In this document: positions 1 through 21,471 of the stretch, one piece after another | Position numbering within the stretch: position 1 is the stretch's first letter | Layout of the letters: each line of letters opens with the position of its first letter | Source of the DNA: a virus | Length of the DNA stretch: 21,471 bases | UHGV virus genome: UHGV-0123286 | Reading direction: 5' to 3' (one strand) | Made by a program: the position numbers and the translations under genes | Notes under the pieces: model-generated | What the model saw: only the letters and a program-made list of their open reading frames with translations | Database searches by the model: none | Told to the model about the DNA's origin: nothing

Positions 1-208
1 CGTTAGCATCAGCAAGCTCCTTTGTGTATCTGGCGTCGAGTTCTGCTACATCACGTTGACGCTTCTGCATATCAGCGATGATGGATGTGGCTTTATCGCG
101 CTGGTCTTTGTAGGCGATGGCGTTATTACGGTAATGATTAACAGCCCATGACAGACAGACGATGATGCAGATAATCAGAGCGGAGATAATCGCGGTTACT
201 CTGCTCAT
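1..208 (-). CDS. Rz: Spanin Rz, N-terminal part (gene runs off window edge)
   Basis: Minus-strand ATG at 208..206 overlaps R stop (ATGA); translation MSRVTAII... and ...RQRDVAE match remembered lambda Rz. Confidence 0.8.
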
Positions 209-681
209 ACCTCAATCTCTCTGACCGTTCCGCCAGCTTCTTTGAATTTTGCAATCAGGCTGTCAGCCTTATGCTCGAACTGACCATAACCAGCGCCCGG
301 CAGTGAAGCCCAGATATTGCTGCAACGGTCGATTGCCTGACGGATATCACCGCGATCAATCATCGGTAAAGCGCCACGCTCCTTAATCTGCTGCAGCGCA
401 ACAGCGTCCTGGCTTTTGGGAGAGAAGTCTTTCAGTCCAAGCTGCTTACGATAGGCATCCCACCAACGGGAAAGAAGCTGATAGCGCCCGGCTGCTGTTG
501 ATTTGAGTTTTGGGTTTAGCGTGACAAGTTTGCGAGGGTGATCGGAGTAATCAGTGAATAGCTCTCCGCCTACAATGACGTCATAACCATGATTTCTGGT
601 TTTCTGCCGTCCGTTATCAGTTCCCTCTGACCACGCCAGCATATCGAGGAACGCCTTACGTTGATTATTGATTTCCACCAT
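205..681 (-). CDS. R: Endolysin R (lytic transglycosylase), 158 aa
   Basis: ORF translation [35 protein letters not shown]... is near-identical to remembered lambda R. Confidence 0.95.
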
Positions 682-988
682 CTTCTACTCCGGCTTTTTT
701 AGCAGCGAAGCGTTTGATAAGCGAACCAATCGAGTCAGTACCGATGTAGCCGATAAACACGCTCGTTATATAAGCGAGATTGCTACTTAGTCCGGCGAAG
801 TCGAGAAGGTCACGAATGAACCAGGCGATAATGGCGCACATCGTTGCGTCGATTACTGTTTTTGTAAACGCACCGCCATTATATCTGCCGCGAAGGTACG
901 CCATTGCAAACGCAAGGATTGCCCCGATGCCTTGTTCCTTTGCCGCGAGAATGGCGGCTAACAGGTCATGTTTTTCTGGCATCTTCAT
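665..988 (-). CDS. S: Holin/antiholin S (S107/S105 dual start), 107 aa
   Basis: Translation [39 protein letters not shown]... matches lambda S; MKM dual-start motif present. Confidence 0.95.
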
Positions 989-1384
989 GTCTTACCCCCA
1001 ATAAGGGGATTTGCTCTATTTAATTAGGAATAAGGTCGATTACTGATAGAACAAATCCAGGCTACTGTGTTTAGTAATCAGATTTGTTCGTGACCGATAT
1101 GCACGGGCAAAACGGCAGGAGGTTGTTAGCGCAGCCTCTTGCCACCCGCTTTCACGAAGGTCATGTGTAGAAGGCCGCAGCGTAACTATCACTGATGAAT
1201 TCAGGATAGCCAGTGGCTACGGCTCAGTTTGGGTTGTGCTGTTGCTGGGCGGCGATGACGCCTGTACGCATTTGTTGATCCGGTTCTGCTTCCGGTATTC
1301 GCTTAATTCAGCACAACGGAAAGAGCACTCGGTGCATTTAAGCCAAGCCCCATAATGGAGAATGCTCTTACCTGTTACACAGAT

Positions 1385-1448
1385 ATAAAAAATCCCGAAA
1401 CCGTTATGCAGGCTCTAACTATCACCTGCGAACTGTTTCGGGATTGCA
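1385..1448 (-). terminator. tR' intrinsic terminator (Q-antiterminated)
   Basis: Minus-strand hairpin AATCCCGAAAC...GTTTCGGGATT followed by TTTTTTATATCT, as in lambda tR'. Confidence 0.6.
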
Positions 1449-1578
1449 TTTTACAGACCTCTCAGCCTGCGATAGTTGGAGTTCCAGACGATACGTCGAA
1501 GTGACCAACTAGGCGGAATCGGTAGTAAGCGCCGCCTCTTTTCATCTCACTACCACAACGAGCGAATTAACCCATCGT
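1386..1578 (-). ncRNA. Lambda-type 6S RNA (short pR' transcript ending at tR')
   Basis: Region between pR' and the tR' hairpin matches remembered lambda pR'-tR' sequence; length about 190 nt. Confidence 0.5.
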
Positions 1579-1614
1579 TGGGTCAAATTTACCCAACTTT
1601 ATTCAAAAAGTCAA
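1560..1614 (-). promoter_or_regulatory. Late promoter pR' (-35 TTGACT at 1614..1609, -10 TAAATT at 1591..1586) with qut region downstream
   Basis: Minus-strand reads TTGACT-17 nt-TAAATTTGAC CCAACGATGGGTTAATTCGCT, matching remembered lambda pR'/qut. Confidence 0.6.
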
Positions 1615-1656
1615 TATTATGCCGTTAATATGTTGCCATCCGTGGCAATCATGCTG

Positions 1657-2280
1657 CTAACGTGTGACCGCATTCAATATGTTGTCTGCGATTGACTCTT
1701 CTTTGTGGCATTGCACCACCAGAGAGTCATACAGCGGCTTAACAGTGCGTGACCAGGTGGGTTGAGTAAGGTTTGGGATTAGCATCGTTACAGCGCGATA
1801 TGCGGCGCTTGCTGGCATTCTTGAATAGCCGACACCTTTGCATCTTCCGCATTCTTTCTCAACAACTCTCCCCCACTGCTCTGTTTTTGCTATATCAACT
1901 GCCCGACCTGTTCCGTGGCAATCTCTGCATCTTGCGCCCGGCGTCGCGGCACTACGGCAATAATCCGCATAAGCGAATGTTGCGAGCACTTGCAGTACCT
2001 TTGCCTTAGTATTTCCTTCGAGCTTTGCCACACCACGGTATTTCCCCGATACCTTGTGTGCAAATTGCATCAGATAGTTGATAGCCTTTTGTTTGTCGTT
2101 CTGGCTGAGTTCATGCTTACCGCAGAATGCAGCCATTCCGAATCCGGCTTGTGATTGCGCCATCCCCATAGCAGCCATCACATCAGTACCGGAAAGAGAG
2201 TCAGAAGCCGTAGCCCGTGGTGAGTCGCTCATCATCGGGCTTTTTGGCGAATGAAATTTAGCTACGTTTTCGAGTCTCAT
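1657..2280 (-). CDS. Q: Late antiterminator Q, 207 aa
   Basis: Translation [44 protein letters not shown]... is near-identical to lambda Q; zinc-binding CxxC pairs present. Confidence 0.95.
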
Positions 2281-2942
2281 GCGCCTTCTCCCTGTACCTG
2301 AATCAATGTGAGATTTCCGCAGAACACTGCGCCGGTATCGATATACATCTGGTTGGCAAATTTGAGCGGTTTCACTGCTGGCGTATGACCAAAGATGAAC
2401 GTGTCCGCGCCTTTAATTTCTTTCACGATCCCGTCTTGTGAGTTGCTGATTCGTTCGCGGTTCCAGATTACCTGCTGATGATCAACTGGCTTTCCAAACT
2501 CGTATTCGTCACAAGGATAATCGGCGTGGCAGATGACATATTTTTTATCTTTGCTCACCAGTTCGATGATTAACGGAAGTTCATCTGCTTTATGGGCAAG
2601 AGCTTTAGCCAGAATTTCTTTGTCGTAATCGAGATTAAAGAACCAGCCACCGCCATTAAGCAGCCAGTGATTGACGTTTCCGCGCTCTGATAAGCCATCA
2701 ATCATCATTTGCTCATGGTTTCCACGTACAGCTCTGAACCAGGGGAATGTGATTAATTCCAGGCATTCAACGTTCTCTGTACCGCGATCGACCAAATCGC
2801 CAACCGAGATAAGCAGGTCTTTTTTGGTGTCGAATCCTATCGTCTCCAGTTTTTTCATCAGGTTCGTGTAGCATCCGTGCAGATCGCCAGCTACCCAAAT
2901 ATTTCGGTATTTGCTGCCATCAATTCTTTCGTAGATATTCAT
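2277..2942 (-). CDS. ninI: NinI serine/threonine protein phosphatase (lambda PPase), 221 aa
   Basis: Translation contains metallophosphatase motifs GDLHG, GDLVDRG, GNHE; matches lambda orf221; start overlaps upstream stop. Confidence 0.9.
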
Positions 2943-3550
2943 GCAGCCTCACTTCTGCTGTTTCGCAGTTTTTTAAGTTTCTGTTGATACTCCGCCTTGA
3001 TGGACCTGCACTCTTCGCCAGTCCAGCGATGGCGGTTATGGTTTGATTCGATTTCGTCTACTGCTTCCTGCCCGATGCGATTAATCAGTTCGACGCGATA
3101 CGGAACGAGATTTCCGCTTTTGTGCTGGTTGCACACCACGCATTGCTTGTGAATATTGCGTTCATCAAATCGGAGTTGAGGTGCCGCAGCAGTTGTCCGG
3201 TAATGTCCGGCATCCCACTGAGCAGACGTGAGCGTTCCGCACGAGATACATGGTAAGTCGCGGTCTCTTTCTCTGATGAAGGCGTTTACGGCTTGTTGGG
3301 CTTGTTTAATCCAGTAACTGCGGGGCTTTAAAGCGAGTTTTCGAATCTTAATTTTATCTTTCTGTTTCTGCTCCTCTCGTCGTCGTTTCTTCTCTGCTGC
3401 TTTTTCCGCTTTTTCGCGTTCTTTGCTTCGTCGTTCGAGTGCTATCTTGGTTCCACACTCTGGAGAGCACCACCACTGATTAGCGAATGCAGGGTGAAAC
3501 CATTCCCGACATTCATCGTTTTTACATCGTCTTCGCGCTGGTTTAGCCAT
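2939..3550 (-). CDS. ninG: NinG (Rap) recombination-associated structure-specific endonuclease, 203 aa
   Basis: Translation [33 protein letters not shown]... matches lambda NinG/orf204; Cys-rich zinc motifs. Confidence 0.85.
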
Positions 3551-3719
3551 CGTCTTCTTCCTCGTACATTGAGCTATTCGGATCGCTCATCAGTTCTGCG
3601 CAGCAGTGCTCACACACGTGAACTTCCAGCACATGCAGCTTCTGACCGCAGTTAGCGCACGTTAAAGCCCGCTCGACGCTTTCTTTCTGGTATTGAAGGG
3701 ATTGGGATGGACTAAGCAT
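3543..3719 (-). CDS. ninF: NinF, 58 aa (start at internal ATG of the listed 77-aa ORF)
   Basis: From internal Met: [40 protein letters not shown]... matches remembered lambda NinF; stop overlaps ninG start. Confidence 0.7.
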
Positions 3720-4113
3720 GGCTTTCACCATTAAAAAGTCGCTTGTAAGCATCAATGTCTCGTTTTGCTTCACCAAGCTTTCGTCTTAATTCCATGTTTT
3801 CTGATTCAAGCTTTTCCATGTCTTGTTGGTATCGATCGCGGTGTTCTTTCCATGCTTTTCGATACGCCTTCATGTATGTCGTATTGGCCTTTCTCTTTGC
3901 CTGACGAACTGCGTGGTGGTTTTTCACAAACCAGTCAGGGTCGTTAAATGCTGCTCTGGCGCATGTATACCAATAATTTGTTGCCTCCCTGTTTAGCCAA
4001 TAAATACTGATAAATGGCAACTGTATCGACACCATTTTTCGTTGAGACTCTTTCTCGCCAAACATGTGCCCTTTTTTGATGCTAAGGCCAAATCCAGGTT
4101 GAATTAAAAGCAT
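3712..4113 (-). CDS. Hypothetical protein, 133 aa, inserted between ninE and ninF (absent from lambda at this position)
   Basis: Start chosen at ATG 4113 with GAGGA RBS 7 nt upstream, directly after ninE stop; basic C-terminal coiled-coil-like region; no family recognised. Confidence 0.45.
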   Translation of the reverse strand: MLLIQPGFGLSIKKGHMFGEKESQRKMVSIQLPFISIYWLNREATNYWYTCARAAFNDPDWFVKNHHAVRQAKRKANTTYMKAYRKAWKEHRDRYQQDMEKLESENMELRRKLGEAKRDIDAYKRLFNGESHA

Positions 4114-4115
4114 TG

Positions 4116-4292
4116 TTATTTCCTCGCACGATGTCTTAGCCACCGGATATCCCACAGGTGAGCCGTGTAATTGAAGGTTTTTACGTCAGATTCTTTGGGG
4201 ATTGGCTTGCGTTTATTTCTGGAGCGTTTCGTTGGAAGGTATTTGCAGTTTTCGCAGATTATGTCGGTGATACTTCGTCGCTGTCTCGCCAC
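4116..4292 (-). CDS. ninE: NinE-like, about 58 aa (GTG start uncertain)
   Basis: Manual minus-strand translation ...[50 protein letters not shown]... matches remembered lambda NinE; below ORF-track length threshold. Confidence 0.6.
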
Positions 4293-4432
4293 ACGTCCTC
4301 CTTTTCCTGCGGTAGTGGTAACACCCCTGTTGGTGTTCTTTCACACCGGAGACACCATCGACTCCAGCAAGGTTGATTTGGTCGGAAGCGGTTATCTTCT
4401 TTGCATTCACCGCACCGATAACATCGCATCAT
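4259..4432 (-). CDS. ninD: NinD, 57 aa zinc-ribbon protein
   Basis: Manual translation [34 protein letters not shown]...; ATG overlaps ninC stop (ATGA); 57 aa equals lambda orf57. Confidence 0.7.
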
Positions 4433-5301
4433 GCAGCTTCCCTCCCGAAGTCGAAATCAAGCTGCCCTCCAAATATTTCGCATGACTCAGAACAAGAGCC
4501 GGTATCGAATCTTTTAGCTCGTACCATGTCCTGATACAGGGCTTGATAATCATTTTCTGAATACATTTTCGCGATACCGTCCAGCGACATTCTTCCTCGG
4601 TACATAATCTCCTTTGGCGTTTCCCGATGTCCGTCACGCACATGGGATCCCGTGATGACCTCATTAAAAACACGCTGCAATCCCTCCTCATCTTTGCAGG
4701 CAAGTCCGATTTTTTGCGTTGATTTTTTAATGCAGAATATGCAGTTACCGAGATGTTCCGGTATTTGCAAATCGAATGGTTGTTGCTTCCACCATGCGAG
4801 GATATCTTCCTTCTCAAAGTCTGACAGTTCAGCAAGATATCTGATTCCAGGATTTGGCTTTAGCCGCTTCGGTTCATCAGCTCTGATGCCAATCCACGTG
4901 GTGTAATTCCCTCGCCCGAAATGGTCATCACAGTATTTGGTGAAGGGAACGAGTTTTAATCTGTCAGTGCAGAACGCGCCGCCGACGTATGGAGTGCCAT
5001 ATTTCTTTACCATATCGATAAATGGCTTCAGAACAGGCATTTTCGTCTGAATATCCTTTGGTTCCCATACCTTATAACCATTTGACTGTCCAAGCTCTGG
5101 GTTGATATCAACCTGCAATACAGTGAGCGGTATATCCCAGAACTTCACAACTTCGCGGATAAACCGATATGTCATCGGGTGTTCACAACCTGTATCCATG
5201 AAAACGTAATGCACGTCTTCACCTGCCTGTCGCTTTTGCTCCATTAGCCAGAGCAAATATGCTGACGTCCTGCCACCGGAGAAACTAACGACATTTATCA
5301 T
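4429..5301 (-). CDS. ninC: NinC (PAPS-reductase-like fold), 290 aa; start at internal Met of listed ORF
   Basis: From [24 protein letters not shown]... matches lambda orf290; SGGxxS P-loop-like motif. Confidence 0.85.
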
Positions 5302-5738
5302 GCAGCCCTGTCTCCCCATCTCGCTTTCCACTCCAGAGCCAGTCGCGCTTCGTCTGACCACTTAACGCCACGCTCTGTACCGAATGCCTGTATAAGCTCT
5401 AATAACTCCGCAAATTCGCTTACACGCATCCTGCTGGTTGACTGGCCTATTACCACAAAGCCATTCCCGGCAAGGTTAGGAACAACGTCCTGCTGCTTTA
5501 ATGCTGCGGTAAACACACACTTCCAGCTTTCTGCATCCAGCCAGCGACCATGCCATTCGACCTGACGCGAGACGTCACCAAGGCAAGCCCAAAGTTTCCG
5601 ATTTTGGTCTAAGCTGCGGTTGCGTTCCTGAATGGTTACTACGATTGGTTTGGTTGGGTCTGGAAGGATTTGCTGTACTGCGTGAATAGCGTTTTGCTGA
5701 TGTGCTGGAGATCGAATTTCAAAGGTTAGCTTTTTCAT
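5298..5738 (-). CDS. ninB: NinB recombination mediator (Orf), 146 aa; start at internal Met
   Basis: From MKKLTFEIRSPAHQQNAIHAVQQILPDPTKPIVVTIQERNRSLDQNRK... matches lambda orf146; GGGAGAGGGAAG RBS. Confidence 0.85.
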   Translation of the reverse strand: MKKLTFEIRSPAHQQNAIHAVQQILPDPTKPIVVTIQERNRSLDQNRKLWACLGDVSRQVEWHGRWLDAESWKCVFTAALKQQDVVPNLAGNGFVVIGQSTSRMRVSEFAELLELIQAFGTERGVKWSDEARLALEWKARWGDRAA

Positions 5739-5754
5739 GACTTCCCTCTCCCCC

Positions 5755-5785
5755 AAATAAAAAGACCTGCGATTACCAGCAGGCC
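5755..5785 (-). terminator. tR2-like intrinsic terminator between replication genes and nin region
   Basis: Minus-strand transcript GGCCUGC-UGGUAAUC-GCAGGUC hairpin followed by UUUUUAUUU. Confidence 0.55.
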
Positions 5786-5811
5786 TGTTATTAGCTCAGT
5801 GATGTAGATGG

Positions 5812-7188
5812 TCATACGTCAGCCCCTTGTGCATATCGTCTGCCACGCGCAGCAGGTGCATTTGATGCTGTGCAAATCTGTCTGGCTTCATCCTGGTCAC
5901 ATGCCACAAAGTGTCCGTTACAGAACCGCTGGTAAACCGTACCAAGCGAGCCAAAACGGTTTTTCGTCACAATGATTTCAGCAAATGGCGCGGCGCTACT
6001 GTTCTCGTCATATACCGCTTCCCGATAGAGCATGATGATTGAGTCTGCGTCCTGTTCAATGCTTCCTGAATCACGCAAATCTGCGTTTGTCGGGCGTTTG
6101 TTTGGTCGCTTCTCAACATCGCGCGAAAGCTGACTCAGGGAGATAACTGGCGTTTTCAGGTCTTTCGCCATCGCCTTCAGGCTTCCGGAGATGTGAGCAA
6201 TTGCGAGGTCGTTGCGATCTGCTTTCGGCTTCTCAATCAGGCCAAGATAATCCACCATGATTAGTGACAGGTTTGGATTTTCCTGTTTGTGCCGCTCTGC
6301 GATTGAGCGTATTTCTTCGACCGATAACCGCGAAGCATCGACTACCCATACATCCAAATCTGCAAGCTGATTCATGCCGTTAGCAACACGCGCCCATCCT
6401 TCGTCATCCATCGATGCAGGATTTCGCAGCACGCTAACCGACATCCTCCCGGCGTTGGCAATGCTTCGCTCTGCAATCTGCAATGCGCTCATTTCCATTG
6501 AGAAAATCAATACCCCGCGCCGGACGTCAGAACCAGGAATAACGCGGCTTGCAACGCCTTCGGCAATCTTCAGCGCCAGTTCGGTTTTCCCCATACCAGG
6601 ACGAGCAGCGATTATCACCAGGTCTTCCGCGTTCATCCCTCCGGTGATGGCATCAAGTTCTTCGATTCCGGTCTTCAGGGTATCTGACTCTTCTCCGTTC
6701 CTCAGACGCCTGTCAAGCGTGTCAGTGTAGTCAGTTATGATTTCCCCTAACCGTACAGGTTTAACCTCGTCACGGGGCTTTCTAATGGCTGAAAGACGCT
6801 TTACAAGCTCGTCCATCGCCTGACTCGATGCGTCGATGGTTCCGCTCTGAATTGGTTCACGCATTTCATCCATGATTTTCAGCACCAGACGGCGGTGATA
6901 GTTATCCGCGACCATTCCGGCATATCCCTTCAGGTTTGCGGCACTCGGGCAGTTTTTGCTGGTCATCAGGATTGACGTGAAATGCTCCTCTCCGCACGCC
7001 TCGGCAACCATCAGCGCGTCGATTAGGTTTCTGTTTCTCGCCTGCTTGCGGATAACCTCGAAGGCTTTCCGGTAGAGCGGAATTGAAAACGCTTCCGGCT
7101 CCAGCGTTGCCAGAACGTCGCTGGCGGTTGGTGTTAATCCACCAATCAGCAGGCCACCGATAACGCTCGCTTCGATATCCTGTTTCAT
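5812..7188 (-). CDS. Replicative DnaB-family helicase (P22 gene 12-like), 458 aa
   Basis: Walker A GMGKTELA, Walker [10 protein letters not shown], DnaB-like N-terminus [14 protein letters not shown]; occupies position of lambda P. Confidence 0.9.
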
Positions 7189-8006
7189 GCAATCCCCCTG
7201 TCTGCAAACTTCCCTTCCCGTACTCCCGTTAACGAGTCTTCCCTCAGCAGGTAATCAAAATCGGCCGTCCAGCCCGTGTCGTTGTCTCCGAAGTAAAACG
7301 GCTTGGCCTGATGCACAAACGCCCTGACATACGCTCTGAAACCGTCCACGTTTGGCGTTTTCAGTTGCGGGATGATTTTCTTCAGGCGGCGTTTGCGTTT
7401 CTCGTTGACCGCAACAGCATGTGGAAGTCTGTCACCGACTTCGGTGTTGTAGGCGTTCAGGAAGGATTCGTAGTCGATTCGTTCTGCCTTGCGACGTTCA
7501 GGTTTAACCTGCCCATCGCCGCCCCCGTTAGGGGGTAAGGGGGTATTTGTATTTATTGTCTTTTGTATATTGTCTTTTGTGTTTAGCTGACTTGGCTTAT
7601 ACCCATTAGCCGACTTGGCTAATGTTTTATTAGCTGTTTTAGCTAATGTTAAGCTGTCCTGGCTAATCCACTGCGAAACCACCTTGTTCACTCCGATTTT
7701 CACGCCATCAGCAATGAGGAATTTACGCTCAATAAGCTGGCGCTTGGCAGCGCAAACATGAGTGTGATGAATACCTGTCATGGCTGCTATCTGCGTGTTT
7801 GTGAGTCGATCCATCGGCTTATTGAATCCGTATGTCTTGCGCATGATAGCGAGCATCACCTTCAACTGCCTGACGGTTAAATCAGCCATCAGCAGACTGT
7901 CGGTAATCTCGTTAGCAACGCGCATGAAACCATCTTCGGTATCTGCCACGCGATGCTCCACGACCTCCAGTTGAGGCCTGTAATCAGCTAACTTAACGAC
8001 GCCCAT
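7185..8006 (-). CDS. Replication initiator (lambda O / P22 gene 18-like), 273 aa
   Basis: N-terminal region [29 protein letters not shown] resembles lambda O DNA-binding domain; iterons embedded in the gene; AGGAG RBS. Confidence 0.85.
7545..7664. repeat. Origin of replication: four about 15-bp iterons (TTAGCYGNYTTGGCT) at 21-24 bp spacing (7583..7664) flanked by an AT-rich segment (7545..7580)
   Basis: Direct repeats ttagctgacttggct / ttagccgacttggct / ttagctgttttagct / aagctgtcctggct plus AT-rich tract, inside the initiator gene as in lambda ori. Confidence 0.6.
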
Positions 8007-8154
8007 GTTTCACTCCTGCTTTGGCTAGTCTGTAAACACCAACAAGGCGCTCTGCGAACGCCCTGTTATTTGCTGCGGCTACCACTAATCCCTCAGGTGA
8101 ATCAGGGTGTCGAATCTCTTCTTTTTCCTGGTATTTCTTACGACGTTTTGTCAT
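7993..8154 (-). CDS. Small basic hypothetical protein, about 53 aa, between cII and the initiator gene
   Basis: Internal ATG at 8154 preceded by AGGAG RBS; no homolog recognised; may be spurious. Confidence 0.3.
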   Translation of the reverse strand: MTKRRKKYQEKEEIRHPDSPEGLVVAAANNRAFAERLVGVYRLAKAGVKHGRR

Positions 8155-8188
8155 AATTACTCCTGTGGATTGATCCAGTCTTTCTACA

Positions 8189-8467
8189 TCAGGCCTCAAA
8201 ACTGTTGCAGCAGTCTTGAGGCTTTTCTTTTGTCAGCACCATGGCTACTTTCTTTGCCAGCTCTGCTAATTCCTCGTCTTCAACACCCCACTCCAGCACA
8301 GCCAGAAGCATGGCCATCTTTGGGATAAAGCTGTCTTTCCATCGCGAAATTTGCGATTCATTAATCCCTAATGCATCAGCAACCTTTCGCTGACCACGTA
8401 CAGCAATTCGATTTAGGATGTTGCTTGTAATTGCATTCGCTTTCTTGCGAGTACTTGTAAGTTGCAT
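8189..8467 (-). CDS. cII: CII-like transcriptional activator, 92 aa
   Basis: Motifs SQISRWK and MLLAVLEWGV shared with lambda CII; upstream AAGGAAATACTTACAT-ATG matches the lambda cII initiation region. Confidence 0.8.
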   Translation of the reverse strand: MQLTSTRKKANAITSNILNRIAVRGQRKVADALGINESQISRWKDSFIPKMAMLLAVLEWGVEDEELAELAKKVAMVLTKEKPQDCCNSFEA

Positions 8468-8525
8468 ATGTAAGTATTTCCTTAACAAATAAGAAGTTAT
8501 GCGCATCAACTTATGCGCGTTGTAT

Positions 8526-8569
8526 TCCCGCATTTCGGCGGGAATGAGGACCATGACTGTTAAAGAGCG
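8526..8569 (-). promoter_or_regulatory. nutR: boxA CGCTCTTTAA (8569..8560) and boxB hairpin TCCCGC-CGAAAT-GCGGGA (8543..8526)
   Basis: boxA consensus directly after cro stop; boxB inverted repeat identical to the one at nutL. Confidence 0.65.
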
Positions 8570-8575
8570 GTGTTA

Positions 8576-8770
8576 CTATTTGTTTTTCTTGTTGCTTGGG
8601 AAAGGACGAACTTCCTCTCCAATCACACTGCCATCAGGCTTTACCGTAACCATGATGTTACGGCCTGCCAGAATGGCCTTGCTGATAGCGCACTGGATTA
8701 CACCAAAGTCACTGGCTGCTTTAGCCTGTCCATGGATTTTGGCGTAATCGGCAAGTGTCATTCGAATCAT
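8576..8770 (-). CDS. cro: Cro repressor (lambda-Cro fold, different specificity), 64 aa
   Basis: From [39 protein letters not shown]...PFPSNKK; similar to lambda Cro in length and C-terminus; GGAGAG RBS. Confidence 0.8.
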
Positions 8771-8799
8771 ATGCACTCTCCGTTATTAACCATGAACAA

Positions 8800-8869
8800 A
8801 GAATACTACAGGTATTCAAATCAATCAATACTCAGGGTATTTTTAGTTTAAGTACCTTAGCTATTAGAA
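8800..8869. promoter_or_regulatory. OR operator/promoter region: OR1 8803..8815, OR2 8828..8840, candidate OR3 8852..8864; pR (-10 8805..8800, -35 8828..8823); pRM (-10 TAGAAT 8864..8869)
   Basis: Two 13-bp palindromes ATACnnnnnGTAT 25 bp apart plus a weaker third; divergent promoter hexamers overlapping them; cI ATG 7 nt after the pRM -10 suggests a leaderless transcript. Confidence 0.55.
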
Positions 8870-8876
8870 TTAAGCT

Positions 8877-9593
8877 ATGGAAAATAAAAAATCACTGACG
8901 ACAGAACAGCTCGAAGACGCTAAGCGGCTTAAGGCTTTGTATGAGTCAAAAAAGAAAGAATTGGGAATAACCCAATACTCAATCGCTGATGAACTGGGTA
9001 TCACCCAAGGAGCGGTAGGGCATTATCTTAATGGCAGAAACGCGCTAAACGTTGAGGTTGCATCTGGTTTTGCACGATTGTTGCAAGTCTCAATTGCTGA
9101 TTTTAGCCAGTCAATTGCTGCCAAGGTTGCAGAACAGGCAGAAAGCCTTAAGAGCGATGCCAACGTAAGGTATGCAGGGGAATACAGAGCAGGAAAGAGG
9201 TATCCGGTGTTAAGCAGTATCCAGGCTGGCTCGTGGTGTGAAGCATGCGAACCATACACCATTAAAGACATAGATGTTTGGCTTGAGTCTGACGCGCATA
9301 TTCAAGGTAATGCGTTCTGGCTTAAAGTGGAAGGTGATTCAATGACGGCACCGGTTGGGTTAAGCATTCCAGAGGGAACATTCGTTCTTTTCGATACCGG
9401 AAGGGAGGCGATCAACGGCAGCTTGGTCATAGCAAAACTTTCTGACTCTAACGAAGCAACATTCAAGAAGCTGATAATCGACGGCGGAAATAAATACCTC
9501 AAGGGACTTAACCCTGCATGGCCTCTCGTGCCAATCAATGGAAACTGCAAGATTATAGGCGTTGCAATTGAGACAAAACTAAGGCTGGTTTGA
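8877..9593 (+). CDS. cI: CI repressor (HTH N-domain plus S24 LexA-like autocleavage domain), 238 aa
   Basis: Overall alignment to lambda CI (LTQEQLEDARRLKAIYE.., C-terminal FWLEVEGNSMTAP.., FKKLI motifs) with divergent recognition helix. Confidence 0.9.
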   Translation: MENKKSLTTEQLEDAKRLKALYESKKKELGITQYSIADELGITQGAVGHYLNGRNALNVEVASGFARLLQVSIADFSQSIAAKVAEQAESLKSDANVRYAGEYRAGKRYPVLSSIQAGSWCEACEPYTIKDIDVWLESDAHIQGNAFWLKVEGDSMTAPVGLSIPEGTFVLFDTGREAINGSLVIAKLSDSNEATFKKLIIDGGNKYLKGLNPAWPLVPINGNCKIIGVAIETKLRLV

Positions 9594-9610
9594 TCACGCA
9601 AGGGGCGCTT

Positions 9611-9979
9611 ATGGTTGGAACCGCTATAGCAAGCTTTTTTGGGATGTTGGCAATCTCGACAATTTACGGCTTAGCGCATGCTTTTATTGCGAAATCTCTA
9701 TCAGAAAAAATAAGCCAGGCTTGGGCGCATAGATTGGCTCGTTTCATGGTTCTAGTGATCATAGCAATACAAGGGATATCTGCATTTATCCTCTATGGAT
9801 CAAGCTTATACCTATTGTATCAAGGCGCGACATTTACGCCTTACACCAGTGATTACGGAACTCTATACGATGGTAGTGAAGACATCTCAATGGCTTGGAT
9901 CGTCTTTGGTTTATCTATGGCCGTGTCTGTTGTAGCAGACATCATTAAGGTAATTCTCGTCTTAACCTTCGCTGACTAA
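9611..9979 (+). CDS. Small integral membrane protein (3 predicted TM helices), 122 aa, immediately downstream of cI
   Basis: Three hydrophobic stretches (VGTAIASFFGMLAISTIYGLAHAFI; LARFMVLVIIAIQGISAFILYG; MAWIVFGLSMAVSVVADIIKVILVL); same strand as cI, 17 nt after its stop. Confidence 0.5.
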   Translation: MVGTAIASFFGMLAISTIYGLAHAFIAKSLSEKISQAWAHRLARFMVLVIIAIQGISAFILYGSSLYLLYQGATFTPYTSDYGTLYDGSEDISMAWIVFGLSMAVSVVADIIKVILVLTFAD

Positions 9980-10111
9980 CTCATAATCCCGGCAGCAATA
10001 GCTATCGGGATCCACTTCACATATCCCGCATAAAAAGCACTGAACAAGCAGACACCGAAAAAATAAATATCCTTTGTATTCATTTGCTTATCATTATTTC
10101 ACCAAAAATAA

Positions 10112-10152
10112 ATACCTTGGGTATTTACACAATAAAATACCTACAGTATTCT
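10112..10152 (+). promoter_or_regulatory. OL operators (10112..10124 ATACCTTGGGTAT; 10137..10149 ATACCTACAGTAT) with pL (-35 TTTACA 10124..10129, -10 TATTCT 10147..10152)
   Basis: Same 13-bp palindrome family and 25-bp spacing as OR; hexamers 17 bp apart, oriented toward N. Confidence 0.55.
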
Positions 10153-10198
10153 TTAGCCATCAGCAGGACGCTGGAAGCCAAACGGAACAGATTGGCAG

Positions 10199-10239
10199 GC
10201 TCTTTAACATTGATGGGATTGTCCCGCCGAAATGCGGGA
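10199..10239 (+). promoter_or_regulatory. nutL: boxA GCTCTTTAACA (10199..10209) and boxB hairpin TCCCGCCGAAATGCGGGA (10222..10239)
   Basis: boxA consensus followed 12 nt later by an inverted repeat identical to nutR boxB, between pL and N. Confidence 0.65.
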
Positions 10240-10346
10240 ACCAAAGAGTAGTTGGCTTTGGGGTGACGTGAAGTGCAGCTGCACGACGGCAACCGGAAGA
10301 TAAGCACCCGGCGCGTCACCGCCAAAGTCAATCATCGGAGGTCAAC

Positions 10347-10652
10347 ATGACAGTAGTCATTACATACCTGGCTGACGATAACGCCAGAAACCGCCGCAGA
10401 GCACGCAGACAGGCTCAACGTGAACAGGCAATGCAAGAGCAGCGACTGGCGCGAAAAATTGCGCTAAAGCTCTCTGGTTGCGTCAGAGCAGACAAAGCAG
10501 CATCACTCGGAAGCCTTCGCTGCAAGAAGGTAGAAGAAGTCGAGAGTAAACAGAATCGTATTTACTACCGCAAGCCACGCAGTGAAATGGGTGTGACTTG
10601 TGTTGGTCGCCAGAAAATGAAATTAGGCAGCAAACCACTGTATGAGGGGTGA
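10347..10652 (+). CDS. N: N antiterminator, 101 aa
   Basis: Arginine-rich motif NARNRRRARRQAQ near N-terminus; C-terminus RIYYRKPRSEMGVTCVGRQKMK resembles lambda N C-terminus; GGAGG RBS. Confidence 0.85.
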   Translation: MTVVITYLADDNARNRRRARRQAQREQAMQEQRLARKIALKLSGCVRADKAASLGSLRCKKVEEVESKQNRIYYRKPRSEMGVTCVGRQKMKLGSKPLYEG

Positions 10653-10655
10653 TCT

Positions 10656-10907
10656 ATGGAATTTCATGAAAGTGCGATTTATGATTTTCGCGCTAACGCA
10701 AATTCAGTAAAACCACAGCCAATTGCAGTACTTTTTAAAACAATGGGTGCGTGGGCTGTTTTATGCTTCGCCGCTGATGACACTGACGCAAGAATGGCAA
10801 TAGGCCAAGAGATGGAGATGGACCCGACAAACGATGAATTCATAATTTATGGCGCTCCATCTAATTACTTACTTGATACCTGCAACATTTACAACAAGGC
10901 TGCCTGA
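10656..10907 (+). CDS. Hypothetical protein, 83 aa (position of lambda ral)
   Basis: ORF with GAGGGG RBS directly after N; no family recognised. Confidence 0.45.
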   Translation: MEFHESAIYDFRANANSVKPQPIAVLFKTMGAWAVLCFAADDTDARMAIGQEMEMDPTNDEFIIYGAPSNYLLDTCNIYNKAA

Positions 10908-10934
10908 TGGTGGCCTTTATTTTTAAGGTGCTAT

Positions 10935-11177
10935 ATGAAAATTAAAACCATGGGCGCAAGCCCATTAAGCGGTCGTATTTTTCAAGGAACATTAAACACT
11001 GAAAAAGGAATGTGGGTAGGAAAGAAAGAAGATGTCACCGAACAGGCAGTTAAGGCAGTAGCTGAACACCTGATGATAAAAAACCAGAAATACGCATACG
11101 AAACGAAGGATGGCAAATGGCTGATAATAAGCCATCAAGTGGTTGATAAATTACCAGAAGATTTTATTGCTGATTAA
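10935..11177 (+). CDS. Hypothetical protein, 80 aa
   Basis: ORF with AAGGTG RBS; no family recognised. Confidence 0.45.
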   Translation: MKIKTMGASPLSGRIFQGTLNTEKGMWVGKKEDVTEQAVKAVAEHLMIKNQKYAYETKDGKWLIISHQVVDKLPEDFIAD

Positions 11178-11305
11178 ATTCACTTTGGAACAAACAACAG
11201 AATAAACACTGCACTGTGTATTCATTCCAACGAGTGAATACACGGAGCAATGTCGCTCGTAACTAAACAGGAGCCGACTTGTTCTGATTATTGGAAATCT
11301 TCTTT

Positions 11306-11332
11306 GCCCTCCAGTGTGAGGGCGATTTTTTT
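11306..11332 (+). terminator. Intrinsic terminator inside the pL operon (tL-like)
   Basis: GCCCTC-CAGTGT-GAGGGC hairpin followed by GATTTTTTT. Confidence 0.5.
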
Positions 11333-11343
11333 GACGGAGGAAA

Positions 11344-11656
11344 TATGAAATTACGTGTCTGGCATATCCCGCAAGTACCTATGAAACCGTTCATTGTAGA
11401 AGTGGCAAGTGTTGAAGAGGGTGTTCGCCTGATGGATGCACTGGCTGATTATGACGCCTTTCAGTATGACAACAACATCAAGCCTGACTACTGCAATGCT
11501 AACGGCCTTGAGATGTGGGATGAGAGCCTTACCGATGAAGATTTATCAGAGATGGGGCTTACTGATCGCTGGGTGGATTGGTACAGCGAATGCCAATGTT
11601 ACGACGACCCACGTAAATATCTCGAAAGCCTGAAAGAAGAAACATCAGCCGCCTAA
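11344..11656 (+). CDS. Hypothetical acidic protein, 103 aa (start at internal ATG with GGAGGA RBS)
   Basis: ATG 11344 preceded by GACGGAGGAAAT; translation MKLRVWHIPQVPMKPFIVEV...; no family recognised. Confidence 0.5.
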
Positions 11657-11731
11657 GCGCGGCTTTACCGCATACCAATAACGCTTCACTCGAGGCGTTT
11701 TCGTTATGCAATCAAATATAAGGAGTTACCC

Positions 11732-11866
11732 ATGATGCACTTTCAGCTCGCGGGTAGCGGCGTCATGTCCGCTTTCTACCCGCACGAATCTGAATTATCA
11801 CGCCGAGTTAAACAATTAATCAGAGCAGCAAAGAAACAACTGGAGGCGTTATGCGCAATGAAATAG
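11732..11866 (+). CDS. cIII: CIII-like protein (FtsH inhibitor), 44 aa
   Basis: Manual translation MMHFQLAGSGVMSAFYPHESELSRRVKQLIRAAKKQLEALCAMK; resembles lambda CIII central region; AGGAG RBS; below ORF-track threshold. Confidence 0.55.
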   Translation: MMHFQLAGSGVMSAFYPHESELSRRVKQLIRAAKKQLEALCAMK

Positions 11867-12003
11867 CCATTAATCACCAGATGCTTCGTGCTGCACAAAA
11901 CAAAGCAGTAATAGCCAGATTTATTGGTGATTCCAAAATGTGGCTTGAAGCAAATAAAGCGATGAAATCAGCTATCAACCTTCCGTGGTATCGCAGGAAA
12001 TGA
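11851..12003 (+). CDS. kil: Kil-like protein, 50 aa
   Basis: Manual translation MRNEIAINHQMLRAAQNKAVIARFIGDSKMWLEANKAMK...; IARFIGDSKMW resembles remembered lambda Kil IATFIGDEKMF; GGAGG RBS; overlaps cIII stop. Confidence 0.45.
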   Translation: MRNEIAINHQMLRAAQNKAVIARFIGDSKMWLEANKAMKSAINLPWYRRK

Positions 12004-12170
12004 GTTTTACAGATAACTGGTCAGACGAAGAATTCATTCGTCAGATGAAAGATTTAATCGGTAACGAAGGAGATATTCATGTCACTTGCAACCACAGTGA
12101 AGGAGAGCAAGTTACAGAGACGCATGTACACGCAGCAGGCGTTAATGTATCGCCAGAAGGGAGATCGTGA
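12000..12170 (+). CDS. Small ORF, 56 aa, translationally coupled to kil (ATGA); overlaps an alternative-frame ORF
   Basis: Start overlaps kil stop; no homolog recognised. Confidence 0.3.
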   Translation: MSFTDNWSDEEFIRQMKDLIGNEGDIHVTCNHSEGEQVTETHVHAAGVNVSPEGRS

Positions 12171-12249
12171 AGGTGTTCGCGTATTTTTAAATGCGGCAAA
12201 GACTGAAGTATTAAATCAGCGTTATTTCCTTGGGCCGTGTCCATTCTGA
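12079..12249 (+). CDS. Small ORF, 56 aa, with strong RBS (AAGGAG, 7-nt spacer); overlaps previous ORF in another frame
   Basis: MSLATTVKESKLQRRMYTQQALMYRQKGDREGVRVFLNAAK...; at most one of the two overlapping ORFs is likely real. Confidence 0.3.
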   Translation: MSLATTVKESKLQRRMYTQQALMYRQKGDREGVRVFLNAAKTEVLNQRYFLGPCPF

Positions 12250-12259
12250 GAACAATCAT

Positions 12260-12865
12260 ATGAGCAAAGAATTTTACGCAAGACTGGCAGCTATTCAGGA
12301 GAATCTGAACGCGCCAAAGAATCAGTACAACTCATTCGGCAAATATAAATACAGAAGCTGCGAAGATATTCTTGAAGGCGTTAAGCCGTTACTGAATGGT
12401 CTGTTTTTATCAATCAGCGATGAAGTTGTGTTGATTGGTGATCGGTATTACGTGAAAGCAACGGCAACTATTACCGATGGCGAAAACAGTCATACGGCAA
12501 CCGCACTAGCACGAGAGGAAGAAAGCAAGAAAGGAATGGATTCTGCACAAGTTACGGGAGCTACAAGCTCTTATGCACGCAAGTATTGCCTCAATGGTTT
12601 GTTCGGCATTGATGATGCGAAAGATGCAGATACAGACGAGCATAAACATCAGCAGAACGCAGCAGCAAAGCAATCAAAACCATCACCTACACCTGAACAG
12701 GTTCTAAAAGCATTCACTGACGCAGCATTGCAGAAAAACACCGTGGAAGAGCTTAAACAGGCGTTCGCCAAAGCGTGGAAGATGCTCGAAGGCACACCGG
12801 AGCAGCACAAAGCGCAGGACGTTTACAACATCAGACGAGACGAATTAGAAGGAGCTGCTGCTTAA
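12260..12865 (+). CDS. erf: Erf single-strand annealing recombinase (P22 Erf family), 201 aa
   Basis: From MSKEFYARLAAIQENLNAPKNQYNSFGKYKYRSCEDILEGVKPLL... matches remembered P22 Erf. Confidence 0.85.
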   Translation: MSKEFYARLAAIQENLNAPKNQYNSFGKYKYRSCEDILEGVKPLLNGLFLSISDEVVLIGDRYYVKATATITDGENSHTATALAREEESKKGMDSAQVTGATSSYARKYCLNGLFGIDDAKDADTDEHKHQQNAAAKQSKPSPTPEQVLKAFTDAALQKNTVEELKQAFAKAWKMLEGTPEQHKAQDVYNIRRDELEGAAA

Positions 12866-13248
12866 TGGCACATTCGATTACTGTAAGACTAAACAAGCCC
12901 GCAAGAGAGTTTCAGGCCGGGGAAAATATCGGATTCAACATCCGTGCTGGCGTTCAGTATTACGATCGCCAGACAAAAAAGAAAGAATGGACAAACTACA
13001 GCGCCGTTGTATTTGCCAAGCCGGGAGCGCAAGCGGATTACTACCGTAGTGTTCTTGTTGAAGGTGGCATTGTAGAAATTACCGGAGAAAACATCAGGGT
13101 TGATGTTTATCAGGGGCAAAATGGTCAATCAATCACTCTTGAATTACTGAATGCAAAGATTGGATTTGCAACTTCAGGAAACAGCCAACAGCAGCAAAGT
13201 AGCAATCATCAAAATCATCCTGAATACGACGATTCAATTCCCTTCTAA
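12865..13248 (+). CDS. SSB-like single-stranded DNA-binding protein, 127 aa
   Basis: C-terminal acidic tail ...EYDDSIPF (bacterial SSB ends DDDIPF); OB-fold-like core EWTNYSAVVFAK...VLVEGGIVEITG; ATG overlaps erf stop (TAATG). Confidence 0.65.
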   Translation: MAHSITVRLNKPAREFQAGENIGFNIRAGVQYYDRQTKKKEWTNYSAVVFAKPGAQADYYRSVLVEGGIVEITGENIRVDVYQGQNGQSITLELLNAKIGFATSGNSQQQQSSNHQNHPEYDDSIPF

Positions 13249-13271
13249 AGTAGCAACATAAGGATTCCATT

Positions 13272-13568
13272 ATGCCAGCGCCTCTGTATGGTGCGGACGA
13301 CGCGCGCCGCTGTTCCGGCAATTCCGTATCGGAGGTGCTGGATAAATTCAGGAAAAACTACAACCGGATAATGTCGCTACCGCAGGAAACGAAAGAGGAA
13401 AAGGAATTTCGCCATTGTATATGGCTTGCAGAGAAAGAAGAACGCGAGCGAATTTACCAGACATCAATCCGACCATTCCGCAAAGCCACATATACCCACT
13501 TCCCTGAATATATCGACCCGCGCCTGCGTAATTACCGCTCACGCTATGGCGCTATCAGTAATGACTGA
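13272..13568 (+). CDS. Hypothetical protein, 98 aa; possibly Abc2-like anti-RecBCD protein (by position after erf, unverified)
   Basis: ORF with AAGGA RBS; assignment rests on P22 gene order and an uncertain recollection of Abc2. Confidence 0.4.
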   Translation: MPAPLYGADDARRCSGNSVSEVLDKFRKNYNRIMSLPQETKEEKEFRHCIWLAEKEERERIYQTSIRPFRKATYTHFPEYIDPRLRNYRSRYGAISND

Positions 13569-13578
13569 GGAATTAACA

Positions 13579-13869
13579 ATGAAAACAATGAAGCTAAACA
13601 TCGACCTCGGAAAATACGTTATTACCGGAACCAAACACGATCTGATTCTAAGCGAAAGAGGAATTATCAAAGAAGGTGAGAATGCAGGGAAAGAAACACT
13701 AAGTCGTATCGGTTATTACAGCAAGTTTGAGCATCTGGTTAAAGAGTTATGCAACCGTGAAATCCTGTTATCTCAGGCGCAGACGCTACAGGATATTCAG
13801 CAGCATATCGAGACTTTAGGTGTGTCACTTAGCATGGCTATTGACCAGTTCGTGGAGAGTAAATCATGA
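13579..13869 (+). CDS. Hypothetical protein, 96 aa
   Basis: ATG 13579 with GAGGA RBS 7 nt upstream; [28 protein letters not shown]... Confidence 0.45.
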
Positions 13870-14030
13870 GAGGACTTGCTTACAATCCCGGCATTCTTCA
13901 GGCAGAAATGATTATTCGCCAACGCGTAAAGCCAATGCCATCGAGAGAGGAATTACTTAAGAGAAATTCTTTTCCATCAGTGAATCAAAACAAATATCTG
14001 AATGCAATGTGGCGGAGTGGGAAGAAATGA
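13866..14030 (+). CDS. Small hypothetical protein, 54 aa
   Basis: ATG overlaps upstream stop (ATGA); manual translation [36 protein letters not shown]... Confidence 0.35.
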
Positions 14031-14425
14031 AACAAATGTCACTAATTGAGATGGATGGTTTTCTGAAAGGTAAATGCATCCCACGAGATTTAAAGGTTAA
14101 CGAAACAAACGCTGAATATCTGGTGCGTAAATTTGCTGAAGCGGAGGCCAAGTGCGCGGCGCTGGCAGCGGAGAATGCGGCGCTTAAACAGTCGGAGAAG
14201 GAATTTAATAACTTCTGTCGTCAGGAGCACTACGGTTGGGAGGACAACTTCACGGAAACCCCAGCCACCGATGCTTTCCTGGCTGAAATTGAACGCAAAG
14301 CAATCCGCAAGTTCATTAACAGCATTGAACACATCCTGCGTGACAAGTTGTCACCGTATGACACCGAAGAGATGCTTGAGGCTATGCGTATTTTTCTGGA
14401 AGAACAGGGAGGTGAGCAAAAATGA
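14027..14425 (+). CDS. Hypothetical protein, 132 aa (coiled-coil-like)
   Basis: ATG overlaps upstream stop (ATGA); [55 protein letters not shown]... Confidence 0.45.
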
Positions 14426-14727
14426 CAATCACAAAACAACGGGTAGAAGAAATCATATCCCGCATTGAAATGTATGGACATGGTGCAGGGTATACCGCAG
14501 ACGAGGTTAATGACCTGGCTGTACTGGCGCTGAATTTATCAAATATCGCAAACCTGAAGCGATACGAGCTTGATATGGATGGTTGTGACTCGTGCGGTCA
14601 GGATTGTGGCGCTGACATGACTGAAGATTCTGATGGCGATTATGTCCTGTTTGATGACGTGGTTAAGTTGTTTGAGCTTGATACATTCGAAAGCCCAGCA
14701 AAGGAGGCAACCAGTGAGCGAAATTAA
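14422..14727 (+). CDS. Hypothetical acidic protein, 101 aa
   Basis: ATG overlaps upstream stop (ATGA); acidic Cys-containing C-terminal half DMDGCDSCGQDCGADMTEDSDGDYVLFDD. Confidence 0.45.
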   Translation: MTITKQRVEEIISRIEMYGHGAGYTADEVNDLAVLALNLSNIANLKRYELDMDGCDSCGQDCGADMTEDSDGDYVLFDDVVKLFELDTFESPAKEATSERN

Positions 14728-15496
14728 TTACCAGGCACTGCGTGAGGCGGCGCAACTGGCAACACAGGGTGAATGGGTCGCATTTATTTCGTCTGGTACT
14801 GGTACATATGCGGTGCATACACCTGGTGATAAACGATGTGAAGACGTTATCAAATGGACCGGCTTTGATGGACAGAAAAATGCAGAGAACAACGCTCGTT
14901 ATATCGCAGCTTTCAACCCAGAAGTAGTGCAGGCGTTGCTGGACGAGCTGGAAGGCAAAGACAAACTGATTGCCGAGCTTGGAAAACAATGCGCCGAATG
15001 GGAGCGAAAAGCATTAAGTAACTTTGAAGAGTGTGCTGCGATGGCTGAACGTATCGAAGAGATGCAGACAAAATCTGCACCAGATTCGTTTGGCATCATC
15101 GGTGAAAATATTCGAACACAGGATAATCGAATAACATCAGACCCTATGTTTTGTGTGTATCAAAAGCGCGAAATCGTTGTTGATGCTGATTATGACTATG
15201 ACCGGATTGTCTGGGTTGATGAAGATGGCAATGAAGCCAATAAACGCCAAAGTCGTCGTCTCGAACTACTTCATGAAAACTTTCGGGAGCCACCAGAAAA
15301 ATGGCGGCGCGTTGCTGTGAAAGATATTGATGAATTCGTGACCTGCTGTTTCACCGAGCAGGGTTGTAAAGACTACCTGGCAGCCAATGGTCACAATCTT
15401 CGCTTGCCATTTATATATGTAAAAAGCGGTTTCAGGAACGCTGAATATATCGGCATAAGAAACTGGCTTGCTGGCATTCGCATCAAAGGAGAATGA
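14714..15496 (+). CDS. Hypothetical protein, about 260 aa (GTG start after AAGGAGG); possibly Ead/Ea22-like early-region family
   Basis: Strong RBS AAGGAGG 6 nt before GTG 14714; family assignment from memory only. Confidence 0.45.
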   Translation: MSEINYQALREAAQLATQGEWVAFISSGTGTYAVHTPGDKRCEDVIKWTGFDGQKNAENNARYIAAFNPEVVQALLDELEGKDKLIAELGKQCAEWERKALSNFEECAAMAERIEEMQTKSAPDSFGIIGENIRTQDNRITSDPMFCVYQKREIVVDADYDYDRIVWVDEDGNEANKRQSRRLELLHENFREPPEKWRRVAVKDIDEFVTCCFTEQGCKDYLAANGHNLRLPFIYVKSGFRNAEYIGIRNWLAGIRIKGE

Positions 15497-15497
15497 G

Positions 15498-16013
15498 ATG
15501 GCGTTAACACACCGCGAACTCTGTCAGATTGCCTACAGGTTCCTTAAGCGCAACGGGTTCAAGGTTTGCTTTCATGACCGCTTTGTTGCTGTAACCAGTA
15601 CTGGAGAACAACCAGATGCTATGGGATTCAGAAATTCAGCATCATGCCTGATAGAGGCGAAGTGTTCTCGTGCTGACTTGTTGGCAGATAGAAAAAAGCG
15701 TTTCCGTAAAAATCCCTCTCTTGGCATGGGGGACTGGCGATTCTTTATTAGTGAGCCGGGAATTATTTCAATTGAGGATTTACCACCTGGCTGGGGATTA
15801 CTTCACGTTGTTAACGGAAGAGTACGGAAAGTACATGGGTGGCCAAAGGGCAATTGCTGTTGGGGTAATCCTGACGATAAGCCATTTACTGGAAATAAGC
15901 AGGTTGAATGCGATTACATGTTATCGGCATTAAGGCGCATGGAGTTGAGAGGGCACCTTAATGAAATATATGACGGTGTAATTGTTAATAAGAAAGAAGG
16001 AAACGCGGCATGA
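15498..16013 (+). CDS. Putative PD-(D/E)xK-fold nuclease-like protein, 171 aa
   Basis: Motif ...GEQPDAMGFRNSASCLIEAKCS... (PD ... ExK spacing typical of restriction-endonuclease-like fold); AAGGAGAA RBS. Confidence 0.45.
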   Translation: MALTHRELCQIAYRFLKRNGFKVCFHDRFVAVTSTGEQPDAMGFRNSASCLIEAKCSRADLLADRKKRFRKNPSLGMGDWRFFISEPGIISIEDLPPGWGLLHVVNGRVRKVHGWPKGNCCWGNPDDKPFTGNKQVECDYMLSALRRMELRGHLNEIYDGVIVNKKEGNAA

Positions 16014-16690
16014 TCACTATTACCAAAGAGCGACTACTGACAATCAAGCAGTGGCGCGAAACATACGGACCTGGTAGCAACGTTGTGCTTCCAGCAGAAG
16101 AAGCGGAAGAGCTGGCACGGATTGCACTGGCATCACTGGCAGTAGTATCGGATGAACGAGCAGCCTATGAATTATTTATGGAGAAGCGTTTCGGGGAATC
16201 TGTAGATCGCCGTAGGGCAAAAAATGGCGATAGAGAATACATGGCATGGGATATGGCGCTTGGCTGGATTATCTGGTGTCACCGCGCCGCCATGCTTCAG
16301 GGTAGCCAACCTGTAAGCCAAACTTACAAGTTGCCAGTTAATACACCTTGCCAAGATGCGCCAGCCCATATCTGGCTACAAACGGCTGGAGTATGGCCAG
16401 AAGATGGCGAGTTAAGCGAATTAACGTGGTGCAGCCACAATCAGCACCATGATGACACGCTATATGTTCGAGCTGACCTTGTGAATGGCAACTATCCGGT
16501 AACTCCGGATAGTTGGATAAGCTGTAGTGAGCGAATGCCGAACGACGCGCAGTGGTGCGTAGTGAACACAGAATACGGGTATTACGCGCAATGCTGGTCT
16601 GAAGGTCAAGGGTGGCTTGGTGATGATATCAGCATCCCTGAATGCGATGTAATCAATTGGATGCCACTACCAGAACCGCCGCAGGGGTGA
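16010..16690 (+). CDS. Hypothetical protein with DUF551-like C-terminal domain, 226 aa
   Basis: ATG overlaps upstream stop (ATGA); C-terminus WISCSERMPNDAQWCVVNTEYGYYAQCWSEGQGWLGDD...WMPLPEPP resembles DUF551 of lambdoid early regions. Confidence 0.5.
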   Translation: MITITKERLLTIKQWRETYGPGSNVVLPAEEAEELARIALASLAVVSDERAAYELFMEKRFGESVDRRRAKNGDREYMAWDMALGWIIWCHRAAMLQGSQPVSQTYKLPVNTPCQDAPAHIWLQTAGVWPEDGELSELTWCSHNQHHDDTLYVRADLVNGNYPVTPDSWISCSERMPNDAQWCVVNTEYGYYAQCWSEGQGWLGDDISIPECDVINWMPLPEPPQG

Positions 16691-16756
16691 AATGATGCTT
16701 GGCCTGAAGTATTTTATGTAATTGGTATTGCTATATTTTTATCTGGGGATAAACGA

Positions 16757-16999
16757 ATGTTCTCTCTGATTCAACGTGGTCAGATATACACCGATAGCGC
16801 TGGCTATCCAGTAAAAATCATTCGTAGTACTGATCACTCAGTATTCTTCAAGAGGATGGATGGCTATCCTGGAAGAGTGTGCATCAGAAAATTCAATAAT
16901 TTATTCGAACACATTGATCACAGAGAATATCACCAGATCCTGGCTGAAACAGAACAGGAGAACCATCTGAAAAAATTACGTGCTATGCAAAGGAGATAA
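16757..16999 (+). CDS. Hypothetical protein, 80 aa
   Basis: ORF with GGGGATAAACGA upstream; no family recognised with confidence. Confidence 0.4.
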   Translation: MFSLIQRGQIYTDSAGYPVKIIRSTDHSVFFKRMDGYPGRVCIRKFNNLFEHIDHREYHQILAETEQENHLKKLRAMQRR

Positions 17000-17079
17000 A
17001 CCGGTAAAGGTGTTCGCGATAAAGGTGAATATCGGCAATGAATAACAATCCTCGAACTCGCGGGGATTTCTTTTATCTG

Positions 17080-17105
17080 AACTCGCTACGGCGAGTTTTG
17101 TTTTA
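17080..17105 (+). terminator. Intrinsic terminator
   Basis: AACTCGC-TACG-GCGAGTT hairpin followed by TTGTTTT. Confidence 0.5.
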
Positions 17106-17117
17106 TGGAGATGATAA

Positions 17118-17285
17118 ATGCACTTCCGAGTCACAGGTGAATGGAATGGAGAGCCATTCGACAGGGTTATCGAAGCAGAGGACATCAACGACTGCTATAA
17201 CCACTGGATGATATGGGCGCAGATAGCGCATGCAGACGTAACCAATATTCGAATTGAAGAACTGAAAGAACACCAAGCCGCCTGA
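17118..17285 (+). CDS. Small hypothetical protein, 55 aa, flanked by two terminators
   Basis: ATG with GGAG 8 nt upstream; MHFRVTGEWNGEPFDRVIEAEDINDCYNHWMIWAQIAHADVTNIRIEELKEHQAA. Confidence 0.4.
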   Translation: MHFRVTGEWNGEPFDRVIEAEDINDCYNHWMIWAQIAHADVTNIRIEELKEHQAA

Positions 17286-17300
17286 TGGCGGTTTTTTCTT
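17277..17300 (+). terminator. Intrinsic terminator upstream of xis
   Basis: CCGCC-TGAT-GGCGG hairpin followed by TTTTTTCTT; stop codon of the 55-aa ORF lies in the loop. Confidence 0.55.
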
Positions 17301-17324
17301 GCGTGTAATTGCGGAGACTTTGCG

Positions 17325-17543
17325 ATGTACTTAACACTTCAGGAGTGGAACGCACGCCAGCGGCGCCCAAGAAGCCTTGAAACAGTTCGTCGATGGGTAC
17401 GCGAGTGCAGGATATTCCCTCCTCCGGTTAAGGATGGAAGAGAGTATCTGTTCCACGAATCAGCGGTAAAGGTTGACTTAAATCGACCAGTAACAGGTAG
17501 CCTTTTGAAGAGGATCAGAAATGGGAAGAAGGCGAAGTCATGA
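17325..17543 (+). CDS. xis: Excisionase Xis, 72 aa
   Basis: Translation MYLTLQEWNARQRRPRSLETVRRWVRECRIFPPPVKDGREYLFHESAVKVDLNRP... is essentially identical to lambda Xis. Confidence 0.95.
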   Translation: MYLTLQEWNARQRRPRSLETVRRWVRECRIFPPPVKDGREYLFHESAVKVDLNRPVTGSLLKRIRNGKKAKS

Positions 17544-18594
17544 GCGCCGGGATTTACCTCCTAACCTTTATATAAGAAACAATGGATATTACTGCTACAG
17601 GGACCCAAGGACGGGTAAAGAGTTTGGATTAGGCCGAGACAGGAGGATAGCAATCACTGAAGCTATACAGGCCAACATTGAGTTACTCTCAGACAGCGGA
17701 CGCAAATCACTGATAGACAGAATTAAAGGCGGTGACGCAATCACTCTTCATGTGTGGCTTGACCGATATGAAAGAATCCTCACCGAAAGGGGGATCAGGC
17801 CGAAAACTCTACTCGACTACGCCAGCAAAATCAGGGCAATCCGAAGAAAATTGCCGGACAAACCGCTCACTGACATATCAACGAAAGAAGTGGCAGCAAT
17901 GCTAAACACCTACGTAGCAGAAGGTAAAGCAGCTTCCGCAAAATTAATCAGGTCAACCCTTGTTGACGTTTTTCGTGAAGCAATAGCCGAGGGGCATGTG
18001 GCAACGAATCCGGTAACAGCAACCCGTACAGCAAAGTCAGAAGTAAGGCGCTCAAGGCTGACAGCTAATGAGTATGTCGAGATTTACCATGCAGCCGAAC
18101 CTCTCCCTATCTGGCTAAGGCTGGCGATGGATTTGGCCGTCGTTACAGGGCAGAGAGTCGGCGATTTGTGCAGAATGAAATGGTCAGACATAAACGACAA
18201 CCATCTTCACATTGAACAGAGTAAAACAGGGGCTAAACTCGCCATTCCGCTAATGCTAACGATTGACGCGCTCAATATCTCATTGGCTGATACACTACAG
18301 AAATGCAGGGATGCCAGCAGCAGTGAAACTATAATCGCATCAAAGCATCACGATCCGCTTTCCCCGAAAACAGTATCAAAGTATTTTACAAAGGCGAGAA
18401 ATGCATCTGGACTCTCATTTGATGGAAACCCGCCAACATTCCATGAACTGCGTAGCCTGTCAGCGAGGCTATACCGGAACCAGATTGGCGATAAGTTTGC
18501 TCAACGTCTTCTCGGGCATAAATCAGATTCAATGGCGGCGCGGTATAGGGACAGCCGTGGACGGGAATGGGACAAAATTGAAATCGACAAATGA
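17521..18594 (+). CDS. int: Tyrosine integrase (lambda/HK022 Int family), 357 aa
   Basis: Translation MGRRRSHERRDLPPNLYIRNNGYYCYRDPRTGKEFGLGRDRRIAITEAIQANIEL... near-identical to lambda Int N-terminus; catalytic region HELRSLSARLY...HKSD..AARY; start overlaps xis. Confidence 0.95.
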   Translation: MGRRRSHERRDLPPNLYIRNNGYYCYRDPRTGKEFGLGRDRRIAITEAIQANIELLSDSGRKSLIDRIKGGDAITLHVWLDRYERILTERGIRPKTLLDYASKIRAIRRKLPDKPLTDISTKEVAAMLNTYVAEGKAASAKLIRSTLVDVFREAIAEGHVATNPVTATRTAKSEVRRSRLTANEYVEIYHAAEPLPIWLRLAMDLAVVTGQRVGDLCRMKWSDINDNHLHIEQSKTGAKLAIPLMLTIDALNISLADTLQKCRDASSSETIIASKHHDPLSPKTVSKYFTKARNASGLSFDGNPPTFHELRSLSARLYRNQIGDKFAQRLLGHKSDSMAARYRDSRGREWDKIEIDK

Positions 18595-18688
18595 TTTTAT
18601 TTTGACTAATAATGACCTGCTTACATTAATTCATTGATAATAAAAGAGATTTCAAATATACAACTTATTCACCTAAAGTGCACCGACC
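18595..18688. other. attL: P' arm with arm-type Int sites (18596..18620) and candidate core/overlap region (about 18661..18685)
   Basis: Minus-strand reads CAGGTCATTAT-TAGTCAAAAT-AAAATCATT, close to lambda P'1-P'3 arm sites; core candidate GCACTTTAGGTGAATAAG resembles the HK022-type core as I recall it. Confidence 0.6.
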
Positions 18689-21421
18689 GTGAATTTAACC
18701 CTGACCCGAAGACTCTGGATGGGCTTTGCCCTGATGGCGCTGTTAACCCTGACCAGTACCCTGGTGGGATGGTACAACCTGCGCTTTATCAGCCAGGTGG
18801 AAAAAGACAACACTCAGGCATTGATTCCTACCATGAATATGGCGCGCCAGTTGAGCGAAGCCAGCGCCTGGGAACTTTTCGCCGCGCAGAACCTGACCAG
18901 TGCCGATAACGAAAAGATGTGGCAGGCGCAGGGGCGAATGCTCACCGCACAAAGCCTGAAGATTAATGCGTTGCTGCAAGCGTTACGGGAACAAGGTTTT
19001 GACACCACCGCTATTGAACAACAGGAGCAGGAGATCTCCCGTTCGTTACGTCAGCAAGGGGAACTGGTGGGGCAGCGTTTGCAACTTCGCCAGCAACAAC
19101 AGCAACTCAGTCAGCAGATAGTCGCCGCCGCCGATGAAATCGCACGCCTGGCGCAAGGTCAGGCGAATAATGCGGCAACCTCCGCCGGAGCGACCCAGGC
19201 CGGGATTTACGATTTGATCGAACAACATCAGCGTCAAGCCGCAGAAAGTGCACTCGATCGGCTGATTGATATCGATCTTGAGTATGTTAACCAGATGAAT
19301 GAACTGCGCCTTAGCGCCCTGCGGGTGCAGCAAATGGTGATGAATCTGGGGCTGGAACAGATCCAGAAAAATGCGCCAACGCTGGAAAAGCAGCTCAATA
19401 ATGCGGTGAAAATTCTGCAACGTCGGCAAATACGCATTGAAGATCCGGGTGTTCGTACTCAGGTAGCAACAACGTTAACTACCGTTAGCCAATATAGCGA
19501 TTTGCTGGCGCTGTATCAGCAGGACAGTGAAATCAGCAATCACCTGCAAACTCTCGCCCAAAATAACATCGCCCAATTCGCGCAGTTTAGTAGCGAAGTC
19601 AGTCAGCTGGTCGACACCATTGAGCTGCGTAATCAGCACGGGCTGGCACATCTGGAAAAAGCCAGTGCACGCGGGCAATACAGCCTGTTATTGCTGGGAT
19701 TAGTTTCTCTTTGCGCACTGATTCTGATCCTCTGGCGCGTGGTTTATCGCTCAGTCACGCGCCCTCTTGCAGAACAAACGCAGGCGCTGCAACGCTTGCT
19801 GGATGGTGATATCGACTCCCCTTTCCCGGAAACCGCTGGCGTACGGGAACTGGATACCATCGGGCGGCTGATGGATGCGTTTCGCAGCAGTGTTCATGCA
19901 CTGAATCGCCACCGCGAACAGCTGGCGGCGCAGGTCAAAGCGCGTACAGCTGAATTGCAGGAACTGGTGATAGAACACCGACAGGCACGGGCGGAAGCAG
20001 AAAAAGCCAGCCAGGCAAAATCGGCGTTTCTGGCGGCGATGAGCCATGAGATCCGCACACCGCTGTACGGTATTCTCGGCACCGCACAGCTGCTGGCAGA
20101 TAACCCCGCACTTAACGCCCAGCGCGATGATTTGCGGGCGATTACCGACTCTGGTGAATCGTTGCTGACCATCCTCAACGATATTCTCGATTATTCGGCT
20201 ATCGAAGCAGGCGGCAAGAATGTTTCGGTCAGCGATGAACCCTTTGAACCGCGCCCGCTGCTGGAAAGTACCCTGCAATTAATGAACGGAAGGGTGAAAG
20301 GTCGCCCGATTCGCCTGGCAACAGAAATTGCCGACGATGTACCGACTGCGTTAATGGGCGATCCGCGGCGTATTCGTCAGGTCATTACCAACCTGTTGAG
20401 CAACGCCCTGCGTTTCACCGACGAAGGGCACATTATTCTGCGTAGTCGCACTGATGGCGAACAATGGCTGGTCGAAGTGGAAGACAGCGGCTGCGGTATT
20501 GATCCCGCGAAACTGGCTGAAATCTTCCAGCCATTTGTTCAGGTTAGCGGCAAACGCGGCGGCACCGGGCTGGGGCTGACTATCAGTAGCCGTCTGGCCC
20601 AGGCGATGGGCGGCGAATTGAGCGCCACCAGCACGCCGGAGGTTGGAAGCTGTTTTTGTTTACGCGTGCCGTTACGTGTTGCCACTGCACCCGTGCCAAA
20701 AACAGTCAATCAGGCGGTGCGTCTGGACGGTTTACGTTTGCTGTTAATTGAAGATAACCCGCTAACCCAGCGGATTACCGTTGAGATGTTGAACAGCAGT
20801 GGGGCGCAGGTCGTTGCCGTAGGAAATGCCGCGCAGGCTTTAGAGACACTGCAAAATAGTGAACCGTTTGCTGCCGCACTGGTGGATTTTGATCTACCGG
20901 ATATCGACGGCATTACGCTTGCCCGACAACTGGCACAGCAATATCCGTCGCTGGTTTTGATTGGCTTTAGCGCCCATGTCATTGACGAAACACTGCGACA
21001 GCGTACCAGTTCGCTATTTCGCGGGATTATCCCTAAACCGGTGCCGCGTGAAGTGCTCGGTCAATTACTGGCGCACTATCTCCAACTGCAAGTCAATAAC
21101 GATCAACCACTGGATGTATCGCAACTCAATGAAGATGCTCATTTAATGGGGGCGGAGAAGATCCACGAATGGCTGATATTATTTAAACAACATGCCCTGC
21201 CGCTTCTCGATGAAATCGACATTGCCCGCGCCAGTCAGGATAACGAGAAAATAAAGCGTGCCGCACATCAGCTAAAAAGCAGTTGCTCGAGTCTGGGAAT
21301 GCGTAGCGCCAGCCAGCAATGCGCACAACTGGAGCAGCAGCCATTATCTGCCCCCCTTCCACACGAAGAAATTACACGCAGTGTTGCCGCTCTGGAAGCA
21401 TGGTTAATAAGAAAGACCTGA
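18689..21421 (+). CDS. torS: Hybrid sensor histidine kinase TorS (TMAO respiration two-component system), 910 aa
   Basis: Translation [41 protein letters not shown]... with H-box SHEIRTP, receiver domain and C-terminal HPt matches E. coli TorS; GTG start. Confidence 0.95.
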
Positions 21422-21471
21422 ACGCGATTTGAATCAATATCAGCCAGTTAAGAACAACTAGAATAGTGGCA

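Follow-up and report, generated by a model that had tools for sequence, protein, structure and literature searches.

Background

In phage lambda the slot between the repressor gene cI and OL/pL/N is occupied by rexA and rexB. RexB is a small polytopic inner-membrane protein, described as having four transmembrane (TM) helices, and its gene lies on the cI strand with presumed transcription from pRM/pRE. Other small membrane proteins of phages serve exclusion or lysis: T4 Imm and HK97 gp15 are exclusion proteins that act at DNA entry, and class I holins (lambda S, PF05106) span the membrane three times in an N-out/C-in topology. The SieA protein of P22 acts at the DNA-entry step as well (PMC10883804). 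The Salmonella prophage BTP1 carries a single gene, bstA, directly downstream of cI, and transcriptomics has shown that it is read from the cI promoter (PMC7067206, PMC8585504). The same two reports, citing Degnan et al. 2007, describe the cI-N interval as a site of mosaicism that holds accessory loci read from the cI promoter, with rexAB and bstA as examples.

Here we describe the occupant of this interval in an Escherichia coli lambdoid prophage inserted beside torS. The prophage is represented by the UHGV virus genome UHGV-0123286, a stretch of 21,471 nucleotides referred to below as the window. The gene, hkaS, holds the slot that rexA-rexB holds in lambda, as an earlier note on this DNA had proposed; the same note regarded its product as a candidate single-gene exclusion or defence factor.

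Comparison with described systems

HkaS resembles RexB in its slot and strand, in being a small polytopic inner-membrane protein and in its presumed transcription from pRM/pRE, but has three predicted TM helices against the four of RexB. A relationship to RexB was rejected: the hhalign probability is 0.56%, and the Pfam RexB family PF15968, which matched lambda RexB at 8.5e-92 as a control, is silent on HkaS at E<=0.1. There is no rexA beside hkaS, which is the sole open reading frame (ORF) between cI and the operators, and neither PADLOC nor Pfam gives a RexA match. With bstA, found both in BTP1 and in the same slot of one relative surveyed here (L053), hkaS shares the state of a single gene directly downstream of cI; however, BstA, at about 300 aa, is soluble, associates with DNA and comes with the self-immunity element aba, whereas HkaS is a membrane protein of 122 aa, and the PADLOC models reveal no similarity between the two.

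T4 Imm, P22 SieA and HK97 gp15 are, like HkaS, small membrane proteins without enzymatic domains. Their genes sit elsewhere in the respective genomes, unlike hkaS, and no similarity of HkaS to any of the three was detected in sequence or fold. Class I holins match HkaS in approximate size, in the number of TM helices and in the N-out/C-in topology, but HkaS ends in FAD without the charged C-terminal tail typical of holins, and its gene belongs to the repressor operon and not to a late lysis cassette. Searches against curated Imm, Sie, Cor and holin families in Pfam and PHROGs returned no match, the defence models of PADLOC-DB 2.0 gave 0 families at E<=1, and fold searches recovered only generic helical bundles.

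The locus and the hkaS reading frame

The features of the window that bear on the argument are as follows (strand given where assigned).

665-988: holin of the window, class I (lambda S family, PF05106)
5812-7188, minus strand: P/DnaB
7185-8006, minus strand: O
about 8189-8467, minus strand: cII
8444-8483, plus strand: putative pRE, cII-activated, oriented toward cI and hkaS; placed by way of the HK620 annotation (L001 2145-2184, offset +6299)
8576-8776, minus strand: cro
8801-8866: OR1-OR2-OR3 operators and pR/pRM region, from the HK620 annotation; sequence identical in the window
8877-9593, plus strand: cI repressor, 238 aa, HTH_3 (PF01381, E=8e-10) and Peptidase_S24 (PF00717, E=5e-24)
9594-9610, plus strand: cI-hkaS spacer, 17 nt, with the Shine-Dalgarno sequence AAGGGG at 9600-9605 and without a terminator
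9611-9979, plus strand: hkaS, 122 aa, predicted three-TM inner-membrane protein, PHROG 6534
9986-10011, plus strand: stem-loop AUCCCGGCAGCAAUAGCUAUCGGGAU, directly 3' of the hkaS stop, without a U-tract
10065-10152: OL operator set and pL, from the HK620 annotation, a promoter scan and dyad conservation across five lineages
10347-10652, plus strand: N-like antiterminator, 101 aa, first gene of the pL operon (PHROG 271, E=6e-38; Pfam N_peptide weak)
17521-18594: integrase, beside the host gene torS, at whose end the attachment site lies
18689-21421: torS (host)

The N gene forms the far boundary of the cI-N slot. Operator-like dyads lie at 10065-10081, 10110-10126 and 10135-10151, and the promoter scan finds a pL-like TTTACA-17-TATTCT at 10124-10152. 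An Rfam scan of the window found no RNA family.

The earlier note had reported a same-strand ORF 17 nt past the cI stop, and both the coordinates and the spacing are exact: the cI stop is the TGA at 9591-9593, and the 122 codons run from an ATG at 9611 to 9979. AAGGGG lies 5 nt upstream of this ATG. An alternative TTG start at 9590 would give 129 aa; it is unlikely, since the M-[VI]-G-[TY]-A N-terminus and the Shine-Dalgarno sequence before the ATG are conserved in diverged homologues and the upstream frame is not. The length of the protein is kept across homologues of 46-82% identity, with exactly 122 codons at 82, 60, 54, 54 and 52% identity, and the 369-nt gene is retained in copies with a cI-hkaS spacer of 19 or 20 nt.

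Divergence between the window and its 82% homologue (L010) amounts to dS 0.74 and dN 0.10 in hkaS, a dN/dS of 0.135. By this measure of codon substitution hkaS is under purifying selection. The exact length of the homologues, together with such a ratio at such a dS, shows that hkaS is not a chance reading frame. In the same comparison cI has a dS of 0.74 and a dN of 0.022; the equal dS indicates that the two genes share their history, and the protein sequence of HkaS changes 4-5 times faster than that of cI. The GC content of hkaS is 42.0% against 45.6% for cI, which provides no clear signal of foreign origin.

On the minus strand a very hydrophobic ORF of 35 aa (9976-10083), listed as 'putative phage protein' in the HF4s record, converges on the hkaS stop. 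We regard it as a chance ORF that arises from the operator sequence, because its first codons overlap a conserved operator-like dyad and its frame stops after 10 codons in the Salmonella lineage.

Identity and distribution of the HkaS family

The earlier note did not recognise the protein. Sequence databases do contain it, as hkaS of phage HK620 (AAK28867.1) and as PHROG 6534, in neither case with an assigned function: the HK620 record of 2001 lists the ORF as gene hkaS with the product "unknown". HkaS is thus an earlier-annotated ORF and not new as a gene; the positional reasoning applied to it is sound and is supported by the comparisons below. It matches phrog_6534 at E=6.6e-78 over residues 1-122 of 122 and is 96% identical in amino acids to HkaS of HK620. 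Pfam, NCBIfam and PADLOC contain no match, and PHROGs nothing beyond PHROG 6534. The full-text literature covered, which does not include the HK620 genome paper, yielded no paper on hkaS, its accessions or PHROG 6534. The gene has remained without an assigned function since 2001. HK620, a model phage, has it in its immunity region, and Stx-converting phages carry it too.

HK620, mEpX2, HK140 and HK630 have immunity regions 98.7-98.9% identical to that of the window, and their annotations list the gene as hkaS or unknown. Positions 8300-10500 are 96.5-100% identical to HK620, with mosaic junctions at 8250-8300, inside cII, and at about 10500, inside N; the N ORF encodes 101 aa in the window, against 90 aa in HK620. 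No stretch of the shared module is less similar to HK620 than hkaS (96.5% identity, against 99-100% for cI and cro), and S42L and I47V are private to HkaS of the window. The module is carried by the P22-like podoviruses HK620 and HF4s, by HK140 (Hendrixvirinae), by HK630 and mEpX2, and also by the Stx-type phages phi296 and phi367 and Stx2c-converting phages. Its presence in phages of different morphotypes shows that it is not tied to one virion or entry apparatus.

A word-indexed search of 5.8 billion proteins recovered 12 HkaS clusters with about 650 member sequences, nearly all of them full length, and an exhaustive HMM search of 1.84 billion cluster representatives gave two matches, one of which is a 44-aa fragment. 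Where a source is named, it is Escherichia, Hafnia, Salmonella or a Buttiauxella metagenome-assembled genome; the remaining sequences derive from metagenome assemblies. The family does not extend beyond prophages of Enterobacterales. Of 5426 complete E. coli genomes, 146 (2.7%) carry hkaS, in 147 places that are all chromosomal. The HK620-type cI is likewise found in 146 genomes and 147 places, at least 99% identical in 145 of the 146. The integrase-torS junction of the window recurs in 190 of the 5426 genomes.

One record departs from the intact form. In HF4s (L094, MT833387) a 1-nt deletion in an A6 run of hkaS, equivalent to 9703-9708 of the window, shifts the frame, and only a C-terminal ORF of 77 aa was called by the annotators. 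The deletion could mark a true pseudogene or stem from an error in sequencing the homopolymer. Cluster P0007 resembles a frameshifted variant of the HF4s kind.

Conserved position and operon architecture

The order of leftward cro, rightward cI and hkaS, and then OL-pL-N is found in every diverged homologue that could be placed, across six lineages. These include that of the window and HK620, the Salmonella lineage (L004-L007), the 52% lineage (L008), the Hafnia-type lineage (L009-L011) and L039; a further homologue, L012, lies on a 1.2-kb contig that includes only the end of an upstream gene followed by hkaS.

We searched 80 relatives of cI, one genome per species at 40-76% identity to the repressor of the window, with an HkaS profile (hmmsearch). 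The only hit was in L039 (E=7e-47), from an uncultured Buttiauxella sp. HkaS at this locus (L039 3001-4043) forms a lineage of its own, the sixth, with 46-55% identity to the rest. In the repressor there, an unrelated N-terminal DNA-binding domain (15-25% identity) is joined, through a mosaic junction in the linker of cI, to an S24 C-terminal domain that is 84-92% identical to those of the other lineages; the operators differ as well. Since the DNA-binding domain has been exchanged in L039, hkaS is linked to the adjacent C-terminal domain of cI and not to one immunity specificity. On the gene orders and alignments compared, hkaS is not freely shuffling cargo, being attached to one type of repressor C-terminal domain across the six lineages. 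The strictness of this linkage has a trivial explanation: flanked by cI and OL, hkaS is part of a module that has to be passed on as a unit.

In all lineages the cI-hkaS spacer measures 17-20 nt and contains an AAGGA/GAGGG motif. No terminator is found on the plus strand between cI and the hkaS stop, and the 17-nt spacer of the window leaves no room for one. A stem-loop follows the hkaS stop in every lineage. Its sequence is common to the window, HK620 and L010; L004 and L008 have unrelated hairpins, and hkaS of L039 is followed by a canonical rho-independent terminator. In the window the stem-loop (9986-10011) may form the 3' end of the cI-hkaS transcript or stabilise it. The HK620 record annotates pRE, OR1-3, OL1-3, pL and nutL, and places 'tIMM; termination of cI transcript' after hkaS. 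The label covers 10061-10091 of the window; the actual end of the transcript may be the GC-rich hairpin at 9986-10011. Given a spacer without a terminator, a stem-loop or terminator after hkaS, and the agreement of the HK620 annotation, we infer that hkaS would be co-transcribed with cI from pRM and pRE.

The cI ATG is preceded at a distance of 5 nt by TAGAAT (8866-8871), a placement which suggests that the cI message from pRM is probably leaderless, as in lambda. If so, hkaS, which has its own Shine-Dalgarno sequence, could be translated no less efficiently than cI.

The HK620 record puts OL3 at 10088-10104. However, the sequence AAATATCCTTTGTATTC at 10065-10081 resembles the third operator dyad; like OL1 and OL2, it is kept in each of the five lineages.

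Alternative occupants of the cI-N slot

The claim that this slot is a hotspot for exclusion and abortive-infection genes agrees with the literature, and the survey of 80 relatives supports it with rexAB, BstA, PDC-S42, PDC-M63A and PDC-M03A. The ten largest post-cI ORFs among the relatives were scanned against PADLOC and Pfam, and known or candidate defence matches were obtained for 5 of the 10. The slot contents identified were the following.

L015: RexA
L053: BstA
L022: PDC-S42
L027: PDC-M63A/DUF6932; L055 has a similar 158-aa protein, which was not scanned
L060: PDC-M03A, a HipA-like kinase
L071: an M78 peptidase that also matches CapP

The L015 locus (3001-5110, Siccibacter colletis) is instructive. 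Its repressor is 76% identical to cI of the window and 42% to lambda cI, and the rexA-rexB pair behind it has 98% identity to that of lambda. Since a repressor of the HK620 family here carries rexAB of lambda type, a single repressor family has either rexAB or hkaS as its cargo, and L015 reads, by these identities, as a clean cassette exchange in the cI-N slot.

The slot ORFs are otherwise very diverse among the relatives of cI, some of which have none. Small envelope proteins are frequent and include single-TM peptides, a lipoprotein-like family of 135 aa, a four-TM protein with DUF1275, and an unrelated three-TM protein, also of 122 aa, with a CxxC zinc-ribbon motif. Several slot proteins, such as those of 376 aa in L025 and 266 aa in L078, have no match in PADLOC or Pfam. 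The loci with cargo behind related repressors include L017, L066-L068, L076 and L084. Lying on the cI strand between the cI stop and OL, as repressor-operon accessory genes do, hkaS is best described as a sequence-unrelated addition to the known class of repressor-linked prophage accessory (moron) genes.

HkaS as a membrane protein

The prediction of three TM helices was reproduced with Kyte-Doolittle windows, which detect hydrophobic segments at residues about 3-27 (marginal), 45-70 and 94-119 (both strong). The loop at 28-44 contains four Lys or Arg residues, and the loop at 71-93 contains four Asp or Glu residues and no Lys or Arg. HkaS is predicted to be N-out/C-in because these loop charges follow the positive-inside rule; the N-terminus and loop 2 would then be periplasmic, and loop 1 and the C-terminus cytoplasmic. 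An AlphaFold2 model built from an 8-sequence alignment (mean pLDDT 89.7, pTM 0.76) has helices at 2-29, 31-38, 41-74 and 89-121, that is, three long helices and a short amphipathic helix (31-38), with a tiny beta-hairpin in loop 2. About 40 residues lie outside the membrane.

Thirty-five positions are invariant in the eight aligned sequences. They include polar residues within the TM helices, namely Q54 in TM2 and S106, D110 and K113 in TM3, and the C-terminus ILVLTFAD is perfectly conserved. The periplasmic loop is the least conserved part of the protein, with 17% of its positions invariant against 53% in the cytoplasmic loop. Low conservation of a part facing the periplasm lends weak support to an exclusion role. 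The divergence may reflect mere lower constraint, as the closest pair, the window and its 82% homologue, displays no enrichment of change in this loop. In the deeper comparisons dS is saturated, and positive selection in the loop is not claimed. The most conserved parts, loop 1 and the C-terminus, are predicted to face the cytoplasm, so that a cytoplasmic partner, of host or phage origin, fits at least as well as a periplasmic contact with the virion.

Proposed function and alternatives

An anti-phage role is proposed because related repressors have anti-phage genes in this slot, and a single-gene membrane factor of 122 residues is a reasonable candidate for exclusion or defence. Our preferred reading, put forward tentatively, is that HkaS may stop superinfecting phages at the level of the membrane. 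The lysogen would make HkaS continuously, with translation starting from the Shine-Dalgarno sequence of hkaS on the cI transcript from pRM/pRE. Equipped with a basic, amphipathic cytoplasmic loop, an acidic periplasmic loop and the invariant C-terminal ILVLTFAD, it could passively block heteroimmune phages at the inner membrane, interfering either with the translocation of their genomes across it or with a host factor of that membrane on which incoming phages depend, in a mode likened to those of T4 Imm, P22 SieA, HK97 gp15 and DicB. Guilt by position is only probabilistic, as the slot also holds DUF1275 and several unmatched proteins without a known defence role. The published lysogen data that bear on this module are limited to Hf4s, whose lysogens are sensitive to G7C and phiKT and leave the development of DT57C unaffected (bioRxiv 10.1101/2021.06.09.447823); we do not take this as evidence, because hkaS in the HF4s record is frameshifted in the A6 run.

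One alternative is an abortive-infection effector: once a superinfecting phage disturbs the cell, HkaS would oligomerise into a pore or otherwise collapse the membrane potential, as a one-protein substitute for RexAB or a holin-like suicide device. The position of hkaS in the rexAB slot, with one repressor family carrying either cargo, is compatible with this, as are a topology and length (about 100-120 aa) resembling class I holins and the invariant Q54, S106, D110 and K113 of TM2 and TM3, which would be expected of a channel lining or a gating site. However, HkaS is related to neither RexB nor the holin families and lacks the charged cytoplasmic tail typical of the latter; no sensor domain or partner gene accompanies it, only about 80 nt separating hkaS from the operators; and a constitutive pore-former would need tight control, for which no element is visible. 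An effector of this kind is therefore rather unlikely, and a passive constitutive block is favoured over a triggered pore since HkaS has neither a sensing domain nor a partner gene. The bolder version, in which HkaS alone does the job of RexAB by sensing membrane perturbation through a network of the invariant D110, K113 and Q54 and shutting down the cell or the entry channel, strikes us as improbable; were it true, HkaS would found a new minimal family of prophage immunity proteins. Among functions unrelated to phages, a lysogenic-conversion factor is unlikely; it would tune a host transporter, a stress response or the physiology of the envelope to the advantage of the lysogen in its niche. 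Morons expressed in lysogens include non-defence genes such as lom and bor of lambda, some of the genes found in this slot lack a defence annotation, the family is restricted to prophages of Enterobacterales, and its conserved, cytoplasmic face is compatible with a conserved host membrane partner. Yet the characterised occupants of the cI-N slot are mostly anti-phage, and HkaS has no similarity to known regulators of transporters or stress systems.

A role in the life cycle of the phage itself, through repressor stability, induction, lysis timing or the establishment of lysogeny, might be read from the constancy with which hkaS accompanies one type of cI C-terminal domain (84-92% identical) in six lineages, even in L039, and from its presence, by position, on the transcripts of both the establishment and the maintenance promoter. 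Adjacency alone accounts for the linkage, though, and repressors 64-76% identical work with other genes in the slot or with none, which implies that the switch does not need HkaS; HF4s, too, lysogenises and grows normally with hkaS frameshifted in its record. We consider such a role quite doubtful. As to a non-functional hitch-hiking ORF trapped in the immunity module, the tiny and taxonomically narrow family and the frameshift in the A6 run of one phage record are what one might expect of it, but this is barely credible in view of a dN/dS of 0.135 at dS 0.74, of 122 codons kept at 46-60% identity, of 35 invariant positions in eight sequences with a perfectly conserved C-terminus, and of roughly 650 members that are nearly all full length.

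If HkaS is active, it would represent a new exclusion or defence family missed by current defence-finding profiles, with relevance to the prediction of host range in E. coli phage therapy and to the question of why lambdoid immunity modules carry cargo. If it is inactive against phages, it provides a counter-example to guilt by position in the cI-N hotspot.

Two further genes of the pL operon, both on the plus strand, can be mentioned. An 80-aa protein with DUF7446 (E=1e-28) is encoded at 10935-11177 and has a weak PADLOC match to DndE (E=0.0054). A homologue of P22 gene 17 lies at 11345-11656 and matches PF17420, 'Superinfection exclusion gene product 17' (E=7e-56), as a second exclusion-related gene carried by the prophage.

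Follow-up and report, generated by a model that had tools for sequence, protein, structure and literature searches.

PreS small RNA, a gene 17 homologue and a DUF7446 gene in a probable mosaic accessory block of a lambdoid early-left operon

The DNA analyzed here, called the window, is a stretch of 21,471 nucleotides from the UHGV virus genome UHGV-0123286. Its lambdoid immunity and early region contains an early-left operon on the plus strand, in which three small open reading frames occupy the interval between the N antiterminator gene and cIII. The surroundings of this interval are defined by the following features.

8877-9593: LexA-like cI repressor with HTH_3 and Peptidase_S24 domains
10124-10152, plus strand: pL-like sigma-70 promoter between the cI-like repressor and N (TTTACA-17-TATTCT, 9/12 matches)
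about 10201-10243, plus strand: nutL-like site read from the sequence, with boxA GCTCTTTAACA followed by a boxB-like hairpin, TCCCGC-cgaaat-GCGGGA
10347-10652, plus strand: N antiterminator, 101 aa (phrog_271, 'anti-termination protein N-like', E = 6e-38)
11732-11866, plus strand: cIII of the HK022 type (Pfam PF08134, E = 2e-30)

In the case of N, the Pfam N_peptide score lies under the cut-off. Downstream of the three reading frames come cIII, Kil (PF06301), Erf (PF04404) and an SSB-like protein. With its pL-like promoter, nutL-like site and N gene, this is an N-antiterminated early-left operon, and the placement of the three genes in the position of lambda ral and ea10, between N and cIII, as proposed by a first-pass annotation of the window, is confirmed. 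The reading frames themselves were recovered exactly as they had been delimited there. The same annotation had reported no sieB-like frame on the opposite strand, and this also holds: a SieB-type gene (a minus-strand open reading frame of about 180-190 aa, from N to the ral slot) was not found, the longest minus-strand frame in 10656-11656 being 54 aa. In lambda and P22, sieB separates N from ral; here, gene 1 follows N directly. The interval contains, in the order gene 1, gene 2, PreS, 17 and cIII, the following elements.

10656-10907, plus strand: gene 1, an acidic orphan of 83 aa (pI 4.2) that starts 4 nt past the N stop codon (phrog_2471, E = 1e-60)
10896-10925 (stem 10896-10917), plus strand: intrinsic terminator overlapping the gene 1 stop, a 9-bp stem followed by TATTTTT (-13.9 kcal/mol, z = -3.5)
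10935-11177, plus strand: gene 2, 80 aa, DUF7446 (Pfam PF24233, E = 1e-28; phrog_1578)
11214-11245, plus strand: HP1, a 14-bp hairpin immediately 5′ of the sRNA, conserved in structure and with its stem sequence swapped among phages
11244-11332, plus strand: homologue of the PreS/LPR1 sRNA, about 88-89 nt, by identity to the lambda ral-ea10 intergenic region
11260-11290, plus strand: HP2, a stem-loop internal to the sRNA (94% of cells paired; one pair is A-U in the lambda type and G-C in the P22 type)
11304-11332, plus strand: intrinsic terminator equivalent to lambda tL2a, forming the sRNA 3′ end and an Hfq-type module (stem 11304-11325, T7 11326-11332)
11345-11656, plus strand: gene 3, a gene 17 homologue of 103 aa, pI 4.1 (Pfam PF17420 GP17, E = 7e-56)
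11680-11705 (stem 11680-11699), plus strand: terminator-like hairpin after gene 17 (-9.9 kcal/mol, z = -3.3)

All three proteins had been described as belonging to no recognizable family, which fails for two of them, as gene 3 is a member of Pfam GP17 and gene 2 a member of Pfam DUF7446. Gene 3 reaches 186.8 bits against PF17420 (cut-off 25) over positions 1-98 of the 98-position profile, matches phrog_1510 (E = 6e-58) and is 88% identical to P22 gp17 over the full length (tblastn). The same gene is annotated as gp17 in H-19B, in a record that cites UniProt P14109. Translation starts at an ATG with a GGAGG ribosome-binding site, and the longer reading of 121 aa from a TTG is a mere upstream extension. 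The GP17 family comprises 246 clusters at 90% identity, some from virulent phages, and the AlphaFold2 model of gene 3 (pLDDT 92.7) suggests a small acidic alpha+beta protein.

Gene 3 resembles P22 gene 17 in its size and in its operon position just upstream of cIII (the P22 order being ral-orf78-orf87-17-c3), and in P22, too, a PreS-like element and a terminator come before the gene. In lambda, the slot after PreS/tL2a is held by ea10, whose product (Pfam DUF2528) belongs to an unrelated family. The terminator-like sequence at 11680-11705 that follows gene 17 here is the same as the one that follows ea10 in lambda. According to the P22 RefSeq record NC_002371, gene 17 ‘allows growth on phage Fels2 lysogen’. 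The sources disagree on the Fels prophage that excludes P22 gene 17 mutants, which is Fels-1 in PMC4837284 and Fels2 in NC_002371. The earlier suggestion of counter-defence genes at this site gains support from this record in the case of gene 3, and falls as far as gene 3 was thought to be an unknown gene, since its family is known. By analogy with P22, for which the gene 17 phenotype is taken from the literature, gp17 would most likely neutralize a prophage-encoded exclusion factor by binding it. The host differs, being E. coli here and Salmonella for P22, and the Fels exclusion partner is a Salmonella prophage. A type III toxin-antitoxin system, which has the same layout of RNA, terminator and protein, was considered and rejected: tandem repeats are absent, and gp17, with no PADLOC match, shows no mark of a toxin.

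Gene 2 is a full-length member of its family, with 99.4 bits against PF24233 (cut-off 24.1) over profile positions 2-70 of 70, and represents an inserted cassette relative to lambda. Its homologues fall into 61 clusters from Enterobacterales and Aeromonas, all 61 of which carry PF24233, and DUF7446 relatives are located in the early-left operons of Yersinia and Aeromonas prophages. A literature search found no mention of DUF7446. Comparison with the PADLOC defence profiles gave no significant match for genes 1-3 and nothing at all for gene 1 or gp17; a hit of gene 2 to DndE (E = 0.005, 15 bits) was taken as chance. That genes 1 and 2 act against restriction or defence would follow from their position only.

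The non-coding part of the block corresponds to a recently characterized host-hijacking sRNA. Positions 11209-11331 of the window are identical to lambda (L207:1126-1248(-)) at 123/123 nt, the T run counting seven residues (T7) in the window and six (T6) in lambda. The accessible part of a 2024 preprint (bioRxiv 10.1101/2024.10.31.621285) describes the lambda ral-ea10 region as encoding an Hfq-dependent sRNA, LPR1, renamed PreS, the 3′ end of which is the early-left terminator tL2a; the assignment of the terminator at 11304-11332 to tL2a comes from this source. In the same part of the preprint, species of about 88 nt and about 68 nt are reported for the lytic cycle only, PreS being absent in lysogens and appearing with derepression of pL. 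Lambda PreS is described there as base-pairing with host mRNAs, activating the translation of dnaN and repressing alaS, and deletion of PreS or of its seed as lowering lambda DNA replication and leaving 2- to 4-fold fewer progeny. This account is repeated in a review. Demonstration of PreS function is confined to lambda in E. coli K-12, and in the window the sRNA is known from sequence identity. As in lambda, it lies in the pL operon 3′ of the ral slot and ends in a GC-rich hairpin with a poly-U 3′ end. The locus differs from that of lambda by the presence of gene 17 downstream instead of ea10 and by the DUF7446 gene inserted upstream.

Counted in lambda from GGAGCAATG through the last residue of the T run, the span is exactly 88 nt long, and because it matches the LPR1 species of about 88 nt, the 5′ end of PreS probably abuts the 3′ foot of HP1, a placement derived from northern-blot sizes. 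Since PreS would begin at this foot, HP1 would not be part of the mature RNA. The processed form of about 68 nt would begin near 11265. The terminator that had been noted before the third gene is real (-12.9 kcal/mol, z = -4.3) and lies 12 nt before gene 17; across the variants of the element, 6/6 of its stem pairs have changes on both sides. The hairpin and the terminator had been described as mere separators of the small genes, and this description has to be replaced, as the lambda sRNA PreS/LPR1 is bordered by the one and terminated by the other.

Other assignments of the RNA were considered. Rfam 15 gives no family match at the site in the window, in lambda or in P22. Since the PreS family appears to be absent from that release, this result does not speak against the identity of the sRNA. 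A weak Rfam match to RyhB (18 bits, E = 3) is just the terminator, and the AgvB, AsxR and Pas sRNAs belong to the late region, close to Q and the lysis genes, and are not detected here by Rfam. A second nut site, suggested by the boxA/boxB-like succession of CGCTCGTAAC and HP2, was also rejected, the sequence being the PreS body and partly paired in HP2.

In most related loci, the 167-bp spacer that precedes gene 17 is conserved at 96-100%. It also exists in the absence of gene 17, as in HK106 and Gally, in which homology extends only to the terminator. Among 135 distinct PreS-bearing segments, the upstream slot holds ral in 43 and gene 1 in 7, and both together in none; with about 2 co-occurrences expected by chance in a sample of this size, the separation of ral and gene 1 is not significant. 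In the downstream slot of the same segments, gp17 is present in 57 and ea10 in 27, never both, the remainder having cIII or other genes. The PreS element is the fixed point of this mosaic, and the mutual exclusion of gp17 and Ea10 behind the sRNA is a hint of analogous roles. Of 5426 complete E. coli genomes, 2285 contain parts of a 1.6-kb query (10300-11900), as do 388 phage records, and at least 80% of the query was covered in only 3 of these genomes, so that the pieces are common and their combination is rare.

In P22 and many Salmonella-type prophages, gene 17 is directly preceded by a diverged form of the element, which differs in its HP2 loop and terminator stem and has a longer spacer. 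In the RefSeq record of P22, no feature is annotated at this place. The preprint counted only PreS copies of at least 92% identity (bioRxiv 10.1101/2024.10.31.621285, accessible part), a cut-off below which the diverged P22/Salmonella variant falls, and the part in question makes no mention of it. The variant may have a different set of targets, and its occurrence before P22 gene 17 offers a handle on whether Salmonella phages aim the sRNA at other targets.

The segment is thus very likely a mosaic accessory block in the pL (early-left) operon of a lambda/HK022/P22-type prophage of E. coli, with PreS, gp17 and DUF7446 among its parts. The main value of the analysis is corrective, in that apparent unknown genes and RNA punctuation turn out to be a standard lambdoid accessory block. 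Overall, the biology is known and appears in a rare mosaic combination. What novelty is left is modest and consists of the covarying hairpin, the diverged P22-type sRNA and the orphan gene in the ral slot.

The strong hairpin of the first-pass annotation was found at its place, with a perfect 9-bp core (11216-11224 / 11235-11243) that extends to 14 pairs. Its folding energy is -18.8 kcal/mol (z = -6.3), and 0/200 shuffles fold as well. In a covariance-model alignment of 60 distinct sequences, which is fitted to the structure, both partners are changed in 10/11 pairs, and 95.9% of cells pair. The observed values are not attained in any of 500 shuffles, and slid controls pair at 36-44%. A plain MAFFT alignment already gives 8/11 pairs changed on both sides. 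Only a few discrete variants account for the variation; among them are five or more unrelated stem sequences.

Lambda / E. coli type: 5′ arm GTGTATTCA, 3′ arm TGAATACAC
Locus L057: 5′ arm AATGACCA, 3′ arm TGGTCATT
P22: 5′ arm ATAGCAGA, 3′ arm TCTGCTAT
Locus L068: 5′ arm AATGCGGA, 3′ arm TCCGCATT
Locus L080: 5′ arm ATAGCGCA, 3′ arm TGCGCTAT

Because the stem sequence varies wholesale while pairing is kept, HP1 appears to be selected for its structure. It could act as a processing determinant or as a 3′ protective hairpin for the upstream message. HP1 is not mentioned in the accessible part of the PreS preprint (bioRxiv 10.1101/2024.10.31.621285). As PreS-type elements are always accompanied by a covarying 5′ hairpin, the comparison of their variants provides a handle on how the sRNA is made. 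A broader proposal can be put forward tentatively, in which HP1 would be a structure-selected RNA element, maintained ahead of PreS-type sRNAs throughout lambdoid phages, the P22/Salmonella variant included, and would determine where PreS begins or protect the upstream 3′ end, and in which gene 1 would be an immediate-early counter-defence protein, unrelated to Ral and co-transcribed with N.

Several observations also fit a rather doubtful explanation, according to which HP1 is mainly a linker at the DNA level, a conserved junction where lambdoid cassettes recombine, with no role as RNA. Mosaic breakpoints directly precede HP1 and directly follow the terminator, HP1 types reassort with those of the sRNA body, and some Salmonella-type loci have a second HP1 with GAGCAATATCGC about 270 nt upstream, before a protein gene. 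However, a linker needs a conserved sequence, yet the HP1 stem varies with its pairing maintained, and the conserved flanks GCAC and GAGCAAT could alone serve as the linker.

The second element of the broader proposal concerns gene 1, which has no match in Pfam, NCBIfam, PADLOC or the PDB and is assigned only to PHROG 2471, an annotation without function. Its family consists of 19 clusters, all from Enterobacteriaceae, with 7 representatives among 1.84 billion proteins, and a profile search found only this small family. In every case, Citrobacter and Klebsiella prophages included, gene 1 is the first gene after N. The AlphaFold2 model, built from an alignment of 12 sequences, is unreliable (pLDDT 56) and was discarded for fold searches. 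The terminator overlapping the gene 1 stop aligns with the 3′ end of lambda ral, and the same sequence follows ral in lambda. No terminator is predicted by the scan between pL and 10896, so that gene 1 is expected on the immediate-early transcript together with N. The idea that the small genes are expressed by N-dependent read-through consequently has to be restricted, as gene 1 precedes the first terminator that is predicted. Its immediate-early expression would be prevented by Rho-dependent termination after N, which is possible. Being early, acidic and located in the ral slot, gene 1 is the best candidate for a counter-defence protein that has to act at once, and its production together with N makes it a cheap candidate for anti-restriction and anti-defence screens.

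A more specific proposal, which is unlikely, makes gene 1 a non-homologous functional analogue of Ral that is produced immediately on infection and alleviates type I restriction. Gene 1 and the ral gene of lambda and P22 share the slot, the last 5 or so codons (NKAA and the stop) and the terminator only; in the prophage of E. coli P393-F10, ral is found in the slot of gene 1 and is followed by the same DUF7446 gene. The 3′ junction and terminator of ral, the acidic character of gene 1, its constant position as first gene after N and the fact that it never occurs with ral in one segment are in line with this proposal. At the protein level, the 83 aa of gene 1 contrast with the 64-66 aa of Ral, and the two are without sequence similarity. 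BLASTP gives no alignment with lambda Ral at E <= 100, nor is there a match to the Ral profile PF11058 (Pfam), which recognizes P22 Ral as positive control with E = 1e-44. Added to the lack of similarity are the lack of a usable structural model and of a family annotation, and unrelated morons commonly share slots.

As for the origin of the sRNA, the 3′ foot of HP1 coincides with the start of the 88-nt species, as would be expected if HP1 carried or overlapped a dedicated promoter and PreS were a primary transcript instead of being processed from the pL transcript. This is very improbable. A promoter scan found no sigma-70-like site at or near HP1, the variants do not share the stem sequence that would have to contain the -10 and -35 elements, and lysogens lack PreS, which appears once pL is derepressed (bioRxiv 10.1101/2024.10.31.621285, accessible part). 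An equally poor account is the original one of three unknown anti-defence genes, with the hairpin and an N-suppressed terminator as punctuation that gives no RNA product. It agrees with the lambda ral/ea10 position, with the real terminator ahead of gene 3 and with the small size and acidity of genes 1 and 3. It conflicts with the Pfam families of genes 2 and 3, with the identity of the hairpin-terminator segment to a lambda locus that experimentally yields PreS, and with the fact that this segment also travels without gene 17 (HK106, Gally, lambda). Finally, it is extremely improbable that the 32-codon open reading frame at 11250-11348 encodes a translated leader peptide controlling gene 17: in spite of its GGAG ribosome-binding site, its ATG start and a stop that overlaps the gene 17 ATG as ATGA, this frame across the sRNA was judged non-coding, as the start codon is not conserved (ATG is replaced by ATA in all P22-type copies) and the frame is not kept, one-base length differences at the terminator or T run shifting it in many copies and the lambda frame ending elsewhere.

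With PreS regarded as a processing product of the pL transcript, the expression of the block can be outlined as follows. Transcription would begin at pL, and the first transcript would carry N and gene 1 and stop at the terminator overlapping the gene 1 stop. Polymerase modified by N at nutL would then pass three intrinsic terminators, reading through gene 2, HP1, PreS with tL2a, gene 17, the third terminator, cIII, kil and the recombination genes. A transcript terminating at tL2a and cleaved immediately 3′ of HP1 would give the Hfq-binding PreS of about 88 nt, to be cut further to about 68 nt. By analogy with lambda, where its function is taken from the literature, PreS would act on host mRNAs through Hfq and raise phage DNA replication and yield.

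A terminator scan of 9500-12300 detected 7 terminator-like sites against 2.8 +/- 1.5 in shuffles. Two terminator-like sites on the plus strand are absent from the first-pass annotation, at 10896-10917, with a T run, and at 11680-11699.

Co-occurrence around PreS, the homologue of the lambda LPR1/PreS sRNA, was counted in 135 PreS-bearing segments from compared phage and prophage loci L001-L207. On the 3′ side, gp17 is present in 57/135 segments and Ea10/DUF2528 in 27/135, while the two are never found together (0/135); on the 5′ side, ral (43/135) and gene 1 (7/135) likewise never co-occur (0/135). Among the 135 PreS-bearing segments, only the window has both gene 1 and gene 2 together with gp17. 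Gene 2 encodes a DUF7446 protein, and two paralogues of this family lie in a single early-left operon of a Yersinia prophage (L213):

2314-2583 and 4001-4258 of L213: DUF7446 paralogues

HP1, the covarying hairpin directly 5′ of PreS, has counterparts in two other settings:

2580-2625 of L053, likewise in L103 and L059: second HP1-type hairpin followed by GAGCAATATCGC, ~270 nt 5′ of the main element
2240-2377 of L086 (P22, NC_002371; ~28739-28876 of the record), minus strand: diverged PreS-like element with HP1, GAGCAATATCGCTCGTAAC, HP2 and a terminator

In L053, L103 and L059, the second hairpin precedes a small protein gene, not the sRNA, and looks like a duplicated cassette junction. The P22 element lies between orf87 and gene 17, where the RefSeq record carries no annotation.

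When the 89-nt PreS homologue is folded alone, a long 5′ stem (GGAGCAA.GUCG with CGAC.UUGUUCU; window 11244-11290, plus strand) is favoured over HP2, the stem-loop inside PreS. The A-U to G-C change from the lambda type to the P22 type supports HP2 and disrupts this alternative stem. It is possible that the PreS homologue folds differently before and after processing.

Three further features lie upstream in the window:

10201-10243, plus strand: nutL-like site, with boxA GCTCTTTAACA and, 14 nt on, a 6-bp hairpin with loop CGAAAT
9976-10083, minus strand: hydrophobic ORF of 35 codons, MNTKDIYFFGVCLFSAFYAGYVKWIPIAIAAGIMS, between the membrane-protein gene and pL
9590/9611-9979, plus strand: gene for a strongly hydrophobic protein of 122-129 aa (GRAVY 1.0)

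The nutL-like site is located 3′ of the pL-like promoter and 5′ of N. The 35-codon ORF, which has no PHROG match, may have arisen by chance or may encode a small membrane peptide. The 122-129 aa protein has no match in Pfam, NCBIfam or PADLOC and matches PHROG 6534, a family of unknown function. Its gene is co-oriented with the cI-like repressor gene, overlaps it at the repressor stop codon and holds the slot occupied in lambda by rexAB; it is a candidate exclusion or defence gene expressed from the prophage.

Follow-up and report, generated by a model that had tools for sequence, protein, structure and literature searches.

The recombination modules of phages HK97, HK022, and HK446 belong to the "HK75 functional type," which combines an anti-RecBCD protein, an SSB, and an SAP and has no nuclease; a survey of Rec modules published in 2025 placed 27 of 325 lambdoid phages in this class and had already named HK97 gp40 SSB-1b (PMC12315714). 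In HK97 the module comprises gp42/42.1, Erf (gp41), gp40, and Abc2 (gp39), and in HK446 it comprises gp33, Erf (gp32), gp31, and Abc2 (gp30). P22 carries arf-erf-abc1-abc2 in the same PL slot and follows the same nuclease-less, RecBCD-reliant logic, and HK620 has hkaM-sak4-ssb(hkaK)-abc2, which fills the same four slots with a small protein, an annealase, an SSB with an acidic xxPPF/IPF tip, and Abc2. The exo-bet-gam genes of lambda Red occupy the same operon slot and do the same job, RecA-independent annealing recombination and neutralization of RecBCD, but lambda has its own 5'-3' exonuclease, the DNA mimic Gam that blocks RecBCD outright, and no SSB. A structure of Abc2 with RecBCD and a model for Erf loading have been published; residues 3 to 66 of P22 Abc2 form the RecC-binding helices, and Pro68 engages host PpiB (PMC9836394). 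The HK620 SSB stimulates Sak4 via its last six residues, and its tip was found experimentally to be needed for this stimulation (PMC5928155).

A recombination module of the HK97/HK022 type

We analyzed a window of 21,471 nucleotides, the viral genome UHGV-0123286, with a focus on the recombination genes at positions 12260 to 13568. The cluster found there is an ordinary and already catalogued recombination cluster of Escherichia coli HK97/HK022-like prophages, not a new one, and consists of the strand-annealing protein Erf, an SSB of very divergent sequence, and the P22-type RecBCD hijacker Abc2. The erf gene and the ORFs of 127 and 98 aa listed in the first-pass annotation were all recovered on the plus strand at the positions in Table 1. 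A 2.3-kb stretch showed 95 to 98% nucleotide identity to sequenced phages (HK446, 97.2% identity over 100% of the stretch; HK022, 97.8% over 88%; HK97, 95.1% over 88%). This identity, together with matches to Pfam ERF, Pfam Anti-RecBCD_p2, and PHROG_44, marks the three genes, as judged from their sequences, as something other than chance ORFs.

Table 1. Features of the recombination module (positions in the window)
Feature	Coordinates	Strand	Description
OrfA	12000..12170	+	56 aa (MSFTDNWSDEEFI...); homologous to gp33 of HK446 and HK75 and to the N-terminal half of HK97 gp42
OrfB	12079..12249	+	56 aa; homologous to HkaM, a small HK620 protein encoded upstream of sak4
erf	ATG 12260 to TAA 12863-12865	+	201 aa
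erf, N-terminal annealing/ring domain	12260..12664	+	residues 1-135; Pfam ERF PF04404
erf, C-terminal domain	12665..12865	+	residues 136-201 plus stop codon; three-helix bundle after Q/P/S-rich linker
ssb (HK97 gp40 family, SSB-1b)	ATG 12865 to TAA 13246-13248	+	127 aa
ssb, OB domain		+	residues 1-104
ssb, linker		+	residues 105-121; Q/N rich
ssb, tip	13228-13245	+	DDSIPF
abc2 (anti-RecBCD protein 2)	ATG 13272 to TGA 13566-13568	+	98 aa

The genes, their order, and their context are the same as in HK97, HK022, and HK446: one or more small ORFs, erf, a gp40 homolog, and abc2 follow cIII and kil at near-identity to these type phages, and int and torS lie downstream. The assignment of kil was confirmed by Pfam, and that of cIII follows the annotations of HK446 and HK97. 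Relative to HK97, the window differs in allelic detail only. It keeps the DDSIPF tip, which a 1-nt insertion removed from the HK97 reference, it has OrfA and OrfB as separate, overlapping ORFs where the HK97 reference fuses both via 2 additional nucleotides, and it carries an extra downstream DUF5405 ORF, as does HK446. None of the plus-strand ORFs of at least 90 aa scanned across the early left operon (approximately positions 9600 to 17500) matched the Exo, Bet, or Gam families, and thus the earlier proposal that lambda Red has been replaced at this locus was correct. At least a partial match to the stretch was present in 1,385 of 5,426 complete E. coli genomes, about a quarter, and SSB-1b and Abc2 followed in the same order at 79 of the 80 IMG/VR loci with a 99 to 100% identical Erf. 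Very probably, the cluster belongs to an HK022/HK97-like lambdoid prophage located beside torS and forms the recombination module of its early left (PL) operon, nuclease-less and of the P22 kind that hijacks the host.

Erf, Abc2, and the small upstream ORFs

The Erf protein matched Pfam ERF PF04404 over residues 5 to 143 (E value of 2.1e-44; 151.6 bits against a cut-off of 25) and PHROG_155 (1.6e-57), and it was 75% identical to P22 Erf over the full length, which agrees with its initial description as a P22-type Erf. The similarity to P22 is unevenly distributed. DNA homology starts exactly at the erf ATG, amino acid identity in residues 1 to 135 is about 92%, and homology is then lost from approximately position 12700 to 13270, where the Erf tail is another allele (42% identity) and abc1, encoding an HTH-like protein of 94 aa, is replaced by the unrelated SSB-1b gene; upstream of erf, OrfA and OrfB stand in place of arf. 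The PDB yielded no solved Erf structure, and by analogy with P22 Erf, the protein would form a ring oligomer that binds single-stranded DNA (ssDNA) and anneals complementary strands.

The 98-aa protein, which had been placed in the anti-RecBCD slot as a possible Abc2, proved to be Abc2 itself. It was 91% identical to P22 Abc2 and matched Pfam PF11043 (Anti-RecBCD_p2) over positions 1 to 97 of the 97-position profile (1.9e-60; 201.5 bits against a cut-off of 25) and PDB entries 8B1T/8B1U (8e-55). The gene is preceded by the Shine-Dalgarno sequence TAAGGA. Residues 1 to 66, which contain the RecC-binding helices, had only four substitutions relative to P22, and Pro68 was kept. By comparison with the P22 protein, the window Abc2 would be expected to bind RecBCD and abolish its response to Chi.

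Two small ORFs precede erf. OrfA lies between kil and erf in the slot that arf occupies in P22 and matched PHROG_2123 (8e-40); in HK446 this ORF is annotated as gp33. OrfB, read in another frame, shares 92 nt with OrfA, stops 10 nt short of erf, and matched PHROG_1723 (4.5e-34) and HkaM of HK620 (33% identity over the full length; E value of 4e-9). Of 70 distinct variants of the sequence, 69 had an intact OrfB frame, and the C-terminal tail of OrfA was not conserved. Homology to Arf was rejected for both ORFs: OrfA had in common with P22 Arf only the 7-residue motif [FW]SDEEFI (SDEEFI; E value of 0.014), OrfB did not align with it, and P22 Arf belongs to PHROG_2445, which differs from the families of both ORFs. 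A 2026 preprint reports that the P2 OLD defence is triggered by HK75 Gp33 on its own and proposes that this protein manipulates RecBCD (10.64898/2026.07.10.737580). OrfA and OrfB are probably part of the same recombination module.

The divergent SSB between erf and abc2

The 127-aa protein had been described as SSB-like, with a start overlapping the erf stop codon and an SSB-type acidic tail, and each element of this description held. The overlap is 1 nt, with the A of the ssb ATG doubling as the final base of the erf stop codon (TAATG; gcttAATGgc), and a Shine-Dalgarno sequence (AAGGAG) lies 12 nt upstream. The protein ends in ...PEYDDSIPF, an acidic, hydrophobic-tipped tail of the D-D-D-I-P-F type set behind a linker, and was 94% identical to HK97 gp40. 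It had no Pfam match, and it fell outside the curated SSB sequence models (Pfam SSB and TIGR00621), with a TIGR00621 score of 16.4 bits (E value of 0.008), far from the cut-off of 53.95 bits. It did match PHROG_44, "single strand DNA binding protein," at 1.8e-28, a family that is the product of remote-homology clustering, and hhalign aligned it with canonical SSB over 58 columns at 87% probability (E value of 4e-6). The SSB-1b profile had a single, nonsignificant match among PDB sequences, a Streptomyces SSB (E value of 0.3); a comparison of folds was needed.

The AlphaFold2 model of the protein is an OB fold with strands β1 to β3, a helix, and strands β4 and β5 in that order. The mean pLDDT was 85, with values of at least 85 in each ten-residue block of residues 1 to 100 and at least 92 in all of these blocks except 81 to 90; residues 107 to 121 and 125 to 127 were predicted to be disordered. 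In a Foldseek search with this model, the top 50 PDB matches were all SSB, mitochondrial SSB, or PriB (probability of 1.00; E values of 4e-5 to 1e-3) at moderate TM-scores of 0.4 to 0.55. The order of the OB elements, the low-complexity linker, and the D-D-x-I-P-F tip are as in E. coli Ssb (PF00436/TIGR00621) and in the canonical "SSB-1" of ES18, Sf6, and HK75, with which the segments "EW..[VY]..F.K" and "G..V.v.G" align. In contrast to these proteins, SSB-1b stays below the family thresholds, has about 15% identity to solved SSBs, and has a much shorter linker, which accounts for the total length of only 127 aa. As a putative SSB, SSB-1b may bind ssDNA and, like other members of the SSB family, assemble into a homo-oligomer (dimer or tetramer).

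In an alignment of 29 family members with identities down to 52%, 21 positions were invariant. The OB core was conserved and the linker was hypervariable, and 24 of the 29 sequences had an IPF or PPF tip. The family is very common, and the core was kept in homologs from Escherichia, Salmonella, Citrobacter, Cronobacter, Serratia, Rahnella, and metagenomes. The tip is dispensable, at least for the survival of prophages and laboratory phages, since it was lost from the HK97 reference and, through frameshifts, from a few IMG/VR copies. That the ORF is a decaying or functionless remnant between erf and abc2 can hardly be entertained: these frameshifts and the label "hypothetical protein" in most annotations would fit such a reading, but the OB core is strongly conserved across genera, the fold is predicted with confidence, the tip is maintained despite the hypervariable linker, and the gene has a good Shine-Dalgarno sequence and is translationally coupled to erf.

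Two possible relatives of the protein were rejected. P22 Abc1, a member of PHROG_323 (HTH/regulator), gave no BLASTP alignment with it at an E value of up to 100; ssb occupies the abc1 slot of P22 and, by sequence comparison, is unrelated to abc1. The HK620 SSB (HkaK), a member of PHROG_743, had no similarity to SSB-1b detectable by BLASTP or hhalign.

Possible coupling of SSB-1b, Erf, and RecBCD

By analogy with the 91% identical P22 protein, for which hijacking of RecBCD is known, the window Abc2 would bind RecC of the host RecBCD, end the normal Chi/RecA program, and turn the enzyme into an end-resection machine for the phage. SSB-1b, made in translational coupling with Erf, would coat the resulting ssDNA and display its tip, which resembles that of E. 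coli SSB. Erf rings would then anneal the ssDNA to a complementary strand, e.g., at a replication fork or on another phage genome, giving RecA-independent recombination and supporting late replication. The tip would most likely serve to recruit Erf, host SSB-client proteins, or both, as in the Sak4-SSB pair of HK620, and it is this pair that suggests a functional partnership between Erf and SSB-1b (PMC5928155). The comparison spans some differences. Abc2 is homologous in the two phages, as are OrfB and HkaM, whereas the HK620 annealase is the RecA-like Sak4, which lacks a C-terminal three-helix domain. The module differs from that of lambda in having a phage SSB, no nuclease, and an Abc2 that probably modifies RecBCD, as in P22, instead of Gam.

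The C-terminal domain of Erf offers one route by which such a partnership could work. It was predicted by AlphaFold2 as a confident three-helix bundle (pLDDT of 86), and the P22 counterpart is a different allele of it. A protein search with the 66-aa domain alone was uninformative, yielding nothing beyond fragments of the same Erf proteins, but tblastn against phage genomes revealed a portable tail of about 55 aa that is also found on RecT-like, Sak4-like, and ES18-type annealases. Copies with 47 to 52% identity end a Sak4-type ATPase and a RecT-like protein, and the P22 allele sits on the unrelated annealase cores of ES18 and HK75. We tentatively suggest, as a possibility well short of an even chance, that this tail is a portable adaptor without a Pfam family and a receptor for the D-D-x-I-P-F tip, so that SSB-1b, or the host SSB if there is no phage SSB, hands the ssDNA made by Abc2-RecBCD directly to Erf. 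On this adaptor reading, the domain may have been grafted onto at least four annealase cores (Erf, the ES18/HK75 core, RecT-like, and the Sak4-type ATPase), and the gp33-like and HkaM-like ORFs may be further modulators of RecBCD or recombination.

Two related ideas about the tail did not hold. The loss of P22 homology exactly over the C-terminal domain and the downstream gene, together with the occurrence of window-type tails with SSB-1b or canonical SSB and of P22-type tails with Abc1, hinted that the tail allele tracks the presence of SSB or Abc1. This was rejected because ES18 and HK75 have a P22-type tail followed by a canonical SSB; the RecT-like protein of phage Tyrion, which carries the tail domain and has no phage SSB or Abc2 nearby, also counts against it. 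Similarity to the C-terminal domain of Redβ, which binds the SSB tail (6M9K/7UJL), was not supported by Foldseek: searched against the PDB, the Erf tail model gave generic helical matches with E values above 1, and Redβ was absent from the top 50.

P22 Erf functions without any phage SSB, so an SSB is not essential to the chemistry. SSB-1b might instead serve phage replication in general, or act as a competitor or decoy whose tip captures host SSB clients or draws them away (ExoI, RecQ, RecO, PriA, and the χ subunit), its adjacency to erf being a matter of operon packing, a reading that we consider rather unlikely. The tip is nearly identical to the DDDIPF tip of the host SSB (PMC5928155) and should engage host clients, and Erf proteins with either tail allele are accompanied by SSB-1b, by canonical SSB, or by no phage SSB. 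Members of the SSB-1b family lie beside differing annealases: one distant homolog likewise overlaps a Sak4-type partner by 1 nt, others adjoin ERF genes, and one has no neighboring annealase. The same neighborhoods also argue the other way, as the coupling to annealase genes is tight and recurrent, with a start/stop overlap in two unrelated pairings. Moreover, all of the other module genes have recombination functions (PMC12315714), and HK620 sets a precedent for a cognate SSB that stimulates the neighboring annealase (PMC5928155).

The role of Abc2 can also be read differently, as a plain inhibitor of RecBCD that guards linear phage DNA much as lambda Gam does, with the ssDNA for Erf coming from further host nucleases (RecJ/RecQ, for example) or from replication. 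In vitro, Abc2 affects RecBCD mildly, its mode of action has been called "less well understood," and Erf loading by Abc2-RecBCD "remains to be tested experimentally" (PMC9836394); the survey simply files Abc2 under "anti-RecBCD" (PMC12315714). We regard this reading as improbable, since the module does not supply a nuclease and Abc2 sits at the site of Chi recognition and ssDNA-loop exit, not at the DNA entry site (PMC9836394). In Murphy's work, furthermore, Abc2 turned RecBCD into a Chi-blind enzyme resembling a 5'-3' exonuclease and was needed for P22 recombination (PMC5928155, PMC9836394).

Among lambdoid recombination modules, the cluster is a textbook mosaic variant, with a literature that extends from the HK97 and HK022 genome papers to the 2025 survey of Rec modules. 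By analogy with Sak4-SSB, Erf and its cognate mini-SSB could serve as a compact recombineering pair, and the tail domain common to unrelated annealases provides a concrete handle on how annealases couple to SSBs or other partners.

Identity of the Erf, SSB-1b, and Abc2 proteins

All three ORFs of the recombination module were found exactly where the first-pass annotation had placed them (see the table), and its description of a module without Red functions was correct, since no phage nuclease was found: none of the ORFs of at least 90 aa scanned on the + strand at ~9600 to 17500 matched an Exo, Bet, or Gam family. The first ORF was also correctly called a P22-type Erf annealase: it matched Pfam ERF (2.1e-44) and was 75% identical overall to P22 Erf, with an uneven distribution of identity (~92% over residues 1 to 135 and 42% over the last ~66 residues). 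The 98-aa protein, proposed earlier as a possible RecBCD modulator in the position of P22 Abc2, gave a full-length match to the Pfam family based on P22 Abc2 (1.9e-60), was 91% identical to P22 Abc2, and matched Abc2 as resolved by cryo-EM in complex with RecBCD (8B1T/8B1U, 8e-55). Only four substitutions separated it from P22 Abc2 in the RecC-binding helices (residues 1 to 66), and Pro68, which engages the host PpiB (PMC9836394), was kept. Thus, this protein is Abc2 itself, beyond merely occupying the Abc2 position.

Features of the window and of other loci
Feature	Position	Strand	Remarks
cI	8877-9593		Peptidase_S24 and HTH
N-like arginine-rich ORF			after cI
P22 gene 17 superinfection-exclusion protein homolog	11345-11656		Pfam GP17, 7e-56; upstream of cIII
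Terminator-like hairpins	11304-11325, 11680-11699		flank gene 17 homolog
cIII and kil	11851-12003		Pfam Lambda_Kil; precede the module
OrfA	12000-12170		56 aa; HK446 gp33; gp33-like
OrfB	12079-12249		56 aa; HK620 HkaM homolog, E 4e-9
erf	12260-12865	+	ATG to TAA
Erf C-terminal domain	12665-12862		residues 136-201
SSB-1b ORF	12865-13248	+	127 aa; ATG shares one base with erf stop (TAATG)
abc2	13272-13568	+	98 aa
DUF5405 ORF	13579-13869		96 aa; PHROG_154, label "replication initiation protein"; resembles Sf6 gene 24; after abc2
ea-type genes			downstream of the module
Lambda-type integrase	17521-18594
torS, host sensor kinase gene	18689-21421		GC ~55%; after integrase
Chi site	20625-20632	-	inside torS
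Erf C-terminal domain copies	L084:3138-4001, L174:1736-2677, L172:1246-1953, L175:1805-2668		related loci

The 127-aa protein carried both features noted in the first-pass annotation, namely, the SSB-like acidic DDSIPF tail (...PEYDDSIPF) and the overlap with the erf stop, with AAGGAG located 12 nt upstream of its start; erf and this ORF are translationally coupled. The remote-homology family PHROG_44, "single strand DNA binding protein," matched (1.8e-28). Curated models failed to detect the protein: Pfam gave no match and TIGR00621 scored 16 bits, under its cut-off of 54. An alignment of 29 sequences of this family, SSB-1b, showed a strongly conserved core of ~104 residues, a hypervariable Q/P/G-rich linker that lengthens some homologs to 181 to 215 aa, and a conserved tip, D-D-x-I-P-F or P-P-F. 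In a profile comparison, the SSB-1b alignment matched a canonical SSB of the phage/E. coli type (87% probability, E 4e-6), with the segments EW..V.F.K and G..V.v.G lining up. The AlphaFold2 model built from the alignment (pLDDT 85, with no ten-residue block of residues 1 to 100 below this value) had strands 1 to 3, a helix, two beta hairpins, and a disordered tail. Each of the top 50 Foldseek PDB matches to this model was PriB or an SSB from bacteria or mitochondria (probability 1.00, E 4e-5 to 1e-3), with TM-scores of only 0.4 to 0.55. Based on the profile, PHROG_44, AlphaFold2, and Foldseek evidence, the predicted OB fold, whose absence would have refuted the first-pass reading, and with it the assignment as an SSB-type protein with putative ssDNA binding, holds.

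The tip was altered in some copies. In the HK97 reference, gp40 (L002:3068-3457) has gained one nucleotide four codons ahead of its stop and ends in DDSNPILI versus DDSIPF in the window (13228-13248); thus, the type-phage copy is without the feature most suggestive of SSB function. A few IMG/VR copies end in PEKHQG, RIGGAG, or ASGLLP.

Prophage setting and distribution of the module

The module is part of the early-left (PL) operon, which occupies the + strand of the window at ~9.6 to 18.6 kb and belongs to a lambdoid prophage. The integrase is followed by the host gene torS, and the window therefore covers a prophage-host junction; torS is presumably the neighborhood of the HK022 attachment site. 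The sole Chi site (GCTGGTGG) of the window was inside torS, and the prophage DNA of the window (18.6 kb) contained none, in line with published low Chi counts in phages encoding anti-RecBCD proteins. The DUF5405 ORF was present in only about one-fifth of the related loci (among them HK446, but not HK97), indicating an optional mosaic insert.

OrfA and OrfB, which share 92 nt but are read in different frames, lie between kil and erf at the position of P22 arf, and the N-terminal SDEEFI motif of OrfA is also present in P22 Arf. Both frames were kept in 69 of 70 distinct variants of related loci; in the HK97 reference, two extra bases merge the two ORFs into gp42. The OrfA homolog HK75 Gp33 is reported to trigger P2 OLD defence on its own (10.64898/2026.07.10.737580).

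The erf-ssb-abc2 module is already known and very common. The 2.3 kb around it matched 241 phage records in total and was 97.2% identical to HK446 over its full length, 97.8% identical to HK022, and 95.1% identical to HK97; HK97 and HK446 are annotated in the order Erf, hypothetical protein (gp40 and gp31, respectively), Abc2. Among 5426 complete E. coli genomes, 1385 contained at least part of this stretch and 447 contained 80% or more of it, and the erf-ssb-abc2 order was found in 79 of 80 IMG/VR loci with a 99 to 100% identical Erf. A survey published in 2025 and covering 325 lambdoid phages named HK97 gp40 "SSB-1b," described its predicted structure as similar to that of bacterial SSBs, assigned 27 phages to the functional type "anti-RecBCD + SSB + SAP, no nuclease," and stated that experimental study of these SSBs is absent so far (PMC12315714). 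In a July 2026 preprint, the HK75 locus "Gp33, Erf, Gp31, Abc2" was cloned, with Gp31 and Gp33 called uncharacterised (10.64898/2026.07.10.737580).

Exchange of parts among related modules

DNA homology to P22 began at the exact erf ATG, faded near 12700, at the domain boundary inside erf, and returned at the abc2 start. The nonhomologous segment encodes the Erf C-terminal domain and SSB-1b in the window, whereas in P22 it encodes another allele of that domain and Abc1, which is unrelated to SSB-1b and resembles an HTH protein. The four slots are arranged in the same way in HK620 (hkaM-sak4-ssb-abc2). The HK620 SSB, which has been characterised experimentally, stimulates Sak4 via its last six residues (PMC5928155), and no similarity of this SSB to SSB-1b was detected by BLASTP or hhalign. 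Distant SSB-1b homologs directly followed a Sak4-type ATPase, overlapping it by 1 nt as SSB-1b overlaps erf in the window, and others were near ERF genes or, in one case, without an annealase. A variant module on IMG/VR contig 2675903269_000007 (L103:2305-3910) encodes a HkaM-like ORF, an Erf whose C-terminal domain is of the window type (86%), an SSB of the canonical E. coli type (153 aa, ...DFPDDIPF), and a very divergent 94-aa Abc2-like ORF, whose counterpart in the related locus L106 was 38% identical to the window Abc2. This variant shows slot-by-slot replacement with the architecture unchanged.

The Erf C-terminal domain was modeled confidently as a three-helix bundle (last ~55 residues) and had no Pfam model. 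Its resemblance to the SSB tail-binding C-terminal domain of Redβ was not supported, as Foldseek gave no significant PDB match. Nor did its allele track the partner, SSB or Abc1: the initial data agreed with such covariation, but ES18 and HK75, in which a canonical SSB comes after the P22 allele, contradicted it. Copies with 40 to 52% identity ended otherwise unrelated annealases, including the ES18/HK75 core, which is unrelated to Erf, a Sak4-type ATPase of a Leminorella prophage (52%, E 3e-15), and a RecT-like protein of phage Tyrion (47%, E 5e-13) that is paired with a RecE-like nuclease. Further phage proteins annotated as RecT or "ATP-binding" carried comparable copies, and HK620 Sak4 was without one. 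The domain is portable and looks like a shuffled partner-interaction domain.

Proposed function of the module

In published work on a near-identical protein, Abc2 contacts RecC in the region where Chi is recognized and the ssDNA loop exits and renders RecBCD Chi-blind, and the complex is proposed to make ssDNA loaded with Erf in place of RecA (PMC9836394). In analogous systems, the acidic tip of an SSB serves to recruit the annealase (PMC5928155), as is also the case for Redβ (PMC6393309). By analogy, SSB-1b would coat the resected ssDNA, its tip may recruit Erf and/or host SSB clients, and Erf rings would then anneal the coated ssDNA to a complementary strand. The main alternative, which we consider rather unlikely at about one chance in four, is that SSB-1b has a role in replication or acts as a competitor for host SSB clients and is not an Erf-specific partner. 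Overall, the observation of the first-pass annotation was confirmed and its interpretation is supported. Experimental demonstration of the putative partnership between Erf and SSB-1b and of the portable C-terminal adaptor would bring a modest upside.

Follow-up and report, generated by a model that had tools for sequence, protein, structure and literature searches.

The window (the whole 21,471-nucleotide stretch of DNA analysed) holds a lambda-like prophage of E. coli that is inserted next to torS. On the plus strand, genes for an N-like antiterminator (from 10347) and Kil (from 11851) are followed by a recombination module (12260–13568; phrog_44 and phrog_656) consisting of Erf (12260–12865), an SSB-like protein, and the anti-RecBCD protein Abc2 (13272–13568; 91% identical to P22 abc2); for this module, PF04404 (ERF) and PF11043 are listed in the precomputed annotation of an identical locus (L469). 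Downstream of the six genes considered here (hereafter designated g1–g6) lie a DUF4222 gene, orf55, xis (from 17325), and int (from 17521), together spanning 16757–18594 of the plus strand (Pfam), and beyond int the host torS gene (18689–21421; NCBIfam TorS); this xis-int-torS junction is common to 190 complete E. coli genomes. The genes on both sides agree with the original prediction, which had assigned the block to the early-left operon, with the recombination module on one side and xis on the other, at the variable-cargo site of lambdoid phages. For lambda and Stx phages, the variable segment is known as the exo-xis region, for P22 as the ea region, and the block occupies its position between a homologous-recombination module and xis-int, with all genes on the plus strand.

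Six plus-strand genes of 54, 132, 101, 260, 171, and 226 residues had been proposed, and their coordinates and junctions proved exact: g1 (13866–14030), g2 (14027–14425), g3 (14422–14727), g4 (14714–15496, with a GTG start), g5 (15498–16013), and g6 (16010–16690), the lengths above being given in gene order. ATGA stop/start overlaps are found at 13866, 14027, 14422, and 16010, with a 14-nt overlap of g3 and g4 at 14714 and a 1-nt gap between g4 and g5 at 15497. The ATGA at 13866 is the stop codon of a DUF5405 gene (13579–13869, plus strand, 96 residues; Pfam PF17399, E 2e-5; phrog_154) overlapping the start of g1 (gap −4); counted with this gene, which is swapped out or missing in related prophages (L471), the tight run comprises seven genes, and the left edge of the six-gene block is arbitrary. 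All six open reading frames match phage protein families (E 1e-36 to 1e-122) and are therefore real genes rather than chance reading frames. Each of the six starts has a Shine-Dalgarno sequence of its own, with duplex energies of −5.7 to −12.4 kcal/mol, and the alternative longer starts are without one (−1.0 and −1.7 kcal/mol). Scanning of the plus strand from 13248 to 16999 revealed no internal promoter-like or terminator-like site. Same-strand junctions with a gap of 3 nt or less amount to about 20 of 33 in the window and to 14 of 27 outside the block, where they occur at Q, metallophosphatase, NinG, NinF, O/DnaB, erf/ssb, and cI/orf129; a tight run of six genes is statistically not unusual for this window.

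The g1 product is a basic (pI 11) DUF2737 protein (PF10930, E 6e-30, 103.3 bits against a cutoff of 25), the homolog of P22 orf56, to which it is 74% identical, and its gene is usually the first past the recombination module. The g2 protein matches phrog_614 and, at residues 3–52 only, phrog_14548 and phrog_583, and its residues 32–92 are 60% identical to P22 eaE. Full-length viral matches reach no more than 79% identity, whereas separate segments reach 92–94%, and homology breakpoints lie at 14136–14148 and 14244. These alignments indicate that g2 is a within-gene mosaic of an N-terminal leader (residues 1–40) common to several phage families and a P22 EaE-related middle and C-terminal part. 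The g3 protein (phrog_3126, E 1e-61) had been described as acidic and Cys-rich; the acidity was borne out (pI 4.05; 23 acidic versus 8 basic residues), but the richness in Cys was not, with 3 Cys in 101 residues, of which only C55 and C62 are invariant. With 30% identity to residues 2–81 of g6 (E 3e-6), the N-terminal region of g3 is paralogous to that of g6. A counterpart of g3 was not found in P22, lambda, or Stx2 phage 1717, and a search for solved-structure relatives of g1, g2, g3, and g6 found none.

As expected of an exo-xis/ea region, the block includes an Ead/Ea22-family gene, g4 (PF13935, 90.6 bits against a cutoff of 27, residues 2–116; phrog_3205 on residues 107–259), and the Pfam Ead_Ea22 alignment begins at residue 2 of the GTG-initiated protein. 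A conserved N-terminal and coiled-coil part (1–116) is joined to a swappable C-terminal domain (CTD; 117–260) ending in AGIRIKGE; the latter is 97% identical to gp07 of Stx2 phage 1717, as against only 40% for the N-terminal part, and homology breakpoints lie at 14748–14760 and 14964. Ea22 genes have been described as mosaics sharing the N-terminus and coiled coil and differing in unrelated CTDs (PMC10834534). The AF2 model of the g4 CTD is poor (pLDDT 61), no relative of this domain was found in the PDB, and it has no relation to the solved CTD of lambda Ea22. By analogy, g4 would be an Ea22-type oligomeric coiled-coil protein; Ea22 itself is prolysogenic in both lambda and Stx phages.

The junction of g4 with g5 is a conserved linker (15468–15500, plus strand) made up of the last approximately eight codons of g4, the stop codon, one nucleotide, and the ATG of g5, with the Shine-Dalgarno sequence AAGGAG sitting inside the K-G-E codons of g4. 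Homology to other loci begins at 15468–15479 in 65 distinct patterns, and, in a comparison of 33 distinct upstream sequences, gCAtcAAAGGAGAGTGAt shows at least 90% conservation, which does not extend beyond it in the upstream direction. The linker motif, AAAGGAGARTGANATG, occurs in 317 of 464 loci versus 0.03 expected by chance, precedes at least 12 different genes, follows at least 10 different genes, and also terminates lambda ea22. Ea22 has been reported to be prolysogenic in function and to have an unexplained '+GE' ending (PMC7093339); this C-terminal tripeptide is the trace left in the coding sequence by the Shine-Dalgarno/stop/start linker belonging to the next cassette.

The PD-(D/E)xK-motif protein claimed for the block is g5, in which both a restriction-endonuclease-like alpha/beta core fold and a conserved catalytic D ... 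(D/E)xK motif were recognized; D40, E53, and K55, and also D27 and E37, show no variation among 45 homologs, whose identity goes down to 58%. The g5 product is a basic protein of the PD-(D/E)xK nuclease fold, with MmcB-like/DUF1052 and Hjc/UPF0102 as its nearest neighbours, and by analogy is probably an active endonuclease acting on DNA. Its family is large (approximately 3200 clusters at 50% identity) and has no Pfam or NCBIfam model, the thresholds of both databases being reached by neither g5 nor its close homologs. A PF06319 search with g5 and the 45 homologs gave no match at E <= 5, one distant family member scored 21.0 bits with this model against a cutoff of 22, and the match to Hjc was sub-threshold in 18 of the 45 members. 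With 25% sequence identity to the MmcB-like structure PDB 3dnx (DUF1052, PF06319), g5 is a structural neighbour of the MmcB-like family PF06319, not a member. It is preceded by a +1 gap in 75 of 78 loci, behind 10 different upstream clusters, and followed by a −4 overlap in 73 of 75 loci, before 5 different clusters.

The assignment of a DUF551-like protein was confirmed for g6 (PF04448, E 6.7e-11, 43.3 bits against a cutoff of 22), which is acidic and Trp-rich and consists of a 'TITKER' leader (1–44), a variable middle, and the C-terminal DUF551 domain (168–225). Identity to P22 eaA is 50% at the N-terminus and 33% at the C-terminus; the best full-length viral match is 79% identical, separate segments reach 92–95%, and homology breakpoints lie at 16140–16151, 16272, 16476, and 16536–16547. 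The g6 product is a mosaic protein of the P22 EaA type.

From the tight coupling, the original prediction had derived a functional unit expressed in fixed stoichiometry. This part did not hold: homologs of the six genes occur independently of one another without conserved linkage, an outcome that the prediction itself had named as speaking against such a unit. Pieces of the block were present in 2969 of 5426 complete E. coli genomes and in 528 phage records, and 80% or more of the block in none of them (0/5426 and 0/528). Among 464 viral loci retrieved with each gene in turn as anchor (the best 80 per anchor gene, in counts that ignore phylogeny), at most three of the six genes were found together at 80% identity and at most four at 40%. 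Co-occurrence of the component genes across unrelated genomes was not seen, and the tight junctions are not specific to partner genes, the same gaps being kept with differing neighbours of g5; the upstream junction of g3 is a −4 overlap in 55 of 63 loci. Moreover, each gene was found at 88–99% identity beside different neighbours, and, at the family level, Ead and DUF551 are equally common whichever gene serves as anchor. Strong sub-linkages were observed between g1 and the g2 leader, that is, the first approximately 40 codons of the next gene (46 of 47 loci, with the full g2 in 0/47), between g5 and the g6 leader (36 of 50, with the full g6 in 0/50), and between the g4 CTD and g5 (16 of 40). 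Breakpoints cluster at gene junctions and 12–45 codons into the next gene; with joints at such positions inside genes, ea-region proteins share N-termini, not C-terminal domains. Gene content varies mosaically between otherwise related phages. These results show that, instead of a co-evolving unit, the six genes are a series of cassettes and half-cassettes, each exchangeable independently of the others; they belong to the known variable ea/exo-xis region as interchangeable parts and make up no dedicated six-gene machine.

From 14144 or from 13865 onward, sister prophages match the window exactly; they differ in their left modules, Erf/SSB/Abc2 being replaced by RecT/Gp157 or Rad52/SSB, with breakpoints coinciding with the hot spots from the breakpoint clustering; in two of them, the block is intact despite the different recombination module to its left. 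The exact g6 protein was found on at least 24 draft or short-read contigs (indexed in 39 collection blocks), and, among the g6 loci shown, the full gene series is present wherever the upstream reach suffices and torS wherever the host flank is reached. Because the host flank is also 99–100% identical, the simplest explanation of the whole-block recurrence is vertical descent of the int-proximal segment, beside which selection may act to keep the block genes together. Two sampled prophages with the same xis-int-torS junction carry different cargo, again with 4-nt overlaps.

Comparison with characterized phages places the block among known arrangements. In the exo-xis region of lambda and Stx phages (orf60a, orf63, orf61, orf73, ea22, and ea8.5), dispensable early genes fill, on the pL strand, the same space from the recombination genes to xis as the block does here and include an Ead/Ea22-family gene with a shared N-terminus and coiled coil and a swappable CTD, and lambda ea22 and g4 share the AGIRIKGE/linker ending. 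The block lacks orf60a, orf63, orf61, orf73, and ea8.5 of lambda, however, and its recombination module is Erf/SSB/Abc2 instead of the Exo/Bet/Gam of the lambda type. All lambda pL genes beyond N are non-essential (PMC10695390). The P22 ea region (abc2, orf56, eaE, orf45, eaF, eaD, eaI, eaA, eaG, eaC, xis) shows the same order of gene types after abc2, namely orf56 (g1), eaE-like (g2), Ead-family, and EaA (g6), in the same chain of 4-nt and 13-nt overlaps. P22 differs in having no counterparts of g3 and g5, in carrying eaF, eaI, eaG, and eaC, which are missing here except for orf55 / an eaG fragment, and in its attachment site and integrase (thrW versus torS). A further early accessory cluster with a DUF551 protein is yfdQ-yfdR-yfdS-yfdT of prophage CPS-53, several genes of which are jointly needed, when over-expressed, to inhibit DnaA-dependent initiation (PMC4776307). 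'YfdS family' genes fill this same slot in other E. coli prophages, but the DUF551 domain is all that CPS-53 and the block have in common, no homolog of YfdQ, YfdR, or YfdT being present here.

Collectively, the block is very probably the part of the early-left (pL) operon in which a lambdoid E. coli prophage, here beside torS, carries variable accessory genes as independently exchangeable cassettes. The segment would be read within the N-antiterminated pL transcript. The Shine-Dalgarno sequence of each gene would lie within the final codons of the gene before it, an arrangement that would give rise to the ATGA, 14-nt, and 1-nt junctions. Exchange would occur at two kinds of sites, short conserved Shine-Dalgarno/stop/start linkers such as AAAGGAGARTGANATG and the N-terminal leaders, that is, 'SEINYQALRE' of Ead/Ea22, 'TITKER' of g3 and g6, and the leader of g2. 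Presumably, these patches offer homology for Erf, Red, and RecT-type recombinases that swap the downstream cargo, and such exchange would also yield chimeric proteins that have the N-terminus in common and vary in the C-terminal domain. The products may, to judge from lambda, Phi24B, and CPS-53, be dispensable early proteins acting singly on host or phage physiology.

A single dedicated six-gene module for anti-defence or host takeover, in which coupling enforces a fixed stoichiometry, is highly improbable. Six or seven consecutive overlaps or near-overlaps uninterrupted by a promoter-like or terminator-like site, and the retention of the complete block in at least two sister prophages with a replaced upstream recombination module, are what such a module would lead one to expect; yet no unrelated phage or genome examined carries the set, the individual genes recur at 88–99% identity in other company, g2, g4, and g6 are themselves intragenic mosaics, and overlaps of this kind are common throughout the window and in other sets of cargo, with every gene having its own Shine-Dalgarno sequence. 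Furthermore, PADLOC models gave no match with nine proteins, in a search that covers counter-defence only partly. The alternative that the cassettes are individually anti-defence, defence, or superinfection-exclusion genes, for example g3 as an acidic DNA-mimic-like inhibitor and g5 as a nuclease against competitors or host defence nucleic acids, overlaps the preferred explanation and differs from it solely in the class of function; we regard it as possible, though on the unlikely side. The high turnover and the many alternative cargoes found in this slot (including HNH endonuclease, YfdS, dATP/dGTP pyrophosphohydrolase, ASCH, and DUF550 proteins), the neighbouring counter-defence functions (Abc2 here and Ral in a sister prophage), the strong acidity of g3, and the intact catalytic motif of g5 are consistent with it. 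Set against these are the lack of a match to any PADLOC model and of solved-structure relatives for g1, g2, g3, and g6, and the published lambda and Phi24B phenotypes, which relate to host physiology and to the choice between lysis and lysogeny, not to defence.

Smaller functional pairs, mainly g4 with g5, translation of which would be coupled by the KGE junction, and secondarily g1 with g2, are quite unlikely. The g4 CTD, g5, and the g6 leader do form one 96%-identical segment common to many Stx phages, of the 40 loci that have the g4 CTD as anchor, 16 include g5, which in most sampled loci stands behind an Ead/Ea22-type gene, and in Salmonella proteins (P0095, P0096, and P0105) the Ead N-terminus is fused to the g5 domain. 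However, the g4 CTD occurs in only 1 of 50 loci anchored on g5, g5 is also found behind a small basic gene and behind non-Ead genes (L023 and L064), at least 12 other downstream genes are connected to Ea22-type genes through the same linker, which lambda keeps without g5, Ead genes are equally frequent without g5 (24/47 versus 27/50), and leader-mediated recombination may have given rise to the fusions as a side effect. A bolder version of cassette exchange, which we consider doubtful, takes the approximately 16–25-nt linker AAAGGAGARTGANATG and the three leader segments as dedicated recombination linkers, through which Erf, Red, or RecT would reassort whole genes and C-terminal effector domains from a large pool across lambdoid, Stx, and P1-like phages; an Ea22-type scaffold and g5 could then pair, and the Salmonella fusions would be Rosetta-stone evidence for this pairing.

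With the block read as a variable segment of exchangeable cassettes, the finding is largely ordinary and carries a caution: in lambdoid phages, stop/start overlap comes with portable gene junctions and compact genomes. It is no sign of a multi-protein system and should therefore not be used alone for nominating modules. Indeed, the nin region of lambdoid phages, which differs in belonging to the early-right operon and in its gene families, likewise packs non-essential, functionally unrelated genes with ATGA-type overlaps, in this window between Q and metallophosphatase (−4), metallophosphatase and NinG (−4), and NinG and NinF (−8). With its nuclease fold and intact active-site motif, g5 is a tractable biochemical target in Stx phages; in Stx2 phage 1717, a g5 homolog (99%) stands between Ea22 and DUF551 genes with the same 1-nt gap and ATGA.

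The six plus-strand reading frames between the recombination module and xis-int occupy exactly the positions foreseen in the original prediction, namely g1 (13866–14030, 54 aa), g2 (14027–14425, 132 aa), g3 (14422–14727, 101 aa), g4 (14714–15496, GTG start, 260 aa), g5 (15498–16013, 171 aa), and g6 (16010–16690, 226 aa), and, as foreseen, their junctions are ATGA overlaps in four cases, a 14-nt overlap in one, and a 1-nt gap in another. All six products matched phage protein families (PHROG; E-values 1e-36 to 1e-122); thus, g1–g6 are genes, and the strength of these matches argues against chance ORFs. A Shine-Dalgarno sequence precedes each of the six starts (−5.7 to −12.4 kcal/mol for its duplex with the anti-SD), and longer starts for g4 (ATG 14633) and g5 (TTG 15468) were rejected, as neither has a Shine-Dalgarno sequence. 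Moreover, the DUF5405 gene (13579–13869) is joined to g1 by an ATGA at 13866, which makes the block's left boundary arbitrary. Gaps of 3 nt or less occur at about 20 of the 33 same-strand junctions of the window, including those of the nin genes, O/DnaB, erf/ssb, and cI/orf129. Since tight junctions are the rule in the window, a run of six is not exceptional.

The window is a lambdoid prophage of E. coli. Its minus strand carries holin, endolysin, Q, NinG, NinF, NinB, DnaB-like helicase, O, and cII, and its plus strand carries cI, an N-like antiterminator, gp17, Kil, Erf, SSB-like, and Abc2 anti-RecBCD in the upstream part, then, after Abc2, DUF5405, g1–g6, DUF4222, orf55, xis, and int, followed by host torS; the xis-int-torS junction is present in 190 complete E. 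coli genomes. The block had been placed correctly in the variable cargo region of lambdoid phages, from the recombination module to xis, which is the counterpart of the exo-xis region of lambda and Stx phages and of the P22 ea region. The plus strand was free of promoter-like and terminator-like sites from 13248 to 16999, and an Rfam search gave no match for the block.

From the tight coupling, the original prediction had inferred a co-expressed functional unit, possibly an anti-defense or host-takeover module. By megablast, pieces of the block were found in 2969 of the 5426 complete E. coli genomes, where no place reached 80% block coverage (maximum, 58%), and in 528 of 50,697 phage records, 0 of which reached 80%. 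IMG/VR searches anchored on each of the six genes yielded 464 loci (the best 80 per anchor gene), in which the six proteins and their sub-domains were scored; at most three of the six genes were found per locus at 80% identity, and at most four at 40%. In the 50 well-flanked loci with g5 at 98% identity, full g4 and full g2 were each found in 0/50 and g3 in 1/50. The g2 leader (the N-terminal coding segment, the first ~40 codons) accompanied g1 in 46 of 47 loci, and the g6 leader accompanied g5 in 36 of 50, so that the strong linkages join a gene to no more than a few dozen initial codons of its downstream neighbour. At the family level, Ead and DUF551 genes were about equally frequent for every anchor gene, as scored by a tblastn comparison that under-detects divergent Ead N-termini (Ead is present in at least 27 of the 50 g5-anchored loci). 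Two prophages sharing the xis-int-torS junction carry different cargo, again with 4-nt overlaps: DUF2737, a 211-aa protein, a truncated Ead gene, and DUF551 in one, and DUF2737, DUF7446, an Ead gene, and ASCH in the other. These genome, locus, and same-site results therefore show that the homologs occur independently of one another, with no conserved linkage of the six, and the inference of a functional unit is wrong; the block belongs, as an ordinary case, to a known kind, the ea/exo-xis region genes.

Alignment of the window with the compared loci revealed clustered homology starts (13860, 14244, 14688, 14964, 15468–15479, 16008, 16272, and 16476) and ends (13572, 14136–14148, 14748–14760, 15492, 16140–16151, and 16536–16547), the breakpoints lying immediately before a Shine-Dalgarno sequence or 12–45 codons inside the next gene. 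Because breakpoints fall inside genes, g2, g4, and g6 are themselves chimeras, in agreement with the published mosaic variants of Ea22 (PMC10834534). As a by-product of this check, a leader followed by a variable domain is found to be the architecture of ea-region proteins. The junction geometry travels with the cassette: the +1 gap upstream of g5 is kept in 75 of 78 loci, though 10 gene clusters lie upstream, and the −4 overlap at its downstream end in 73 of 75, where the following genes fall into 5 clusters, both cluster counts being a lower bound of diversity because a 76-aa 'upstream neighbour' of g5 (35 loci) proved unreliable on inspection. In two of the compared loci, L002 and L035, what lies upstream of g5 is a small basic gene preceded by an Ead-like one. 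P1-like phages and phage-plasmids (H27, H30; 637 plasmid places) also contain, at ~95% identity, the segment that runs from the g4 C-terminal domain (residues 117–260) through g5 to the g6 leader, and cassettes are therefore exchanged beyond lambdoid phages. The annotation of phage 1717 records similarity to 'Upf89.0' of P7.

Upstream of g5, conservation is limited to the last ~20 nt, gCAtcAAAGGAGAGTGAt ATG, across 33 distinct upstream sequences. The motif AAAGGAGARTGANATG was present in 317 of the 464 loci (0.03 occurrences expected by chance), twice in 20 of them, preceding at least 12 different genes and following at least 10 upstream gene types. In the window (15468–15500), this linker encodes ...K-G-E, the stop codon, and then the next ATG; the same sequence ends lambda ea22 (L468; NC_001416 ~29847–29880, minus strand), where neither g5 nor any other gene follows. 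All Ea22 proteins were reported to end in K/R-G-E, the significance of which was called unknown (Dydecka et al., PMC7093339). On the simplest reading, the K-G-E codons supply the following cassette with its Shine-Dalgarno sequence and belong to a shared boundary element, a junction linker that explains the '+GE' ending of Ea22 proteins. Such boundary elements may act as homology patches for recombination, which is consistent with published work on relaxed recombination by phage recombinases (PMC3945230, PMC2327257). The small basic gene of ~65 aa (MATNNRKAKI... / MKNRKAKM...), located between the Ea22-like gene and g5 (L035, 5792–5990; L002, 5800–6000), is bordered by the KGE linker at each end, resembling a cassette set within repeated boundaries.

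The whole block does recur. Positions 10010–21471 of the window (L469) are 100% identical to contig AARVHN010000012.1 of assembly GCA_012172655.1, and the exact g6 protein occurs in at least 24 contigs (the index lists 39 blocks of the collection); the cassette combination is present in at least 24 draft or short-read contigs and absent from all complete RefSeq E. coli genomes. Among the matches listed, every locus extending far enough upstream has the full gene series, and every locus reaching the host flank lies at torS. Selection may keep the gene combination together. In one sister prophage, which carries a RecT/Gp157 module on the left, identity to the window is 100% from 14144 on, and in another, with a Rad52/SSB module on the left, it is 98.8% from 13865 on. 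Because both left breakpoints coincide with the breakpoint hot spots and the host flank is equally conserved, we take the recurrence to reflect vertical inheritance of the int-proximal segment, the part to its left having been replaced, rather than independent co-transfer.

As for the individual proteins, g1 is a DUF2737 protein with 74% identity to P22 orf56, and g2, which has no Pfam family, shows 60% identity to P22 EaE in its middle. The only family of g3 is phrog_3126; of its description as an acidic Cys-rich protein, the acidity stands (pI 4.05), and the Cys-richness does not (three Cys, two of them conserved), so that a Cys-rich metal binder was rejected. An Ead/Ea22 N-terminal domain in g4 is followed by a C-terminal domain that shares 97% identity with its counterpart in the Ea22-like protein of Stx2 phage 1717; the AF2 model of this C-terminal domain (pLDDT 61) was of insufficient quality for a fold search. 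The DUF551 assignment was borne out by the C-terminal domain of g6, which also resembles P22 EaA at both ends. The N-terminal regions of g3 and g6 are homologous (14422–14660 versus 16010–16250; 30% identity, E 3e-6), with the common pattern MTITK(Q/E)R...YG.G...AEE..LA..AL; at other loci, the same leader stands at the start of several downstream genes that are unrelated (MTTITKER..., MTTFTREQ..., MTTITDKE...). PDB sequence searches gave no meaningful match for g1, g2, g3, g4, or g6, and NCBIfam and PADLOC returned nothing for the block. In lambda and Phi24B, the published phenotypes of the region concern lysogenisation, induction, and host physiology (PMC10834534, PMC7093339); Ea22 is prolysogenic (PMC7093339), and none of the pL genes of lambda beyond N is needed for lytic growth (PMC10695390). 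The DUF551 protein YfdS has a part in DnaA inhibition by the over-expressed CPS-53 yfdQRST cluster (PMC4776307).

The predicted PD-(D/E)xK motif was located in g5, where D40, E53, and K55 are invariant among 45 homologs. Its AlphaFold model is confident (pLDDT 89), the lower-ranked fold matches being restriction enzymes, Can2, and Hjc, and the best BFVD matches include viral proteins named MmcB-like. A PDB sequence search gave only a marginal match to 3dnx, and no Pfam or NCBIfam model scored above threshold. As judged from the predicted fold, g5 represents a large, unmodelled family (about 3210 cluster representatives) of PD-(D/E)xK nuclease-fold proteins. Sporadic nuclease genes near int have been noted in early-left operons and were not counted as Rec-module genes (PMC12315714). 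The Salmonella proteins P0095, P0096, and P0105, annotated as 'ead/Ea22-like', are fusions of the g5 nuclease-fold domain with a short N-terminal segment of Ead/Ea22, and g5 fragments are joined to DUF551 in P0020 and to dATP/dGTP pyrophosphohydrolase in P0440.

Outside the block, at 17275–17294 (+), 8 pairs and a subsequent T-run form a strong terminator-like hairpin directly 3' of orf55 and 30 nt before xis, and two weaker ones lie at 17047–17098; these hairpins may separate ea-region read-through from xis-int expression. A 129-aa ORF (phrog_6534; 9590–9979, +) has a 4-nt overlap with the cI stop codon, in the position occupied by rexAB in lambda, and is therefore a candidate lysogen-expressed gene. 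A 310-aa PAPS-reductase-like gene (4429–5361, −), which PHROG labels as a moron or auxiliary metabolic gene, separates NinB from NinF in the nin region.

Follow-up and report, generated by a model that had tools for sequence, protein, structure and literature searches.

The 171-amino-acid protein described here is, with a probability that we put at roughly 55%, a small, probably oligomeric, divalent-metal-dependent PD-(D/E)xK DNA endonuclease acting in phage replication, recombination or repair. Its gene lies in an E. coli lambdoid prophage covered by the window, by which we mean the whole 21,471-nt stretch of DNA that was analysed. It would be structure- or lesion-specific. Sequence and model comparisons place the protein in a phage family that forms a remote sister group to bacterial MmcB-like/DUF1052 proteins and to archaeal Hjc, MmcB being the closest relation. 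A nuclease directed at the host or its defences, a homing endonuclease and a modulator of lysis-lysogeny were considered as alternatives and were judged less likely.

The features of the window that bear on this gene are collected in Table 1. Start and stop codons read from the sequence agreed exactly with the coordinates that the initial annotation had given for the 171-aa ORF, and an alternative TTG start at 15468 was unsupported by homologs, the commonest cluster of which (P0002, 1,363 member sequences) is 171 aa long. Both motifs named in that annotation, GEQPD and IEAKCS, were present, but the 13-residue spacer given between them was not, as 11 residues lie between D40 and I52, and the figure of 13 is reached by counting from D40 to E53. 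The described overlap with a following DUF551-like gene was borne out by a shared ATGA at 16010-16013 and by the Pfam match of that gene's product. On the other side, the TGA of the Ea22-like ORF (15494-15496) ends 1 nt before the nuclease ATG. Judged from these abutting or overlapping stop and start codons, the nuclease gene is translationally coupled to the Ea22-like gene on its 5' side and to the DUF551 gene on its 3' side.

Table 1. Features of the window around the nuclease-fold gene, with the evidence for each where given.
Feature	Position	Strand	Evidence or detail
NinG/Rap, nin region	2939..3550	- (other strand)	
cI	8877-9593	+	
N-like gene	starts 10347	+	
gp17 superinfection exclusion gene	starts 11291	+	
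erf	starts 12230	+	
abc2	starts 13272	+	
Ea22-like N-terminal module plus C-terminal domain matching phrog_3205	14633..15496	+	Pfam Ead_Ea22 E = 2.1e-25, residues 29-143; PHROGs
Shine-Dalgarno-like AAAGGAG, 6 nt 5' of the nuclease-gene ATG	15485..15491	+	sequence
Gene of the 171-aa MmcB-like/Hjc-like PD-(D/E)xK nuclease-fold protein	15498..16013	+	ATG 15498, TGA 16011-16013
E37-Q-P-D40 codons, 'PD' half of the putative active site	15606..15617	+	conservation; alignment with SPO1766
GEQPD, nuclease residues 36-40	D40 codon GAT 15615-15617	+	sequence
IEAKCS, nuclease residues 52-57	E53 codon GAG 15654-15656; K55 codon AAG 15660-15662	+	sequence
E53-A-K55-C-S57-R58-A-D60-L-L-A-D64-R-K-K67-R-F-R70 codons, (D/E)xK half and the conserved helix after it	15654..15707	+	conservation
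Protein with C-terminal DUF551	16010..16690	+	Pfam DUF551 E = 6.7e-11, residues 168-225
DUF4222 protein gene	starts 16757	+	
xis	starts 17325	+	
int	17521-18594	+	last prophage gene
Host torS, right end of the window	18600-21471	+	99.9% identity to E. coli chromosomes

The prophage combines an HK97/HK446-like early region with P22-like recombination genes and is integrated beside torS, on the int side; the window contains no tRNA gene. No promoter-like or terminator-like site was found on the + strand between 13200 and 17047, and the nuclease gene therefore belongs to the N-antiterminated early-left (P_L) transcript. It lies between erf/abc2 and xis/int, a position called the exo-xis region in the lambda literature. 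Further along, a cluster of three terminator-like hairpins (17047-17294, + strand) sits within the ~325 nt that separate xis from the DUF4222 gene; no other terminator-like site was seen on that strand over 13200-17900, and the cluster may mark a regulated boundary before xis-int.

The gene 5' of the nuclease gene showed features of its own. The ATG listed for the Ea22-like ORF overlaps the preceding ORF (14422..14727, + strand) by 95 nt, and the true start is therefore probably internal, at a GTG near 14714. The C-terminal domain of the Ea22-like ORF is unrelated to its N-terminal module. In Salmonella enterica, proteins P0095, P0096, P0097, P0101 and P0105 (240-252 aa) carry a short Ea22-type N-terminus (KQALREAAEK...), a Q-rich repeat linker and the nuclease domain. 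Sequence comparison suggests that ea22-like genes have a recombination joint at their conserved 5' end, where C-terminal modules are swapped.

The bare motif is not above chance. Of the window's 45 reading frames that are 100 aa or longer, 15 contain the pattern D-x(9-20)-[DE]-x-K. It also turned up in 47% of shuffled versions of the protein, and the PD version in 3.9% of them. The candidate is raised above chance by its conservation, its predicted fold and the purifying selection acting on it. Compared with homologs at 41-76% amino-acid identity, pN was 0.19-0.45 against a pS of 0.71-0.90, with synonymous sites saturated, and codon position 3 showed roughly 1.3-3.5 times the differences of position 1 or 2 in the same comparisons. 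The nuclease-fold gene is clearly real and under purifying selection.

Residue conservation was followed in 45 close homologs and in the 147 best 50%-identity cluster representatives, which are 32-76% identical to the query. H5, C9, E37, D40, E53, K55, D60, D64, K67, R70, G76, G78, W80 and R81, among others, were invariant in the close homologs. In the representatives, the first half of the putative active site was kept almost throughout (E37 in 143/145, P39 in 136/145 and D40 in 144/145), as were E53 and K55 of the second half, each in 146/147. D60, K67 and R70 were kept in 147 of 147, D64 and R81 in 147 of 148, H5 in 130 of 134 and E137 in 133 of 142, and all these residues were retained by nine homologs (205-262 aa) of unrelated virulent and temperate phages. 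Of these, H5, E37, K67, R70, R81 and E137 count as specific to the phage family. The initial annotation had held that its nuclease reading would fail if the motif residues were not conserved among homologs; D40, E53 and K55 were kept in at least 99% of the 147 representatives and were invariant in the 45 close homologs.

An AlphaFold2 run with a 45-sequence alignment gave a model with a mean pLDDT of 90.2 and a pTM of 0.83, in which the elements follow in the order alpha(5-18), beta(23-26), beta(41-45), beta(48-54), alpha(58-71), beta(80-85), a hairpin (100-113) and three helices. [quoted passage not shown] Strand 2 of this canonical core carries D40 and strand 3 carries E53-x-K55, in keeping with the superfamily pattern of a conserved acidic residue where strand 2 begins and (D/E)-x-K in strand 3. 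A Foldseek search of the PDB returned 3DNX at the top (E = 4.8e-6), followed by the R2 RLE domain, AF1548, Bax1, R.BspD6I, Hjc, HincII, XisH and NucS, and the structural neighbours above noise were PD-(D/E)xK nucleases. In BFVD, Foldseek revealed phage proteins that grade continuously from close relatives of uncharacterised function into ones labelled MmcB-like. Taken together, the predicted fold and the conserved motif residues supported the interpretation of the protein as a PD-(D/E)xK nuclease, with nuclease activity predicted.

On this basis of alignment and model, D40, E53 and K55, possibly together with E37, would bind Mg2+ and cleave the DNA phosphodiester. The substrate would be an intermediate of replication or recombination that is branched or damaged, and not a specific sequence, because the closest families are specific for structures or lesions (Hjc acts on four-way junctions and MmcB probably on crosslink damage), because no separate domain for DNA recognition is present in the protein, and because homologs sit in replication and recombination modules. 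Expressed early, the enzyme could plausibly clear or process lesions or stalled forks while replication of the phage DNA is just beginning, from which a prophage would profit when its induction follows DNA damage, for example by mitomycin C. A role as the sole junction resolvase of the phage was rejected, since the phage also encodes the junction endonuclease NinG/Rap, with which such a role would be redundant.

A nuclease expressed from the early-left operon might instead be aimed at the host or at competitors, degrading or nicking host DNA, countering defence or excluding other phages in the manner of gam, abc2, ral and sieB-type genes. We consider this unlikely, as the query had no PADLOC match, the protein is without a specificity or sensor domain, and the homologs nearest to it act in repair or on junctions. 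Furthermore, since a P_L operon gene is presumably silent in the lysogen, an exclusion role in particular is disfavoured, and the homologs of virulent phages lie within replication modules, coupled to primase, and not in host-takeover clusters.

This coupling was seen in four virulent phages, in which a homolog lies directly 5' of a DNA primase gene (L001:4863-6607; L002:4980-6661; L089:3480-5152; L087:3480-5239). The order is helicase, homolog, primase in Vibrio KF6, and homolog, primase in Salmonella Kuttervirus KE28, in the 157-kb Klebsiella phage phi1_146021 and in Vibrio D528; the stop and start codons of homolog and primase overlap at three of the four junctions. By BLAST, the KF6 primase had no similarity to the primases of KE28, phi1_146021 and D528, and the pairing therefore arose or persisted with two primase types that are unlinked by BLAST, and is not one inherited module. 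Among the Kuttervirus, the Klebsiella phage and the more distant D528, the nucleases are 38-71% identical and the primases 45-84% identical, with the nuclease gene in the same position, which indicates that the pair was vertically co-inherited there and did not arrive by sporadic invasion.

Other neighbourhoods were more varied. In Acinetobacter HFM1, a helicase gene and a small ORF precede the homolog, whose immediate 3' neighbour encodes a VRR-NUC protein, and the proteins encoded 3' of the homolog in the Vibrio phages MS01 and sm030 had no Pfam domain. In Pseudomonas Jeremy, the homolog follows genes for a PAPS reductase and a DNA methyltransferase (L003:2017-2757); the present window holds a NinC-type gene with a PAPS-reductase domain in its nin region (4429-5361, - strand), and this could be either a coincidence or a link to DNA modification. 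Escherichia EC.W1-9 carries a 98.8%-identical copy 3' of its replication genes, in the order 254-aa hypothetical protein, homolog, 'ea22'. When neighbours were clustered at 70 viral-contig loci, mostly of temperate phages, they were mosaic and no fixed partner gene emerged, which counts against the repair or replication endonuclease that we favour. Recurrent neighbours at these loci were a module related to the N-terminal part of the DUF551 protein (22), Ea22-like genes (10), NinG (6) and NinB (4). Domain fusions (to TniB, dATP/dGTP pyrophosphohydrolase, DUF551 and the Ea22 N-terminus) were set aside as uninformative on mechanism, since they mostly mirror adjacent phage genes.

The gene was found in 931 of 5,426 complete E. 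coli genomes (17%, Stx-converting prophages included) and in 641 phage records, many of Ackermannviridae type. An exhaustive profile search collected 3,294 50%-identity cluster representatives at E <= 1e-3 and 2,514 at E <= 1e-10. The presence of up to 6 copies per E. coli genome, the variable gene context and the position beside essential replication genes in virulent phages might also suit a free-standing homing endonuclease, that is, a selfish gene that settles beside conserved genes, that of primase for example, and propagates by cleaving the alleles from which it is missing; PD-(D/E)xK homing endonucleases exist. This explanation appears quite improbable to us in view of the strong purifying selection and the conservation of the family across genera, the translational coupling within operons and the lack of a DNA-recognition extension in the protein. 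The constant site 5' of primase in the Kuttervirus, the Klebsiella phage and D528 likewise points to vertical co-inheritance.

The recurrent primase coupling in virulent phages is the most interesting loose end of this analysis. The family might be a hitherto unrecognised accessory factor of phage replication, coupled to primase, that processes forks or lesions, including a phage counterpart of MmcB crosslink repair, and that is conserved from lambdoid prophages to Ackermannviridae and Vibrio siphoviruses. We offer this as a speculative extension that is more doubtful than probable; if it is true, prophages induced by mitomycin C or SOS could replicate their own damaged genomes.

The initial annotation had also stated that a nuclease at this position is not part of the canonical lambda set, and this was correct: lambda had no homolog, with a best profile E of 2.5 against 3.6e-65 for the window control. 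The gene is common in lambdoid phages generally and absent from lambda itself; Phi24B has no nuclease gene either. This absence bears on the possibility that the protein is a developmental modulator like ea22, orf60a, orf61, orf63 and ea8.5, influencing lysis-lysogeny or induction by binding DNA or host proteins, with catalysis secondary or absent. Such a role would fit the exo-xis-equivalent position between Ea22-like and DUF551 modules, the Salmonella prophage ORFs (P0095, P0105) that fuse an Ea22-type N-terminus to the nuclease domain, and the published modulating effects of the exo-xis region on lysogeny and induction (PMC7093339, PMC3824215, PMC10789677). In addition, the fact that other lambdoid exo-xis genes affect the lysis-lysogeny decision and not DNA repair (PMC7093339, PMC3824215) speaks against a repair or replication endonuclease. 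However, lambda and Phi24B are the phages that were studied, and the published exo-xis phenotypes therefore do not involve the nuclease; the present protein is not covered in the exo-xis literature, and the paper modelling exo-xis proteins mentions no nuclease. Near-invariant D, E and K residues are unexpected in a non-catalytic binder, and the homologs belong to the core gene set of strictly virulent phages, for which a lysogeny decision does not arise. We therefore hold modulation to be a long shot and retain an endonuclease of phage DNA metabolism as the preferred reading.

In public databases, the members are mostly annotated as 'hypothetical protein' and occasionally as 'DNA repair protein', 'spo1766 structure' or 'adenylosuccinate synthase'. 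The last label was noted for the homologs of Pseudomonas Jeremy (L003:3992-4633), Vibrio MS01 (L088:3432-4220) and Acinetobacter HFM1 (L004:4007-4666). These homologs had no adenylosuccinate synthase Pfam domain and matched the nuclease-family HMM at E = 1e-43 to 1e-46, so that the label looks like a propagated misannotation. The family is sizeable and unnamed and has no Pfam, NCBIfam or PADLOC model, and a new Pfam entry among the PD-(D/E)xK families would be justified. Its placement as an MmcB/Hjc-related nuclease with an intact predicted active site provides a usable annotation and a biochemical hypothesis. Nothing is overturned by this, since small PD-(D/E)xK nucleases are expected in phage early regions.

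Searched as a single sequence, the query matched nothing in Pfam, NCBIfam or PADLOC, and a phmmer run over PDB sequences returned noise only. The query matched PHROGs 9263 and 631, both families without an assigned function, and had one weak 'DNA repair protein' match. A profile of 66 family sequences (A2) found 3DNX at E = 2.7e-5 and Hjc at E = 0.15. Individual members among these 66 showed sub-threshold Pfam matches to Hjc (38/66, best E = 1.3e-4) and to MmcB-like (18/66, best E = 2.9e-4), and others matched AHJR-like, UPF0102 and VRR_NUC at sub-threshold level. When the A2 profile was aligned by hhalign with 32 PF06319 proteins, the match extended over 131 columns with a probability of 97.8% and E = 8.3e-13. 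In this register D40 corresponds to D39 (that of SPO1766), R81 to R76 and R146-R147 to R133-R134, and E53, K55, S57-R58, D60, D64 and G100-L101 are also aligned; the alignments have the stretch ExKxSRxDFxxD in common between the nuclease-fold protein and SPO1766/MmcB-like proteins.

The nearest known system is thus that of the MmcB-like proteins. DUF1052 corresponds to PF06319 and to the structure 3DNX (COG5321; SPO1766). Its kinship with the archaeal junction resolvases (PMC1189080, PMC3424549) was first drawn in PMC1189080, and its distribution is mainly alpha-proteobacterial (PMC3424549, PMC9578287). In Caulobacter crescentus, MmcB is a PD-(D/E)xK endonuclease that is induced in the SOS response and gives protection from mitomycin C and cisplatin (PMC9578287); the same article, citing Lopes-Kulishev 2015 and Price 2018, describes a proposed partnership with translesion polymerases in interstrand-crosslink repair. 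Homology between the phage family and these proteins can be detected along their entire length, and they have the fold in common. At the level of Pfam the two remain apart: the PF06319 model scored 113.6 bits on a fragment of 3DNX used as a positive control, whereas the query gave no match at E <= 1 and the nine virulent-phage homologs gave none. SPO1766 scored 25.9 bits against the phage-family HMM, compared with 127-213 bits for phage members. The phage family has E37-x-P-D40, with a family-specific E37, where MmcB has L-R-V-D; it carries a 7-residue insertion bearing K67 and R70, near-invariant H5 and E137 and an invariant W99. MmcB-like genes are chromosomal, SOS-regulated and alpha-proteobacterial, whereas the phage genes lie in early or replication operons, the present one in the P_L operon of an E. 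coli prophage. Because of the E-x-P-D motif, the insertion, the conserved H5, W99 and E137 and the HMM and Pfam scores, the phage family is, by sequence, a distinct sister family of MmcB-like/DUF1052 that falls outside PF06319 by the Pfam criterion.

Hjc is the more remote relative. The match of the phage protein to Hjc (1HH1, 1OB8) was much weaker than that to 3DNX; against the Hjc model (PF01870, gathering threshold 21.1 bits) the query gave no match, and two long homologs scored 16.9 and 17.7 bits. The extra beta-hairpin (100-113) and the three C-terminal helices of the phage protein are absent from Hjc. Helix 1 of Hjc has a catalytic Glu, and at the position of that residue the phage protein carries the near-invariant H5. 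The VRR-NUC proteins and other small phage PD-(D/E)xK nucleases share the fold class and likewise occur in phage replication and recombination modules; the Pfam match combined with close structural similarity that would mark a VRR-NUC protein (PF08774) was not found for the query. It is therefore beside MmcB that the phage family is best placed, and MmcB thereby gains a large set of phage relatives for study.

Follow-up and report, generated by a model that had tools for sequence, protein, structure and literature searches.

The lambda orf55 homologue upstream of xis: a conserved small gene between terminator-like hairpins, probably at the distal end of an N-antiterminated early operon

Genes and hairpins at the orf55 locus

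We analysed a stretch of 21,471 nt from the virus genome UHGV-0123286 (referred to as the window), focusing on a small gene located just upstream of xis and int. The open reading frame at 17118..17285 on the plus strand starts with ATG, encodes 55 amino acids and matched PHROG 676 in a profile search over its entire length (E 5.4e-39, residues 1-55 of 55); a Pfam search gave no family for the protein. At the DNA level the segment is 96% identical to positions 29073-29361 of phage lambda, and the encoded protein differs from lambda Orf55 in 3 of 55 residues. By sequence, the ORF is thus a homologue of lambda orf55 (lambdap35, NP_597778), and we refer to it by this name. The lambda record marks the gene as "predicted by GeneMark", and in E. 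coli genomes it carries the PGAP label "hypothetical protein". The segment is found in 326 phage records at the megablast level, and a 571-nt query (16990-17560) matched 2858 of the 5426 complete E. coli genomes, being 100% identical in the strains 165, CREC-591 and 779 as well as in the chromosome record NZ_CM188248.1. Species-representative genomes were also considered as a source of diversity and were discarded, as the matches were mostly phage lambda contamination in unrelated assemblies and no diversity was gained.

On the 5' side of orf55, the DUF4222 gene (16757-16999, plus strand) is followed directly by the 3' remnant of an ASCH-domain gene (17001..17045, plus strand), which comprises the last 14 codons, PVKVFAIKVNIGNE, and the stop. 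The remnant was recognized from a reading against HK022 and a survey of upstream genes, according to which an ASCH-domain gene precedes tL4 in HK022-type phages. Located immediately 3' of the DUF4222 stop, it marks a mosaic joint, and homology to HK022 begins at position 16995 of the window. Next come two stem-loops on the plus strand, each followed by a T-tract. Hairpin 1 (17047..17076, stem-loop 17047-17068) reads AATCCTCG-AACTCG-CGGGGATT and continues into TCTTTTAT, and hairpin 2 (17079..17106, stem-loop 17079-17098) reads GAACTCGC-TACG-GCGAGTTT and continues into TGTTTTAT. The Shine-Dalgarno sequence GGAG of orf55 (17107-17110, plus strand) lies 7 nt 5' of the ATG, is unchanged across 16 aligned variants and coincides with a ribosome-binding site annotated at the equivalent position in the phage 434 record OL657226. 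At the other end of the gene, hairpin 3 (17275..17298, stem-loop 17275-17294, plus strand) reads AAGCCGCC-TGAT-GGCGGTTT followed by TTTCTT. Most of its 5' arm consists of the two C-terminal alanine codons GCC GCC, and the TGA stop (17283-17285) forms bases 1 to 3 of the four-base loop.

Directly downstream, a cII box of the form TTGC-N6-TTGC (17299..17312, plus strand) starts at the final T of the hairpin-3 T-run; the same sequence is annotated in the 434 record as the pI (integrase) promoter and cII binding site. The excisionase gene xis (17325-17543, plus strand, 72 amino acids; Pfam Exc, E 3.9e-41; PHROG 629) starts 39 nt 3' of the orf55 stop, and its ATG (17325) lies within the pI promoter region, as it does in lambda. 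It is followed by int (17521-18594, plus strand), identified by ORF reading and comparison with HK022, whose product has the same length as HK022 Int (357 amino acids), and int is adjoined by the host gene torS (18689-21421). The HK022 attachment site is described as adjoining torS (PMC6814406); the xis-int module of the window, next to torS, is of the HK022 type, unlike that of lambda.

All three hairpins consist of a G+C-rich stem-loop and a subsequent T-run on the transcribed strand and passed the scan for intrinsic terminators. Compared with dinucleotide shuffles, the folding energies were -9.7 kcal/mol for hairpin 1 (z -3.2), -11.9 kcal/mol for hairpin 2 (8 pairs, z -3.8) and -13.0 kcal/mol for hairpin 3 (z -2.7), and the 71-nt stretch with hairpins 1 and 2 reached a z of -4.3, with 0 of 200 shuffles folding equally well. 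Scanning positions 15000-21471 revealed 12 terminator-like sites as opposed to 6.3 ± 2.1 in shuffled sequences, three of which are located on the plus strand within 250 nt around orf55. The first-pass annotation had described the small ORF as bracketed by two terminators, with its stop codon in the downstream hairpin loop, and placed immediately upstream of xis; indeed, scan and folding recovered both hairpins (17079-17098 and 17275-17294), and the stop codon and the position relative to xis are as it stated. It had overlooked the third plus-strand hairpin at 17047-17068. In that hairpin the window carries an A at a position where most copies have a C, and as a result its stem comprises 8 rather than 9 pairs. 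We also considered an attenuator based on pairing of the GAACTCGC repeat in the loop of hairpin 1 with its copy in the arm of hairpin 2, and rejected it because the repeat is peculiar to the A variant of the window and absent in most copies.

The hairpins could be matched to features annotated in related phages. Hairpin 1 maps to the position of the "tL4 terminator" in HK022 (X51962) and of "t-L4" in 434 (M60848). The homologue of hairpin 3 is labelled "t' I" in the P22-pbi record (AF527608) and as a rho-independent terminator in the HK140 record; the window has this P22 sequence just before the cII box of pI, and the 434 genome OL657226 likewise shows a terminator (citing PMID 6305007) directly 5' of the cII-controlled pI promoter. 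Hairpin 2 is without annotation in the GenBank records that name tL4 or t'I and appears only in a prediction from 2014 (PMC4195576), in which ARNold identified lambda t3, t4 and t5, corresponding to hairpins 1, 2 and 3 (Table 4 therein). Lambda orf55, flanked by these hairpins, closes the exo-xis region. By sequence correspondence, hairpins 1, 2 and 3 are therefore tL4, a tandem partner of tL4, and t'I. A scan of the whole window against Rfam at gathering thresholds gave no match, which places the hairpins outside the curated RNA families, and literature searches on tL4 and on the 1983 integrase-promoter and t'I work returned nothing relevant.

Lambda itself shares with the window the hairpins and the ribosome-binding site, the stop codon located in the loop, the way the cassette directly joins the cII box of pI and xis, and the place within the pL operon; it differs in the upstream neighbour, which is ea8.5 in lambda and the DUF4222 gene with the ASCH remnant in the window. 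The orf55 cassette is hence a well-known, uncharacterised lambda gene in a layout that is usual among lambdoid prophages. The records of lambda, 434, HK022 and P22 together with the 2014 paper already contain the gene, the three hairpins around it and their relation to pI and xis. Two points we regard as mildly new: divergent homologues again show the unit of gene and terminator, and the mosaic joints map to terminator and Shine-Dalgarno segments.

Conservation of the cassette and its joints

Conservation was assessed in 103 loci with a full-length orf55. Hairpin 2, the GGAG, orf55 and hairpin 3 are near-constant across these loci, while the flanking genes vary, which bears out conservation of gene and terminators as a unit. 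Hairpin 1 is terminator-like in 86-90 and hairpin 2 in 99-101 of the 103 loci. The core of hairpin 3, CCGCC-TGAT-GGCGG with its T-run, is present in 88 of 103, whatever gene follows. In 13 of 103 loci, however, a D54 codon (GAC) leaves hairpin 3 with a stem of four G-C pairs, and in phage 434 the hairpin at the end of orf55 is broken (GGAGG), so that a hairpin at this position is not always kept.

The variation within the upstream stems is mostly compatible with pairing. In one variant of hairpin 1 (v10) the third pair is A-U instead of U-A and a U-G pair has been replaced by U-A, the latter change also being found in 434, and in some loci the hairpin is replaced by an unrelated AACCCGC..GCGGGTT or CCGC..GCGG stem in front of an unchanged T-tract. 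Variants of hairpin 2 keep wobble pairing (U-A to U-G, C-G to U-G). Among 16 distinct variants, 92.6% of the cells in the two upstream helices are paired, compared with 36-54% for slid partners. Double changes occur at two pairs; this covariation is modest and weakly informative, since the copies are more than 90% identical. Taken together, the compensatory changes and the replacement of the hairpin before the same T-tract suggest, at the level of sequence comparison, selection for a stem-loop plus U-tract and not for a particular sequence.

The surroundings of the cassette are diverse. Upstream, at least 10 unrelated genes were found among the 103 loci, including two ea8.5 variants, DUF551, ASCH and DUF4222 genes. 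Downstream of the hairpin-3 T-run there are at least five contexts, among them a lambda/HK022-type xis with pI, two other small excisionase-like genes and ORF114. Unlike in the window, orf55 is followed by the extra gene ORF114 in 434 and HK022, and after it a non-homologous hairpin (GCCGCATCAATGCGGC plus TTTTCTT) takes the place of t'I ahead of the same pI sequence. In spite of the replaced sequence, a terminator immediately 5' of pI has therefore been kept. Partial modules were also found: P22, L and Sf101 retain only the last 64 nt of orf55 with hairpin 3, in Salmonella phage ST160 a different small ORF follows hairpins 1 and 2, and in the Stx2 phage 1717 hairpin 2 and the GGAG are joined straight to ORF114 with no orf55 between them, a pattern that an insertion of orf55 would give, but elsewhere both flanks vary too. 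Homology breaks off at three places, namely where hairpin 1 begins on its 5' side, in the interval separating it from hairpin 2, and past the T-run of hairpin 3. From these break points and from the module variants lacking orf55 we conclude that terminator, T-run and Shine-Dalgarno segments are joints of lambdoid mosaics, and since the cassette is delimited by such recombination joints, it moves as a unit between different neighbours. The locus is thus a documented case of terminator-plus-ribosome-binding-site segments acting as joints of lambdoid mosaics, and the homologous segments of other prophages can be confidently annotated as tL4, a second terminator in tandem with it, orf55, t'I, pI and xis.

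Position in the early operon and predicted expression

Upstream of orf55 the window contains the elements expected of a leftward early operon. The co-oriented block includes a gene for a cI-like repressor (8877-9593, plus strand), followed on the same strand by a pL-like promoter (10124-10152, PWM scan), a nutL-like site (10198-10240) with a boxA-like GGCTCTTTA (10198-10206) and a hairpin at about 10222-10240, and an N-like antiterminator gene (10347-10652; PHROG 271, E 6e-38). A sieB-like gene, erf, ssb, abc2, DUF551 and DUF4222 come next. Every gene from the N-like gene to orf55 lies on the same strand, and orf55 is the second-to-last gene before int in this block. The operon harbors about nine terminator-like hairpins on the plus strand, and the one at 10896-10917 holds another stop codon within a TGAT loop. 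As terminators are this frequent in an N-antiterminated operon, being bracketed by them is nothing special for orf55.

No sigma-70-like site was detected by consensus scan in 16940-17125, bearing in mind that weak, non-consensus or activator-dependent promoters overlapping the hairpins could escape such a scan. The best PWM score in this region was 2.7 bits, which ranks 656th on the plus strand, as compared with 9-11 bits for the top sites of the window, including the pL-like promoter. Moreover, only 8 nt separate the stem end of hairpin 2 (17098) from the Shine-Dalgarno sequence.

Based on these results, we consider orf55 with its hairpins to be an early gene without a promoter of its own that lies just before xis-int, distally in the N-antiterminated leftward (pL) operon, and we assign a probability of about 85% to this reading. 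Identity, anatomy, conservation, coding selection, the absence of a promoter-like site and the operon context were computed here; termination at the three hairpins and its suppression by N we infer from sequence, database annotation and established lambda biology. According to this model, transcription from pL would begin after induction or infection, and N would modify RNA polymerase at nutL, leading to read-through of all terminators of the operon, including tL4, hairpin 2 and t'I. Because the N-modified polymerase would pass these terminators, Orf55, Xis and Int would be produced as delayed-early products. Polymerase that is not modified by N, including any that starts leakily or internally within the accessory genes of the repressed prophage, would be halted by the hairpins, and xis, whose start codon lies inside pI, would thereby be spared accidental transcription. 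The cII-activated pI promoter, beginning with the final T of the t'I T-run, could then work on a clean background and yield Int without Xis. The stop codon in the hairpin loop is an instance of compact packing, which recurs elsewhere in the operon and in distant homologues. The proposal of the first-pass annotation that the terminators limit read-through into xis-int unless antiterminated is supported by sequence in both parts: the hairpins are suitably placed and have homologues annotated as tL4 (HK022, 434) and t'I (P22, 434), and the N-like gene, the nutL-like site and the pL-like promoter lie upstream on the same strand.

The same annotation had likened the arrangement to a moron (Juhala et al. 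2000; reviewed in PMC3594210). Orf55 shares with morons that it is small and accessory, that a terminator follows on its 3' side (here hairpin 3, directly after the gene), that it is variably present in related phages, as illustrated by phage 1717 and by the truncated copy in P22, and that the cassette sits among varied neighbours. Morons are described as having a promoter and terminator of their own, deviating in GC content and being expressed while the prophage is repressed (PMC3594210), and for orf55 this would imply autonomous expression, insulated by the upstream terminator. The results speak against it. No promoter-like site was found upstream by either the consensus or the PWM scan, hairpin 2 leaves no space for one before the Shine-Dalgarno sequence, and the GC content of orf55 (48.2%) equals the prophage average (46.8%) and is close to that of xis (49.3%) and int (47.6%). 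In addition, orf55 is predicted to be co-transcribed within a co-oriented early operon, and its homologues are likewise embedded in early operons, with overlapping neighbours. We therefore regard autonomous, moron-like expression as very improbable.

Two further explanations concern the hairpins themselves. They might mainly be recombination linkers at mosaic joints, with little or no regulatory role, the upstream terminators already stopping unmodified pL transcripts. The breaks in homology exactly at the hairpin edges, the hairpin modules lacking orf55 in Salmonella and Stx phages and the weakened copies of hairpin 3 in some loci are in line with such a role, but hairpin 1 and the hairpin preceding pI in 434 and HK022 have been swapped for unrelated ones with the T-tract kept, and pairing is preserved in the variants, which makes a linker function as the main explanation improbable. 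Linker and regulatory roles are not mutually exclusive. Alternatively, hairpin 3 could chiefly serve the opposite strand, or RNA stability or processing, for instance as a 3' protective stem of a processed orf55 mRNA. In the P22-pbi record, the homologue of this hairpin is annotated as a minus-strand feature, namely the 3' end of the aI (antisense anti-int) RNA, and our scan gave weak terminator-like readings on the minus strand at 17291-17278 and 17287-17271. The minus-strand tail is T-poor (CTTGGTGTTC), however, its fold has a z of only -1.7, and a consensus scan found no promoter-like site on the minus strand within xis or int of the window; this explanation we consider the least probable of all, with hardly any weight. 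An Hfq-bound prophage sRNA was also considered and dismissed, as the sRNAs of EHEC are located downstream of PR' and not at the orf55 locus (PMC4104026). The promoterless early gene read through by N-modified polymerase thus remains our preferred reading.

The Orf55 protein and its distant relatives

Orf55 is acidic, with a net charge of -7. In 52 distinct coding sequences the variable sites are distributed over the three codon positions as 11/3/20, with a pN/pS of 0.20, and the gene is intact in all loci but one, the exception being HK022 (X51962), in which a 1-nt deletion breaks the ORF. From this we conclude that Orf55 is a real, conserved protein under coding selection. AlphaFold2 predicted a beta-beta-alpha-beta fold (pLDDT 90), in agreement with a published model (PMC8614690). 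In a Foldseek search T7 Gp2 ranked best, with non-significant E values of 0.037-0.3, TM scores of 0.56-0.62 and an identity of 23-25%; this weak, model-based resemblance matches the Gp2-like ranking published for lambda Orf55 (PMC8614690). Judging from the model, Orf55 would share with T7 Gp2, RNAP epsilon/YkzG and phi29 p56 the property of being a small acidic beta-beta-alpha-beta protein. A sequence relation to Gp2 or to other solved structures was dismissed, since a profile search of PDB sequences with Orf55 gave chance matches only, and a role in defence or anti-defence was set aside, there being no PADLOC and no Pfam match.

An exhaustive HMMER search yielded 55 cluster representatives, which were mostly close relatives, fragments and chimeras and included a few full-length distant relatives at 38-56% identity. 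The latter share W9, N10, F14, the IEAED motif, D25 and W33, and the net charge across the family ranges from -4 to -8. All distant homologues that could be placed occupy early-operon positions, in line with their neighbours: P0101 directly after gene N in three different contexts, P0105 near pL, P0102 two genes before xis/int and overlapping its neighbours, and P0107 after replication genes. Two lineages repeat the arrangement of a stop codon in a terminator loop: at four loci (L115 and L121-123) the gene ends with an alanine codon and a stop inside a hairpin loop followed by a T-run; at five others with overlapping genes (L111-114 and L120), no hairpin was found at the gene end.

Concerning function, earlier work is reported to have implicated the region with orf73, ea22, ea8.5 and orf55 in inhibiting the initiation of host DNA replication (PMC9239242). 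We infer that Orf55 is an early host-directed binder or inhibitor. More speculatively, this acidic protein might act early by inhibiting a nucleic-acid enzyme of the host, RNA polymerase being the leading published guess; a putative Gp2-like action on that enzyme has been put forward in the literature. In a CRISPRi essentiality screen of lambda, lambdap35 was outside the tested genes.

The distant relatives also raise the idea that an orf55-type gene and the terminator hairpin enclosing its stop form an old, co-inherited, promoterless cassette. The hairpin-enclosed stop indeed recurs at L115 and L121-123, and relatives that are about 40-55% identical sit elsewhere in early operons, for example directly after N; we consider this idea rather improbable. 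If it were true, selection would couple the expression of an acidic early protein to a strong drop in transcription just after it, and the joints of terminator and Shine-Dalgarno sequence would be exchange points for the shuffling of cassettes. Taken together with the putative Gp2-like fold, the idea would also allow for Orf55 acting early and widely among temperate phages as a modulator of the host RNA polymerase or of the initiation of replication. The orf55 family reaches divergent genes of early operons, which may aid the search for the role of the lambda protein.

Stop codons within terminator loops

In the same operon as orf55 (17118-17285), the 55-aa ORF whose stop codon lies in the loop of the t'I hairpin (17275-17294), we found a second terminator-like hairpin at 10896-10917, AAGGCTGCC-TGAT-GGTGGCCTT, which is followed by TATTTTT. 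Its TGAT loop contains the stop codon of an 83-aa ORF (10656-10907), from which we conclude that orf55 is not alone in having its stop within a loop. Distant homologues of orf55, with about 40-55% identity to the protein encoded in the window (L121-L123, 2501-2662; L115, 2501-2668; L111-L114; L120), are located immediately behind gene N, close to pL, two genes upstream of xis/int or past the replication genes, and where they have an intergenic gap downstream, the stop codon again lies within the loop of a terminator hairpin.

The orf55 copy of HK022 (L001, X51962, 324-345) has lost 1 nt behind its ATG (atgccttcc vs atgcacttcc), owing to which its product comprises 30 aa; either this copy is a pseudogene or the deletion is an error of the old sequence. 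In phage 434 (L002), a C-to-A change (GGAGG) at 525-545 breaks the orf55-terminal hairpin, and the annotated t'I before pI, the cII-activated integrase promoter, is an unrelated hairpin (GCCGCATCAATGCGGC, 968-991). Both the hairpin at the orf55 end and the one before pI (930-955) are intact in HK022. ORF114 is located between the two hairpins.

The genome contig search also returned orf55 matches in genome assemblies from, among others, Shewanella, Pseudomonas, Chromatium, Oceanobacillus and Kitasatospora (L009-L024). The contigs that carry them either measure about 48.4-48.5 kb or are tiny and of low coverage, and the matches agree with lambda exactly at the sequence level, which looks like contamination of the assemblies with phage lambda DNA.

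Hairpins 1 and 2 and the upstream joint

Hairpins 1 (tL4, 17047-17068) and 2 (17079-17098) also occur without orf55. In Stx2 phage 1717 (L119, 900-980), both hairpins and GGAG are joined straight to ORF114, orf55 being absent, and in ST160 (L118, 905-1116) they are followed by an unannotated hydrophobic ORF of about 48 aa upstream of xis. HK022-type phages have an ASCH-domain gene preceding tL4, the 3' remnant of which (PVKVFAIKVNIGNE*, 17001-17045) is found in the window directly after the DUF4222 stop (16999); we therefore place a mosaic replacement joint at about 17000. Originally, tL4 was located 2 nt past the stop of the ASCH gene.

Promoter-like sites and antitermination signals

A promoter-like site on the + strand (GTGAAA-17-TATTTT, 16687-16715; 9.4 bits, rank 5 on that strand) is located about 40 nt 5' of the DUF4222 gene (16757-16999). 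Should this site be active, the series of tL4, hairpin 2 and t'I would bar its transcripts from xis. The region 10124-10240 contains a pL-like promoter (TTTACA-17-TATTCT) and a nutL-like element, composed of a boxA-like GGCTCTTTA and the hairpin TCCCGC-CGAAAT-GCGGGA, and a nutR-like element with an exact boxA CGCTCTTTA (8561-8569, - strand) adjoins a cro-like ORF (8576-8776). In combination with the N-like gene (10347-10652), these motifs indicate a putative N/nut antitermination system.

At the prophage end that carries int and att, promoter-like sites at 18584-18641 and 18651-18679 face the host gene torS (18689-21421). In HK022 lysogens, torS is reported to be driven by an outward-reading promoter of the phage (PMC6814406), and the predicted sites fit this promoter.

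Follow-up and report, generated by a model that had tools for sequence, protein, structure and literature searches.

The effect of this kind of attachment junction on torS is already known, and it was explained experimentally in 2019 for phage HK022 (eLife 8:e49081). Carey et al. 2019 (eLife 8:e49081) reported that HK022 integration parts torS from the IscR site and from its native promoters; for the HK022 attL in K-12 they cited Yagil et al. 1989. In an HK022 lysogen of MG1655, torS-lacZ expression was elevated and torT-lacZ expression was unchanged, and torS transcription was abolished when an Omega terminator was inserted at attL following ...ACAACTTA (position 18667 in the numbering used below) (eLife 8:e49081). 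The elevated torS expression was driven by a promoter inside the HK022 prophage end; in vitro, with RNA polymerase alone, a fragment beginning 231 bp 5' of the torS ATG gave a single prophage-internal start (eLife 8:e49081). In the HK022 lysogen TorS in excess of TorT silences aerobic torCAD expression and ends bet-hedging on sudden O2 loss, and overexpression of torT brings the aerobic torCAD expression back (eLife 8:e49081). The natural lysogen NRG 857C showed the same behaviour as the HK022 lysogen, and the authors cautioned that prophages at HK022 attB need not all act alike (eLife 8:e49081). Later literature made the same point for prophage Gally of LF82, and the two native promoters, P1torS and P2torS, have been defined in detail (PMC13644379).

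The window analysed here is the whole stretch of 21,471 nucleotides from virus genome UHGV-0123286. It covers the early-region half of a mosaic lambdoid prophage, starting in the lysis genes, with attR and torT lying beyond it. The prophage genes included endolysin, holin, late antiterminator Q, the nin region, DnaB-like and O-like replication genes, cII, a cI-type repressor, an N-like antiterminator, a gp17-type exclusion protein, Erf, SSB, Ea22-like genes, xis and int. None of the complete E. coli genomes covered at least 80% of the window, and the prophage is therefore considered its own mosaic of phage modules. Judged from sequence, the region next to torS is the attL of a lambdoid prophage carrying an HK022 int/xis/att module, inserted at HK022 attB in the torS–torT intergenic region. 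The window is one more natural instance of the junction, in a different mosaic prophage.

The crossover was placed by three-way alignment of the window, HK022 attP and K-12 attB, which revealed an HK022-type attL (B-O-P') directly 5' of torS. The 21-bp core GCACTTTAGGTGAATAAGTTG occurred on the minus strand at 18661–18681, as a single copy in the window with 0 mismatches, and was absent from 100 shuffles with 3 mismatches tolerated. It is an exact hybrid composed of the C' half of HK022 attP, the overlap AGGTGAA and the B half of K-12 attB. According to the 7-7-7 core layout and the wild-type attB sequence in PMC5512741, the core is divided, on the minus strand, into the C' core-type Int site TAAGTTG (18661–18667, phage-derived), the 7-bp overlap O AGGTGAA where strands are exchanged (18668–18674) and the B core-type Int site GCACTTT (18675–18681, host-derived), the two Int sites being assigned by alignment and core search. 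The overlap lies inside TTCACCTAAAG (18668–18678), an 11-bp identity common to attP and attB; to the left of it the window is phage-like, and on its right side the window matches K-12 attB and torS exactly. The host flank was likewise identical to the torS side of the unoccupied torS–torT attB in comparison with K-12 and with prophage-free genomes, in which the match to the window begins at 18661. The 18-mer that the initial annotation had put forward as a minus-strand core near torS, GCACTTTAGGTGAATAAG, is the reverse complement of 18664–18681 and lies within this core. Its reading of the DNA 5' of torS as phage-derived was borne out, since phage sequence extends leftwards from 18667 in the three-way alignment.

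From the int stop to the overlap region there are 73 bp of phage P' arm (18595–18667), equal to the spacing given for HK022 (eLife 8:e49081). On the other side, the K-12 torS–torT intergenic region is 82 bp long and attB ends 7 bp 5' of the torS GTG; only 14–21 bp of host DNA are left 5' of this annotated start in the window. The GTG (18689–18691, plus strand) opens a 910-codon ORF. In published translational lacZ fusions, however, β-galactosidase was produced only from an ATG 30 nt downstream and the GTG was inactive (eLife 8:e49081); by the ORF and these fusions, the torS coding sequence is 18719–21421 (plus strand). The core had been proposed to lie about 5–20 bp upstream of the start codon, which is right for the annotated GTG (7 bp from the core end at 18681) but not for the functional ATG (37 bp). 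For annotation, torS in such lysogens should start at the ATG (18719) rather than at the GTG.

The int gene (17521–18594 including the stop codon, plus strand) encodes a 357-aa HK022-type tyrosine integrase as judged by ORF and protein comparison, and the stop at 18594 is as first annotated. The xis gene for the excisionase (17325–17543, plus strand, 72 aa) overlaps the int start. Positions 17300–18700 showed 95.9% nucleotide identity with the HK022 xis-int-attP region, in which excisionase and integrase are annotated, and the Int protein shared 96% of its amino acids with HK022 Int and 75% with lambda Int. The six catalytic residues (R212, K235, H308, R311, H333 and Y342) were all conserved. 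D99, P282, K283, K287 and R319 are the HK022 residues, unlike those of lambda. These five Int positions (99, 282, 283, 287 and 319) were reportedly found by Dorgai et al. in 1995 to distinguish the core specificity of HK022 from that of lambda.

Between int and the core we found predicted arm-type sites and a predicted H' site at positions homologous to those of lambda and HK022, in agreement with the P' arm sites noticed at first reading. By alignment to lambda attP, the three predicted Int arm-type sites on the minus strand are P'3 (18589–18598), P'2 (18599–18608) and P'1 (18609–18618), with names and limits that we take from the lambda map. The lambda record carries the Int binding site "int 4" at 27814–27854, adjoining the int stop. 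The predicted IHF H' site TATCAATGAATTA (18627–18639, minus strand) fully matches the consensus WATCAANNNNTTR and is homologous to lambda H' in the alignment; the window contained two matches to this consensus versus 1.15 expected, so the motif is weak in itself and counts only by its homologous position. We also observed that the differences from HK022 at 18632 and 18634 change H' from TATCAGTAAATTA to TATCAATGAATTA, giving the full IHF consensus match, and that this consensus form is common to most natural prophages at HK022 attB. A scan with Rfam found no match anywhere in the window.

The layout is shared with lambda attL, which also has int pointing outward, three P' arm-type sites, H' and C'-O-B, and in lambda the tI/sib region remains at the opposite prophage end. 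In contrast, the lambda core and attB locus are different, no host promoter is displaced at lambda attB, and lambda is weaker at two promoter-like sites (TCAAAT and GATAGT, versus TCGACA and AATAAT in the window).

The native torS promoters were mapped through the legend of Figure 1B in PMC13644379, of which the 118-bp sequence runs from the torT ATG to the torS ATG and fits exactly positions 1445–1562 of the K-12 sequence used here (L001). P1torS starts at L001 1485, with the IscR site farther toward torT; P2torS starts at L001 1527, equal to 18686 in the window, and has its -35 TTGCGA at L001 1493–1498. P1torS and the IscR site both lie beyond attB, toward torT, and are cut off from torS in the window. 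Alignment to HK022 attP and to the K-12 torS–torT region revealed that the torS promoter is not preserved on the host side; only the P2 -10 TAAAGT (18674–18679, plus strand) and the start sites G/A (18685–18686) remain, and the P2 -35 is replaced by phage DNA. In the published attL variants the B arm of attB was polymorphic among natural hosts, being TTTAGGTG or TTAAGGTG at 18675–18677; on the torS strand this polymorphism changes the P2torS -10 from TAAAGT to TTAAGT, and the window has the K-12 form.

As the -10 and start sites are retained on the host side of the crossover, torS might be transcribed from a hybrid P2 in which TAAAGT is joined, over a 17-bp spacer, to a chance phage -35 TTCAAA (18651–18656). 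This hexamer has 4/6 matches to the consensus, equal to native TTGCGA. However, the hybrid reaches only 8/12 matches and falls under the threshold of the promoter scan, and HK022 lysogen DNA gave no TSS2 (P2torS) transcript in vitro (eLife 8:e49081), though the TTTAAA of HK022 at this place is equally good. Moreover, in the non-lysogen P2 gave about 3-fold fewer in vitro transcripts than P1 (PMC13644379), so that it could not account for elevated torS expression. We regard the hybrid promoter as very improbable.

A promoter inside the prophage end fits better with the published data. The published primers and fragment bound the prophage start, TSS_HK022, to the equivalent of 18488–18667 in the window. 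Over the fragment 18488–18746 (-231 to +28 of the torS ATG), the window was identical to the reconstructed HK022/K-12 lysogen attL at 254 of 259 positions (98.1%). The five differences are at 18619, 18632, 18634, 18642 and 18653, none of them in the hexamers of either candidate promoter described below; located between the candidate promoters and the core, they could alter promoter strength or IHF binding.

The authors found no clearly identifiable -10 or -35 at the HK022 prophage start (eLife 8:e49081). In the window two candidate sigma-70 promoters were found on the plus strand. Candidate promoter 1 (TCGACA-18 bp-AATAAT, 18584–18613) has 10/12 matches and a predicted start at about 18620; it extends over the final codons of int and arm sites P'3 to P'1, is identical in HK022, and was the top promoter-like site in 9500–18700 (9.2 kb), a region in which seven such sites were found versus 15.7 expected from shuffles. 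Candidate promoter 2 (ATGACC-18 bp-GATAAT, 18612–18641) has 9/12 matches and a predicted start at about 18648. Its -10 overlaps the H' site, and its hexamers are the same as in HK022, while this -10 differs among natural prophages (GATAGT, GATAAC).

From the supplement of eLife 8:e49081 we drew 17 distinct natural attL variants, across which positions 18580–18618 were near-invariant, including the hexamers of candidate promoter 1, and 18619–18656 were variable. This conservation fits the authors' remark of high conservation upstream of the prophage start site (eLife 8:e49081), and it mildly favours the first candidate over the second. We rejected hexamer conservation as decisive proof of a promoter, because the same bases also encode Int and make up its arm-type sites, and would be conserved in any case. 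The supplement sequences also carry one extra T in the run that follows the int stop, relative to the HK022 genome record, which we took as an artefact of extraction or alignment. On the sequence features above, candidate promoter 1 may be the published TSS_HK022 promoter.

The initial annotation had further held that int transcription is directed into torS, and the arrangement agrees with it: int and torS are in the same orientation and 94 bp apart, and a scan of 18300–18800 found no terminator-like site between them. Read-through of int transcripts that begin at pI, or at a leaky or antiterminated pL, could be imagined as the main source of torS mRNA in the lysogen in place of a dedicated P'-arm promoter, and the published Omega insertion at attL, which blocks read-through and a local promoter alike, does not discriminate between them in vivo. 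As an N-like antiterminator is encoded, pL transcripts would be expected to cross attL after induction. The escape synthesis of gal in lambda is an analogue of such pL transcripts. In a stable lysogen, however, both routes should be off. Several plus-strand terminator-like sites were found between the pL region and xis, among them a hairpin with a T run 5' of xis (17275–17294; stem of 8 pairs, 5 of them G-C, with a T-rich tail), which would stop non-antiterminated pL transcripts ahead of xis and int. The motif TTGC-N6-TTGC (17299–17312, plus strand), read directly from the sequence, is of CII type and sits where lambda has the pI promoter; its putative CII function is assigned from lambda pI, and int transcription is accordingly predicted to depend on CII. 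The published in vitro start also came from a fragment far downstream of pI (eLife 8:e49081). Because these in vitro data place a separate promoter within about 200 bp 5' of torS, int read-through is not needed, and we consider it improbable as the main source.

Taken with the published experiments, it is highly probable that the attL junction displaces the native promoters, that a sigma-70 promoter in the prophage end drives torS, and that torCAD is silent in air. Integration shifts the IscR operator and P1torS, the main promoter, to the opposite prophage end, and the minor P2torS loses its -35. Then torS would be read from a sigma-70 promoter in the int 3' end and P' arm, without regulation by conditions and at a higher level than its native promoters provide, the expression being constitutive. 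Because torS would be phage-driven while torT would remain under IscR repression, TorS would exceed TorT under aerobic conditions, and TorS without TorT would act as a TorR phosphatase. Expression of torCAD would be off in air, with anaerobic induction retained. That integration alters torS expression, or that torS depends on a promoter in the att region, had been suggested from the sequence of the window; both have been demonstrated for HK022 and NRG 857C (eLife 8:e49081).

The present prophage would presumably act like HK022 and NRG 857C on torS and torCAD. It has in common with HK022 the C'-O-B core, the 73-bp spacing, the 7 bp to the GTG, and the close identity of Int (96%) and of the promoter-bearing fragment (98.1%). 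It differs by the five P'-arm substitutions, by its N-like antiterminator and Erf/SSB recombination module, and by its immunity region. We counted against the likeness the N-type antitermination and Erf module in the rest of the prophage, and an altered torS C-terminus. Compared with strain 165 (over 21400–21421), torS in the window lacks 1 nt near 21405 and has a substitution beside this deletion; the two change the last eight residues HKKDLNAI to IRKT and give 910 instead of 914 aa. The junction might then be without consequence in this strain, torS being defective through the frameshift; in SCU-485, the closest matching lysogen genome, torS is likewise annotated as frameshifted. But only the extreme C-terminus is altered and the ORF stays open for 910 codons, and the change may be either a genuine allele or an error of sequencing. 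We give a defective torS only a very slight chance, and retain torS driven from the prophage end as the preferred reading.

For this reading the significance is that a prophage, through its integration site, gives a host sensor kinase a different promoter and turns off the bet-hedging of TMAO respiration, as established for HK022 and one natural lysogen. In annotation, torS in such lysogens should be considered phage-driven and freed from IscR control. We might further speculate, while thinking it rather unlikely, that the outward torS promoter overlaps P'1 to P'3 and lies just 5' of H', in which case torS transcription and the assembly of the excisive intasome at attL would affect each other. 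Binding of Int, Xis or IHF there could then repress torS, and constitutive transcription across attL could modulate the frequency of excision; P'-arm variants, such as the consensus H' here, could set the TorS level and the aerobic TMAO strategy of each lysogen.

The int-P'-core-torS junction was found in 194–195 of 5,426 complete E. coli genomes (3.6%), which agrees with the published frequency of "roughly 5%". The exact P'-arm variant of the window (18600–18760) was found in only four complete E. coli genomes. Over xis-int-attL (17300–18700), the Stx1a-converting phage Stx1a_11KH263 and H19J showed 98.1–98.6% identity. Natural prophages at HK022 attB, namely Gally of LF82, that of NRG 857C and the Stx1a phages of O26/O103, have the int/att module and junction as in the window.

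Several other genes were observed in the prophage. Two plus-strand ORFs without known function separate the Ea22-like gene from xis: 15468–16013 (181 aa, PHROG 9263/631) and 16010–16690 (226 aa, DUF551 at its C-terminus). This region is mosaic in comparison with strain 165, with similarity only from 16482 on. Positions 4429–5361 on the minus strand, flanked by NinB and NinG in the nin region, encode a 310-aa protein that carries a PAPS-reductase domain (Pfam E-value 5.5e-9), and a metallophosphatase (2277–2942) adjoins NinG. A 129-codon ORF (9590–9979, plus strand) starts within the stop of the cI-type repressor gene (8877–9593) in the same orientation, at the position of lambda rexAB; it had no Pfam match and matched only PHROG 6534 (unknown function), and it may be a moron expressed in lysogeny.
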